A stretch of DNA of 63,235 nt, counting the filler, from Dugesia japonica (Eukaryota), in NCBI GenBank assembly GCA_001938525.1. It is 6 parts of 6 records of this genome, joined end to end, with 100 filler letters (N's around TTAATTAATTAA, not from the genome) between each part and the next. Parts side by side here need not be neighbours in the genome. Positions count along the whole stretch, not along the records: positions 53,586 to 63,235 come from MQRL01632683.1; 5 more parts are not named here. One strand, 5' to 3'. Below, in pieces: positions 1 to 63,235 of the stretch. Numbering within the stretch: the first letter of the stretch is position 1; every line of letters starts with the position of its first letter. The notes under the pieces were generated by a model. That model ran no database searches. It was given only the letters and a program-made list of their open reading frames with translations, and was not told the DNA's origin. The translations under genes and the position numbers were made by a program.

Positions 1-26
1 TGGAATATATTTAAAACCTTATTAAA

Positions 27-918
27 ATGGCTATACCAAAAATCAGTACCAGTGAAGTGATATTAGAAAGTAGAATTAAAGAATTAAAAGAAATAATTGC
101 AAAGGAAGAAAAATATAATGAATATTTCTCTAGTAAAGTTCTTCAATCTAAAAACCTACTAGCTTCACTAACTCTTCAACAACAACCAACACTTTCAGCA
201 TTACAACAATTACAACCAACAGTACAACCAAAACCTCCAACTTTGGAAATGGATACTCAAACAAAAATACAAGTAGAGACAATATTTGTAAATAAAAAAT
301 GCATTCACTCCAACAATTGAATTGAAACCTAATAATAATTTACCTCCAACAATAACTCCAGATTTTTTTAATGAAACCATTTTAGAAAAAACATATCTAA
401 TAATAAAAATTAATATTAGAAAAATATATTTAGTCTTGGTAGATACAGAACCAAANNNNNNNNNNNNNNNNNNNNNTCTTATTCCATATTCAGATGAAGT
501 AATGAATTTAATCCTTGGAAATATAACTGACGATATAAAAACAGAAGATATTAATATTTATTTATTTACTTTAAAGATTTCACACCCCTACAACAGCAAT
601 TATTATCAAACATTAAAAAATAAAATCCAACCAAAAAAAGAATCAATCGTAACTCAAGGCACAGTACCAAAAACTCCAGAAAAACGAAAAAGAAAAAAAG
701 CTAAAACACAACCAATATTACACCCACTACAACAAACCATTCAAGGAGTAGGAAATCCAATAAATTTATTTGAAAAATTAATAGTTTTAATTTCAGCTAA
801 AAAAGCCGGTCATGAAAATACCAATTCTGAGATAAAATCAGTCTGTGAAAAATTAAGAGCAAGAAAATTAATTTCAAATGAGAAATATAAAAATTATCAA
901 AAAAAATATTTTAAATGA
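27..918 (+). pseudogene. Polinton/adintovirus-like conserved ORF, frameshifted (ORFs 27-320 and 322-918)
   Basis: N-terminal 'ESRIKELKEII' and C-terminal 'GNPINLFEKLIVLISAKKAGH..EIKSV.EKL...LIS..Y..Y..KYF' match ORF 62257-63183 ('TRIRELEELL', 'FNPLNLFEKLTLLILAAKSGH..DIKKV.KKL...IIS..Y..Y..KYF'). The frameshift probably lies in the A-run near 292-299. Confidence 0.75.
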
Positions 919-1040
919 ATGTCTCATCAGTTTTTAATTACTGGTAAACGTCCTAAGTAAGAAGTTAATTTAAAACGACCATTAGAGTTGAAAGATGAAT
1001 ATGAAATTGATTTAATTTGCTTTTCCGTTTATAATATTAT
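919..1040 (+). pseudogene. Truncated Polinton minor capsid (penton-like) N-terminus
   Basis: ATG at 919 reads MSHQFLITGKRPK*EVNLKRPLELKDEYEIDLICFSVYNII, resembling the 'PI.L...YE..L..F..YN' start of Polinton pentons. It has an internal stop and then breaks into AT-rich DNA. Confidence 0.5.
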
Positions 1041-1749
1041 TAGTCTTAGATTTTCTAAAAACATTTGGAATTACTACAACTACAAATTTTATTTTGTTTT
1101 GTGTATTTTATACATATAAAAAACAAAAAAAAACACAAACAAAATAAAATTTTTAAAAATTTTCAAAAAAAAAACAAAAATTTCAAATTAAAAAATTCTA
1201 AGTATAATATATTTAAAATATCTAAAAGACTTTTCTGTATTAATCAAAAAAAATTTTAAATTTTTTGAGTTGATTTAAAAATAAAAAATTAAAATCATTA
1301 AAATTAAAAGTATAAAAAAAATTAACCAATAAAATTTCGATAAAATTTAAAGGATTGAGTAACAAAGATCTATTGTATTGAATATCTCAAGAAGCCAACA
1401 TGCTCTTGGAGAAGACTATTGTCGAAAATTTGAACTTTTTTACAAATAAATTTTATTTTGATCGAAGCCTTTTCTTATTTTAATGAAATCTCAAATGCGA
1501 TCAATGGTTAATTCCAACAATTATTCTCACAATAATTGTAATTATAAAATTGTATATTTTGTTCAAATAAAATTTTCTGAATTTTCGAGTTGGTTTTATT
1601 GTGGACAAAGATTTTTTTAAAGTTGGGTAATCGATTATTTACGTCTATTCTGTAGACGCACCTGAAATCTAACTTGTGGAATCGGCAACCCAACAAAATA
1701 AAATATTAAGATCCAGTTTGAATTACATGTTGGATTTATAAGGGACTAT

Positions 1750-2200
1750 GAAGTTAAAACTTGTGGGATTTTTAAATTCATTGTTTCATTGAGTGATGAG
1801 TTCTCTGAGTAAGGTATAAGATTTTTGAATGAAAAATTATTATTAGCAGCGAGTTAAGTAATCGCTGGCTTCTTAGAAAAATATTGGAGACAAATTTTTA
1901 GTTAACTAAAGTTCCTAATATAAGTAAATTGTCCAAACAACCTGAAAACCTTGTGAAGAAAACAGCTGTTCTTAATATTCAAAACCAAGGCAATATATGT
2001 TTCATCTATAACATCCTTGCTATACTTAAACAAGATGATGTAGAAGAATATCATAAGTATCTAGTTTTGTAATGTAAGAAATACATAAGAGAACTAATAT
2101 TTGATGAGTCAGACATGCCAATGAAGTTGGCAAATATTCCTAAGTTTTAAAAAATAATCCAGGACTTTTTATAAATGTAAATTCTTGGAACCAAATTAAT
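1750..2200 (+). pseudogene. Fragment of Polinton pPolB N-terminal (OTU-like) region
   Basis: Reads ...PENLVKKTAVLNIQNQGNICFIYNILAILK...KYIRELIFDESDMPMKLANIPKF*, homologous to 'GVINIKNYDNKCFLYSILAH...YINRLSELKYDELDFPMKIDDIKKFE' in ORF 58094. Stops present; boundaries approximate. Confidence 0.7.
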
Positions 2201-3939
2201 CTTTGTGATGATAATATCTATGTGATAATTTTAGATTTTACCGACAACACAATTAAATTTTTTTTAAAAATTATATTAACAAACTTTTCAATCACCGATA
2301 AAAATCAATACAAACTTAGCAACTAGCTACAAAAAATATTTAAATTACAATTCAAATATGAAGAAAAAATTCAGTGATTTGCAAATTACTGAGGAAAAAA
2401 TCGGAACTGAAAATTCACAAGAAGAATTGCAAAAATGAAAATAGTGTATCTCCAAAAATAATAGTTGTTAAAATAGAATCCATATACCGAATATTTCCTA
2501 AACTTAACCAATAATTGAGCCAAAGAAAACATATGTAAAGAGAATTAAAAGATAAGAAAACAAATCAAGTACCCTTCAATAAAAAATACTTTAAATTTTT
2601 CTTTAATTTTTACAATTTTTCTGGTTAATATATTTTGATATAATAATAGTCTGTTAATTGTATTATTTTTTATGACAATATTTTAAAATGTATTCTGTGT
2701 AGCATACAAATATAATATAGTCGAAATAACAATCACTCCAGATGTCTCTAAAATGGAATTTATTTTGAAAACTCTCTTGGGAACAAGGTTCGAAACCAAT
2801 TAAATTTACAATAATTAAAATAAAATAACATAAGTTATGGGATATAGAAATTAAATTAAAAATTTTTGAGCAATAAATTAAGTTAACAAAAATATAAAGG
2901 AACAACAAAACTATAAGTAACAACATAATATAATATGGAAATCCAATAAATTTAACGCCTTTATCAGATCAAAGATTAAAATTATTATTAGAATAACTTA
3001 TTTAGTACTAATTAAAAACCAGGATATTTCAAGAAAAACTTGTTGAAGTATCAATGAAATCCAAATTTAACAAATACTATAGTATTATAAATAATAGATC
3101 AGTTACTTCTTAAATGAATGAAACAAAACGAATACCCGTTCTAAATATTCAAATTAAGAGAAACAGTAAAATATACAATAGGGATTTGAAAGTTCTACAT
3201 GACTCATTGAAAAACTTCTGAAAAATCCTGAATACAAAGAAAAATAGAAAATACTATTTAAATTAATTTCTGATAAATTGAACACAAATTGTCATTGTTA
3301 TAATAATTTGTGGTTGGTGTGATAACAGTTAAAACTAACCAAATATTATCGGATTTCAAAAGTAAAAACAAAATTTTTAGCAAAAGCCGTTAAGACTATC
3401 TCAGCAGTCAGTTACACAATTAACAATCGCTTCAATTTCTCAGTTGTAATGAATGAAATAAATCATAAGAATTAAATGGATGATTTCATTAAATCATTCT
3501 ATTTTATTATTTTTCTACAAAGTTTATATTTNAAGCATTATTAAGATTGCTTAAAATTTGATATTTTGAAATAAAAAAATTAGTGCTTTTTTTAGTTTTT
3601 CATAAAATATTTCTTTATAAAAATACTTTTCGAGATTTAAAGCTTTTATAAAAGCTTTTAAAAAAATATTCATTACAAGTATTATATTCATTAGTAGTAT
3701 ATTAATTACAATTGATATTTTTACAAGATTTCTTACCCTAAATTTTTAACTGACTTAAAATAAATAATTATAATTATAAATGTCTTTTGCAAAATATTAA
3801 ATATTTTCATTTTTATTTATTATTTATAAATTGTTTGTTTCTCTGTAGCATTTGTATTTGTTTTCTAACATATTTCATTAAATTTTGAATTTCATAGTTG
3901 TTAATAACCACTGATTTTATTAACCCGAATTTAAATTAA

Positions 3940-6900
3940 ATGCCACGAAATCGTAGTAGAAGTAAAGAATTAAAAGTAAACAGTTTATATGTATATATAT
4001 ATGTACAAAATGTTTTAAATATCAAGGTCGAAAAACGAGACAGTCATTATGATGATTATCGAAAGCGCAAATCATATGAATCCAGTTTAGATCGAAGACG
4101 TGAAAACGAAGAGTAGTTAAATAAAGTATAAAATAATGTTGATCATGAATTATAGTTCTAAATATCCGAGGAAGGATAAATATGAAAAAAAGGAATCTGT
4201 TACTAGATCGCCTAGCCCAAAGAATAATATTGATACTGATAAAAAGAAAGAAGTAAATGACGTCAAAATTGAGTAAGTTTTGAAATGGATTAGTTTAATG
4301 ATAAATGGTTAGAGGTATGTAAAATTAATCAAATAGAAATACTTTTTTTAGTATAATCTACATAATTTTTATGATTTTCTGTATGTTTTATTAAAATATT
4401 CAGATTTCAATAATTGTGTATTAATGATTTTTTGTAATTGGATTTACTTTTCTATTGCAAAATAGTTATAAATAATAAATGTTTTTTTTTCGACTGATAA
4501 TTTGATTACGACTTATGAATTTTAGTGTTTTCATACTTGTTATATTCTATCACATTAAAAAATTATTTCAATAAATTCTATTTCTAAATTTTTGAATATT
4601 CAATTCATATTCTAAAATTAGAGCAAACAAAAAATGTTTTAAATGATCTAGTTGGTATTGTTTTACCTTAATTACAACATTCAATATTAATTATTAATCT
4701 AAATTTTATAATTTTTAGTGAATAATTTTCCGGCATTTGTTCCTTTTTTAAAAGTTTTAGAAAATAAGTTCTGTATTTTCCGGAATAATATGTTCTATTA
4801 TTAACTAAATCATTGTTACAATGTTTAAATTTAATTGGAATTAATTGGAATTAGAATTAAAGTTTAACAATATTTCATTATAAACTTTATATTAATTTCA
4901 AATAAATTTAATCACGAAACAGTAATAAATATAACTAAACTTTGTTTTTACGCGCCCGTAATTCACATTTTGGCGCTATTTGCGTTCAATTTGTTCAATC
5001 CAATTTTCTAACTACATATCTACGTTTTTTTTATCAGTCTTCAAAAACAGGGTTTCGCTGTAAACGATTTACGTTTTATAAATTTTCGATTTTCAGGTTT
5101 GTGGATTATCTGTGCATAAAATTATTTTAATAATTGATTTACCTTGTTTTAATTGTATAATAACTCAAATGTATACGTGACTTACACTTGCTTCGTCTAA
5201 AGAATCATCCACACCAGGCCATAAATCATCTAAAGAACGTATCACAATCATATAAATCATATCAACGGAACACACAAAATGAAACCTAGTGAGTGGAAAA
5301 GCAAAAACTGAGATAATCTAATTTAGGGGTGCGCAACTTTTGTTTATTGACGGCCGCACAATTTTTTCCTTTATCACGGCCACACGACAAGAACAATATT
5401 TTCCAAATATATATACATACATACATTTGCATTTAGCATATGGTTTATTTACAAATCAAAAAAGTTTAACAATATTTCATTATAAAATTTATATTAATTT
5501 CAAATAAATTTAATTAGTTACGACAATATGACCAAACTATATTTCATTGATAAAAGCTAAATTAAAAACTTTGTATAGCTTGTCTATTATATTTTAAGAC
5601 TATAGATTTAAGCACAATATCGAGATTTTCCACAAGCGCCAAACCATTTAGCCACTGTCGCAGGTTGCGCACTACTAATCTAATTCAACCAGATGAAAAT
5701 GAAAGTTGAAAAACATTACCAATCGTATTTATTACGACTCGGCACTGATTTCTGTCGACACTTGGCTAAAGCACATCTACCAATGGAACTTCTAATTTAA
5801 CGATATAATAGCTTTAAAATAAATTCAAGATAATATTGGAATTTCATTGAGAAATTCACTGAAACAAACCAAAATTACAGATTTTTTAATTAAGCTTTGA
5901 GTGTATTAAACAGTTGAAAAGATTGTTTATTTTGTATATGTATTGTTTACTTTATAAGAGTATATAAGGCGTTTTATTAAAATAGCTTACCTGTGTATTA
6001 TCCGTGTCGGTCATCTCCATCATTAATCTGGATAATCGGGAGTTTACTGTTTATTAAAGTATTTTTATCTTAAGTTTTTGAAATCTTGTTTTAATATATT
6101 TGAAAGTTGTTAGTTACTTTACTTAAAATGTACTTGTTAATTTTTTTATAACAGCAATACAGTTCAAAATTAATTTTTAAAATTGGTTACAATCAACAGG
6201 TTATTACATTTTTTAATCAGTAAAACCCATTAATTGAATTAGCTTAATTATTTATTGGTTTCTCCGTTTAAAATAGAAATCATTTTAAAAGAATTTTTGT
6301 AATTGGACAAAAGATTTATAGTATTAAACTCATTTGGTTGAAAAATTTTATTGAATTCCATCGACTGTAATAAATAGGTGACGATAAATATAAATTCTTT
6401 ATGCCTTTCAGATTTCTATCCCTGATTTCCAATCACATTGGAATTATCATTAACTATTTTGTAATAAATCTGGATTTTAATTGAAGTCAACAGTGAATAG
6501 ATTTGTTGCAATTAGATATATATGGAAAATAATTATGGTTATAATAATATATATTTAATTCAAGTAATTTTATAGTTCTTTTATTTACAGCTTTACATGG
6601 TTTGGAGAAGATTGGTCTCATAAAATAAGTGAATATTAACCAATCAGTTATCTTTAAAAGTGGATCTTAACACCAGAGACTTTTAAAATAATAAACGTTT
6701 TATTATAAATAAAATTATAATTACTTTTTCTAAGTATTATGAATACTTAAAAATTTCAGACAAGAAGAAGATGATCAGGATAGTAGGACAATATTTGTTT
6801 GGCAGTTATCAAAGAAAATACGACACAGCGATTTGAAAGATTTCTTTTCTAAAGCTGGTCCTTTAAAAGATGTTCGACTTATTAAAGATCAGCGAACTAA

Positions 6901-7655
6901 TCGTCCTAAAGGAATAGCATATGTGGAATTTTGCAAAGTTGAATCTGTTGCAAAAGCTCTAACATTTGCCGGTTCACGTTTACTTGGTGTTCCTATTCAG
7001 GTAATTAATTTGAATAGTGGATTGATGGATATTTATTGATAGATAAATCAAGTTATGGATAAACCTGATGCTAGTGATGGTGCATCAGGGTTATTGGATA
7101 ATGACTACGCTGATAGAGGAGGGGTTGGGTTGGGAAATACAGGCCGATTAGCTTTAATGGCTAAACTTGCTGAAGGTACCGGGCTGGAATTACCTAAACC
7201 AGCTCTCGAGATAATGAAATCCTCCCTTGGTTCGCAGAATTTTGCTGTTAGTGATATAGTGAATATGAAGAGACAAGTGCCGATCGCTAGTGAATGCTTC
7301 GTTCTGGGAAATATGTTTGAAAACCCGTCTAAAAATAGTAAATCTCTATTGGACGCTTCTTTCTTTCAAGAATTAAAAGAAGACGTTGAAGATGAATGTA
7401 GTAGACATGGAAAAGTTTTAAACGTTTTTATTGACAAGCGCGGGCCTGGTGGCAATGTTTATGCAAAATGTGCTAATGTGGAGGACGCAAAGAAATGCGT
7501 TAATGTCATGCATGGTAGATATTTCTCAGGTAGATAATTTATGAACTTATTGCCAGTTGATTAATTTTGTCTCAGGTCGAATAGTTACTGCTAATTTCAT
7601 CACCATGAGCACATTTCATCAAATGTTGTTGAGCTGTAATTCTGGTCCGAAATGA
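3940..7655 (+). CDS. RBM39: RNA-binding protein 39 / Caper-like splicing factor; exons 3940-3975, 4027-4112, 4156-4272, 6760-7000, 7043-7529, 7576-7655
   Basis: RS-like N-terminus; RRM (SRTIFVWQLS...RPKGIAYVEF); linker GRLALMAKLAEGTGL; C-terminal UHM (CFVLGNMF...DVEDECSRHG...GNVY...MHGRYFSGR). All introns are GT-AG and phases are consistent. Confidence 0.9.
5150..6048 (+). mobile_element. Decayed Tigger/pogo DNA transposon inside the RBM39 long intron
   Basis: Peptide remnants LASSKESSTPGHKSSKERITI and GTHKMKP..GKAK; right end TCTGGATAATCGGGAGTTTACTG resembles a Tigger TIR. Confidence 0.55.
5324..5677. mobile_element. hAT-type MITE with 8-bp TSD
   Basis: TIRs TAGGGGTGCGCAAC / GTTGCGCACTACTA (12/14 match), flanked by perfect ATCTAATT duplications at 5316-5323 and 5678-5685. 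Confidence 0.8.
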
Positions 7656-8339
7656 TAATTTTATATTTGTAAATATTCTTAATACAGTTTAAAGATTTAC
7701 GTCTGGATCTTTTATTTTTACATTTATTTATAACAAATTTATTGGTATTAGTTGGAAGAATGTTCACTTTTCTCTTCACTGTTGTAGTGCATTTCTATTT
7801 ATGTTTAAATAATCGATGATATTTGTTACTATTGTTTTTCCCAGCAGCATTAGTAATTCTGAAGAGTTTTAATGCGAAATAAATAATTCTTTCCGAGTAC
7901 ATGCGATCTGTAAAATACTAGTAAATCATTGTAATGATCATTCACCAAGTTTATTGTACGTTCAAATATTCGCGATTAAAATTATTAGTTAAATTAAGAA
8001 TTTCACAAATCCATAAATTTTATTTAATATTACAAATTTTTCATTAAAGCTGAAAAGAATGAAAGGATAATACATAATATTTTAACAAATAATTCGTACC
8101 TTAAAACAGCATTGTCCAACTTATCTTTGCCCGCTAGTCAATATTTCTTTAGTAAACATTTCTGGGGCAAAAATGACCTTGGCGCCACCAATCAGGGTTT
8201 TCGTGTGCGTTAACTCATCACATGGATACTCTATTGGCTGTTTAACTCTGACGAATTAAGTGAAGTTTCGCAGTGTGGTTAATACTTAAACAATTTTGCT
8301 AGCTAAAAAAATTGACCTTGTTGTGAGTTGCCACGCATC

Positions 8340-9300
8340 GATGTTTAAGATTTTAACTCTTAAAATGAATAAACTAAATAAATGTTTCTTTTCAAGTAAA
8401 AAACTAATAAACATGATCGCTGAAAGAAATGACTTTTATTGGAAAATGAGTTAAATAATTTGGTTATATATTTATGTGCTGATTGTCGGCAGGTAATTGA
8501 ACGACAAATTCTTTATAAAGCACGTAAGGAAGCAATCAAGATGAAATTGGATTATAAAGGTTCACTAAAATGAGTGTATAATTTCATGTAAAGAAACTGT
8601 CTAGTACGTCGGGCTGTTACTTTACATTTGGCAGCACTTGGCTTAGAGATTGGGAGAAAAAGGTTGCTCAATACAAAAATCATGAATTATGTTGAAGAAC
8701 ATAAAGTTGGATTGGGTCTTAATCATATTAGAAATATTGATGAAGTTCCTGTTAGTTTTGATCTTCCCAGCAAATTTACAATATCTGAAAAGGAGACATC
8801 TGATGTCAAAATCAGTACAACAGGGCATGAAAAATGCAATTTTACTGTTGCATTCACAATAACTGTGGATGGCGGAAAACTGCCACCTTATGCGTTTTTA
8901 AGTGAAAAACTATTCCAAAGTAGTAATTGTGTTGTCTAATGAAAAGGAATGGATGTCAGCTGCTGAGACGGAGCCATGGACTTCAGCAATTTGGAACCGG
9001 AGACCAAATTCTTTTTTCTACATGAAATCTCTTCTAATGTTAGATGCTGCTTCTAGTCATAAGACTGATTCTGTACTAAATAAAATGAAAGCCCTATAAA
9101 TAGTTATTGTAATGATTCCAGGTGCNNNNNNNNNNNNNNNNNNNNNNNNNNNNNNNNNNNNNNNNTATAAGAGTTATACAAAGAGTAGAGCAATAAAAAG
9201 AGCCTTGTAGGAAGAAATTATATAGTGGATATTAAAAGCATAGGATAAAGTTACAATAAGTACAGTTAAGAATGATTTAGAATTAATTTTGGAATTAATT
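8340..9300 (+). mobile_element. pogo-family DDD transposase pseudogene
   Basis: NIDEVPVSFD...TTGHEK..FTV...DGGKLPP, then LLMLDAASSHKT and VMIPG; frameshifts and stops. Confidence 0.8.
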
Positions 9301-11402
9301 TACACGAAGAAGAGCATAGTAAAATTTCTTCAAGTGATTGGGATGAATCTAATGATATAGTTCATGGGTTGGCAGATGAAGGATATGTTGATATGGTAGA
9401 ACAGCAGATTCAATTAGATCTGATCTACATCTTAAGAAAAGAATTTTAACCATCTAATTATGTTGAGGCAATAAGTTTTGACCAGTTTATATTTAATCTA
9501 CAAGATGAATTAAGATTAATATGAGTAAAAATGAACTAGAAGGCTGTATAACCAGGAAAGAGCTTCTAGAAATATATTCATATTGCAATTTATCCAAATC
9601 CAAAACCATCTGGCCAAAATAACTTGATTTATTGAGGCATAGTATCTTTGTCTAACAATACAGCCTTTAGTCCTTCTGCAATTTTAAGTGTAAGTTACAA
9701 ATCTCTTCTCACTNTTATATAGCAGGAGATCCATTTATTTCTTCAGGTTCTTCGCTGTTTTTTGATATAGCGCATTTTATAATGGTTTTTTAGAAGTTTT
9801 TTTTCAAATTGGGTTTTTGATTCTGCTCATCTCACATAACCCACATTAATATAATCGGCAAATATTTCCGTTTGTTTGAAATGCACTTTATTATATACTG
9901 CAGTTTTACGAGCAACGAGCTTTATAAATAATTATAATAATTGTTTAACAGAAACTGCATTTAAATTTTATAATGTTGAACTCAAGCTTTCATAACTACT
10001 ATTATGTTGATCTCCGTTTTGAAATGCAACTAGAATAGAATTTAGTAAACGTCGATCACCAAAGATTTGTTCCTTATGTTGGATTACTTCTAGTAACTTA
10101 CTAGGCTTTTGATATTAGTTTTGTGACTTCTCTCCTGGTCGATGCTTCGTCTTTCTGATTTAGATTTCTGTCTGGGGGATGATACCTAGTATCCACAGAA
10201 ATATTTGTGATCCACAAAATCCTGTATCGCAGTCCTTCATTCCTTAATTCAGCGGGACTATATGGTATCCCGTCTTGTGATTTTCAATTTTGATTCTTTT
10301 GATTCTTAATATATGATTGAATCACCAAAATAACACGAATCTTTACAAGAATATTTTATTTCATGTACAATTTGTTATTCGTCCAGATCGATGACTTCCT
10401 TTAACTTCTCCTTCCCTGCCTCTTTCTCCGATCTTGATACTTGTGTTAATGTTCGTACTGTAGCTATTAACACGCCTTCTCTGTCGGTGTACGATTTGTT
10501 GATGTCGGCAATTGGACGACATGTTTGCGAGAGAGCAAGATCTCTTTCTTTGAGGCGATTATTCTTTTCTCTGAGAGGCATATTCTTTCTTTGTAGTTCC
10601 ATGATTTCCGTTTTTAGTTTCTTGTACATGGAGCACCATTTTTTTAGTACATCGGTCATTGGAATGTCCGCTGTTATCTTTCTTGCATTTGCCACTGAAA
10701 ATAATGAAATATCATATTGACTTTGTCAAATTGATTATCGAATCATTCATTCATAAATACGATTATCACCAGATATTAAAATTAAAATCGACAATATTTA
10801 TGTTGTCAGTGAATTATTTTTGAACTTCTTTAGTATTATCAATTACTTATGTTACTGCTTTCATGCGTGAACAGAAAATCAAGAAAATAATTATATAACT
10901 AGAACTATATTGCTTTTAAACAAATGGATCCCATGTCAGTCTGTTGCATGATGTTAGTCTCGTTTAATGATACAAGTATTTGTAGGAGAATTTTCTCAAC
11001 TTTGGTTGATAGTCATTCGGATGACTTTGAGTATTTTTCGGCCTCGGTTTGAGTTAACCGTATTGCTTGTATCAATAGCTGCTGTTGTTGGGTCAGCTCG
11101 GTGTATCTGGTGAGCAGATCGAGCAGCTCTTTTTTCTTTTCTCCTGCCATGTAGTTATCTCCAACAATTGTTCCCGATAATCCTGCTCTTGCTGTTCCAC
11201 CTTTTTATGAAGTGGATCAAGGGTTGTCAACTCCTGTTGGAAAGTATCTTCCATCTGAGCCAGTCGTTCCTTTAGCTCGAATAATTGAATATCTTTTTGC
11301 CGGAGGCGATCCTGCCCGATCCACTATAGTTCCGTATTTGTACCCAATTCTCCGAGACAGTCCCACAAATACAGCATTGCTTCCGTAGAGCTTGTGGAAA
11401 AG

Positions 11403-11502
11403 NNNNNNNNNNNNNNNNNNNNNNNNNNNNNNNNNNNNNNNNNNNNTTAATTAATTAANNNNNNNNNNNNNNNNNNNNNNNNNNNNNNNNNNNNNNNNNN
11501 NN
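11403..11502. other. Artificial contig linker N44-TTAATTAATTAA-N44
   Basis: 12-mer at 11447-11458 gives stops in all six frames; 44 N on each side. Confidence 0.95.
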
Positions 11503-12369
11503 ATGCTGAAAATTATCATAATGCTCGCTCCATAACCAGTAGACGCAACTATATCTTTTACAAATGACAAATCAAAATAGTTGGAATGTTCTTTTACGAG
11601 TTCATTCATCTTTTCTTCATCGCAACGTCCACCTATTTGAAATAAACCAAGATTTATCCACTTTGAGGAAAATGTTTAGAGATTTATATTAAGAAAATGA
11701 CGATTATCGATACAAGTCCATTCATACAAACGTACTGAGAATGTTATGGATTCACTTAAATACTTTTAATGTCATTTATGACTTGCAATTTTATTTCTGG
11801 CTCAAAACTATGGTCGAAATTCATGACAGATTTTTTATCTACTGTCAGTTTAAATCCTCGCATTAAAATCGATTGTCGGATAAACTTTGATTTTGATATT
11901 GTTTTTATAGACATCTCATCTTCTGCAGCCAATGTTTGCATTTATCGCATGTTGCATAATTTTCATTATTTTTCTTGGAAAAATAATTTCAGACTGAAGA
12001 TTTTTTATTTTTTGGCATTATATTTTTAGAAAAAAAAATAAAATAACTAAGAAAATACTTATTTTATGATGCAAGTATGTACAAAATCAATTTATTCAAA
12101 TTTTTGATTTATTTCAGCTGCTAAAGTTTAGCTCAGTTAATATTTTCAAAATAACTTATTTTAAATAAATTTATCGAATGAACAAAAACGTTTTATCAAA
12201 AATGAAACTTTACATTTATAATTAGTTATAAACAACAAGAGATAAAATTGAAATTAGTAGTATTATTTTAATAAAATTTTAAAAGTAAAATTATTTATGA
12301 CTAGCTCGAAGCTCTTTGAGCCCCCGATATTACTTAAAAACATCGAGCTTCGAGCTCGATCCTAACCCT
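11503..12369 (-). mobile_element. hAT transposase remnant with probable terminal sequence
   Basis: Minus strand reads ...EWTCIDNRHFLNINL...WINLGLFQIGGRCDEEKM...IVASTGYGASIM (degenerate hAT DEWT...TTDGASVM). AGGGTTAGGATCGAGCTCGAAGCTCG near 12343-12369 is a candidate end. Confidence 0.65.
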
Positions 12370-12603
12370 TCTTTCTATGCGACAAAAAATTCGGATGATA
12401 TTCAAATGTTTTTCTCCATTTGGCTTTCAAAATTTGTACAGAAGGATGATTTTATCATTGATTAAGATTATCATCAAAATTTGTTTGAATTTAATGTAAA
12501 AAAATTTTTCCGGTCCCCATAAAATAAACGCTTAAGTATTATTTTAGCAATAAATTCATTTTTTCAATAAAAAAAAAATTTCGTTAAAATAAGTCAAATG
12601 CAT

Positions 12604-13511
12604 TCAAAATGTATTTTGGTGAATTAAATGATTTTTGACAAAATTTAAAATATTATCCATTGGTGTAATGGGATTAAATTCAGCAAATACTATTACTTTA
12701 TTTTCTTTAATAAGAATCTTTCTTTTTTGATATAATACACCGAAAATCCTAAATATAAGGTTAATTTTAATTTAATAAGAAAATATAATAAACTTCGCAT
12801 TTTTAATTCCTTTTGCATTTAAATACTCGCTATTTAATCTACAAAAAAATGACTACAATATCATAGTAAAAATATTAACCCTCTGTGTAGTGGGTCGACA
12901 TCACAATAAACAATTGAACTGGCTGACAAAAATCTTTTACAAAACAATATTCTCTCAATATCAACAATAGAAATTCCNNNNNNNNNNNNNNNNNNNNNNN
13001 NNNNNNNNNNNNNNNNNNNNNNNNNNNNNNNNNNNNNNNNNNNNNNNNNNNNNGCATGACGTATAGCATTTAAACCATTAAGCCTATCCACTGTTACCTT
13101 ACCCAAAAATAGCAGTTCTGCGCCTTAAACAACGTATTTATTAATTATAAATATTTATATTTTAAATATTACTTAATTTAGCCTGAGTAGGTTGAGCATA
13201 AGTTGTCACAGTTACTTGTGATTTCATTGATGATAGAGATGTTAAGCTTCCAGATAATCGTTTACTAAGAATATTAAAAGGATGAGAAAATTTTGGCTTC
13301 ACAATATTTCTGTTGCTTTTAATACTCGATTCACTAAAAGACACGCGTGGTAATTTGAGACAGCAAGGTAATCCTAGTGGTATTTCTAAATGTTGTAAAA
13401 CAAAACTATCCAACGAAGGAAAAATTGGTTCAATGGCATGACCAATAAGCTTGATTCCTTTAAGAACTGTTTCAACAAATTCTTTCAACGAAAAAAATTC
13501 ATAATTATCAT
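12604..13511 (-). CDS. Tensin-like protein, 3' exons (C-terminal SH2 half and PTB): about 13511-13173, 13123-12880 (contains N gap), 12838-12794, 12748-12604
   Basis: FVETVLKGIKLIGHAIEPIFPSLDSFVLQHLEIPLGLPCCLKLP matches the tensin SH2 end. ILFCKRF...VYCDVDP...AKIFGVL...VFAEFNPITPMDNILNFV matches the tensin PTB. Introns are about 41-49 nt GT-AG with matching phases. 5' exons not resolved. Confidence 0.75.
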
Positions 13512-13699
13512 CTAAAATTAAAATAATTATTTAAAACAATCTAAATGCATTCATAAAAATATTAAAATTATTTTACTTTCAAATAAATTATTTTTTATAT
13601 AGAAAAAAGTATATAGATTCTTAAAAAGGGATAATTTTGGGAAAATATAATGGGTTGAAACAATTGAAGCATACAGAGAACAAATATTTCGTACCATAA

Positions 13700-14280
13700 A
13701 TTACATGGCAGATCAAGTGTTACGGTATCATTTCAAATTAATAACGTTGAATGTTTTTTAGATATAGGAGCTCGAATTAACTTTGATTTTGAGTTGCTTA
13801 AATAATTACATTTAAAAATGAGTGATGAAAGATTGTGGTGTGCAAACGATAGTACACTAAAAAATTTTTGGGAAGTTAGAACTAGAATGACAATAGATGA
13901 AGTTTTCAAAGATGTTACTTTCTTATTCACAGAAATAGTGACACCAGATCTGGTTGAAGGAATATATATGCAGAAGATTTTTGGATACTAATTTTATACG
14001 GAAAATGGACAGTAAAGTTGAAAATTACATTTGTAATATTGAAGAAAAATTTGTGAGACAAATTAAAAAGGGAGAGCGATTGATAAGAGCCTTAAATACT
14101 CTGAATATTAAAAAGGTTTACCGGTTATTGAAAATAATTGAAGGTAAAGTTGTTTTCATAACATGTAGGATGCACATATTTAACAAAGCACAAAATAATT
14201 ATGTTGGGTGTTTTCCAACAATAAGCTCGAATATGTTAAAGTACTTGACTATGAATGGTTTACCTGACTTCACTGATTAG
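13700..14280 (+). mobile_element. Gypsy-like protease/pol remnant
   Basis: VECFLDIGARIN resembles a retropepsin LD(T/S)GA motif; degenerate downstream frame 13954-14280. Confidence 0.45.
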
Positions 14281-15969
14281 ATAAAGGTCCGTTTTGCANN
14301 NNNNNNNNNNNNNNNNNNNNNNNNNNNNNNNNNNNNNNNNNNNNNNNNNNNNNNNNNNNNNNNNNNNNNNNNNNNNNNNNNNNNNNNNNNNNNNNNNNNN
14401 NNNNNNNNNNNNNNNNNNNNNNNNNNNNNNNNNNNNNNNNNNNNNNNNNNNNNNNNNNNNNNNNNNNNNNNNNNNNNNNNNNNNNNNNNNNNNNNNNNNN
14501 NNNNNNNNNNNNNNNNNNNAAAATGTTTTAGCCATACTAATCTCCAATTGGTCGCACATCAATTTTTCTATTTTTCATTACAAGGGGAAGGTTCCGAATC
14601 GAGTCCGTAAAATTTTATAATAATTCTATATTTTAATAAAATTGTCAACGACTCTCGTTATACCTTATTTACTATGTTTAATGAATTTTAATTAATTATC
14701 TCATTTGAATTTAATCCCTCAAACTTTCACAACATGTAATTTCCACATTATCATTTATTAGAATGATTTCACATCGTTTGAAATGATTTGTGCTTTGTAC
14801 TTTGATTCATACATATTTATTTTCTGTCATTATTTTATCAATTTTATAGATTTACAAGCTACTCAGTTTTACTTGGGTATTTTTCCCACTTGATATTAAT
14901 TCTGATTCATAACGATGATTGAACTCAATGTTGTTCATTATTTCATAATCTATTAAATACTGATTTATACATCTTTACATCATTTAACATTTCACCATCA
15001 TAAATTATTAACCGGAATATTTAAAATTCATTATCCAATTATTTTCTTTTAATAAATTTATTTTGGTTTTCTATTTATATTAATATACATACTTACATTG
15101 TTATCTAAACTTGTAAATACCATTTACCGATATGTTTGAGCATTTATAACAGTTATACGATATGTAATTTTATTACTAATTTAATTTTTATTTCCTATTT
15201 ATCATTTCTACTTCCTAGTACGACTATTTATATCTGATTAATTTTTTTATTTGATCTATGGATATCTTTATATCCATAGTTATTTATGTTATCATTATAT
15301 GCATGTATATATAAAATATAACTTAATTGCTATAATTAAAATAAAACTTTTAATTCGTTTAAAATTTCCATTCAAAATTTTGATCGGTTCAACTAATTTT
15401 ATTAACCTAATTTGACATTTTAATTTCNNNNNNNNNNNNNNNNNNNNNNNNNNNNNNNNNNNNNNNNNNNNNNNNNNTTTCCATTTTGAAGTTTCAATTA
15501 ATCTTATTTTACTTAATTTGACATTTTAATTTCCATTTTGGGGTTCGGGGGTTTGTCCTTTCTTGTTCTGTTCATCTAAATCAGTTTCTGGGTTGTCAAA
15601 ATTTTAATATCCCTGTCTAATTTGTTTAATGAATTTTGCTTTCTTATCACAATCCATGCCCATAATTCTCCTAGCAAAAATGGTATAAATACTCTCATTA
15701 TTGTCATTTTTCCTCTTGGCGGGTGCCATGCTCCCCAACTTTTGAGGTAATATTTTATCATTTTGTATATAACTCATTTTATACTTAAATTATTTTTATA
15801 TCATTAATTCGTCTAATAATTTTGATTTCTAATAATATTTCCCTTTATTAATTCCAATTACTACAGTTAAATATGCTACTTTGATTAATTTTAATGATTT
15901 AATTTTTAAAATTTAATTTTTATGACTTATTCCCAAGATTTTAACAAATTTCAAATTTTATATTTATTG

Positions 15970-16140
15970 ACATATTATTACTACAATTACAAGTGGTGAA
16001 CCAATCAATGTAAAACCATACAGGGAATCACTGAACTTAGAAGATAAAATTGAAGAAACTTTGCAAAACCCGTTTGAGAAAATAATATTATTCAGAAATA
16101 CAACTCTTCGCAAAATACCCCACTGATTTGTGTATGGAAA
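15970..16140 (+). mobile_element. Gypsy RT N-terminal fragment
   Basis: ITSGEPINVKPYRESLNLEDKIEETL...PLICVWK, similar to 41560-41730. Confidence 0.55.
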
Positions 16141-16149
16141 ATGGAAAAG

Positions 16150-16580
16150 AAGGACAAGCAATGATACTTGATAACTTATCTTGTCTTGAAACTGAGTCGA
16201 AAAATACTTTTAAATTGGATATAAATAACGAAGAATATACTTGGATCTTACAATCATTCATTATTAAAATTAATTTTGTATGTACCCAAGAAGAATTTGT
16301 AAGCCTTATGTGACACAAAGTTAAAATTATAATTTCCTTCTCAAACCTTGAATTATTGTTCGCTTGGTTAAAAAACGGTATCCCAAAACTTGTTAAAATG
16401 TCAACTTCAATTCTTTTACCATTTGAGACTACATTTTATTGCAAAAAAAGCTTTCNCTGTGATGACAGGCATTAAGACAAAGCAGTGTGGACATATTACC
16501 TACTTAAAAACTCCCTCTAAGCTCGCACTTAGCGATTAAAGCACAGATTTGATTTGTTGTGTCAAATACACAATTGCGCA
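16150..16580 (+). mobile_element. hAT (Charlie-like) C-terminal dimerisation-domain remnant
   Basis: PKLVKMSTSILLPFETTFYCKKSF.VMTGIKTK resembles 'P.L...A...L.PF.TTYLCE.GFS.M..IKTK'. Confidence 0.55.
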
Positions 16581-17803
16581 CGCCATTGGATATCATTAAA
16601 TTAAAAGCTTCGATCAAAATGTTGTTTTTTGATATTTTCTAAAATGTTTTAGCTGTTAGTATTTCAAATTTTCAACTTTTGTCTTCTTTAGAATTTAACT
16701 TTTTTATAAATATTAGACAGTTTTTCAAAATTGTTAGCATTTCATTTAAATTTTTTTGGATAATTTTAATTTAATGTAAATAAAATTTATTTAGGTTTAT
16801 TTTAATTATTATTGTAAAGAAATAAAATAATTTAAAAGAAGTTTTAAGCTAATATAGTTATTATTAGTTTTATTAGGAGTATATAAAATACGAATTTACC
16901 CTTATCACCAGACCCCGCTAAAACCTGATGTACAATTTCTTCACTTCGCCGAAACCGTAAATGAGGCTGCTAAGGAAGGAAGAGTAAACTCGTATTTTAT
17001 ATATTACTCGTATTTCTTCTAACATGACTCTTTTTTTATCAAAACCACTAACTATGGTGTGTTCTTTTTTACATTTTAGAAATTGTAAAACTAAGCTTGT
17101 TTTCGATAAAAATGAAGAGTTAAACGTATTTCTGAAATCCAAGAATTGGTTCTAGAGTGAAGATTCTCAAAGTAAAAAGATATGAGTTCACCATTTTTGT
17201 TCCAAAAGGTATCTTTCTGATAAAAAATTGGCTCTGTTTACCTCTATTGATTATCGATTACATTTAAAAAATCTGATTAGTATCCATGTGGTTAAGTAGT
17301 AATTTCATCATCTTATATAAATATTTTGTCATCATATGCACTCAAGTCAATCTTTTTCTCTTTAACATTTTTCAAAACATGTTTATTAGATTTTATACTA
17401 TAACTAGTACCATATACAACTTCATTATTAAAAAGTGTATTTTTAAATTGTTCAAGTGTTATATATTATTATATTTCGATACACCTTTATGGTTAGTAGT
17501 GATTGAATCTAATCTGGTAATAAAATAAGATTTTTCTAAATAAGATTTTTCTTTGATGAAAAATGCTTCTGTAATTATTTTTTTTTGGGATTTCATCCTT
17601 CATTTGAAAGAAATGATCTCCTAATAAATGTTTAAATTTACTATAAAATTCTTCCATAATAAATAAATTCTACAAATAAAGAATCACTTTCACTACTATG
17701 ATTCGTGTATTGTCCTGGTATAATTTTATCTAGGTATATTATAAAAATAAATGTTATCATTGAATTATTATTGGTATCAAATATTATAAAATATATTATA
17801 ATA

Positions 17804-18237
17804 CAGGTATCCCTCCTACAACACGGTTTCACTGTAACACGATTGAAAAAAGTCCCGAAAACTTCTTATAACACGGTACTTCTACAACACGATTTTTATT
17901 TTTTTAGAAAATTATATTATCAGGGAATACCCAGATTTTATTATTTCAAGAATGCAAGTCTTATTTTATTTTTTGTGTATGTGGCCCTTTTTCTGGAGAC
18001 TATTGCCAGAGCACAGACCATATATTTTGCAAAATAGAAATTGTGAAGTAGGAAAAATAAATATTGTGTGGAGTTGTGAAATAAGAAACAGAAATATTTA
18101 AATAAATTTTAATTTACAAAGAATCGATTTTATTAACTGTTTTTAGGTAATTAATAAGCATTTGATTTTTTTGTAATTAAGTAAGACTATTTTTTGAAAA
18201 AGAAATTGCAGCCCATAACTATGTCTGGTGGAAATAA
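17804..18237 (+). mobile_element. Truncated 5' end of Tigger element (near-identical to 19076-19508)
   Basis: TA|CAGGTATCCCTCCTACAACACGG start; about 430 bp shared with the downstream copy. Confidence 0.75.
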
Positions 18238-18251
18238 AAAAACAACTTTAT

Positions 18252-18650
18252 TATTAGGTTGGTGCAAAAATGATATCATTTAAATTTTTTTTATTTCAAA
18301 GCACAATTTTTTTAATCATCATATTTTAAATATTCATCACATTTTGATAACATTTGAAAGTTTACAATCATTTATTTACTTTGTAATATAATTTTTTTAC
18401 AATGATAATTAATGATATCTTTCCTAAACTATTTAAATGAACATGGAAGAAAGGAAATTTGAACCATTATTTTTACAAGTTGATATTAGGCGCAGAAACA
18501 ACTAAAACAGCTTGCAAAATCTATCTTGAATTTGGTTCGAAAACTATTAATCATTGTATGGTACATAATTAGTTTGAACGGTTTTGCCAAGGAGATGAGA
18601 CCATAAAGTTGAAGGGTGTCGGGGCTGTCAATCTGATGTTTTTCACTTTG
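18252..18650 (+). mobile_element. mariner remnant
   Basis: TATTAGGTTGGTGCAAAA mariner-type TIR start; HTH remnant TACKIYLEFGSKTINHCMVHN*FERFCQGDE. Confidence 0.65.
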
Positions 18651-18694
18651 AATTAATAAATTCATTCACAGTAGGTCATGAATAAAATGGTGAA

Positions 18695-18760
<66 letters not shown>
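18695..18760. repeat. (TTA)n microsatellite running into a gap
   Basis: Direct observation. Confidence 0.95.
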
Positions 18761-19075
18761 NNNNNNNNNNNNNNNNNNNNNNNNNNNNNNNNNNNNNNNN
18801 NNNNNNNNNNNNNNNNNNNNNNNNNNNNNNNNNNNNNNNNNNNNNNNNNNNNNNNNNNNNNNNNNNNNNNNNNNNNNNNNNNNNNNNNNNNNNNNNNNNN
18901 NNNNNNNNNNNNNNNNNNNNNNNNNNNNNNAATGACGCATGGATGACAAGGATGTGGGTGCTACCCTTGTTTTTGGGTTTTATTTTGAGTAAATATGTTG
19001 TTGATTAAATTTAATATATACTAATAATGTGTGTTTTAGATATTAAATTAAATATTTCTAGATATTTTGGTTATA

Positions 19076-20674
19076 CAGGCATCGCTCCTACAACACGGTT
19101 TCATAGTAACCCGATTGAAAAAAGTCCCGAAAACTTCTTAAAATACGGTACTTCTACAACACGATTTTTATTTTTTTAGAAAATTATATTATCAGGGAAT
19201 ACCCAGATTTTATTATTTCAAGAATGCAAGTCTTATTTTATTTTTTGTGTATGTGGCCCTTTTTCTGGAGACTATTGCCAGAGCACAGACCATATATTTT
19301 GCAAAATAGAAATTGTGAAGTAGGAAAAATAAATATTGTGTGGAGTTGTGAAATAAGAAACAGAAATATTTAAATAAATTTTAATTTACAAAGAATCGAT
19401 TTTATTAACTGTTTTTAGGTAATTAATAAGCATTTGATTTTTTTGTAATTAAGTAAGACTATTTTTTGAAAAAGAAATTGCAGCCCATAACTATGTCTGT
19501 TGGAAATTAAAAGTAGAACTATGAAGAGAAAGTTTATTTCTTTAGAAGTAAAAATACAAATTTTAGATCGGTTGTAAACAGGAGAAAAAGCATAACACAT
19601 TGCAAAAACCCTAAATTCAAATGAGGTGACAGTCCGCACAATTAAGAAAAGTGAAAAGGAAATAAGAAGTGCTGTTGTTACAGGATCTTCGCAATCGTCA
19701 AAGTATTTAGCTCATTCCAGTGTGCCAGTAATTGAAAAAATGTATTGATGATAACTGTCAGTAAAGAATACCATTGGACAGAAATAATATTAGTCAAAAG
19801 GCTCTTAAAATGTATAATCATCTTAATAATCTTAACAAGACGGAGAATCGTCTGTGAAACCAGATTTTAAAGGCAGTAAAAGTTGGCTTGAGAAATTCAA
19901 AAGGCGTTTTTCACTTCACAATATAAAAATTCAAGGTGAAATTGCATCGGCAGGTCATGAAGCTGAGTAGCAAGGATACACATCAAAACAAGTTTCTAAT
20001 GCCAATGAAACGACTTTGGTTGAAATAAATGCCCAATAAGACATTTATATCAAAAATTGAAAAAACTGCACCCGGATTTAAAGTATCAAAAGATCGTGTA
20101 ACGTTACTATTGTGTAGTAATGCTTCGAGGATTATATGACAAAACACATGCTAATTTAAAGATCTTTGAACCCACGTGCAATTAAAGGCATAAATAAAAG
20201 CGCTTTACCAGTATATTGGAAAGCAAATTAAAAAGCTTGGGTAACTGCAAATCTATTCAGACGTTGGTTTTAAATTGTTTTGTCTCAGAGGTAGAAATTT
20301 ATTTAAAGCGAAATAATTTAGACTTCAAAGCGCTATTACTAATAGATAATGCGCCGAGTCACTGGCAAGATTTATGTTAGCGTTTCTACTTCCTAATATC
20401 ACTTCATTGATCAAGCCATTAGATCAAGGTACAATTTATACCTTTAAAACTTAATACATAAGAAAGTCTTTACAATGGACTCTAGATATAACTGATTCAA
20501 AATCTATTGATTTAAAGGAAGCTTGGAAACAATTTTCAATTAAGCACTGCATCGACATCATATCCTTATCGCTGAAAGAACTGAAAATTACAACATTTAT
20601 TTCATGTTGGAAAAAGGTATGGCCAGCAGCAGTTAAGATAGAAAATGTGCATGAATTAGGAGAAAATGAAATTC
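19076..20674 (+). mobile_element. Tigger (TIGD1-like) transposon, degenerate transposase, cut by contig end
   Basis: TA|CAGGCATCGCTCCTACAACACGG end; RKFISLEVKIQILDRL, FKGSKSWLEKFKRRF, APGFKVSKDRVTLLLCSNAS, LLLIDNAPSH, TSLIKPLDQG. Confidence 0.85.
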
Positions 20675-20774
20675 NNNNNNNNNNNNNNNNNNNNNNNNNN
20701 NNNNNNNNNNNNNNNNNNTTAATTAATTAANNNNNNNNNNNNNNNNNNNNNNNNNNNNNNNNNNNNNNNNNNNN
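20675..20774. other. Artificial contig linker
   Basis: TTAATTAATTAA at 20719-20730 between 44-N runs. Confidence 0.95.
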
Positions 20775-20964
20775 GGGAGATAAAAAGTAAGTATTCAAAT
20801 GATAAAACTCGTTAAACTATACTATTGGGTTCTAATTTTACATTATGTTTACAATTTTGACGCTCAATTTGTAACCTTATTTTAAATATACATTTCGACC
20901 TGTTCTCATATGGCGGTAAATGGGTTCAAGATTAAACTTTACAAAACATATTTGCAGGCATTCA

Positions 20965-23900
20965 TTATTCAAAAGTTAATGTACAAGTTAAATAAAATTC
21001 TAGTAATTTTACATTTGTGATATCTATTCCTGTTATAGCTTGAATAGTTGGAGGAAGAGATCCTAGTAATTTTGCAACTTCTGAAGCAAGAGTACCTCCA
21101 GTACCATTATCCATAATTGTTATATTCTTTGTACGTTGTAAAGGACTCGACACTTCGGCTGCTATTCTTGGCATACTATCAATTATTTGATTCAGAATAG
21201 CAGTTTTTCCGTATTTTTTAAATGCCTCAGCTCTCATTTTCATTCGCGCTGCTTCTGCTTTTCCGATTTCACCAATTACAAAAGCTTCAGCTTCCCCTTT
21301 AAGCTCAATCTTTCGAGCTTCACCTTTTGCTAAATATATCTGTTGCTCTCTGAAAAGAAATTATCAATAAGAAAATCTTAGATTAAAATAAAGAATTACT
21401 TGTAACCTTCAGATGTTCTTTCAATTTTATAAGCCTCCGACTCAGCAGGTTTTTTAATTGTCGCTATTAAATCATTTTCTCTCCGTAATACTTCATTTTC
21501 CTCAATTAATATCTGCTTATTTTTCTCAACCACTTCAATCTGTATTTCTTCAGTTCTGATTCTTTGTTTTTCCTTTGCAGCCTAAATAAAAATGATTTTA
21601 TAATTAATAAAATCAATTTCAAATTAACGAATGTTTGTTTATACTATAATATTATTTATAAGTTTAATGGTACACCATCTATAGCTGTAAGGCAAGAAAG
21701 AATAGCTGACAATGAATAGTCTACACTTTTTTTAAAGTAGGATGGAGAAATATTAGTTGGATATTTAAATACATTACTAGAGTGTATGCTATGAATGCTT
21801 TTAAGATGAACATATAAGCCTGATGTTTTACCATTACTTTACAGTTTTTTATTTTCTACTCACAGTTGTTGACTTTATATGTGCCTTTATCATGATTTTA
21901 TCACGTTCAAAATACTGCCGGGAAGCTCAATTATTCTTTTTACCAGTGTCCATTGAAGAGTAGATAACTGCTAAACTATTAGTAATATTTACAATAAAAG
22001 TAGAATACTAATTTACAATTAATTTATACATTATACTTATAAATAATGATAACCAATTGGCAAATAATACTTTTATCTAAGCAATCAATGATTGGACATT
22101 ATTGAAATAACTGATGAGCGTGAAATAATTTCATTTATATATTCACGAAGATTGCCATGTCAGCAAAGTATTCCCAGTAAAAAAAATAGTAAGAAATATT
22201 TCGATTTTAGTTTAGTTTTGTTTAAAGTGTATTTGAATGAAATTTGTTATACATCATAAAAACTATAAAATATTTTCTTCACTTTTATCTAAAAATTGGA
22301 TATCAGATGCAGAAATAAAAATTAAATTAAATTATTATTATTGTGAGGAATATATGATAAGTGAAATTTTTTGTTGTTTGAATATTCCAAAAAAGATATA
22401 AAAACAGTGTTAATTTTAAATAGAATTTTTAGAGTAATTAAGATTTGACGATCAATANNNNNNNNNNNNNNNNNNNNNNNNNNNNNNNNNNNNNNNNNNN
22501 NNNNNNNNNNNNNNNNNNNNNNNNNNNNNNAAATTTTATTTGGTAACATTTTTTAGAAAGCTTGTACATTTAATTGAAGTTAATAAATCTTTGATAAATA
22601 ATTTCAGTTATTAAGTTAGATCCAAATTTTGGAAATCCTGAGATATGTATGCCTCACAATTATTATTATTATAAGTAATAAAATTGCTGGCCGGGAGATA
22701 AAAAGTAAGTATTCAAATGTATAGTACTTGGGAAAGTTTTTGTAACAAACTATCATATATTGTACTCATTAATTAGTTTTTTAACAAATCAATTTATAAA
22801 CGTAAAAATGGTGTTAAAATACGACGAACATTAATGCTACACAAAATATTGAAAACTTATGCATTAATTCGAATGAAGAAATGAAATTGATTTCTCTCAA
22901 GTTGATAAAAAATTAATTCTTAAAAAACAGCTACCAAAATAAAAAATGTATCAAAATAATTATCTTTGAATACCGAGTTTAATAAAATCAAACAAAAGAC
23001 AACACATTAATTAAATTACATTTTATTATTGAGTAATGTAGCCAAATCATGTAAAATATAATAAAAAAATCTATACTCAAGCACAATCCGAGAGTTATAT
23101 TCAAAACACAAACACATTTGGGAATCCAATAACAGAAACTAAGACAAAAGATTTGTGATCCCAAATGCATTTGTGATGCGAAAAATATACGCAATAAGAA
23201 AAATGTCACTTATAAAATAAAATGCACCATTTATAAAGAAACATATAAGTGAAACATGTAGAATCAAACTAACAAGAATTGAGGAACATCTCAAACAAAA
23301 AGAAAATGAAGTTTTCAACACCAACATAAAATTCCACCAGAACAATAACATCACATAACATGGAAAACACTAGGAACAGGCTACATTTCTACACTTAGCA
23401 GGAAGAAACATGAAGAATTACTAATCAATGTAATTTATAATTACCGTATTTTCCGCAAGATACCACNNNNNNNNNNNNNNNNNNNNNNNNNNNNNNNNNN
23501 NNNNNNNNNNNNNNNNNNNNNTTTGCTTTTAATAAACGTTCGCTTTACAATACAATTTTTATTTTCCTGTGTATAACGCGCATAGTCACATTTGCTCGAT
23601 TTTTATATTTTTTATATAGATAACGCGCGCGGTATCTGGCGCAAAATACGGTAATTTATTAAATAAATTAACCAATTAAAATTAAATTAAATAAATTAAT
23701 TGCAAAAAAATATTTTTATTTTAGCAATAAATATTGAATAAATCACAAAGTCAATTTCTGACGAAGACAAAATCGAAAATTCAAAATACTATAAAAAACT
23801 AAAAAATAAATAAAATAAAAAAGAAAAACAATATTTTGACCGAAGCTTTTAATTAAATGAAATATACATTAATTGATCAAATAAATTATAAAAAGTTTCA

Positions 23901-25142
23901 TGATATATTTCAAAAGCGGCCTAAAGCTAAACGTTTATAAGTTAATTAAATGGATTCCTACTATTAATAAAAACTTTACTTTAAGAAATGATTTCTTGCT
24001 GATTTTTAAAAAAATGCTTTTTCAATACCAGTATTCAAATTTAAGAATACCTGAACTGTCGACATCAATTTTTGTTACTAATACTGGAATCCTGGTATCG
24101 ATACCACAGATATTGCTAATCCCGACATGTGACATATGCAAAATCATACAAAAATATTCATGAAAATATTAGTATTTAAAATCGAATAATAATTTATTTT
24201 CCAAATTCATATTTTATTATAATTATTAAAATTCTTAAAATCAATTCTAAAATCAATTGTCTTATTTCTATCGTTTCTTGTTTCTTTCTTTTTTTTATTC
24301 ATTTAAACAAAATTTTGATGTGAATATAATTTATTTTAATTGTCAAAAGGAAATAAAAACGAAGGATATATGTAATTATTTTTATTTATTTTATTTATAC
24401 ATATTAATTATATTAGGTGACAACAATTAGCTTTTTGAAATTAACAACTCCAAAACAAAATATAGATAATTTTATGTAGGAATTCATTTTTTTATAAAAT
24501 GTAATACAAACCTGTAACTCGTATGCTAATTCAGATTCTGCTTTCAGCTGATTAACTTGTGTTTCGAAAATGGCTTTTTGCATATTAAAATTTCTTTCTG
24601 AATCGGCGATTTCTGTGTTTGCTTGATAGCGAATATTCATTCTCAATTTCTCACATTCAGCTTCCTACAAATAATTACTTAACTTTATATGTAAAAATTA
24701 AAATCGAACTCTAATTCCGGCATCTCTCTCAGCTTCTGCAACACCAATATCTGCATCTTTCTTTACATTAGCAGTTTGAGCCCTTCCTAATGAATTCAAA
24801 TATTCCACTTTGTCATATACATCCTTAATAGTAAAGCTCAGAATTTCGATTCCCATTTTACTAACATCTGGGGACGCTACTTCTCGAACAAGTTGTGCAA
24901 ATTGATCCCTGTCCTATAAACAAATACCAATATTTACAAAAATAAAAAGATTTACTTGATAGACTGCTTCTACAGTTAATGTTCCTAAAATAGCACGCAA
25001 ATGACCTTCTAAAGTTTGTAAAATTGTATTTGCAATATCTTCTCTTTTTTTGCCTAAAAATTGTTCACAAGCCACTCGTAGAAGATTTTCCTCATTCATT
25101 ACCTTTACTTGTGCAACTCCTAATCATAAAATTTCTTAGGTG

Positions 25143-25211
<69 letters not shown>

Positions 25212-25261
25212 NNNNNNNNNNNNNNNNNNNNNNNNNNNNNNNNNNNNNNNNNNNNNNNNNN

Positions 25262-25330
<69 letters not shown>

Positions 25331-27278
25331 TAAATTATCAAAAATATTTTAAAAATAAGCAGCAATTCCGAAACCGTAAATAACAGAATTTTTCTTTGGA
25401 ATTTAAATTGTCCATAAATATATAAAGTAAATACAGGTTATATTTACGAATTCATGAATTAAACAACCCATTATTTATTGCTAATAACTATTTTTGTAAT
25501 TTACCGAATCTCAAAACAAATAATTTTGGTTTTGTTTTGAATTATCATACCTCAACTGTAAAGTGAATTTATTCTTGTTTTAAATTATAAATATCTCAGA
25601 TGTATTTTATTTGATTTGTACATTTTCACTTGCAATATTAAATTNNNNNNNNNNNNNNNNNNNNNNNNNNNATTCCTGTTAAAAAATCCTGTGAAAATTT
25701 AGTTCAATTTAAACAACTATTCAATTATCTGGATTATTTATTATTGTACAAAATTTTTTGTTTGGCATATATTCAGAATATTTCAGTAAATTGTCATGTT
25801 ATTATTAAAAACAATTCAATCTACAAAATTATCACTCTATTAAAAACAATTCATAACAAACTGATCTTTGTGTTAACTTTTAATAAACATACACAGATAA
25901 TAATGTTTAAATTTAACAAGAATCCATTCTTCACGAAAGAAATAAAAGAATTTTACAATTGCAATTATTGTGAGAATAATTGTTGGACATAACCATTGAT
26001 CGTTTTTCTGAATTCATTAAAATAAAAGCTTCGATCAAAATGTTTGGTTTTTTTTTTGATAACAATTCGATATTTCTACTTTGTCTTCTTCAGTAATTGA
26101 CTGATAAAGACAAAGTCGAAATATCGAATTGTTATCAAAAAACAAAAACAAAATTTTTTGATCGAAGCTTTTATTTTAAATGAAAACAAAAGATTTGTTT
26201 GAATAAAACCGGTAATTAAAAAAATTGTTGGGTTCTCAAATCATCTCCAATCGAATCCAATCAATTAATTGTTTAACAATTGACAATATTATTTATTATG
26301 TGATCCCCTTGTAACTATTTGATCTATTATTTAGTATAACTTATTCTTAATTGTGTTATTTATTGATTTTGGATTATTTATTGAAATTAAATGAACTCGT
26401 TTTTAACAACAAATAATTTTTTATTTTTTAACAAGTTTTTTTTAACAATTTTTTTAAAAAGCAAATATCAAAGTTGCCATTCTTTTATTTTCAATATTTC
26501 TACATAGTCTTCTTCAGGAACTGTTGTTTGTCCTAAATTGTAGATAATGAATTTTCATGTATGTGAATTTATTTTTATGTTATTTTNNNNNNNNNNNNNN
26601 NNNNNNNNNNNNNNNNNNNNNNNNNNNNNNNNNNNNNNNNNNNNNNNNNNNNNNNNNNNNNNNNNNNNNNNNNNNNNNNNNNNNNNNNNNNNNNNNNNNN
26701 NNNNNNNNNNNNNNNNNNNNNNGTAACCAAGACATTAAAATATTGAATTGAAAGTTTTAAGAATTTTGCCGATAAGGGAGACAACATTAGTTGAACCAAG
26801 GTATTAAAATAAAGTATTGATATTTTAAATTAAATTATAATTGTTTGATTTATTTAATTGTAAATTTTATTTATACCGATTTTTAAAACAAGAAATTTAT
26901 GCAGTTTGGCATAAAACTGTTTAGAAATTATGATTTTTAAGTAAATTAAGTTTTTATTAAAAAAGTAAAATAAATAAAATTTCTAGTTCAAAGAAAAATA
27001 ACATTAATTAATTAATATATTAACCAGTTACAGTAATAGGAACACCTTCTGAAGTTTCAACTTGCTCACATTTCGGTGCTAATGTCATCACTTCTAAAGA
27101 AAGCCTATAATTGGTTTTTAAAACTTTAAAAATAATACAAAACTTACATTTGAACCTCACAAACTAACCACCAAGACCAGCCCCATCCCCCGACAATAGT
27201 TTTAACTTTTTTATCACCAAAACATCCACCAGATATTATTAACGCTTCATTTGGTCCAACTGTGTGTATATTTCCCAT
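20965..27278 (-). CDS. FLOT2: Flotillin-2 (SPFH domain); exons about 27278-27149, 27105-27024, 25120-24955, 24913-24710, 24665-24512, 21582-21400, 21350-21012; exact 3' end uncertain
   Basis: MGNIHTVGPNEALIISGGC...GGWGWSWW; SLEVMTLAPKCEQVETSEGVPITVTG; ACEQFLGK...QTLEGHLRAILGTLTVE; DRDQFAQLVREVASPDV; DADIGVAEAERDAGI; MPRIAAEVSSPL. Confidence 0.92.
23050..23430 (+). mobile_element. Penelope-like GIY-YIG endonuclease remnant in flotillin intron
   Basis: CDPKCICD...KNVTYKIKC..YKETY..ET...LTRIEEHL (degenerate 'VVY.I.C..C...YIGET.R.L..R..EH'). Confidence 0.55.
23444..23651. mobile_element. pogo-type MITE
   Basis: TA|CCGTATTTTCCGC ... GCGCAAAATACGG|TA inverted ends with TA TSD. Confidence 0.7.
25143..25330. 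repeat. (TTA)n microsatellite spanning a gap
   Basis: Direct observation. Confidence 0.95.
25950..26185. repeat. Dispersed foldback repeat (about 170-bp imperfect palindrome with a conserved leader)
   Basis: TTCATTAAAATAAAAGCTTCGATCAAAA ... TTTTGATCGAAGCTTTTATTTTAAATGAA. Related copies at about 1455-1545 (reverse), 16590-16690, 23750-23860, 27595-27720 and 35268-35478. Confidence 0.8.
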
Positions 27279-29819
27279 TCAAATTTATAATTGATTATAG
27301 AATATAAAATTGATTGAGTAAAACAAATCTATTAACTTAATTACATATAAAACAAAGTTGGATTTTATTGAAATGAATTAATTTACCCTTTTTTATTTTG
27401 AATTAAAATTCAGTATTATCAAATTTAAATTTTTTAAAAATAAAATATAATATTTATCAGATGTTCTGTAATTATTTTCCAATGCGAAAAGCTTTTTAAA
27501 TTAAAAATTTAATTTAAATAAAATATAAAACATTTAAATTTAGTCGTATACAATTATTGAGTAATTTATTATCAATAATCAATTATTTTTTTTACAATTA
27601 CAATTATTGCGAGAATAATTTTTGAACGATCCATTGATCGTTTTTCAGAATTCATTAAAATAAAAGCTTCGATCAAAAAAAAGTCAATTCCTGACGAAGA
27701 CAAAGTTGAACATTAGAATCAAAAACAATAAAATAATTTCTTAAGTAATTCTTCTGTATAATCTCAACTGGTTTATTGGGGGTCAAACAAGTTAACTGAA
27801 AAAAGTAGACAATCTCAAGAATTGATATTTATCTTGATTTATTTTTCAGGTCAACTGAAATATTATATTTTTCAGGAGAAAATTTTGTAAATAACCATTT
27901 CTGATTAATTTTCAATGATGCGCTTAATTTATTTTGATTTAGATTTTTTGTAATTAAATAGATCGAATTTATTCTGATGAATCTTATGCTAATGCGATTC
28001 AATATATTTTGTTCATGTTTATTTTGTTTCATTTTGTGTTGTTGAAATATATTTGGTTGAAAATTATATTTCTTTGGTTGATAATTTTTTGTAATCATTT
28101 CTCCTTATTTTCAAATCACTTATTCTTGCTGAATTAATTTTTATTTCTTCACGATTGTTTTGAATTATTGATTTTTAATATTTTTTATTTATAAACTTTT
28201 TTTTTGTAATTGATAGATTTTTCTTTGAAATTTGTCTAATATTATATCTATTTAAAAAATATTTTCTGTTTTATTATTTTTATATTTCGTAACACTCAAA
28301 TGATTTTTCCTTTTCTTTCTAAATAGGATTAAAGCTTAGTGTATTTTTTTAAAAAAATTTTAACTTAATTCTGTTTCTGATAATTATTTATAAATTAAAT
28401 TATAGACTTAGATAATTTGCAGAACCAATAATTTTAATTTTATTTTATATATATAAACTTCAATCTAAATCTGAGATTTTAATTTGATAGAATTTAATCC
28501 AATTTATCCGTAGAATTTCTCAAGTTAATTGACTGAGTTCAGTATTCAGCTTGACTTATGCGTTCTATGTATAGATTTATTTCAGTTTAAATATCTACAA
28601 ATAAAAAGTTCAAATTCTTTGTTATGTTTTATATTTATGCAATGTTTTTAATATTATAATTTGCAATCAATTTTCAAATCAATCATTAAAATGGCATTTA
28701 GTTTACAAAAGAAACTTCAAAGAATTTCAGTCTGACAGTCTTCTACATGGCAACAAATAAGATGCATATTCGACACTATTCTGTATGAATTTCAGCAAGA
28801 AAAATGTGGCTCCATTTGTTCAGTTCTCAGCAAAGATGAAGTGTCGTACGTTGAGTGCGAATTTTGTTTCACGAGCTTTAAAAACGGTGATTTCTATGTC
28901 ACAGACAACTAATATCCTGGTGCTACTAGAAGAGCCAGCAATGAATATCTGGAACAACTACTCTCTGATAATTCGACAGACATAGACAGAGCTTACAAAG
29001 CAATTGGAGTTACTCAGCAAACCTTTCCTAACCATTTACATAGATGGGTAAGATTCAAAAAGAAGGAAAATGGGTTCCGCATGAACTCACTTAATCCAGG
29101 AAAATCATTTAATTATATCTATTATCGATTGGGTTCAACTATTCTCCTGAATTCTAGACAATTTGAAAGATTTTCAGAAACAAATTTGTTTAAAATTACA
29201 ATTCCTTAGAGAAACTTACTCGGTAAAAAAAATTAACTAAGTTAGATCAATAATCATCCAAAGAAATCTTTATTAAATATTTGTATTCATCTTTTATCCA
29301 AATTTATTATAAACTTTTTCAGGAAAGTTTATTCTTTTGCATAAATATTTTCCTTATGAATAATCTTATGAAAATGAAAATAAATGAAAATAAAGAATAT
29401 ATAATGATAAAAACTGGAAATTAAATAAAATTATGAATCGAAAAGAGTAAGTAGATAGCTATGTCAAAAATTTATGTAAGCTTATTTTTTCAGTTCAAAT
29501 TCTTATGTATTTTAAATTTAATCTTGAAAAAGCGTAATTATTTTATATAGCCTTGTTTTGTTAAATCGTTTCAATATTTTATTTATAAAAAATATAAAAA
29601 GAAGTAGTAGATGGAATTATGTTAATATTTCGATCTATATTTAATTTGTTTCTATTTAAAGTTTTTTCTATGTTCACAATTATCTGATCAACTAAAGATA
29701 AGTCAATACTAAGTGATTGTGAGTAAGAATATTGTTTAAATTCAGAAAAGCAAAAGACCAGATATTTGATTTGTTCAAAAAGGGGAATTTGTAAATCAAA
29801 AGAAGTGACAAACTCAGAT

Positions 29820-31050
29820 GTCAAAAATAGTATAACAATTTACAGCTAAACTCTTTATTCGCAAATCAGTGATCTAACATAAAAAACCGTCAAATCTCGG
29901 AAGAAAAATATTAAAGATGAGGTAAGAGCAAATCCGAATTATCCACCTTTATCAATTATATTTACAAGAATTCAGAATATAAGTGATCATGAAGTTTGGC
30001 TAGACATGAGTGGAAACCAGACACTACTTCGCATGGTAAACTGGACTCAGAATGAAGCCAGACCATATTTTATACGAATATTATATGACCTTCAAATAGT
30101 GGAACTTTATACTTTAACTGCTTCCGTAAAGCTATTTCTTGGATTTAATTCTGAAGTCAATAATCCTGATAGAGTATAAGTGTTTTAATCAGATTTAGAA
30201 ATGCTCACTCTCACAAGAAGCAATCAGATTTATACTGATGGAACAATTGAAACAGTTCCACACATTTGCGTTCAATTATATACAATACCTGAAGAAGTGT
30301 TTGGGTTCACTTTTCCATGCATGTATGTACTTTGCCATCATAAAAATAAAACAACTTATCTTAAGATATTTGCTCATTTAAAAGAAGTTTCAATCATTTC
30401 AGGAATCAGGTTAGTGTCAAGCCTCATTATGACCGATTTCGAAATCGTTGTTATGAAAGCAGAAAAAATAAGTTTTCTATAGACTCAAATTAAAGGTTTT
30501 TTATTTCACCTTCATCAGAAAAATGGTATGACTGATGAATATTTAGATCCAAATAACTATTCCATTAAACAGTTTGTAATAGCATGTATGACGTTACCTT
30601 TTGTTCCAATTGAAGATAGGATTGATACCTTCAAGCTATTAGCATTCCAGGCACTTTCAAGCCTAATTGAGTTCATTTTGTGTTATGGAAAAATGTACAT
30701 TGGCATTTTAAAAAGCAATGAAACATAGATTAAAATTGCGTCTATATATAGTTGTAAAAATGAAATTGCTATAATTTAACTCTTTGTGGCGACAGAAGAA
30801 TCATTAATGTTGTTGAAGGATGGCACTCTGATTTTCAAGGTGCTGTTCAATCTGAACATGAATATTTGGAAATTTATTGAATTTATTAAAATAGATAAAT
30901 TTGAAAACGAGCGATTGATTATATTGTGGACAGGCATTCAATTAAAAAAATATCTAATAAAAAACGGTCGAATTGCAGATTTAGTTCAATCTTATGATGA
31001 ATTTAAAAGAAACCACGAAGTTCTAGTTTTTTTGCAAGTAGATTGATAGT
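29820..31050 (+). mobile_element. MULE (Mutator) transposase pseudogene
   Basis: IYTDGTIETVP...QLYTI...FPCMYVL..KNKTTY...IMTDFE...LPFVP...NVVEGWHS; many stops. Confidence 0.8.
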
Positions 31051-31118
31051 AGCGGGAAAGAACAGCACACATGCAGACCCCCCCGCCGATTAGTGATGTA
31101 ATTAGTGCGATTATCTGA

Positions 31119-31218
31119 NNNNNNNNNNNNNNNNNNNNNNNNNNNNNNNNNNNNNNNNNNNNTTAATTAATTAANNNNNNNNNNNNNNNNNNNNNNNNNN
31201 NNNNNNNNNNNNNNNNNN
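31119..31218. other. Artificial contig linker
   Basis: TTAATTAATTAA at 31163-31174 between 44-N runs. Confidence 0.95.
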
Positions 31219-31308
31219 TCAAAGAATTCAAAATAAAATTGTAATTATAAATTAAAAAGGATGGCACACCATTTTCACATGCATTAAATAACTCAAGAAA
31301 CCAATAAT

Positions 31309-34300
31309 TTATTTGATAAACAATAATGCACATATTCCGCAGATACTCAAAGAATCAAATATTTGTCTAGTCTGTAACCACCAATCACAACCAAGTCTGC
31401 CATGCCAGAATCTGAAATTTAGATCAGAAATCACTAGTAAAATTGCTGTCGCAATTCCAAGAAAGAAAATTCCCCATTTCAATTTATATTGTGATGATAT
31501 ACAAACAAAAGATAACAAGAATAAAACCGCACAAAAAATATTAAAGAAATATTGCACATAACCATCACCGAAAACGTATTCTGCCAAATCCAAATTCTAT
31601 TAATAATAAATCAATTAAAATAATAAATTGACTAATTTTCATTAAATCCATAAAATCTCATCAATAAATCGATAATTTGAATTTTTATTATAGCCATCTA
31701 ATATTCAGTATAATTGCTTAAATTTTTGTTTGAATAATGTCATATTTTCATTTGTCTGATGATGACGACTGTTAATCCGTCGATTATATATCCCAATAAT
31801 TTAATTCATGCTCTCAGAAACGTCCACATATAAAATCTATTTAATTTAAGCTACTTTTTAATTGTAAGCATATTTAATTTTTTTTAATTTGAATTTTACA
31901 TTATTATTAAAAGATTAATTTATAAAATATTAATATCGATAATAATAATTATTATTGTTAGATGAATTTGGAAAACTCATCGGATAATTAATATCAGAAC
32001 TCGAATCCATTACAAAATTTATTCAAACAAAACTATAAACATAAATTTGTTTTTTTCAAACAAATTTAAAAATTCATATTTAAAAGCGAAAAATATTAAA
32101 TATNNNNNNNNNNNNNNNNNTTTTAATTTTAACGCTTTATTACCAAATTTTAAAATACCTAAAAATATTAATTTTATTTATTTACTTTTATATTTTATTC
32201 TTCTGAAATAAATTTTAAATACAAATTTGACTTTAATAAATCTCGCCTTAAAACACAAAAAATTCAAATCTGTTTTAAAACTATCTTATAATAATTAATA
32301 ATAAAATTAATAAATAACGTAATATAATAAATATTAATAATATTAAATAATAATAATAAATATTAATAATACTAAATAATAATAATCAATAAATAATAAT
32401 AATATAATAATAAATAATAATTAATAATATATAATATTAATAAATAATAATAAATAATATTAATTAATAATAATAAATAATAATCGATTAATAATAATAA
32501 TCAATAATAATAATAATAAATCATAATAATAAATAATAATAATAAATCATAATAAATAATAATAATAATAAATCATAATAAAATAGGTTTTAAAAAATAT
32601 TGAAATTTTTTTTATTTTATTAGAAATTTTTTTTTAAAAATTGAGAATTTTGGTTATAGGCAACATCTGATATTTAGTATAATTGCTTAAATCTTTTTTT
32701 GAATAATATAGACTGAGTAATTTTTCATTTTGTCTGATGGAGAATGTTTATCCGTCGAAATATATAACAATAAAGCTTTATTTTAAATGACGTTATTTAT
32801 TTTTTTATATTTATTTATGTATAAAATATTTATTCCTAATTAAATTTTACAATTGATTTTCAATTATAAAGTCGATAACAAGAAATATTATAATATAAAA
32901 TAATAATTAATGAAATTATGTTATTTCTCACAGGGCGTTTTATAGTTATTCTTACATTATATTTGTAAATTTGAGAAATAATTTGTTTAATAATAAAATT
33001 GTTAATATGTTTTATATATAATTATATCAATGGAAAATATCAAATTAGCCAAATTAGATAAGGAAACATTTTCGAAAGCGATATCATTAGGAGATTTAAT
33101 TCACCATTGGATACTCCCATAGTGTGCGTGTGGCAAAAATAAATTAGGTTATGCTTGGACTTTAGAAGATTGAACGAAATTACAGAGATGCATTTTCTAT
33201 GTCGAATGTGGAAGAAATGTTGGATACTTTGAGTAGGACAACTTTTTCAGCTCGATAGATCTGGGAATTGCATATTTTCAGGTAGAGTTGGATAAACAGT
33301 CTCNNNNNNNNNNNNNNNNNNNNNNNNNNNNNNNNNNNNNNNNNNNNNNNNNNNNNNNNNNNNNNNNNNNNNNNNNNNNGGGACATTTCGGGAGATTATG
33401 AATGAAGTAACAAACAAGAAATTTAGGATCGAAGAAAATTTGATTTTCTCTAAATCAAAGGAAGAGCATTCATTATCATTTGATTGGTCAGGTGCTAGAG
33501 AATCGATGCAGATAAATGTAGGTTTGTAGGAAATTAAATTTTTGGGGAATTCGAACAGATCCGATAAAAATAGAGTTTATTCTGGATACAGATGCGCGTT
33601 TTAACACAATCGGAGCAGCGTTATCGTAAGTAGATGAAAAATGGTAATTGCGCATGGGTCCCATGCAATGAGGTCTCATCAATTAGGATACTGCACAACT
33701 AGGAAAGAATTGTTAGTAGTATACTAATTTTGCTAACACGTATATAATAATAAACTTTTAATTCATAATTAAATTTTACTATTGATTCTCAATTATTCAA
33801 TCAATACGAAATATTCCAATATAAAATAATAATTAATGAAATTATATTTTTTCTCATAGGGCGTTTTATAATTAATCTTTTTGATATTTTACACCGTCAA
33901 TTTACAATTTCTGTTTAGTAAGTCGTCTCGAAATTACCAATTTTCAAGTGGTTTATTCTTAGATTATATTTGTCAATTAATTTGAGATATAATTTGTTAA
34001 TAACTATTGAAAATTTAATTAACGAAATTGTTAATGTTTAATGACAAATATCAAATTAGTCAAATTATTGTTTTTTTTAATGAATTTGGTAAAATTATAA
34101 TTAAAAAGAAATTTACTTGATTACTAAACATTATGTTATGACAAGAGCATAAAGCGTAAATTCCAAGTAAACATTGTCCAATATAAGACATTAATCCGTT
34201 TTTATTTGAACTTTGAAATCTTTTCAAGCACGAATAACCGATAAGATGAGATGATAAAATCAAGAAAGACCCTACACAACCACAATATTTTATAAGAACT

Positions 34301-34596
34301 TTTTGAATGAGCCAATTTCTATATCGAAGTTCTTCGGAATAATTTCCGAATAAATAAGCTAAATGAGAATACAAAATAGCATAAAGTAATAGAAAATCTT
34401 TTCTTAAATAGTTATTAGACAAAGCAATGCCTGACAAAAAAGAAAGAAACATATGAACATAAATATAGTAAGTAGGAAATGGAGGTGCTGTGTGTCTTGT
34501 AGCTAATTCACCCATTAACAACAATAATGTCAAAGCATTAAATAATGGAATTTTAAACAAGAAATATAAAATATACTTGGAAAGTTTATCAGCCAT
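31309..34596 (-). CDS. TMEM101: Transmembrane protein 101; exons 34596-34117 and 31596-31309 (255 aa)
   Basis: PPFPTYYIY, RYRNWL, GSFLILSS, GQCLLGIY, SDLNFRFWH...WWLQ...SLSICG align with TMEM101 motifs. The phase-0 GT-AG intron joins the two ORFs to the expected length. Confidence 0.8.
32290..32585. repeat. Degenerate (AAT)n low-complexity tract
   Basis: Direct observation. Confidence 0.85.
33040..33740 (+). mobile_element. Gypsy RT/RNase H remnant in TMEM101 intron
   Basis: DTPIVCVWQK*IRLCLDFRRLNEIT; LDTDA..TIGAAL; GYCTTRKELL. Confidence 0.7.
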
Positions 34597-35555
34597 ATAC
34601 TAAAATTATAAAACAAATATTAATTTAAAATAATTAAGCTGATATCAATAATACAAAGTAAAAATAAATTATTCAAAAAATTGTTAAAATTTAAACTTTT
34701 AAATTTAATTATTATTATTTAGTTGTAGATATTTTATTTAAACAATACAAATATTAATTGTATTATCAATGATTTTAAATATCATTATTTAGTGGAACAA
34801 AAATAATTTTTTCAATACTACGAAATGTTCTAACAAACATCGATAAACAATATTCAATAATAATAATGATACATCGACGATAATTAAAGCTTATTTTATG
34901 CACTGGGTAAGTGAAAATTATTTTTTAACATTCATCAAAGAAATTAAATATTAATACATTTAACTTCGATTTACTTTTTCTAATCTAGAAAAATCAGTTA
35001 CATGTCTATCAATTTAAAATTTGAATTCATTAATTCATTAATTCATTATCAAATTTAATTAAATTATAATCTCAGAATGATCAATCTTTCCATTTCTAAT
35101 GTGTCTTGCTAAAATTATTGTACTGGCAAAACATCAAAACTTTTCATTTTTATCCTTAATCGTTGCAAATAAATAAAATATCATTAAAGATGTTTGTAAC
35201 CAATTCAATTAAATTTTTCTATTAAGGGTTTTAATTAATTTTCAGTTTTTGAACAAAGCCCCGTTTGCAATTACAATTATTGCGAGAATAATAGTTAGAC
35301 TTAACCATTAATAGCTTTTGAGATTTCATTAAAATAAAGCTTCGATCAAATTTATTTTTGTTTTTGATAATAATTTTAATTTTAGAAAAAAAATCAATTC
35401 CTGATGAAGACAAATTCAAAAAACAGAATTTTTATCAAAAACAAAAATAAATATGACCGTAGCTTAATTTTAATGAAAGCTACATTTATTTTTAGAAAAT
35501 TCACAAAAGGTAAATTAGTCAAAATATTTCCCTTCTCTGTCTATTACTTTTAACC

Positions 35556-37602
35556 GGTGTACGGACACTTAATCACCTACATGACGGACATTTAATCACG
35601 TAACATTTAATCACGCGACACTTAATCACCGACATTTAATCACTCGACACTTAATCACCGATATTTAATCGTTTGACAGTTAATCACTCGACACTTTATC
35701 ATTCACATTTAAAACATAAAAATACTTAATCAGACGACGTTAATATATTTAATTTATTAATAGTACAATTCAATAAAATGAATACAATAAAATAAAATAA
35801 AATACAAAACATTTCACAATATAAATTTATTTATTACATGAAATCTGTGCAAGACTACGTAAATAAATTAAAATTTCACTCGACGAATATCTATCAACTG
35901 TATTTTTTATTCTCTGCTTCATTAACTTGGATCTTTTGGATACAGTGAGTTGCACGCCAGATATATCATATAGAAATGCTGTTCGTTACATTTGCGTATC
36001 CTTTGCGATTCCTTTTATAAAAGTCCATAATGTAGGATGGAGGCATTGAAAAAGTATATGTAGTCCATAATGCCAACCTTCTACGGAGTTCGTTGTTCTG
36101 GCTATTCTTTCAGATACAGTTTCATAATGATTCTAACTTTCTATTGGAAAGAGCACTAGACCATAATATTTAGTACGTCCTGGTAGTCTTCTGCCTCGAA
36201 TATAAGTTTGTTCAAAATACGAAAAAGCTCAGGCATCTTATCACGCTCTGGCATGTTTTCAGCTAATATCAAAAAAGCATTAATAACATCTACTGAAGGA
36301 ACGATTGCCAAAGCAGATAAGCAGTGAACGGCTGTTCGCAAACAGTCGTGGCATTTATAATCGACTTTCATGCCAATTTCATTTACTTCCCGCTTTACAC
36401 TTTGCTTAAGATGAAAATAGCAGCCCATGACATTTGCATTAGGAAAAGCTGCTCTAAAGGCACTTATTGCAGCATTCTCAAAATCAAGCAATATTCTATT
36501 TGGTGAAGCCAGTGGAAAAATCTGTTTAACTGCTATTGTAATGCGATCATAAAAAGCACGTGTTTTTGTTTGAATCAAACAGTAAATTGTGGTAGGATTT
36601 ATACCAGGAACAAGTTGAAAATGTATAGTATATAGCTAAAAAAATATAGAAGGCACTACTTTGAATGTTCCGTCTGCCAACCATAATTTAGCTTTAGCCA
36701 ATTTATCCAATAATTCGTCACTTCCCATTATCAAAAGCCGATTAGGTCCAGATTCTAAATCATATAAAATCATATTTTGAAATTCTTCAGGTATATTAAA
36801 TGTCATATATTTTGGAGGTGAAAGAAGATATGTCAATTCTGACTCCGACTGTATCTTTTGGCGTTTTTGCTGCAAATTTTGCTTAAGAGAATCCTTATTG
36901 TTGAAGGTAAAAGAACCTCCGATTGAAGCTCCATACTTACAGAACCTATCACTGGAGTTCTTGTAGTCGAAATTTCCCCATTTGTCTTTCCTTTTAACAA
37001 CAGATTGTTTGGCCAAAAAGTATTCTTATTACCATCATGATTATGCTGAGGATCACAATCACCCACGACTTTATCTTTTTCTGTTGTTAAACGGGCTTGA
37101 CATTTGCAGATCTGGTAACGTTTACAACGCCATTGAATGTTACCATTTGCATATTTCCGATGCTTAATAAATTCATATTGCTTATGCAAAACAGACTCTT
37201 TTCCCTTTGTAGTAGTGCCAAAACTAATTTTATTATCAGTCATTTTAGTCCTTTAAATACGTTAATGAGTATATTTATAGTTAAATAAATATTACATAAT
37301 CAAAATTAATAAACGTTTTTTAATTTCAGGGATTAAAGTAAATCATAATGATAATTTAATAAATTAATTATGTACATTAATGCTGATTTTGTTCTATTTA
37401 TTTTATCAGTGATTAAATTTCGAGTGATTAAGTGTCTTCGTGATTAAATGTCGGTGATTAACTGTTGCGTGATTAAATGTCGAGTGATTAAGTATCTACG
37501 TGATTAAATGTCAGTGATTAACTGTCGCGTGTTTAAATGTCCGTCACGTAGGTGATTAAGTGTCGCGTGATTAAATTTCGCGTGATTAAGTGTCACCAAA
37601 CC
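35556..37602 (-). mobile_element. Full-length Phantom-type MULE (FLYWCH plus MULE transposase, frameshifted)
   Basis: TIRs built from tandem GACAYTTAATCAC subunits; 9-bp TSD CTTTTAACC (35547-35555) / CTTTTAACT (37603-37611). FLYWCH TKGK...WRC...C.ARL...HNH; WLADGTFKVVP; ILLDFE; GCYFHLKQ; RTTNSVEGWH. Confidence 0.9.
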
Positions 37603-40600
37603 CTTTTAACTATCTTTCTTCTTTAAGATAAATCCCCTTGTCCTCGAAACCAATCCACTCAACAGCCTATTTTTGTACTTCTTTGTGATTGTTGAGATGC
37701 TTTAGTGTTTTTTATCGAAACAAGTCAACAGTTGCGTGAGTTTAAAGGATTTGAAAATATATTATGGTAATATTGAAGACCTTATAGTATCTTAATATGT
37801 AATATATAATTGATATTGAGTAGAAATAAATTATAAAATCGCCTTATTGATTAAAAAATAAAAATATTTACTTTTAAAAATTTTATTCTGATGATAGACT
37901 ACTAGTAATCATTATATCACGAGAGTAAAAAATATTTTAAGGTGTTTTGAAATACTTTAATTTAATACTTTATTTAATTAAAATTAAATTAATTAAACAC
38001 TTTATTTGATAGTATTGTTAAGGTATTAACTAAGGGGGTTGATTCTTTTTAAATTAAGTATAGGGTGGTCAGTCTAGTAAAATCCCCGCGAAGAATTTAA
38101 TCTGATGTCCCCATAAATCTAGATCTTTGGAATGGAGCCGTTGACTATCAGTTCGAGTACAGACTCACACTCCTTTGGTCCCGGTTCGTCTTTCTTAATA
38201 CTCGCTTTAATTTCCCCGACATAAATATTCCCACTATTTATTTTCCTAGTAGTCCTTACTTTATCGATTTCAGCTTTGTGAGTCGTTTAGTAAACTTTCC
38301 CATTTATTCTAGTTGAATCTGAATTAATTATAAATTTTTCTAGTTTGGGGTTAAATTAATTATCATAAAAACAGAGAAAAATGAAATTTTAACAGCAAAA
38401 ATTGTATTAAAATGCCAACTCTACTGGTGGTACATTAATCTAACAATTAGAACAATCAATAGAACTAACCTGGTCTGGATCCCGATCCGGAGCATGCACA
38501 ATGTCGTGAAATTCATTTCCCTATATTAATAGTGACTCGAGAGATCATCCATAATGTTCCATATTGGAATCAAGTCGGAAACCGTTGTACAAAGCCAAAT
38601 TAGAAAAAAACTTATGCTTAATTAATTTCATGTTCAAGATTTCTAGTCAGAGCGCGGTTTTATGTTCGGAGTTTGGTTTGAATAATTGAACAGTTTTTCA
38701 CTTCAGAAAAAGTTTTTTAATAGGTGTATTTTGTCTGAAATTGAAACGGTATTTATACCGGTTTCTCTTCACACCCTCGTTTCTTTCATTGGTTACTTGA
38801 CATCATTCGATTTTTCTGATGTTTTTAGTGGCTTGATCGTCACATGATTTCTTCTTATTGGTTGATATTTTTGAAATTCCAAAATTATTGGCCAATCTTC
38901 AAACCCTTGCATATTATTTCTTAGTGTTGTTATGATTTTTTAACTTGGATTTTCGAAAACTCTAATTTTTTCTTGACGATAATTTCCTTAATTCCTAATT
39001 TTTCCACCATGGGTAGTCGTTGTTTTTGCCATATTTTCATAAAATATATAATTTTCTTTTAAAAATAATTTGTACGATTAATTTTATTTAAATAAATAAA
39101 ATATTAATTTTATTTTCTTCCTAATTAATAATTTGATATTCATTTTTTCGTTTTCTGATCTGAAATTAATTTAAGTTCGTCTTTTTTTCTTTTATTAATT
39201 AATTCCTTTAATTTATTTTCTCTTTCTCCAATTATTAGTTCAATATGATTTTCTTAGCTTTGCTTAATGGACTAATTGTTATTCATTATTTTCTTTATCC
39301 TGTTGATAGCTTCTATTACTTCTTTTCTTCTTCTTGGCTTTCTTATTTCTGAGTTATTTCTTGCTGTAATTTTAGATTCTGCTGGTTATTACGTTGGTTT
39401 TAACTGCCACTCTTGGTTTTTTCTTTAATTATTTCTTTCTTTCACTGAACTGTGACTTTGCTTTATCTAGATTCTTTGTTTCCTTATTTGGTGACTATCT
39501 TTTCACTTTCGGCTTTACCTACCACCATTTTTATTCTCTAATCAGGTATGTCTCCCCAACAGTATATATACTCTTTTGAACGTTGTAGACCGCATATACA
39601 CAAATAAAAATTTCAAATAATTTCTTTCTTTATAAAATTATAAAAATATATTATTAGGTTTTTCTAAAACTACGGAAAAATATAGTATTGTTACATTTTT
39701 TCAACTCACGTCTTTTTTATAAAATTTGTTGATAACAAGATAATCAGAATTTTAAAAATTATTTACATATTAAACTTTATGAGTTACATCATTATTAAAC
39801 AGGAATAATAATTGTCAATTAAATGAAAATAAAAACATTCAGCTGAAATAAATAGTAATCAATTAAATAAATTTCTAACAATTTGTCAATAGAATTAGTC
39901 GGTTTGTTTGATCCTTGATTGGATTATTATAAAGAATAAAACTTTAATTATTATAAATAATCAATATAATAAATAAAGAATATATTAATCAAAATAACAC
40001 TTTAGGTTTCATGAACTTTATTAATTATAAAAAAGTTTTTACAAAAATTATTAAAATAAACAAAGCAATAGCCTTTTAGATTTTATGGATACTTTTAAGC
40101 AAATTGGTCCTATATAATTTAAATGAAAGATAACTCAGTACTTCAACTGACCACTAAGAAATTCGCACGGAGGCCCTAACAAATTGTAGCACACCGCCTT
40201 TAAGCAAAGAAACAAGAAAACGAGATTTTTTGGTCTAGCTAATTTTAAAAATGATTTTATGGAAAATACTGAATACCTGCTAAAATAAAAATTCTCTAGT
40301 AGTATTCTTCAATAAAAAGTTTATTAATAAAAGTGATATACTAGTCTGTAACAGACTATATAAAAAAACAATTCAAATATATTTTTTAAAATAAATAAAA
40401 TAAACTAGTCTTTAACAGACTATCGTTTAATAAATAAATTATTATTTTATTAATGATTACGAGAACAATCCCAGTTATTAGCCAACTGGATTTATTTTAT
40501 TTTTAATAAAAAATTGCTTGAAGTAAAATAAAATAAATAAATTAATTACTTATAGTGATAATCCAATCAAACTGTTTCTCGAATAATTTTATTGTTATAA

Positions 40601-41116
40601 TTCCCGAAAAAACTTAGACTAATTTCTGAATAGTTACCTCAATGAATTATTAATTTGTGCAAGGTATAATACTTTGCTTAAGCTTATATATTGTTCAATT
40701 TAATGTAGGTGCTTCCTGCTTTTATTTTATTAAAATCACAAAAATTGAAAAATAACAAAAGAGTGTTACCACATTTGGTAACATTTAAAAATAAAATATT
40801 AGAATTTACGTATTTACTAAATATAATAATTTTTTTTGAATTTAAAATTATTTCTTATTCTAAATAATTTTGTAACTATTTATAGTAATTTAATTTCTTA
40901 ATATAATATTTGTCCTATAACTTAAACAAAAATATTAAAATAATGTAAATTTAATTCTTGAATACTTAATTATACTAAAACTGTCCCCAGTCATCACAAC
41001 AATATACCGGTTTCCACCTAAACACCCATTTATAATTACATATTTTTTCATAAATTTCGAACTTTCTATGACAACTACAAATTTTAAACCGAATTACTTT
41101 AGCCTTTCACAACAAA

Positions 41117-41216
41117 NNNNNNNNNNNNNNNNNNNNNNNNNNNNNNNNNNNNNNNNNNNNTTAATTAATTAANNNNNNNNNNNNNNNNNNNNNNNNNNNN
41201 NNNNNNNNNNNNNNNN
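41117..41216. other. Artificial contig linker
   Basis: TTAATTAATTAA at 41161-41172 between 44-N runs. Confidence 0.95.
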
Positions 41217-44200
41217 ACTAAAATTAAAAGTGAATATATTAACGTTACTTGTGCTATTGAAAGTCAACTAAAAATAATAGGAAGTATTATATTAAAAATT
41301 ACACTCAATAATCAAACAGAATATATTAAGTTTTATGTTGCAGAAAGTATTTCTCCTAGTGTTATTGCATGAATTGATTTTTTATCTAAATTTAATATCA
41401 AATTAAAAATGCTAAATTATATTGATAAAGAAATATTGGAAATAAAATCTATGAACTTTAAAAATGAAGTGAATGAAAATATTAGTGATTTAAGTGAACG
41501 ATTTTCAGAAATTTGTTATGAAAGATAAATGGGATGTAAGTAAGACAACTATATTAAAACATGAAATTGTTACCCATGGTTGTCCAGTTGTAGTGAATCC
41601 TAGGTGACAACTTATTCATTTAAAAGATAAAATTAATAAGGCTATTTTAGAAATAAAAGAAACGGGCATAATTAATCAATGTGATTCTGAGTGGAATATA
41701 CATTAGTTTGTATTTGGAAGAAAAAGAAAAAATACATTAGAATTTGCTTGGATTTTAGATTATTGAATAATATAACGGAGAGACCAATGTTCTTAATACC
41801 AAATATAGGAGAAATCCATGATATTTTGAATAGATCAAAATATTTTACAACGATAGATTTGGAAAATGCATATTACCAGGTATAATTAGAGGAAAGTTTA
41901 AAATACAAAACTGTATTTTCTACAAAGTCTGGCCAATTTTGCATCAATTTTGCATTTGGAATACCTGCAGCACCAGCAACATTTCAAAAATTAATGATAA
42001 AAGTTTAAGGACCCTAAATTGGAAGAAAGCAATTGTTTATCTTGATGATATACAGATATTTTCTAAAATTGAGAAAGAGCAAACAAAAAGATTGGAAAAT
42101 GTTTTTAATCAAATCAAAAATTTAGATTTGAAATTAAGTTCTAATAAATGTGTATATATGAAAAGTGAGATTAAGTTTCTGGGCCATATCATTTCAAAAG
42201 ATGGTTTAAAAACACATCAAGAAAAGATAAAAACAATTAAAGAATTTGAACAACCTAAATGTTTGAAATAATTTCGTGCATTTTTTTGGCTTACAAATTA
42301 TTACAGAAAAAATTATTAAAAATTATTCAAAACACTTATGTGGAAACAATAAAAATTAATTAGTTTTGCCAGATCAATGTGAACAAAGTTTTGAGGCTTT
42401 AAAACGAGAATTAATGAATACTCCTATGCTTATTTATCCAGATTTATTCAAAGAATTCATACTAGATACAGATGCTAGCTTTTACACAATTTGTGTAGTA
42501 TTATCACAGTCAGATGAACAAGGCAATGACCTGGTTATAGCTTATGGATCAAAAGCAATGAGTAAGCATGAATTAGGCTATTGTTTAACCAAAAACGAGC
42601 TTCTTGCAATATATTATCTTACGGAACATTAAAAACACTATTTATACGGGAAAAGATTTAAACTTCGAACTGATCACAATGCCATAACTTTTATGATTAA
42701 TACAGAAAAACCGATTACTCCACAATTCCAGACATGGATCAATTAACTAAGTAGTTTGGATATGATTATGGAATACAGAAAAGAAACTGTCATTTAAATA
42801 CTGACGCAATGTTGAGGAATAATTGCAAAACATGTATTTAATGTCAAATGAATCATGAGAATCCGAATAAAGGGAAAATGAAAATAAAAATCTTAGCAAT
42901 TGAGCTTAAAACAAATGGTAATATGTGGGAAGAAAACTCTTAAAAAATTAATATTATAAAAGGTAACTTAAAATGGTGAAACGAATTCAAATTTTAAGTT
43001 TTCAAATGGTTTCATAATGACAAATAATAATAAAATTTAGATTTCTTTGTAATGCAGAAAATTATTTGTAAGAAATTAACACGAATCATTATGACATATA
43101 AGTTCTCGAAAAATGGCAACTCATATAAGAGCAAATTATAATATGGAAGGTCTAGAAGAAATAGTAAAAGAGCCTAAGAAATTTAATTGCGAAATCCTAT
43201 ACTCTAGTTCATATCATCATAGTACAGTGCAGTCCCGTTAACCCGCGGTCACTGGGGTTCATGATCTGCCCTTCGGGTTAAGTGAAGCGCGAGTTATATT
43301 TTTTATTTAACAAATAAGAAAGAAAATGTACAAAACAAATAAAATACATTTATTATTAATACATATATATGTACAAATATAACAAACAATCCCTTTTTAA
43401 TCAACCAGTCTGTAATATTAAGTTGTTTTCTAGAACTGTTTTGAAATGTTTTGCATTTCTGGAACATAGTTCCTGCTTGCAGAACTCGGGTATGAATGTA
43501 TTTTTGTTCATAATAATCCATTAAAACTAAGTATGTGTAAATTCAGGAGCCAAGGCAGAATTGCGGGTTAAGAAGAACTGTGGGTTAACGAGGCGTGGGT
43601 TAACGGGACTGCATTGTAGTAATGGAGTAATTGAAAAACAATTTCGATTTATATGAGATACAATTCATATTAGCTTGCAGGATAAGAAAAAGCAGGACTG
43701 GGNCAAAAGTTTAACAGAAATAGAATTTATGCTGAACACCACAATTTTACAGTAAGACGAATGTATCTCCAGCTGAAATAGGTTTTAGGAAAAATTTACA
43801 CAAAAAATGTATTGTTAAGAATGATAAAAACAATGTAAATTAAAGAAATATAAAGCGTAAAAGAATAATAAACAATTTAAATAACTATGAAAATTCCAAA
43901 AATTTAGAAAAGAATAATACAGATAGGAAATTTAATATTGGTGACGAAGTTTTAATTAAAAGAGAAAGTCCACATAAAGAAGAATGATTTCCAATATGAA
44001 AGACCATATCAGATAATGAAGTTCATATCAGATAGGCAAGTAGAAATCAAATTTCCTCACGGTTCAAATTACAGAAGAATAGAATGACTAAAGAAGCGGA
44101 AAGTATTTTGAAAAGAGGAAGAGTTACAATGATTAACACTTTGTTTTAATATTATTTAGAAATTGTGTAATTTTGATTTGTAATAAATGTTTAAATGAAG

Positions 44201-44224
44201 TCTGATTTTGAAAGTAACTTAACT
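41217..44224 (+). mobile_element. Gypsy LTR retrotransposon, decayed pol (RT-RNase H-IN) with PPT and 3' LTR 44122-44224
   Basis: IRICLDFRLLN, TIDLENAYYQV, VYLDDI, FILDTDAS, LRTDH, SSSYHHS/SNG; PPT GAAAAGAGGAAG before AGTTACAATG...TAACTTAACT. Confidence 0.88.
43225..43616. mobile_element. Tc1/Tigger-type MITE inserted in the Gypsy integrase
   Basis: TA|CAGTGCAGTCCCGTTAACCC ... GGGTTAACGGGACTGCATTG|TA. Removing it rejoins the integrase 'YHHS.NG.IE' motif. Confidence 0.85.
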
Positions 44225-47117
44225 CTAATATTTATGATTTATCTAAAATCCATATCACTAAATTTTAACTATTGTTTCAATCTGGGATATAACTCAAAGC
44301 TGGATTGGTTATCTCGTTATTTCCAACTATTTCTTATATTTGCGATGAACTTTTGAACAAGTTTTTATTCATTTCTGCCTCTCTAATTTGTAATGAATTT
44401 TTGAACAAACTTTGATTCCTTTCTATTTCTATATTCTGCCAGTAATTTTCTCTTTCCGCTCAGCGTAATTGATTTTTCTTTAAAAGCTTATATAAACATT
44501 TTCTCTGTTCAACTTTCCTAATAATTTTCTCATTCAATTTCATGACATAATTCAGTAAACTTTAAAAACATTTTCCACTTCAACTGTATAATATTTCTCA
44601 TTAAACTTTATTAACATTTTCTCTTTCAATTGCAGAATATTTATCATACTTATTTCTTTTAGAAGGAGCACGATCGTTAGGCTAGTCACTCGAGTTTATA
44701 CATATTTTATGTCTAAAAACAAAAACAAAATTATTTTCTTCTTGTGGTTTGCAATCACCAAAAAATTGTTCGAAAATTCTCGATAAAAAATTTGCTTTCT
44801 TCTCCTGCATCAGTTTTTTATGACACATGATGTTAGTTGTTCGCCCGATTTCATTGGTCCACCAACCATTTTCCTCTCGATATTATTATAACCATCGATT
44901 TGTGACACCACCTCTCAAATTGAAAAATGCATTAGCGCACCCGACTATGATTGACAGCGAATTTGGAAAACCAAATTCGCGTTGCCATGCTGGTAGCCTT
45001 TGTTTAATCAACAATTTCAATCTCTAAATTTTCGTTAGTTTGGATTTTGGAAAATCCAAACTAACTAGTGACTGGACTGGTTGGTATTATTTTTGTTAAT
45101 TAACGAAATAATAACAAAAAATTATAATAAAATAATATTAAAAGAGACTTTTCTTTTTATTATAGTAATAATATAAGGTTTTAGAGACCTCTTTATTTAT
45201 ATCATAGTATATTATTATTATTTTTAGTAGTATATTACTCAATAATATTCATTTCATAAATAAATAAATTTTTTTTGCTTTTCAAATATGGGTCTTCCAT
45301 GCCTGAGTTTCTTTTTTATCATAATAATTGAATAATAATAATGATAATACTAATAATAATAATCACGCAATAGTTATGATATTGTCTGGTCCAGCACTTG
45401 TTTTTATTCTTCAATCGATTTTCTTCTTCATTATTTGGGTATTTCGTGTTCTCATTTCATTTTTATTATTATTCTCATTATTTTGCATTTTTAACTTACT
45501 CGAAATTCGCCGTTTTAACCCGACATATTTATGCTTAATTCGTTTTCCAAGTCTTAATTTTTCAAGTCTTAATTCGTTCTCCAATTAAGTAAATTTGCGT
45601 AATAACAACCCTAACAATAACTATGTCCATTTATTATTTTATATGGTTATTATGATTAAATATTTTAACCATACATTTTTTTAACGAGTTTAATTAAATT
45701 AAAAAAATATTAATAAAAAAATATTAAAAAATAATTTTACTGAAATATTAAGATGAATTATTTAATAAAAAAATTATATTTTCAAGAAAACCTTGTTATG
45801 AGCATGATTCTATTTAAATATATTATTTGAAAATATTTTTAAGAATTTAAATCAAATAATAAATAAATGTGTCTTCTATGGTTTGGCTTACTCAAATAAA
45901 ATAAATCACTCGTAAAAANAATTTCTCAAAATTTATTTATGCCAAAAGTTTTCTGTTTTAGAATTTTTTTGAAATTTATTTCAAAAAAAATTGTTTTAAA
46001 GGTTTTTAAAAGTAATTTCAACAAAGATTATGATGGAAAAAATAATATGAGATCATATTTAAAATTAACTTAACAAAATAAAATTTTTCAATATTTTCAT
46101 AAATAAAACTTTTCATATAATTTTATATCAGTGTTTTAATGGAGATTCGTTTAAATTAAGATTTGTTTAAATCGTAAATAGAAATAATGAGTTGCGGCAT
46201 TAGTTTATGTGAGTTCAATAAATAATTCATATCAATTAAAAATTTTCCTTTTTCAAATTTCAACTTGATAAAAAAAATTATTTGGATTCATAAAATGTTC
46301 AATGATTTTCATTTAATATGATTTTTATTTCTGTTTTCAATTTCCATTTAATCGTTGATTTAATTTCAGTTTTTAAAAGTTGATTCTATTAAAAATGAAT
46401 TAATGAATAATGAACTAATTATAAATATTCAAGTAAATGAAGTAAAAGGAAATTAGTAGTAAATTAATTTTACCCCAATATAACTTATTTACAGAGTATT
46501 CTGAGGCAATTTGCTTTTATTATAATATTTTCTCTTTTTAATGAATTTATAATTTGACCGTCATTGAATATTTATAATGCATTTTAACCATGTTTTTATG
46601 ATTAAATTTTCTGGGAAACTTGTTATCGATATATTGATCTTACAACTTTAGGATTTAATCTATATATATGTAAGAATTAAAAATTGAAAATCGCAATTTA
46701 AAGTTTGAAGAAAATGTTTTAAAAGATTTCAAGAATTTTTTAAAAAATTTAAAATGTTTGTTTAAATATTCAGCTTTTAAAAACATAGTTTTTTGGAAGA
46801 TTTGGGGATTTAAAATTTTGTGTTATAAATAAAAATTTATTGGATTTAATGGACTTTTTAGAAAGTTTATCAGTAACTAACAATATATATTTTATTATTG
46901 AGCCATTTTAGTTCTGTCATTATAACTTAAATTAGATTGCTCTTAAAGCACTACATATTCATTAATTTTAGCTTTAAATGATTCTAGTTATAATTTATTA
47001 TTTGATATTTTAGTCTTTTATTATTGCTATGATTCTAATCTTTGTTTATTATTTTAAGTCTTTTAATATTTTAAATTTTGTCTTAGAATTTCATTTATTG
47101 ACCACGCCTCATACTAT

Positions 47118-48537
47118 AGTTACAATGATTAACAAATTTGTTTTAATATTATTTAGAAATTTTGTAATTTTGATTTGTAATAAATATTGAGATTAAGTCT
47201 GATTTTGAAAGTAACTTAACTGGTGACCACGACGAAAATGTTAATGTATTGACATGCCAACAACAACGAAAATTAATTTTAGAAGCCTTGTATGGCTGAA
47301 AGAAATCGACAAATGGCTCATTGTGAATGATTTAAGCTTAATGGGCATTTTCAATCTTTTGTTATCAGAAGAAACCGGAGTTTTATGGAAAAATTTTAAG
47401 TGGGACTCAATTACAAAAGAAGATGTAAAAGTGGTTTGTAGACACTTTTACAATAAAAAATATTCTATCACAGAAATGATAATGGAGCTTGCAACAGTTA
47501 AACAAGAATCAGAAGAGAGATTTGTATATTATTACTGGCCTGCAATGATGGAGACTATTAAAATTACTTGAATAAATGTGTGATTTGTGCAAAAAGGAAA
47601 ATTGATCAAGAAAGAACGAAAGAGCTGCTGTTACCTAGAAAGTTTCAAGATATTTTGAAACAAATTGTGGTAAATATTGCTCATATAGAAACAGTGGCAT
47701 CAGAAAAAAAGTATATGATGGTGAATATCGATCGGTTTAGCAAACTGGTAAGTACATATATCAGCAGTTTCAAATATAGATGAAAAAACTATTTTTGGAA
47801 TAATTTTGAATATATGGATATATCGTTTAGGCAAACCGTAAAGCATATTAACCGACAGAGGGAAGGTGTTTGAGAGTAAATACATGTCAGAGAAGTTAGC
47901 AAAGTTTAATATGAAAAAAGAGTTCAGCTCTTTGCACCACCACAAATCGAATGGACTGGTAGAAAGAATGATTCGTACGATAAGANATATGATTACAACT
48001 TCACTTAAAGGAAATTGTAGTGAGTAAAACTGGGATGCATTACTTCCAAAAATTGAGTTCAGTATAAACGCTACTGTTCAAGAGTCGACTAAATTGCCAC
48101 CTTTTGAGATTATTTTTGGAAGGTGGATAAATGTGCATTTCTGAAAACAAAACAGTCAATCTAGAGAGAGTTAGATAAAATTTAAATGAAGCAGCTAATA
48201 AAATGGCAAAATTTGAAAATGAAAAGCGTGGAAAGAGAATTTTCAAAGTGGGGGAGTAGGTGTTAGTTAATGTAGAACCACACAAAAGAAAGAAGAATGA
48301 TTTCCAATATGAAAGACCATATCAGATAATGAAGTTCATATCAGATAGGCAAGTAGAAATCAAATTTCCTCACGGTTCAAATTACAGAAGAATAGAATGA
48401 CTAAAGAAGCGGAAAGTATTTTGAAAAGAGGAAGAGTTACAATGATTAACACTTTGTTTTAATATTATTTAGAAATTGTGTAAATTTGATTTGTAATAAA
48501 TGTTTAAATGAAGTCTAATTTTGAAAGTAACTTAACT
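47118..48537 (+). mobile_element. Internally deleted LTR retrotransposon (about 1.4 kb) with 103-104 bp LTRs
   Basis: LTRs 47118-47221 and 48435-48537 (AGT...ACT); PBS TGGTGACCACGACG (tRNA-Trp-like); PPT; gag start joined to integrase (YYWP..CVIC, IDRFSK, LTDRG, SNGLVER); flanks CTAT/CTAA. Confidence 0.85.
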
Positions 48538-48897
48538 CTAATATTTGCGATTTATCTAATTCTTGCCATTATACTTTAATAACTTATTGCAGTTTAAATA
48601 AATGAAAATTTAATTATTGTCTCTAATGATGTGATTAGTCAGATCTTTATTTGAATTGATGCAAACTTAAACGGCAAATAAATATCATACAGTACATCGA
48701 CACTTTTGTCACACAGACGAACTGGTCGACAAAATTACAGAGATGCAAAATTTTGAAATTAAGTAAAAGTTGTTAACTTACAATATGCTCTAGAGTAAAT
48801 GACGATTTGAATCTATAATAATTGAATAAATAAAAGAACAGCTGGTAAAAGATTACGACGAGATGTCATCAGAAAGAAATACAAATTAAACCACTAT

Positions 48898-50049
48898 GAG
48901 ATCTAAGATGGTAAACTATGCTTGTATAGTTTGAAACCAGATAAAACTCTGGTGGAGGAACGCAGCGGTTTTGACAAGTAAATCAATCNTTAGACATGAG
49001 TATGGGAGCAAAAGACTTATCAAACCATCTAGTTGCTGGTTCCTTTCGAAGTTTCACTCAGGATAGCTGACATTTGTTACAGTAGTTTTAGCTGGTAATG
49101 CTAATGATTATAAGTATTGGGTACAAAATGTATTCAACTTATTCTCAAATTTTAAATGAGTTGGAAGTGCGTCTTTCTTCATTGAAAATGGGCATCGAAT
49201 ACAAGTGTCATCTGAACTATTTTTAATAAGCAGACTTCGCGATGTGGGATGAACCAAACATCTAGTTAAAGNGCCTAACATAACGCTCATGAGAACCCAC
49301 AAAAGATGTTATTTGATAAAGACAGCAAGATGATGGACATGGAAGTCGTTCTTTGCTAAGAAATGTGTAGCAACTCACTTGCCGAATCAACTTGCTCTGA
49401 AAATGGATGGCATTGTAGCGTTGGATTTAACCAGAATGATATCCTAAGTTTACAAAAACGAATTAGTGATATCGTGTAAGAGGGTGCCGTGGTTACTAAG
49501 AAACAACTGGCGTAGGTCAGAGTGAAGCGGTCATGGGTACATATCTTGGTAGTAGTATCAGTTATTCAAGTGAGATCCTTAAAGACTGAAGTAAAGAAGG
49601 GTTCCATATCAACAGCATTTAAAGATGGGTTGGTTGGTCCTTAGCGATTTAGTAGTTCAGTTATTAGAAAGATGTGAAAGACATTAAAAATATTGTTTAT
49701 AATTTATTTTAGCCTCTTGAAGCAAAAGAGAATCAGTTTACTATTAGTGAACTTGAATATAGAAATTTGGTGGTTTCAGCAACATAAGTAGGTAACACAA
49801 GTGATCTCAGAGACGTCACCAAGTGTTTTGGAAAGAGTTCTCTTTTTTATGTATACATAAAAATGTCCCTAAAATCAGGATATCTAGAGAAAAAGATGTA
49901 AAATGTTAAAATCATCACGTTTCAAGTGGTGTCCAAAGCGCTATTGATAGCCCATGAAAATCTGATGGAGCAATTATAAATTTAATATCAATCCGTACCG
50001 ATATCTGCAGAAGGTCTTTAAGGTGAGCAGCCTAGAGTCTTAGAACAAT
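48898..50049 (+). rRNA. Degenerate 28S (LSU) rRNA fragment, probable pseudogene
   Basis: Conserved blocks with substitutions: AAGATGGTAAACTATGC, AAACCATCTAGTTGCTGGTTCC, GTGTAGCAACTCACTTGCCGAATCAACT, ATCTTGGTAGTAGTATCAG, CCGTACCGATATCTGCAG; ends at TAGAACAAT. Confidence 0.9.
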
Positions 50050-50762
50050 CAAAGATGGTAAGATCAACGAATGCAGTGCCATAGGACTGGAACAACCGTA
50101 TGACAATCAATTGGTTCGTATATTACTCTAGTAATATGATGTGGCGTAGTCACATAAAGAATCAAGCAATTACGGTTGAAATATTAATAATACTTGTAAT
50201 ATGTATATTACGTGTTCTTAACTGCCTCATAAAAGATGCTTACTTGCAATTGATTCTGTCTGTATGCAGCGGAGTCATGGTGCATTATGAATAAACTTGA
50301 AAAAGCTCAAATGAAGTTTTATTTGGTCTGTTCAGGTGCATTTGATATGTTTTGGCTATATGTTGCACGTATGTTTTAAGTAAATCTTTACAAATTTAAA
50401 TAATTATTTTAGTAATTTTAATAAACTTTAGTAAACTTTAATAATTTTATTAATTTTTATTTGATTTTTAGTAAATCTTTCTCCCCTTATATGATTTGAA
50501 ATAAATACTGATTTAGTTTACTAACTGCATTTAGTTAAAGAAGTATTACATATAGAGACGGGTAACTGACTTTTGTGCGGTCAGGTTTTATAGTGAAGGT
50601 GTTGGTGGATATTTCAATGAAAAGGATTTTTAAAAATCAAGGTATGCTGTAACTTTCTTTTCAAACTTGATTGTATAAAACTTGCCAGTAAGAAGGCTGT
50701 AACATCCGTAACTTGACTGTTTGAAGTGCACTGGTTTACCACGTGCATACCAATCATAAAAT

Positions 50763-52130
50763 ATGTCCACTAATATAATTAATATCGCAGTGAGAAACCA
50801 TGAGGTGTCCCCTGGAAGGAAATTTGGTCTGTGGAATATACGCGGTCTGAGTAGCGAATACAAACGAGTCAATTTATTTGACGACGTTTATGAGTTGTCG
50901 TTGGACATTCTTGCAATGATTGAAACTCATTTGAGCAGCAGATGTGAGGATTTTGATAATATATTATTATATACAAGTGGCAATAACATTACTAATAAGG
51001 ATAATTATAAAGAATCGGCTTCCTATTGAAAAGATATATCATCAATGAATACAAACCAGTGTTCCATATAATATCAGATTGTGTCACCGCCTTAAAATCA
51101 ATCAATATTATGAAAAAAAAGAGCGGTAAAAATGATGGACTAGGATTTGTTATGGCGTATGTACATAGTGTAAAATAACAATGAAAAGTTAGTTCAATTC
51201 TACACTGACCTAGATCGTTTTATCGAGCTTGTTAAAAAATTTCTACTATTAATTTGTGAAGACATTAACTGCGGATATGGTGGTTCAACTCTACCTATGG
51301 TAGTTGGCAACCATACGATTAGGTCCAGGACTGAAAGAGGTGAAGTAGTCATCACTTATTGCGCAAAAAGAGTTCTTAGAGTTCAAAAAATATTCTACCG
51401 ACACGTACTAGCTAACCAACGTACATGAAAACATCCCAGTGGTAACTTTATACCTAGAATGCTTGACTTAGTGTTGACAAACAAAGAAACCGCTATACTG
51501 GTAAAAGATGTAAAAGTCTTTAACAGTACATTCATTAAAACAGACCATCAGCTATGGGTTGTCAAAACCAAAGGGTCAAAAAGCCAAAAGGCGATAGCAA
51601 GCACGGTAGAGCGTATCAATACTAAATTTAATATTGAAATATTTAAAGAAAATATAGCTTTTGTAATTTATATATTAATAACAATATTGATAACATCCCA
51701 AGAGTATGGAAAAATACACAGACACTCATGATTGAAGCGATTAATTNNNNNNCTGGTACAACAGTCAAGAAAAAGTCTTATTAAGCTGTCTGTCTGATAG
51801 TGTACTTCAACTGATAAAATATAAACGTTCATTGCGTAAAACTCTGAAAAGGGGAATAAGCGACGAGATAGAACAAACCAATCTGAGAATTCAGTATAAA
51901 AATTGACGAAAAAAGTCAAAAGAGAAGTGACGCAATTTAAAGAACAATATATTGTGAATAAGTCAAAAGAAGTGCAGGAGTACATAAAAGATAGTAATGN
52001 ACATAAGGCTTTCTATGGAATAAAGTAAATACTTAAGTTATCAAGAGATATCTGACTTAAGATGAAGAACCAGAGTCAATGGCACTTCCAGTATAAAACC
52101 TTTTATACCTGTTCAGCAGTCCTACCTCCC
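50763..52130 (+). mobile_element. Non-LTR retrotransposon (RTE-like) AP-endonuclease region, decayed
   Basis: FGLWNIRGL...DILAMIETH; LICEDIN; T*KHPSG...MLDLVLT...VKDVKV...TDHQL. RT domain not seen. Confidence 0.75.
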
Positions 52131-53485
52131 AAGAAGGTCAACAATTTTTTTTATTGATTTGTGTTCAGATGACAAATAACCTTATCTGTGATTATTTGTT
52201 TGGGTTTGTAAACTTTTTGNNNNNNNNNNNNNNNNNNNNNNNNNNNNNNNNNNNNNNNNNNNNNNNNNNTTAATGTTTCTTCTATCGCCAGACCAGAATA
52301 AACCTAAAAAGAAATGGAATTATGAGTCACCGACTCCCATTAACGTATCCAAAAAACGGGTACATTAAATGTGGGTCTTGGAGTTGCAACTTTAGAGATA
52401 TATTAACAGAGATATATTAAAGTTTGAATCTTGAATAATGATGTCAAATTAAACTAAAATAAATTGAATAGAAATTAATTTAAAAGTAATTAAATAAATT
52501 TTGAAATAAATGTTTTTAATTAAAAATCTTCAAAGTTCAAGTTTTGACTCGAATTGTTTAACTTATTTAATTTTTTTGAAACAGAAAATTTAATTCTTTT
52601 TTTTTACTAAATAATTAGATTGACTTAACCATTATTATTATTTTTAATTAATTATTACTATATTATTATTAATTATGGTAGTATTTAATTTGATAAAAAA
52701 TAAAATATATAAAATATTTATATTAAAATTAAAATATGATCTCAAGTGAAAATGAATATTAATATGTAATTTCATCTGGAAAATAATATAAATTTTCATA
52801 TTAATTAAAATGTCATCTTTTATTAATCTAACAATAATATCATCATAATTCGTTTTTGACATAAAAAATATAGTTTTCCCATTAGAATACCGTACTTTGA
52901 AATACAGTTTATTTTTGCAACTAGATAATTATAAACAAAACTAAAACAACAAAAAAGTTTTCTAAATGTTCTTTAAAAAAATGTGTTGCCAATATAATAT
53001 CATACAATACCACTCATTTAATTTGATTTAGAAAACTGTCGCTTAAAAATTCTTTGATCTTAGAAAAAAAATTGAATAATAAAACATTTTCTTACTGAAA
53101 TTTAAGAGAAAATTAATACTTAAGTTAATAATTGAAAAGTTTTATTTGATTTCCAATAAAATAATAATTCGGCATTTTGTCGAAGAATTCTACATATGTG
53201 ACTTGAACAAACATTACCCGTATTAGTTAAATTCAAAACCTCGCAACTCTCCAACCGTTTTTATTTATTATTACAATTTTTTGATTAAAGCGAAAAAAAG
53301 ATGTATTCAAACAAATAATCTGAGAAATTTTAATAAAATATTTTAAAAAAATATCGATTTTAATTTTATGAAATATTTTATTTTACGTATATCTTTAATT
53401 GATTTCAAATCTAATTTCACAAAATAATCTTTATACTTTTATAATTTTGACTAATATATAAAATATGGAATTTAAATAATTTCTA

Positions 53486-53585
53486 NNNNNNNNNNNNNNN
53501 NNNNNNNNNNNNNNNNNNNNNNNNNNNNNTTAATTAATTAANNNNNNNNNNNNNNNNNNNNNNNNNNNNNNNNNNNNNNNNNNNN
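53486..53585. other. Artificial contig linker
   Basis: TTAATTAATTAA at 53530-53541 between 44-N runs. Confidence 0.95.
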
Positions 53586-54099
53586 ATCGTTTTGATCTTC
53601 GCAATTGAAAATAAATTTTGAAATGAAAATTTTAAAATTTTAATTTCTGAAATGAAATTTATAATATGCTCCATATTTCCTAGAAAATACTCAATAAAAT
53701 TAAATTTTAATGTTATAATTAGTTATCAATGAAAATTGATTTTAATCAGATTAATTTAAATTGTGTTTCTATTTAAACGCTTATAACCAGAATGAATTGA
53801 GCAATAATTCCTGAAATGGCATAGCCGAAATATTGAACTATCTATAAAAATAGAAAAACATCGTTTTCATTTTTGCAATTGAAAATAAATTTTACTTATT
53901 GAAATTTGTTTTTCAAAACATTTGTTTATTGTTTATTATGGCTAAAAGAGCAATGCTATCGTTGAATTATCAGCACAGCAGTTAAAATATCAGTTTATGG
54001 TTGAAATATTAGCATCATGAGAAAATAATCAACATTACAATTGAAGTAACAGCATTTTGATAGAAATGTTAAGATTGAAACGCCCAACTCATACCAGAT

Positions 54100-55560
54100 A
54101 TGCCAAAGATTGTTAATGGCTCTAAATTATTATGTGTCAATGATTTAAATTTGAACTGTTGAAAGAAATCGGCTAACAGAAATATAAGTCCAGTAAATTC
54201 TTAAAACCGGTGATTGTCCATATTTATATTGCTTTCTGATAATCTTGATTACTATTTTCCTTCCATCTTAGTGGCATTGTTGTTGTTTCAATCATAACTT
54301 GTAAACAGGCATAATTGTAAGGAAATATCCTTTTAAATTTGTTATTCTGATATTTTTAAAGAAACGAATTTAAGAATTATTATTGGACAATAATATGTAT
54401 AACGTTTACGAGAAAGGAATACGAGGTGAAATCACATTCGTTAACAAACATCGGGGCCGTATGTGACTAAAATATGAAACTTCTGAAATCAATAACCTAT
54501 ATGGCTCGATATTGATTGAAAAGTTGCTTATAAGGATTTCGAATGGGTTTACTCTGATTTGGATAAGGTTTTAGAAGAGTGCAGAACATCAGAATTGAAA
54601 ACTTTTTCATCTGGTTATTCATTAGAGATGGATATAGAAATTTCTGATGAGATTCACTAATATCTTAGTGATATCCAGGTTGCACCGGAACACCAAAATC
54701 CTTCAGGTTATAAGGTAAAGAAATTATTGCTGGCACACCATCCAAATTAGAATTGTGTAGTGCATTGCAAATTTACTTTTCGTTAGGTTTGCAAGTAATA
54801 AATGTTCATAGAGCAGTAAAATTTGTTCACGTTCCGATTTTCAAATATTATATGGATAAAAGCACTATATTAAAATCGTAGAGAAAAACAGAATTTGAAA
54901 AAAAACTATCATAAGTTGCTGAATGATAGTCTATATGGTAAATACTTTGAAAATAAAAGTAAAGAATAAGCCTTCAAATATGCAATTCAGCAAAAAAACC
55001 TGTTGACCTACGTATCAAAACTAAGGTTTCGGAAAACAATCCAAATAGATAACGACCTAATAGCAGTCCACCTTAATAAAGAATGTGTGTTTAAACTGGC
55101 AAAGTTATATAGGGCAGACATGATTAAATTTATTGAAATTAAGAATGTACTAACTACAGTATAAAAGGCAAGAAAAATATCGAATACAAGAAAAATGCAA
55201 GATCAATATAGTGGCAGGAATCATATGTAGTATTGTCTTGGAGGTTAAGGATATTAAACTAGAAAGGTTATTAGAGCTGATAGTAAAATTCCAATTATTA
55301 GACACATCTAATTATAATACAAGCCATTCAGTTTATAATATGAGCTTAACCTATGTCATAATAAGAATAAGATATTTATTATTTCAGAACTTGAAAAATA
55401 ATATTGCAAAACATCAAAAAACCATAAATTATAAGAGATCTGCAGAAAGATCTGTAAATTAAGTATACAAATTACAAATGAAATCAACTGAAAAACAAAT
55501 TGAATTATAAATCCTTATAAAAATCCTACAAAATGTCACCATGTTCAACGAATACACATG
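54100..55560 (+). pseudogene. Decayed Polinton pPolB polymerase domain (second lineage, no intein)
   Basis: YEKGIRG, INNLYG (motif A), FEW, KVKKLLLAH, KLLNDSLYGKYFEN (motif B), degenerate motif C 'VAGIICS', LLDTSNY. Confidence 0.75.
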
Positions 55561-55799
55561 ACAACATTTTTGTGAAATGATAGAATCAATTCTTTTAATT
55601 TTTGAAAACCGAATTTATTTCAATCAACATATTTTTCTCGCTTTCCAGGATAAATTTTTGATTAAAATACTATGCTTAATATTTGCACAAATAATATGCT
55701 CACCAAAATCAAACTATTAAAACACTAAATCTGAAATTTTCAGTCACAGTCTCAATTTGGAAAACAAAACAATTTTCTGTTACTTTTAATATTCACTAA

Positions 55800-57720
55800 A
55801 CCCTTTTATATCTGACAAAGGTTGAATTTCATAAAACGTGATGGAGTAGATAGATAGGAGCGCATTGGAGGAAAGACTTTTCACCGGGTAGAAAATTTTT
55901 TACATCAACAAATCAGATTACTTTAGACGATTAGCTGATGGATAGTGGCGCACGACACTATTAATATACAGTGATGTACAATGACAATTTGGTATCAACT
56001 AACTCAGAATTTAAAACTGAACATTTTTCTATATGGTTTGCCTGTTGCCCTGTAATTCTTGCATTTCCTAGTCCAAGCATGACTATAGGCAAGTCAATGG
56101 ACCATCTCCGTTCTGAAGTTGTACAATGTGTTCGAATAGCATATTTTATGGTTTGATGAAGTCTCTCAATTTTACCGTTACATTGTTGATGGTATGCTGT
56201 TGTGTTGCGGTGATCGATTCCGTATCTCTGGCACATTTCTTTGAATTGATTTGAAATAAATTGTCTCCCTTGATCAGTAATTATGATTTCTGTTGGGACA
56301 AATCTACTGATCCACACTTTTTTGACCGCATCTACAATAGCTTTTGTTGTAATCTCATTTAATGGTATGGCTTCAGACCAAGATGTTTCACGATCGATCA
56401 TCGTAAGAATGAATTGCTTTCCTTCACATTGAGGTAGAGGGCCGACAATATCCATGTGCATCACTTTGAACCGTCCTAATTCTGGAAGACGTTTCAGTGG
56501 GGATTGCGTTTGACGAGTTATTTTTTTTGATTGACATCTGTGGCATTGCCTTGTCCATTCTCGAAGGTCTGATTTCATCTTTGGTCATACAAAGCGAGCT
56601 CAAATGAGATATCTTGTTTTCTTGGCCCCTGAATGTGCAATGTTGTGCAATCTGTCAAACTCAGTCTTTCTGTATCGCTTTGGTAGCAAATTTCTGGATT
56701 GTGTGGAAGTATTTGTCAAGATTCTGTTGATCTCTTTTATTTTTAGTGATTGATGTTGTCTGAGTGAAGCGTTTGATTGTTGGTCTTCGATCAATTCATC
56801 CTTTCTTATTGAAAATATTTCGCCTTCAGATAGTTCTTCTGGAATTCTAATTAAGAAGTCAGCTACGACGTTTTCTGATCCTTTCACAGATTTAAGCTGG
56901 AATGAGAACTGGCTGATAAATTCAACATGACAACATTGCCTGTTTGTAGGGTTCTTCATCGATTGAATATATAGCAGTGGCTTGTGATCTGTTAAAATTG
57001 TGAATTCGCTGCCTTCTAAGTAATGCTTGAAATTCTTGATGGATAAATAGATGACTAAAAGTTCACGGTCAAACGTTGAATATCTTTGTTCTGTCTTGTT
57101 TAATTTTCTTCAGAAAAATGCGATAGGTGCAAGTTTGTCGTTGTCTTCGTGATTCAGACTTGCTTCAAGTGCGTTATTTGATGCGTCCGTTTGAAGTATT
57201 AACTTTTTATTTGAATCAGGTAAAGTCATATTTGTAATTCGATTCAGTGCTGCTTTGATATCTGAGAAAGGCGTTGTGTTGTAGATTATAATTGTGGTCT
57301 GTTCTATTGGAATAATCATTCTTTCCCAATCCTTGCACTTTATTGTTGTCGTGAATAATTAGATTTCCTCTACATTCTATTATAATGCCAATGAATGTCC
57401 ACTTGAAATTTTATGGAAGCCCAACGATGTTAAAGCACAAAGTGCGTTGTCCCTGAGTTGAAATTCTGCTTCCACTAGCTGAAATTAGTTGTCTGGTCGT
57501 TTCACATTGATCAGTGTGAAATTGTTTGGCTGGTAGAAGACTAACATCTGCTTCTGTGTCAATTAGAAAATTTATTACCTGGCTTTGATAATTTACTGGA
57601 ACAGTGAATATTGTAGAGATGAGTTCCGGTTCAGGAGTGATAGGGTTCTAAATCACCGGAATTATTAAGAACCTTTCTCGTTTTCATTAGTTTGTTTCGA
57701 ATTCCGATCACATGGTTCAC
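55800..57720 (-). mobile_element. Gypsy pol remnant (protease, RNase H, integrase; RT apparently deleted)
   Basis: FLIDTEADVS; LQTDAS...YSTFDRELL...TDHKPL; H..AHSG...C..CQ; HMDIVGPL...TDQGRQF...NGKIERLH. Confidence 0.85.
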
Positions 57721-57862
57721 GGCATTTTCCGGCTAATTTCCCATATTTGAGGTAATAAGTAGATGAAGTTAGTAAGACTTGGGCTCAAGGTAGTAAAATT
57801 CATCCCTAAATATTCAAATTTAAGATGCCAATCGCCAAAACCGCGATATGGCAATAAAATCC

Positions 57863-57930
57863 CTAATAATATCCAATAATATCTATAATAATCCAATAAT
57901 ATCCAATAATATCCCAATAATATCAATAAT
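57863..57930. repeat. Tandem 10-bp (CCAATAATAT)n repeat upstream of pPolB
   Basis: About six imperfect units, direct observation. Confidence 0.8.
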
Positions 57931-58093
57931 CGCCCCCTAAATTATCATTTTCATATTTCCCATCGGTATTTGAAAAATAAAAACTTAAAAAAATGTAAAA
58001 ATATAAAATTTATTTCCCATTGGTATTTTTAGATTTTTTATAAAATTTATTTGAAGAGGTAATAAGAGGTGTGCTAAATTTATCCTTTATAAA

Positions 58094-61000
58094 ATGGCTA
58101 CAGCGAATAATGTGATTAAATGTAAAACATGTGGAAAAACATTTAGAAATAATACAGGTTTATTAAGTCATCTTACAGCAAAACCATGTACAAGACCTAA
58201 AGATAAAATTTATACTTGCATAAAATGTTTAGAAAGATTTGAAACAGAATCTGGATTACAAAAACATAAAAAATCAGCGTCTTGTTGGAATCCAATTAAT
58301 GTAAATTTACATTGTGAAGTTTGTAATAAAAATTTTAAAAGACAAGATCAGGCTAAATTACATTATAATGGGGAAGAACATAAAAAGAAAGTTAGAGATA
58401 TTCAGGCGTCACAACAAATTGAACAATTAGAACAAAATGAACTTGAAGTACCCGAAGAAGAAGAATCATTAATAAGACCAACAATAGCAAATTTATTTAA
58501 CACCGAGTCATATCCAGATTATGAAATTCAAATTGGATTAAATTCAATATTGAAAATGAAAAAAGATATAAGTGAAAAAAATTCACAATCAATTTTAGAT
58601 TTTCATCAAGAGATTACAACTATTGCAAGAAAAGTTTTTGAGAGTCAAGGTAAATATAAATTTCGAATAATTGCAAATGGGGTATATAGTAAAGAAACTA
58701 AAACAAATATTTTCCATTCTTATTCCAATAATAATATTGTTTACATAAAAAGGAAAGTTCCCCAAGTTGCACTTATGGCATTAAAAAATTTACAAATATT
58801 TATAAGACATGAAGCTAGAAATGAATCAAATTGGAATTTAAATTATATTAGAGATTTTACAATTGAATTTGTGAGATATGAATCATTAGTAGGGGGCACA
58901 TATAAAGAATTACCATTTATAAAAAATGGAGTGATTAATATAAAAAATTATGATAATAAATGTTTCTTATACTCGATTTTGGCACATAAATATGTAGTTG
59001 ATAATCTAACAAGATTAACTAATTACATTAATCGTTTATCAGAATTAAAATATGATGAATTAGATTTTCCAATGAAAATAGATGACATAAAAAAATTTGA
59101 AAGATTGAATAATTGGGAAATAAATGTTTTTGAAGTAAATAAAAATAAAAAAATAACACCACTTAGAATTAAACATTATGAGACAAAAACCAAGCCTGAG
59201 GAAAATAAATGTAATTTATTAATTTATGAAAATCATTATTTATTATGTAGAGATGTTAATGTTTTTGCACAAAATAAAAAAAATGCAAACCAATTATGTT
59301 TGGGTTGTATGAATGGTTATCATAGTAAAGAATTATTAATATCACATCAAAAAGAATGTATTTATCATGAGGCGGCAAGTATTACATTTCCAAAAGAGGA
59401 TTATTATGAATTTAAAGATTTTGATTTTATAAATAAAATTCCATTTACACTTTATGGAGATTATGAAACTTACACCGACACTAAAACTGAAAAACAAAAA
59501 CCATTATGTTTAGGAGTTCAAATTGTAAGTCAATATCAAAATTTAATTTCAAATTATTATATGAAATTTGATAGTGAAAATAATATTGAAAAATTTTTAA
59601 GATTTCTAAAAAATTTTAATAGAATTGTTGATGAAATTTTAGAAGAAAAATTAATAAAAGTTTACACAGGAACCGATCACCCAGATTTCACTGAAGGCAC
59701 CAAATGTAGATATTGCGAGAAAATAATAACTGAAAATCCAGTAATTGATCATGATCACTTTAATGGCAAATTTCGCGGATATGCACATCAAGTTTGTAAT
59801 CTTAATGACCGATCCATAAAAAATTTATTCATACCATTTTATTTTCACAATGGAGCNGGGTATGATAACCATTTATTTTTTAAGGAATTAATGACAAAAT
59901 ATCCCAATGATGTTAAAAAATTAATACCCCATTCCGATGAAGAATACATTGCATTTCATTATAAAAATATTAGGTTCCTAGATTCCAATAAATTATGCCC
60001 ATTTACACCCGTAGAATAAATGGGTAAAATGTTATTAAAAATGAATAAATATCCAATTACACAATCTCATCGTTTAGCCCCAAAGAAAGTATCATATCCC
60101 TATAGTTATGTTAAAGGAAAGGATTTGAATGAAGTTCAAAAATTATTAAAAAGAAATTATACTCCAACAAAGGATGATTTTTACAATGATTTGAGAGAAT
60201 CCCCAATGAGTGAAAATGATTATCAACAATTTTTAATTGACTATGAATCATTTGATAACATGTTAGAATACACCCATCATTATAATAAATTGGATGTAAC
60301 AATCCTTGCAGATTTTATTGAAATCCTCAGAGACTTTTGTTTGAAATATTATAAAATCGATCCATGTTATTGCTATACCGCACCAAGCTTAACGTGGAAA
60401 GCGGGAATGCGATTTACAAGACAAAAATTAAAATATGCAAAACCAGAAACCTATAATATCTTTTTAATGATTGAAAGGGGAATTCGTGGTGGATATTCGG
60501 GATTGTGTGGTAGTAGATTACTATTACCTTTTAATGAAAAAACAAGGAAATGATGTACAATTTCGTTTATAATGAAATGCAATCACGATTAGGAAGAGAA
60601 AATTATGATATCCATTATTCAGATAGTGTAACTTTTGACACCCCAATATTAATAAGAGAAGTAGATGAGAAACCTGAAATTAAAATGATATCAGAAATTT
60701 CTGAAGATTTTAAAGAAAGATCAGACGGGAAAGAATATTCAGAAATAGAAAATTATGAAATATGGACAAAAAGTAATTGGGTAAAATTAAAGAAAGTAAT
60801 TAGACATTTTACAAATAAAAAGATTTATAGAGTTATTACAAAAATGGGAATAGTGGATGTAACACAGGATCACTCACTAATAGCTGAAAATGGATTATTA
60901 ATTAAACCATCTGATTTAACTAAAAAAACTAAATTACTTCATAATAAATTATTTGAATTACAAACCGGTAAAGCATATCATGGCATAAATAAAATTATAA

Positions 61001-61730
61001 GAGATAAAGTGTCACTTGCAAAATTATATTACATTGGATCATTATTAGGATTTAATTTAATTATTGTAGAAGAAGATGGGGGATTTAATATTTTAGAATC
61101 AGAAAATGAAATTGAAACTAATGTTCAAACAGTTAGATTTTTAAAAGAAGCCAATGAATGGGTTTATGATATTGAAACTGAAGATGGAACATTTAATTGT
61201 GGATTCCCATTAATAATAAAAAATACAGATTCATTATTTGTTGAAGTGTTTGGAACAGAAAATCTAAAAAATTAGAAAGTACTTTAGGGAGTAAACTTTT
61301 CCGAATGAAAGATGAGTTACCCACCGGTACTATAACTAAAGCTTGTTTTTTAAGAGCTAAACCATATGGATATGATTATATTGAAGATGATAGAATAATT
61401 TTTAATAAAACACATAAAGGAGTTCAATCTTTTAATAAAATTACGATGGATCATTTTGAACAAGTATTAAATAATCCTAAAGCCGTAGTTATGGGAACAA
61501 ATCATTCTATAAAATCTAAAAATCATGAACTTGGAGTCGTTAATCAAGAAAAGATTGCATTTAGTGCTTATGATGATAAAAGAGTAATATCCAAATATGG
61601 GTGTAAATCATGGCCAGCAGGAAATAAATATTATTGTGAGGACTGTGAAATGTATCATTTGAGAGTAGATGAAATGAATAATAATTTACCATGTTCATCT
61701 TTATTATACTTTAAATTTTTTTATTTAGAA
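58094..61730 (+). pseudogene. Polinton/adintovirus protein-primed DNA polymerase B, disrupted (ORFs 58094-60019, 60020-60553, 60550-61275, 61305 onward)
   Basis: 3 Zn fingers; DNKCFLYSILAH...ENHY; ExoI YGDYET; EndoVII CRYC..DHDH..GKFRG.AH..CN; ExoII FHNGxGYD; FLDS; YPYSY; ExoIII YNKLDV; GIRGG; motif C YSD/TDS; MKDE..LRAK.Y..KGV..DDKR. In-frame TAA at 60017-60019, motifs A and B missing, frameshift at 61266-61271. Confidence 0.92.
60625..61224 (+). mobile_element. Mini-intein (200 aa) inserted in PolB motif C (YSD|TDS)
   Basis: Block A SVTFDTPILIR (Ser1); block B VDVTQDHSLI (TxxH); block F WVYDIETEDGTF; block G IIKN followed by Thr+1. Excision restores Y-S-D-T-D-S. Confidence 0.93.
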
Positions 61731-62288
61731 ATGGTGAATGAAACGAATAAAGGGAATATAACAGAGGAATCATTAGCAAAATTANTAAATTCTGATAAAT
61801 GTAGATCTGTAAGAATTGATGGTAAAAATTATTGGATTAGTAAAAAAGTTAAAAATGAAATTAAAAATCACCCTAAATATAAAGAGGGGGGTTTTGCATT
61901 TCTTGCAGCAATACCAGCAATTATTGCCGGATTGGCAGGAGCTGCTGGAGTTGCTTCAGGAGTTGCAAGTACCGTTTCAAATTCTAGAGATGCAATTTTA
62001 AAACAAAAACAAATTGAACAAATTGAAAAAGGATCTGGATTATATTTAAAAAATGATGAAGGCAGTGGATTATATTTAAAATCTGACTCCGTTGGTTCTG
62101 GATTATATTTAAAACCATATGAAGGCACTGCAATTCATAAATATTTTAAAAATATTTTCGATGATTTAAAATTAAAAGATTCAACTAAAAAATTTAAAGA
62201 TGGAATTGAGATTGAAATTAAAGGTGATGGTTTATATTTAAAGCCCTATAATTATTATGATAAAAATGGACATTCGGACGAGGATTAG
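61731..62288 (+). CDS. Polinton PX-like / adenovirus core-or-membrane-lytic-like precursor protein (in frame with pPolB C-terminus)
   Basis: KEGG|FAFLAAIPAIIAGLAGAAGVASGVASTV hydrophobic segment followed by GSGLYLK x3 and GDGLYLKPY; own ATG at 61731. Confidence 0.7.
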   Translation: MVNETNKGNITEESLAKLXNSDKCRSVRIDGKNYWISKKVKNEIKNHPKYKEGGFAFLAAIPAIIAGLAGAAGVASGVASTVSNSRDAILKQKQIEQIEKGSGLYLKNDEGSGLYLKSDSVGSGLYLKPYEGTAIHKYFKNIFDDLKLKDSTKKFKDGIEIEIKGDGLYLKPYNYYDKNGHSDED

Positions 62289-63183
62289 AGAGTTAGAAGA
62301 ATTATTAAAAACTCAGAAAANNNNNNNNNNNNNNNNNNNNNNNNNNNNNNNNNNNNNNNNNNNNNNNNNNNNNNNNNNNNNNNNNNNNNNNNNNNNNNNN
62401 NNNNNNNNNNNNNNNNNNNNNNNNNNNNNNNNNNNNNNNNNNNNNNNNNNNNNNNNNNNNNNNNNNNNNNNNNNNNNAGAACCTGAAATTAAAGATGAAA
62501 TAGAACCTGAAATTAAAGATGAAATAGAACCTGAAATTAAAGATGAACCTCCACCTGATGATATAAATGAAAATATTAAACAAATTTTAAAAAAAGAAAC
62601 TACAACACCGTTTTTTCCAAAGAATATAAATAATAATAAAAAAACATTAGCATTTCCAAGTTTAATACCTCAACTATATGATTATACATCAGATGGTGAA
62701 AGAAAATATCAAGTATTTTTCTATCCAGATGTAAACAAAAATATTTTATTATTTACTGATGNTGATGAATTAAAATTTTCAGTTAATGAAAAAATTCATA
62801 AATATTCTGAAATATTTTTAGATATAATTTTTGGTAGAAGAGAAAAAATAAAAAATACTCAAGAAACAAAAGATCTTATTGAAATATATTTTAATGAAGT
62901 GTTAATGAGAAAACCTATTAATGATTCTTATTATAATTTTTTAGAAAGTATGTTAGATAAACCTAAAAGGGGTCCTTCAAAAAGTGGTTTGAAAAAAAAA
63001 CCTGGAGATGGATTTAATCCTTTAAATTTATTTGAAAAGTTAACATTATTAATTTTGGCAGCAAAATCCGGACACGATCATTTAAAAAATGATATTAAAA
63101 AAGTTTATAAAAAATTAAAAATTATGGGAATAATTTCTGATAAAATTTATGATAAATATAAGGGGAAATATTTTACTAAATAA
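62257..63183 (+). CDS. Polinton/adintovirus-like conserved ORF with EPEIKDEI repeats (contains N gap)
   Basis: C-terminal NPLNLFEKLTLLILAAKSGH..L..DI motif, homologous to 27-918; overlaps the upstream ORF as in compact viral genomes. Confidence 0.75.
   Translation: MIKMDIRTRIRELEELLKTQKXXXXXXXXXXXXXXXXXXXXXXXXXXXXXXXXXXXXXXXXXXXXXXXXXXXXXEPEIKDEIEPEIKDEIEPEIKDEPPPDDINENIKQILKKETTTPFFPKNINNNKKTLAFPSLIPQLYDYTSDGERKYQVFFYPDVNKNILLFTDXDELKFSVNEKIHKYSEIFLDIIFGRREKIKNTQETKDLIEIYFNEVLMRKPINDSYYNFLESMLDKPKRGPSKSGLKKKPGDGFNPLNLFEKLTLLILAAKSGHDHLKNDIKKVYKKLKIMGIISDKIYDKYKGKYFTK
62479..62550 (+). repeat. 24-bp coding tandem repeat GAACCTGAAATTAAAGATGAAATA
   Basis: About three visible units next to an N gap that probably hides more. 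Confidence 0.85.
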
Positions 63184-63235
63184 GAAATATAACCCACGAA
63201 GTGGGTTTGTTTTATACATTATTTTACATTTTTAA

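What the first reader, a model, noticed from the sequence alone, without database searches (positions are those of the whole stretch)
60625..61224. Intact mini-intein in the catalytic motif C of an endogenous Polinton/adintovirus protein-primed PolB in an animal-like genome
Seen: the motif YSDTDS is split by exactly 600 nt (200 aa), starting with SVTFDTPILIR and ending IIKN before TDS. It contains TQDH (block B) and VYDIETEDGTF (block F) and has no stop or frameshift. Established: Ser1, TxxH, terminal Asn and Thr+1 are the standard class-1 splicing residues. The D|TDS position is the pol-c site used by inteins in archaeal and giant-virus PolBs. Inteins are known from microbes and their viruses; to my knowledge they are essentially absent from animal nuclear genomes (hedgehog Hint domains aside), and I do not recall one in Polinton pPolB. 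Inference: an intein crossed from an RNA-primed (probably NCLDV-type) PolB into a protein-primed Polinton polymerase and entered an animal germline with it.
Basis: partly seen in the sequence, partly recalled or inferred. Interest (0 to 1): 0.93.

Follow-up and report, generated by a model that had tools for sequence, protein, structure and literature searches.

The report
Giant-virus-type intein in Polinton polymerase
A 200-residue self-splicing protein insert (an intein) of the family normally found in giant-virus DNA polymerases sits exactly inside the catalytic YxDTDS motif of a protein-primed polymerase gene of a Polinton/adintovirus-like element, but this copy of the polymerase gene is itself broken and its host organism could not be identified.

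Summary
Window 60625-61224 (+) is an open 200-codon insert that splits Y-S-D | T-D-S. It has Ser1, T80-x-x-H83, Asn200 and Thr+1.

It is a real HINT-fold mini-intein. It reaches the TIGR01445 cut-off and has 1191 relatives at E<=1e-10. The AlphaFold model (pLDDT 93) matches solved inteins and the PolB inteins of giant viruses.

Its relatives sit at the same D|TDS junction of Pol-delta-like, RNA-primed PolBs on giant-virus-like contigs. This is the published Mimivirus 'YGD|TDS' pol-c site. The closest are 25-26 of 30 residues identical at the C-terminal junction and 84% identical in DNA there.

The host gene is a Polinton/adintovirus-type protein-primed PolB with an HNH insert. None of 108 related pPolB loci carries this intein, and 73 show an uninterrupted DTDS. 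The papers I could read report nothing like it.

- The polymerase gene around the intein is a pseudogene: one in-frame stop, two frame changes and one deletion of about 260 codons. The open intein is therefore a fossil, and its intactness is compatible with chance.
- An animal host could not be tested.

It is a new member of a known kind and moderately interesting.

The parts
60625..61224 (+). Mini-intein, 200 codons: Ser1, block B T80-Q-D-H83, block F V180-Y-D-I-E-T, Lys199-Asn200. No homing-endonuclease domain.
   Evidence: It keeps 28 of the 29 family columns that are >=90% conserved. The AF2 model has pLDDT 93 and pTM 0.89. Foldseek against PDB returns inteins. Foldseek against BFVD returns giant-virus PolBs, TMq up to 0.91.
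60616..60624 (+). N-extein half of polymerase motif C (Y-S-D).
   Evidence: Relatives read H/Q-Y-M-D-T-D-S or x-T-D-T-D-S without interruption.
61225..61233 (+). C-extein half of motif C (T-D-S). Thr+1 is the downstream nucleophile.
58094..61630 (+). Protein-primed family B DNA polymerase gene (pPolB) of Polinton/adintovirus type, broken: 1 in-frame stop, 2 frame changes, 1 internal deletion of about 260 codons. The end given is the last base with pPolB homology; the last open piece runs on into the next gene.
58103..58384 (+). C2H2-type zinc fingers at the N-terminus of the pPolB.
   Evidence: Pfam zf-met (2.7e-8), zf-C2H2_jaz and zf-C2H2.
58898..59263 (+). Region with an invariant Cys and a nearly invariant His. 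This is the best-modelled part of the N-terminal piece and is a candidate vOTU-like protease domain of Polinton pPolBs.
   Evidence: Alignment A1 invariants C290 and H381. pLDDT is 82-92 over residues 280-360. The architecture is described in PMC11161782. The assignment is inferred, not shown.
59693..59803 (+). HNH / endonuclease-VII-like zinc-binding insert in the exonuclease domain.
   Evidence: Pfam PF02945, E=2.8e-4 here, and above the cut-off in relatives. HNH inserts in pPolB2 are described in PMC10748475.
61725..62288 (+). Downstream reading frame with a glycine-rich membrane segment and four G-x-G-L-Y-L-K repeats. Unnamed accessory gene.
   Evidence: A homologous 204-aa ORF at L006:3074-3688 has the same layout. 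No Pfam match.
62257..63183 (+). Further open reading frame of the element, with a masked N run and 24-nt tandem repeats. No homologue found.
55961..57700 (-). Neighbour: decayed Ty3/gypsy-like retrotransposon pol (RNase H, integrase), G+C 0.37. It is not the Polinton integrase.
   Evidence: PF00665 1.6e-15 and Integrase_H2C2. RT_RNaseH_2 2.2e-10. Composition.
54084..55345 (.). Neighbour: an older, heavily decayed second pPolB relic with 18-34 stops per frame. It covers the polymerase-domain region up to about motif C.
   Evidence: blastx outer bounds and counts.

Best explanation
The insert is a genuine HINT-fold, class-1-type mini-intein of the 'pol-c' allele family that populates giant-virus (Nucleocytoviricota) PolB genes. 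Here it lies at the equivalent D|TDS position of motif C in a protein-primed PolB of a Polinton/adintovirus-like element.

In an intact gene it would work as follows. The polymerase precursor is translated with the intein inside its catalytic motif. Ser1 starts an N-O acyl shift, assisted by Thr80 and His83. Thr+1 attacks the resulting ester. Asn200 cyclises and releases the intein, and Y-S-D-T-D-S is rejoined by a peptide bond.

I infer that it reached the pPolB by non-allelic transfer at the DNA level from a giant-virus PolB gene. The target would have been the few shared codons of motif C, in a cell where a giant virus and a Polinton-like element replicated together. It has no endonuclease of its own, so any spread would have needed an endonuclease supplied in trans or plain recombination.

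The copy in this window is a dead, integrated relic. Its polymerase gene is broken and lies among other transposon relics, so the intein here is a recent fossil and not a working part.

Shown: the insert, its residues, its fold, its family, its site, the type of host gene, the breaks, and its absence from 108 related loci.
Inferred: splicing competence, the direction and mechanism of the transfer, and co-infection.
For: Intein identity:
- Exact in-frame 600-nt split of YSD|TDS.
- TIGR01445 at its cut-off.
- 1191 relatives at E<=1e-10.
- 28 of 29 highly conserved family columns are kept; the only deviation is E->Q at position 81.
- AF2 pLDDT 93. Foldseek against PDB returns inteins only at the top: 5o9i E=7.6e-9, then 9hth, 2lcj and 4e2t.

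Family and site:
- 143 of the 150 best relatives have the junctions D|S-V-x-x-D-T-P ... N|T-D-[SG].
- The seven scanned carry PF00136 and/or PF14890, and six have PF00136 broken at or near profile position 227/228.
- The extein of P0034 matches Pol delta at 1e-100 and archaeal PolB at 1e-31.
- The PolB on L003 is flanked by a D5-like primase, topoisomerase II and thymidine kinase.
- BFVD fold matches: PolB of Pithovirus LCPAC302 (TMq 0.91, rmsd 2.0), Marseillevirus LCMAC201, Megavirus courdo11, Heterosigma akashiwo virus 01 and Klosneuvirus.
- The published Mimivirus site is 'YGD|TDS' with Ser1, Asn and Thr+1 (PMC549080).

Closest relatives:
- P0099 and P0055 are 25-26 of 30 residues identical across the C-terminal junction and about 58-61% identical (phmmer) in the core of the N-terminal splicing domain, query residues about 55-133.
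- DNA is 84% identical over 87 nt and 73% over 179 nt.
- Four of the five DNA differences in the last 45 nt of the intein are synonymous.
- Similarity ends at the intein boundaries plus the Y-x-D and T-D-S codons.
- In a neighbour-joining tree the intein nests inside the 'KN|TDS' clade; the five nearest sequences checked sit in RNA-primed PolBs.

Non-allelic habit of the family: the same family sits in type IIA topoisomerases at DxD|TDG and in an XRN exonuclease.

Host gene:
- The pieces match full-length pPolBs of 1265-1380 aa on 15-20 kb IMG/VR contigs.
- One of these is 52% identical to 'PolB [Corynactis coral adintovirus]'. Many relatives carry PF03175 or PF02945.
- The closest relatives lie next to a double-jelly-roll capsid gene, an rve integrase and an A32-like ATPase.

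Rarity: none of 108 pPolB loci has the intein, and 73 show an uninterrupted DTDS.
Against: - Splicing was not and could not be tested.
- The penultimate residue is Lys, not the classical His. A large share of the family shares 'KN'.
- The Pfam PF14890 score is below its gathering cut-off, and there is no sequence-level PDB hit.
- The host polymerase is a pseudogene, so there is no evidence that an intein-bearing pPolB was ever functional.
- Only one such locus is known, and no intact intein-plus copy was found.
- The nearest sampled donor-type intein is only about 50% identical overall, so the donor lineage is unsampled and the date and direction of transfer are inferred from distribution alone.
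- The neighbour-joining tree has no support values.
- Within the window the element is assigned to Polintons through its pPolB alone. No capsid gene, Polinton integrase, packaging ATPase or terminal repeats are present in the piece.
Confidence: 0.85

Rival explanations
1. One reading: the host is an animal, the intein-bearing Polinton/adintovirus lineage was active in its germline, and the intein is or recently was splicing-competent there.
For: The pPolB family includes a cnidarian adintovirus PolB and a Stylophora protein. HNH-bearing pPolBs are described in nematodes (PMC10748475). The piece is integrated among eukaryotic transposon relics. The intein keeps 28 of 29 conserved columns. Invertebrate iridoviruses are listed among viruses with polymerase inteins (PMC5784728).
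Against: Nothing in the piece identifies the host. HNH-bearing pPolBs also occur in oomycetes, and relatives are common in environmental viral contigs. The best relatives are only 34-35% identical. This copy is dead. Giant viruses carrying this intein family are mostly known from protists and algae.
Confidence: 0.3
2. Assembly chimera or contamination: a giant-virus read carrying a PolB intein was joined into a Polinton contig.
For: Only one locus is known. The piece contains masked bases and a gap. The polymerase shows an internal deletion and an 18-nt perfect inverted repeat, which point to rearrangement.
Against: The junctions are codon-exact and restore the pPolB-type motif (H-Y-S-D / T-D-S-L-F-V-E), not the giant-virus flanks (V-Y-G-D / T-D-S-V-F-M). 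G+C of the intein (0.248) equals that of the pPolB (0.249). The closest known giant-virus intein is only 73-84% identical in DNA, so no sampled donor read could have produced it.
Confidence: 0.04
3. The intein is an old resident of a pPolB lineage, or pPolBs were the source and giant-virus PolBs the recipients. It is then not a recent import from a giant virus.
For: Both enzymes are family B polymerases that share motif C. The donor is unsampled (about 50% identity overall). pPolB diversity is poorly annotated, so intein-bearing pPolBs could have been missed.
Against: None of the 150 best relatives matches the window's pPolB pieces. All those checked are RNA-primed PolB, topoisomerase II or XRN. 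None of 108 pPolB loci has the intein. None of the 120 best pPolB relatives has an intein Pfam mark. The intein nests inside the clade hosted by giant-virus PolBs.
Confidence: 0.07

Closest known systems
Mimivirus PolB intein and other Nucleocytoviricota PolB 'pol-c' inteins (PMC549080; Phycodnaviridae, Iridoviridae and Mimiviridae in PMC5784728)
   Same: Same insertion point (Y-x-D | T-D-S), same Ser1, terminal Asn and Thr+1, and the same sequence family (E down to 1e-42). The fold is the same as the PolB inteins of Pithovirus, Marseillevirus, Megavirus, HaV01 and Klosneuvirus.
   Different: The host enzyme here is a protein-primed PolB with no detectable sequence similarity to those exteins outside motif C. 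This is a 200-aa mini form without an endonuclease. The host gene is a pseudogene in a cellular genome.
Archaeal PolB pol-c allele inteins (position III of archaeal PolI; PMC549080, PMC4104785)
   Same: Same allele class by insertion site, according to PMC549080.
   Different: Archaeal exteins did not appear among the relatives I checked. The extein checked is Pol-delta-like, not archaeal. Direct similarity to archaeal inteins was not tested here.
Inteins in viral-like DNA polymerases on nuclear scaffolds of Klebsormidium, Tetrabaena and Hondaea, and non-allelic intein spread in Anaeramoeba (PMC10710043)
   Same: Inteins of giant-virus affinity residing in eukaryotic nuclear DNA. Viruses are proposed as vectors, and non-allelic moves between unrelated host proteins are described.
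   Different: Those polymerases are endogenised giant-virus (RNA-primed) PolBs or cellular genes. No Polinton or protein-primed polymerase is mentioned.
HNH and VSR nuclease inserts in Polinton pPolB2 (PMC10748475), read as traces of intein invasions in PMC11161782
   Same: The window's pPolB carries the HNH insert. The literature already suspects that mobile elements invade pPolB genes.
   Different: Those inserts are free nuclease domains without a HINT splicing domain, and they lie in the exonuclease part. Here a complete splicing domain sits in motif C and has no nuclease.

Membership tests
Intein (HINT-fold protein-splicing element, class 1) | In-frame insert inside a conserved host motif, with a contiguous motif in intein-less homologues | tested here: met
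   YSD|...|TDS in the window. Uninterrupted x-D-T-D-S in 73 related pPolB loci.
Intein (HINT-fold protein-splicing element, class 1) | Nucleophile at position 1 (Ser/Cys), block B T-x-x-H, C-terminal Asn, and a +1 Ser/Thr/Cys | tested here: met
   Ser1, T80-Q-D-H83, Asn200 and Thr+1. These columns are invariant or nearly invariant in alignment A2. The penultimate residue is Lys rather than His, as in many relatives.
Intein (HINT-fold protein-splicing element, class 1) | HINT fold | tested here: met
   AF2 pLDDT 93 and pTM 0.89. The top 30 PDB matches with E<=1e-3 are inteins or a BIL domain, with TM up to 0.70 on the target.
Intein (HINT-fold protein-splicing element, class 1) | Match to curated intein profiles | tested here: inconclusive
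   TIGR01445 scores 24.8 bits against a cut-off of 24.5 and is met. PF14890 scores 16.8 against 35.8 and is not met. TIGR01443 scores 11-13 against 15.6 and is not met. Pairwise homology is overwhelming.
Intein (HINT-fold protein-splicing element, class 1) | Autocatalytic splicing | not testable with these tools
pol-c intein allele of family B polymerases | Insertion between D and T of Y-x-D-T-D-S | tested here: met
   143 of 150 relatives share D|S...N|TD[SG]. Mimivirus is published as 'YGD|TDS'.
pol-c intein allele of family B polymerases | Host is an RNA-primed PolB (Pfam PF00136/PF03104) | tested here: not met
   The window's extein pieces have no PF00136 or PF03104 match and no similarity to the 150 intein hosts. 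The host is a pPolB. It is the same site in a very distant branch of family B.
Polinton/Maverick (adintovirus-like) element | Protein-primed PolB with an N-terminal TP and vOTU region | tested here: inconclusive
   Sequence: E=1e-44, 1e-25 and 8e-7 to full-length pPolBs, which are 52% identical to a named adintovirus PolB and carry PF03175. Cys and His are conserved in the candidate vOTU region. The N-terminal model is poor (pLDDT 63.5). Its best fold hits are Y-family polymerases (E 0.01-0.1), the fold that PMC11161782 reports for TP domains. The window's own pieces miss PF03175.
Polinton/Maverick (adintovirus-like) element | rve integrase, double-jelly-roll capsid, penton, A32-type ATPase and Ulp1/adenain protease in the same element | not testable with these tools
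   The piece ends about 1.6 kb after the pPolB. The only rve belongs to a retrotransposon relic. The relatives L001 and L002 do have a DJR capsid, rve and an A32-like gene.
Polinton/Maverick (adintovirus-like) element | Terminal inverted repeats and a 6-bp target duplication | not testable with these tools
   Only one side of the element is in the piece, and no convincing terminal repeat was found.
Endogenous element of an animal genome | Flanking sequence assignable to an animal | tested here: inconclusive
   Flanks are transposon relics only. There are no tRNA or Rfam hits, no exact protein on record, and the best retrotransposon integrase relative is 52% identical and unnamed.

The most novel reading that the evidence does not exclude
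A lineage of Polinton/adintovirus-like elements acquired a giant-virus PolB intein by direct DNA exchange while replicating in the same cell as a giant virus. It then carried a splicing-dependent polymerase into the germline of a multicellular animal. This would be the first intein in a protein-primed polymerase and the first in an animal nuclear genome. It would also be physical evidence that Polintons meet giant viruses as virophages do.
Probability: 0.2. Interest if true: 0.8.

Novelty: new member of a known kind. Interest (0 to 1): 0.5.

Why it matters
Until now inteins of the pol-c allele were known from archaeal and giant-virus RNA-primed PolBs. Finding one at the same catalytic motif of a protein-primed PolB extends that allele to the most distant branch of family B polymerases.

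It also adds a third nested layer of genetic parasitism: an intein inside a Polinton inside a cellular genome. And it is sequence-level evidence that a Polinton-like element and a giant virus once shared a cell and exchanged DNA. That fits the proposed kinship of Polintons and virophages.

It gives substance to the published guess that the nuclease inserts in pPolBs are traces of intein invasions (PMC11161782).

If the host proves to be an animal, the statement that metazoan genomes lack inteins (PMC5784728) would need a footnote, though only for a dead copy in a mobile element.

Tried and rejected
Searches that found nothing or could not answer the question:
- A sequence search of the intein against PDB chains gave no hit at E<=10. 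The fold search was needed instead.
- A profile of the N-terminal pPolB piece against PDB gave only zinc-finger noise.
- The AF2 model of that piece was poor (pLDDT 63.5), and its fold search gave nothing at E<=1e-3.
- Pfam PF03175 does not match the window's own pieces, so the pPolB assignment rests on relatives.
- Exact look-ups of four window ORFs found no record.
- The retrotransposon integrase gave no close or named relative, because the length filter excludes full pol proteins. It does not match the retrotransposon next to the closest Polinton relative.
- There are no tRNA or Rfam features.
- A close-relative scan of IMG/VR with the intein found nothing.
- Kapitonov & Jurka 2006 and Krupovic & Koonin 2015 are not held.

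Readings I rejected:
- The in-frame stop as a reassigned codon. There is only one such codon in about 1400 otherwise open codons of an AT-rich gene.
- The rve ORF as the Polinton integrase. It sits with RNase H and Integrase_H2C2 on the other strand at a higher G+C.
- A hedgehog, BIL or other non-splicing Hint domain. The terminal Asn, Thr+1 and family membership argue against it.
- The older pPolB relic (54084-55345) as the displaced missing part of the main gene. It is far more decayed, and one alignment overlaps the motif C region.

Whether that relic lacks the intein is only weakly supported: one HSP at E=3.5e-6.
Full report
**1. The observation**

The piece (53586-63235) is AT-rich, with G+C about 0.28 overall and 0.25 in the part discussed. 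In the frame containing 60625 the translation reads H-Y-S-D, then S-V-T-F-D-T-P-I-L-I-R ... V-Y-D-I-E-T-E-D-G-T-F-N-C-G-F-P-L-I-I-K-N, then T-D-S-L-F. The insert is exactly 600 nt (60625-61224), is open throughout, and splits the family B polymerase motif C as Y-S-D | T-D-S. T-Q-D-H is at residues 80-83. With this base composition about one random codon in ten is a stop, so an open frame of this length is not a chance event (my estimate).

**2. It is an intein**

- NCBIfam TIGR01445 (intein N-terminal splicing region) matches residues 2-86 at 24.8 bits against a cut-off of 24.5. Pfam PF14890 matches weakly (E=6e-3, below its cut-off), and the short C-terminal model TIGR01443 is below its cut-off.
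- An exhaustive phmmer search of 1.84 billion representative proteins found 1876 relatives at E<=1e-3 and 1191 at E<=1e-10, at 30-60% identity.
- I aligned 143 relatives delimited by both junctions. The window's intein keeps 28 of the 29 columns in which one residue is present in at least 90% of sequences. The only deviation is Glu to Gln at position 81.
- With a 20-sequence alignment (A2) AlphaFold2 gives pLDDT 93 and pTM 0.89.
- Foldseek against the PDB returns inteins at the top: TFIIB Mvu mini-intein at E=7.6e-9, Aes123 PolB1 split intein, Pab PolII, RadA and others.
- The 200 residues are an N-terminal and a C-terminal splicing half with a small strand-helix-strand insert between them. 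There is no LAGLIDADG, HNH or other nuclease match.
- Mini forms are common in the family: 55 of 143 are 230 aa or shorter.

**3. Which intein**

- In 143 of the 150 best relatives the junctions read D | S-V-x-x-D-T-P ... (K/H)-N | T-D-(S/G). That is the same site and the same Ser1, Asn and Thr+1.
- Seven of them were scanned with Pfam. Six are RNA-primed family B polymerases (PF00136; five of these also PF03104) interrupted at or near profile position 227/228. The seventh is a 256-aa fragment that matches only the intein model.
- The extein of P0034 matches Pol delta at 1e-100 and archaeal PolB at 1e-31.
- The contig of P0030 also carries a D5-like primase-helicase, a one-chain topoisomerase II and thymidine kinase among many ORFans. 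That is the look of a giant virus.
- The fold search in BFVD names the relatives: PolB of Pithovirus LCPAC302 (TM 0.91 on the query, rmsd 2.0 A, 30% identity), Marseillevirus LCMAC201, Megavirus courdo11, a phycodnavirus, Heterosigma akashiwo virus 01, Klosneuvirus and Pandoravirus.
- Ogata et al. describe the Mimivirus intein at 'YGD|TDS' with Ser1, terminal Asn and Thr+1, and assign it to the 'pol-c allele' of archaeal PolI (PMC549080).

**4. How close**

- The nearest sampled inteins are in P0099 and P0055. These are 1810-1815-aa PolBs on AT-rich contigs (L004 has G+C 0.22), and their inteins are about 450 aa.
- Identity is 25-26 of 30 residues across the C-terminal junction, and about 58-61% (phmmer) in the core of the N-terminal splicing domain, query residues about 55-133.
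- DNA identity is 84% over 87 nt and 73% over 179 nt.
- In the last 45 nt of the intein, four of five differences are synonymous.
- Similarity stops at the intein ends, apart from the codons for Y-x-D and T-D-S. This is the pattern expected of a mobile unit sitting in unrelated flanks.
- In a neighbour-joining tree (195 columns, no support values) the window's intein nests inside the 'KN|TDS' clade. The five nearest sequences I checked sit in RNA-primed PolBs.
- The same family also sits in type IIA topoisomerases at D-x-D | T-D-G and in an XRN exonuclease. Moves between unrelated proteins that share a short acidic motif are therefore part of its record. Similar non-allelic spread with viruses as vectors is described for Anaeramoeba (PMC10710043) and for giant viruses (bioRxiv 10.1101/299784).

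**5. The host gene**

I searched the open pieces around the intein separately and never joined them.

- The N-terminal piece carries C2H2 zinc fingers and an endonuclease-VII/HNH-like insert. Its relatives reach 34-35% identity.
- The two closest relatives lie on long contigs of one ENA sample, next to a double-jelly-roll capsid gene, an rve integrase and an A32-like ATPase. That is a Polinton gene set.
- Twenty-six IMG/VR contigs of about 15-20 kb and 80 metagenome contigs encode relatives. Full-length ones are 1265-1380 aa, with motif C about 160 residues from the end.
- Three window pieces match them at E=1e-44, 1e-25 and 8e-7.
- One of these full-length proteins (on L016) is 52% identical to 'PolB [Corynactis coral adintovirus]'. 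Many of its relatives carry PF03175 or PF02945.
- HNH inserts in Polinton pPolB2 of terrestrial nematodes and oomycetes are described in PMC10748475. The TP-vOTU-Exo-Pol layout of Polinton pPolBs is described in PMC11161782.
- The window has a conserved Cys and His in the expected region.
- A poor model of the N-terminal piece gives weak fold hits to Y-family polymerases. This is the fold that PMC11161782 reports for terminal-protein domains. I count this as suggestive only.

**6. State of the gene**

The pPolB gene (58094 to about 61630) is broken. It has one in-frame stop codon, two changes of reading frame, and one internal deletion of about 260 codons of the polymerase domain relative to every full-length relative. 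I do not give the places.

The stop is not a reassigned codon, because it is the only one in about 1400 otherwise open codons. With about four lesions in about 3.5 kb, a 600-nt stretch stays untouched about half of the time. The intact intein frame therefore says that the copy is young, not that the intein is under selection now. The high conservation of family positions and the synonymous bias show purifying selection up to the recent past.

**7. Surroundings**

- Upstream, on the other strand, lies a decayed Ty3/gypsy-like pol with RNase H and integrase, at G+C 0.37.
- Further upstream (54084-55345) lies a second, much older pPolB relic with 18-34 stops per frame. One alignment runs through its motif C region without room for a 600-nt insert (E=3.5e-6). 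This is weak evidence that it never had the intein.
- Downstream of the pPolB are a frame with a glycine-rich membrane segment and four G-x-G-L-Y-L-K repeats, which has a homologue in another Polinton-like contig, and one more ORF without relatives.
- This is integrated DNA of a eukaryote with nested mobile elements. No feature names the organism.

**8. Rarity and novelty**

- None of the 108 related pPolB loci fetched (L001, L002, 26 viral, 80 metagenomic) has a match to the intein. The two giant-virus control loci did match. Seventy-three of the pPolB loci show an uninterrupted D-T-D-S.
- None of the 120 best relatives of a full-length pPolB has an intein mark in its precomputed Pfam domains.
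- None of the 150 best intein relatives resembles the window's pPolB.
- Full-text searches for intein together with Polinton, Maverick, pPolB, protein-primed or self-synthesizing found no report. The adintovirus paper and the nematode pPolB paper do not mention inteins.
- The nearest statement is that nuclease inserts in pPolBs 'result from intein invasions' (PMC11161782).
- PMC5784728 states that inteins are absent from metazoan genomes.
- Two key Polinton papers could not be read, so priority cannot be excluded.

**9. Verdict**

This is a real intein of the giant-virus pol-c family, at the equivalent site of a protein-primed PolB of Polinton/adintovirus type, preserved as a fossil in a dead gene copy of an unidentified eukaryote. 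The mechanism of arrival is inferred: non-allelic transfer from a giant-virus PolB in a shared cell, targeted by the motif C codons. I rate it a new member of a known kind, interest 0.5.

I searched the pieces of the broken gene separately. Consensus lines printed by the alignment tools were not used.

Those ranges coincide with piece ends.

No part of the piece looked human.

Noticed in passing
window 61725-62288 (+); L006:3074-3688: A frame directly after the pPolB encodes a glycine-zipper-like membrane segment followed by four G-x-G-L-Y-L-K repeats. A 204-aa ORF in an IMG/VR Polinton-like contig has the same layout. Neither has a Pfam match. It may be a conserved, unnamed accessory (possibly virion or membrane) protein of this element group.
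   Followed up: partly
window 62478-62572: 24-nt tandem repeats encoding E-P-E-I-K-D-E-I lie directly after the masked N run in the last ORF of the piece.
   Followed up: no
window 57846-57925: Short CCAATAATAT-type repeats lie just upstream of the pPolB start, between the retrotransposon relic and the gene. Whether they belong to the element's terminus is unknown.
   Followed up: no
inside the pPolB gene, window 58094-61630: An 18-nt perfect inverted repeat with arms 600 nt apart (I15). About 0.01 such pairs are expected by chance in this AT-rich stretch (my estimate). It hints at a small inverted duplication during rearrangement of the gene.
   Followed up: no
window 54084-55345: A second, far more decayed pPolB relic with pieces on both strands and 18-34 stops per frame. 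One alignment crosses its motif C region without room for an intein.
   Followed up: partly
window 55961-57700 (-): A Ty3/gypsy-like pol relic (RNase H and integrase) with clearly higher G+C (0.37) than its surroundings (0.25-0.30).
   Followed up: partly
proteins P0053, P0119, P0174, P0069, P0128: The same intein family sits in type IIA topoisomerases at D-x-D | T-D-G and in an XRN 5'-3' exonuclease. One family therefore uses several unrelated host proteins that share a short acidic motif.
   Followed up: partly
L003:11918-12244 and 13538-14131: The giant-virus-like PolB of P0030 contains two separate stretches that match the window's intein. This suggests two inteins of related type in one polymerase gene.
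   Followed up: no
window 58094-60016 model: The weak fold hits of the N-terminal model are nearly all Y-family DNA polymerases (Dbh, Dpo4, iota, kappa, eta, Rev1), each over about 115-125 aligned columns. This is the fold that PMC11161782 reports for terminal-protein domains of pPolBs.
   Followed up: partly
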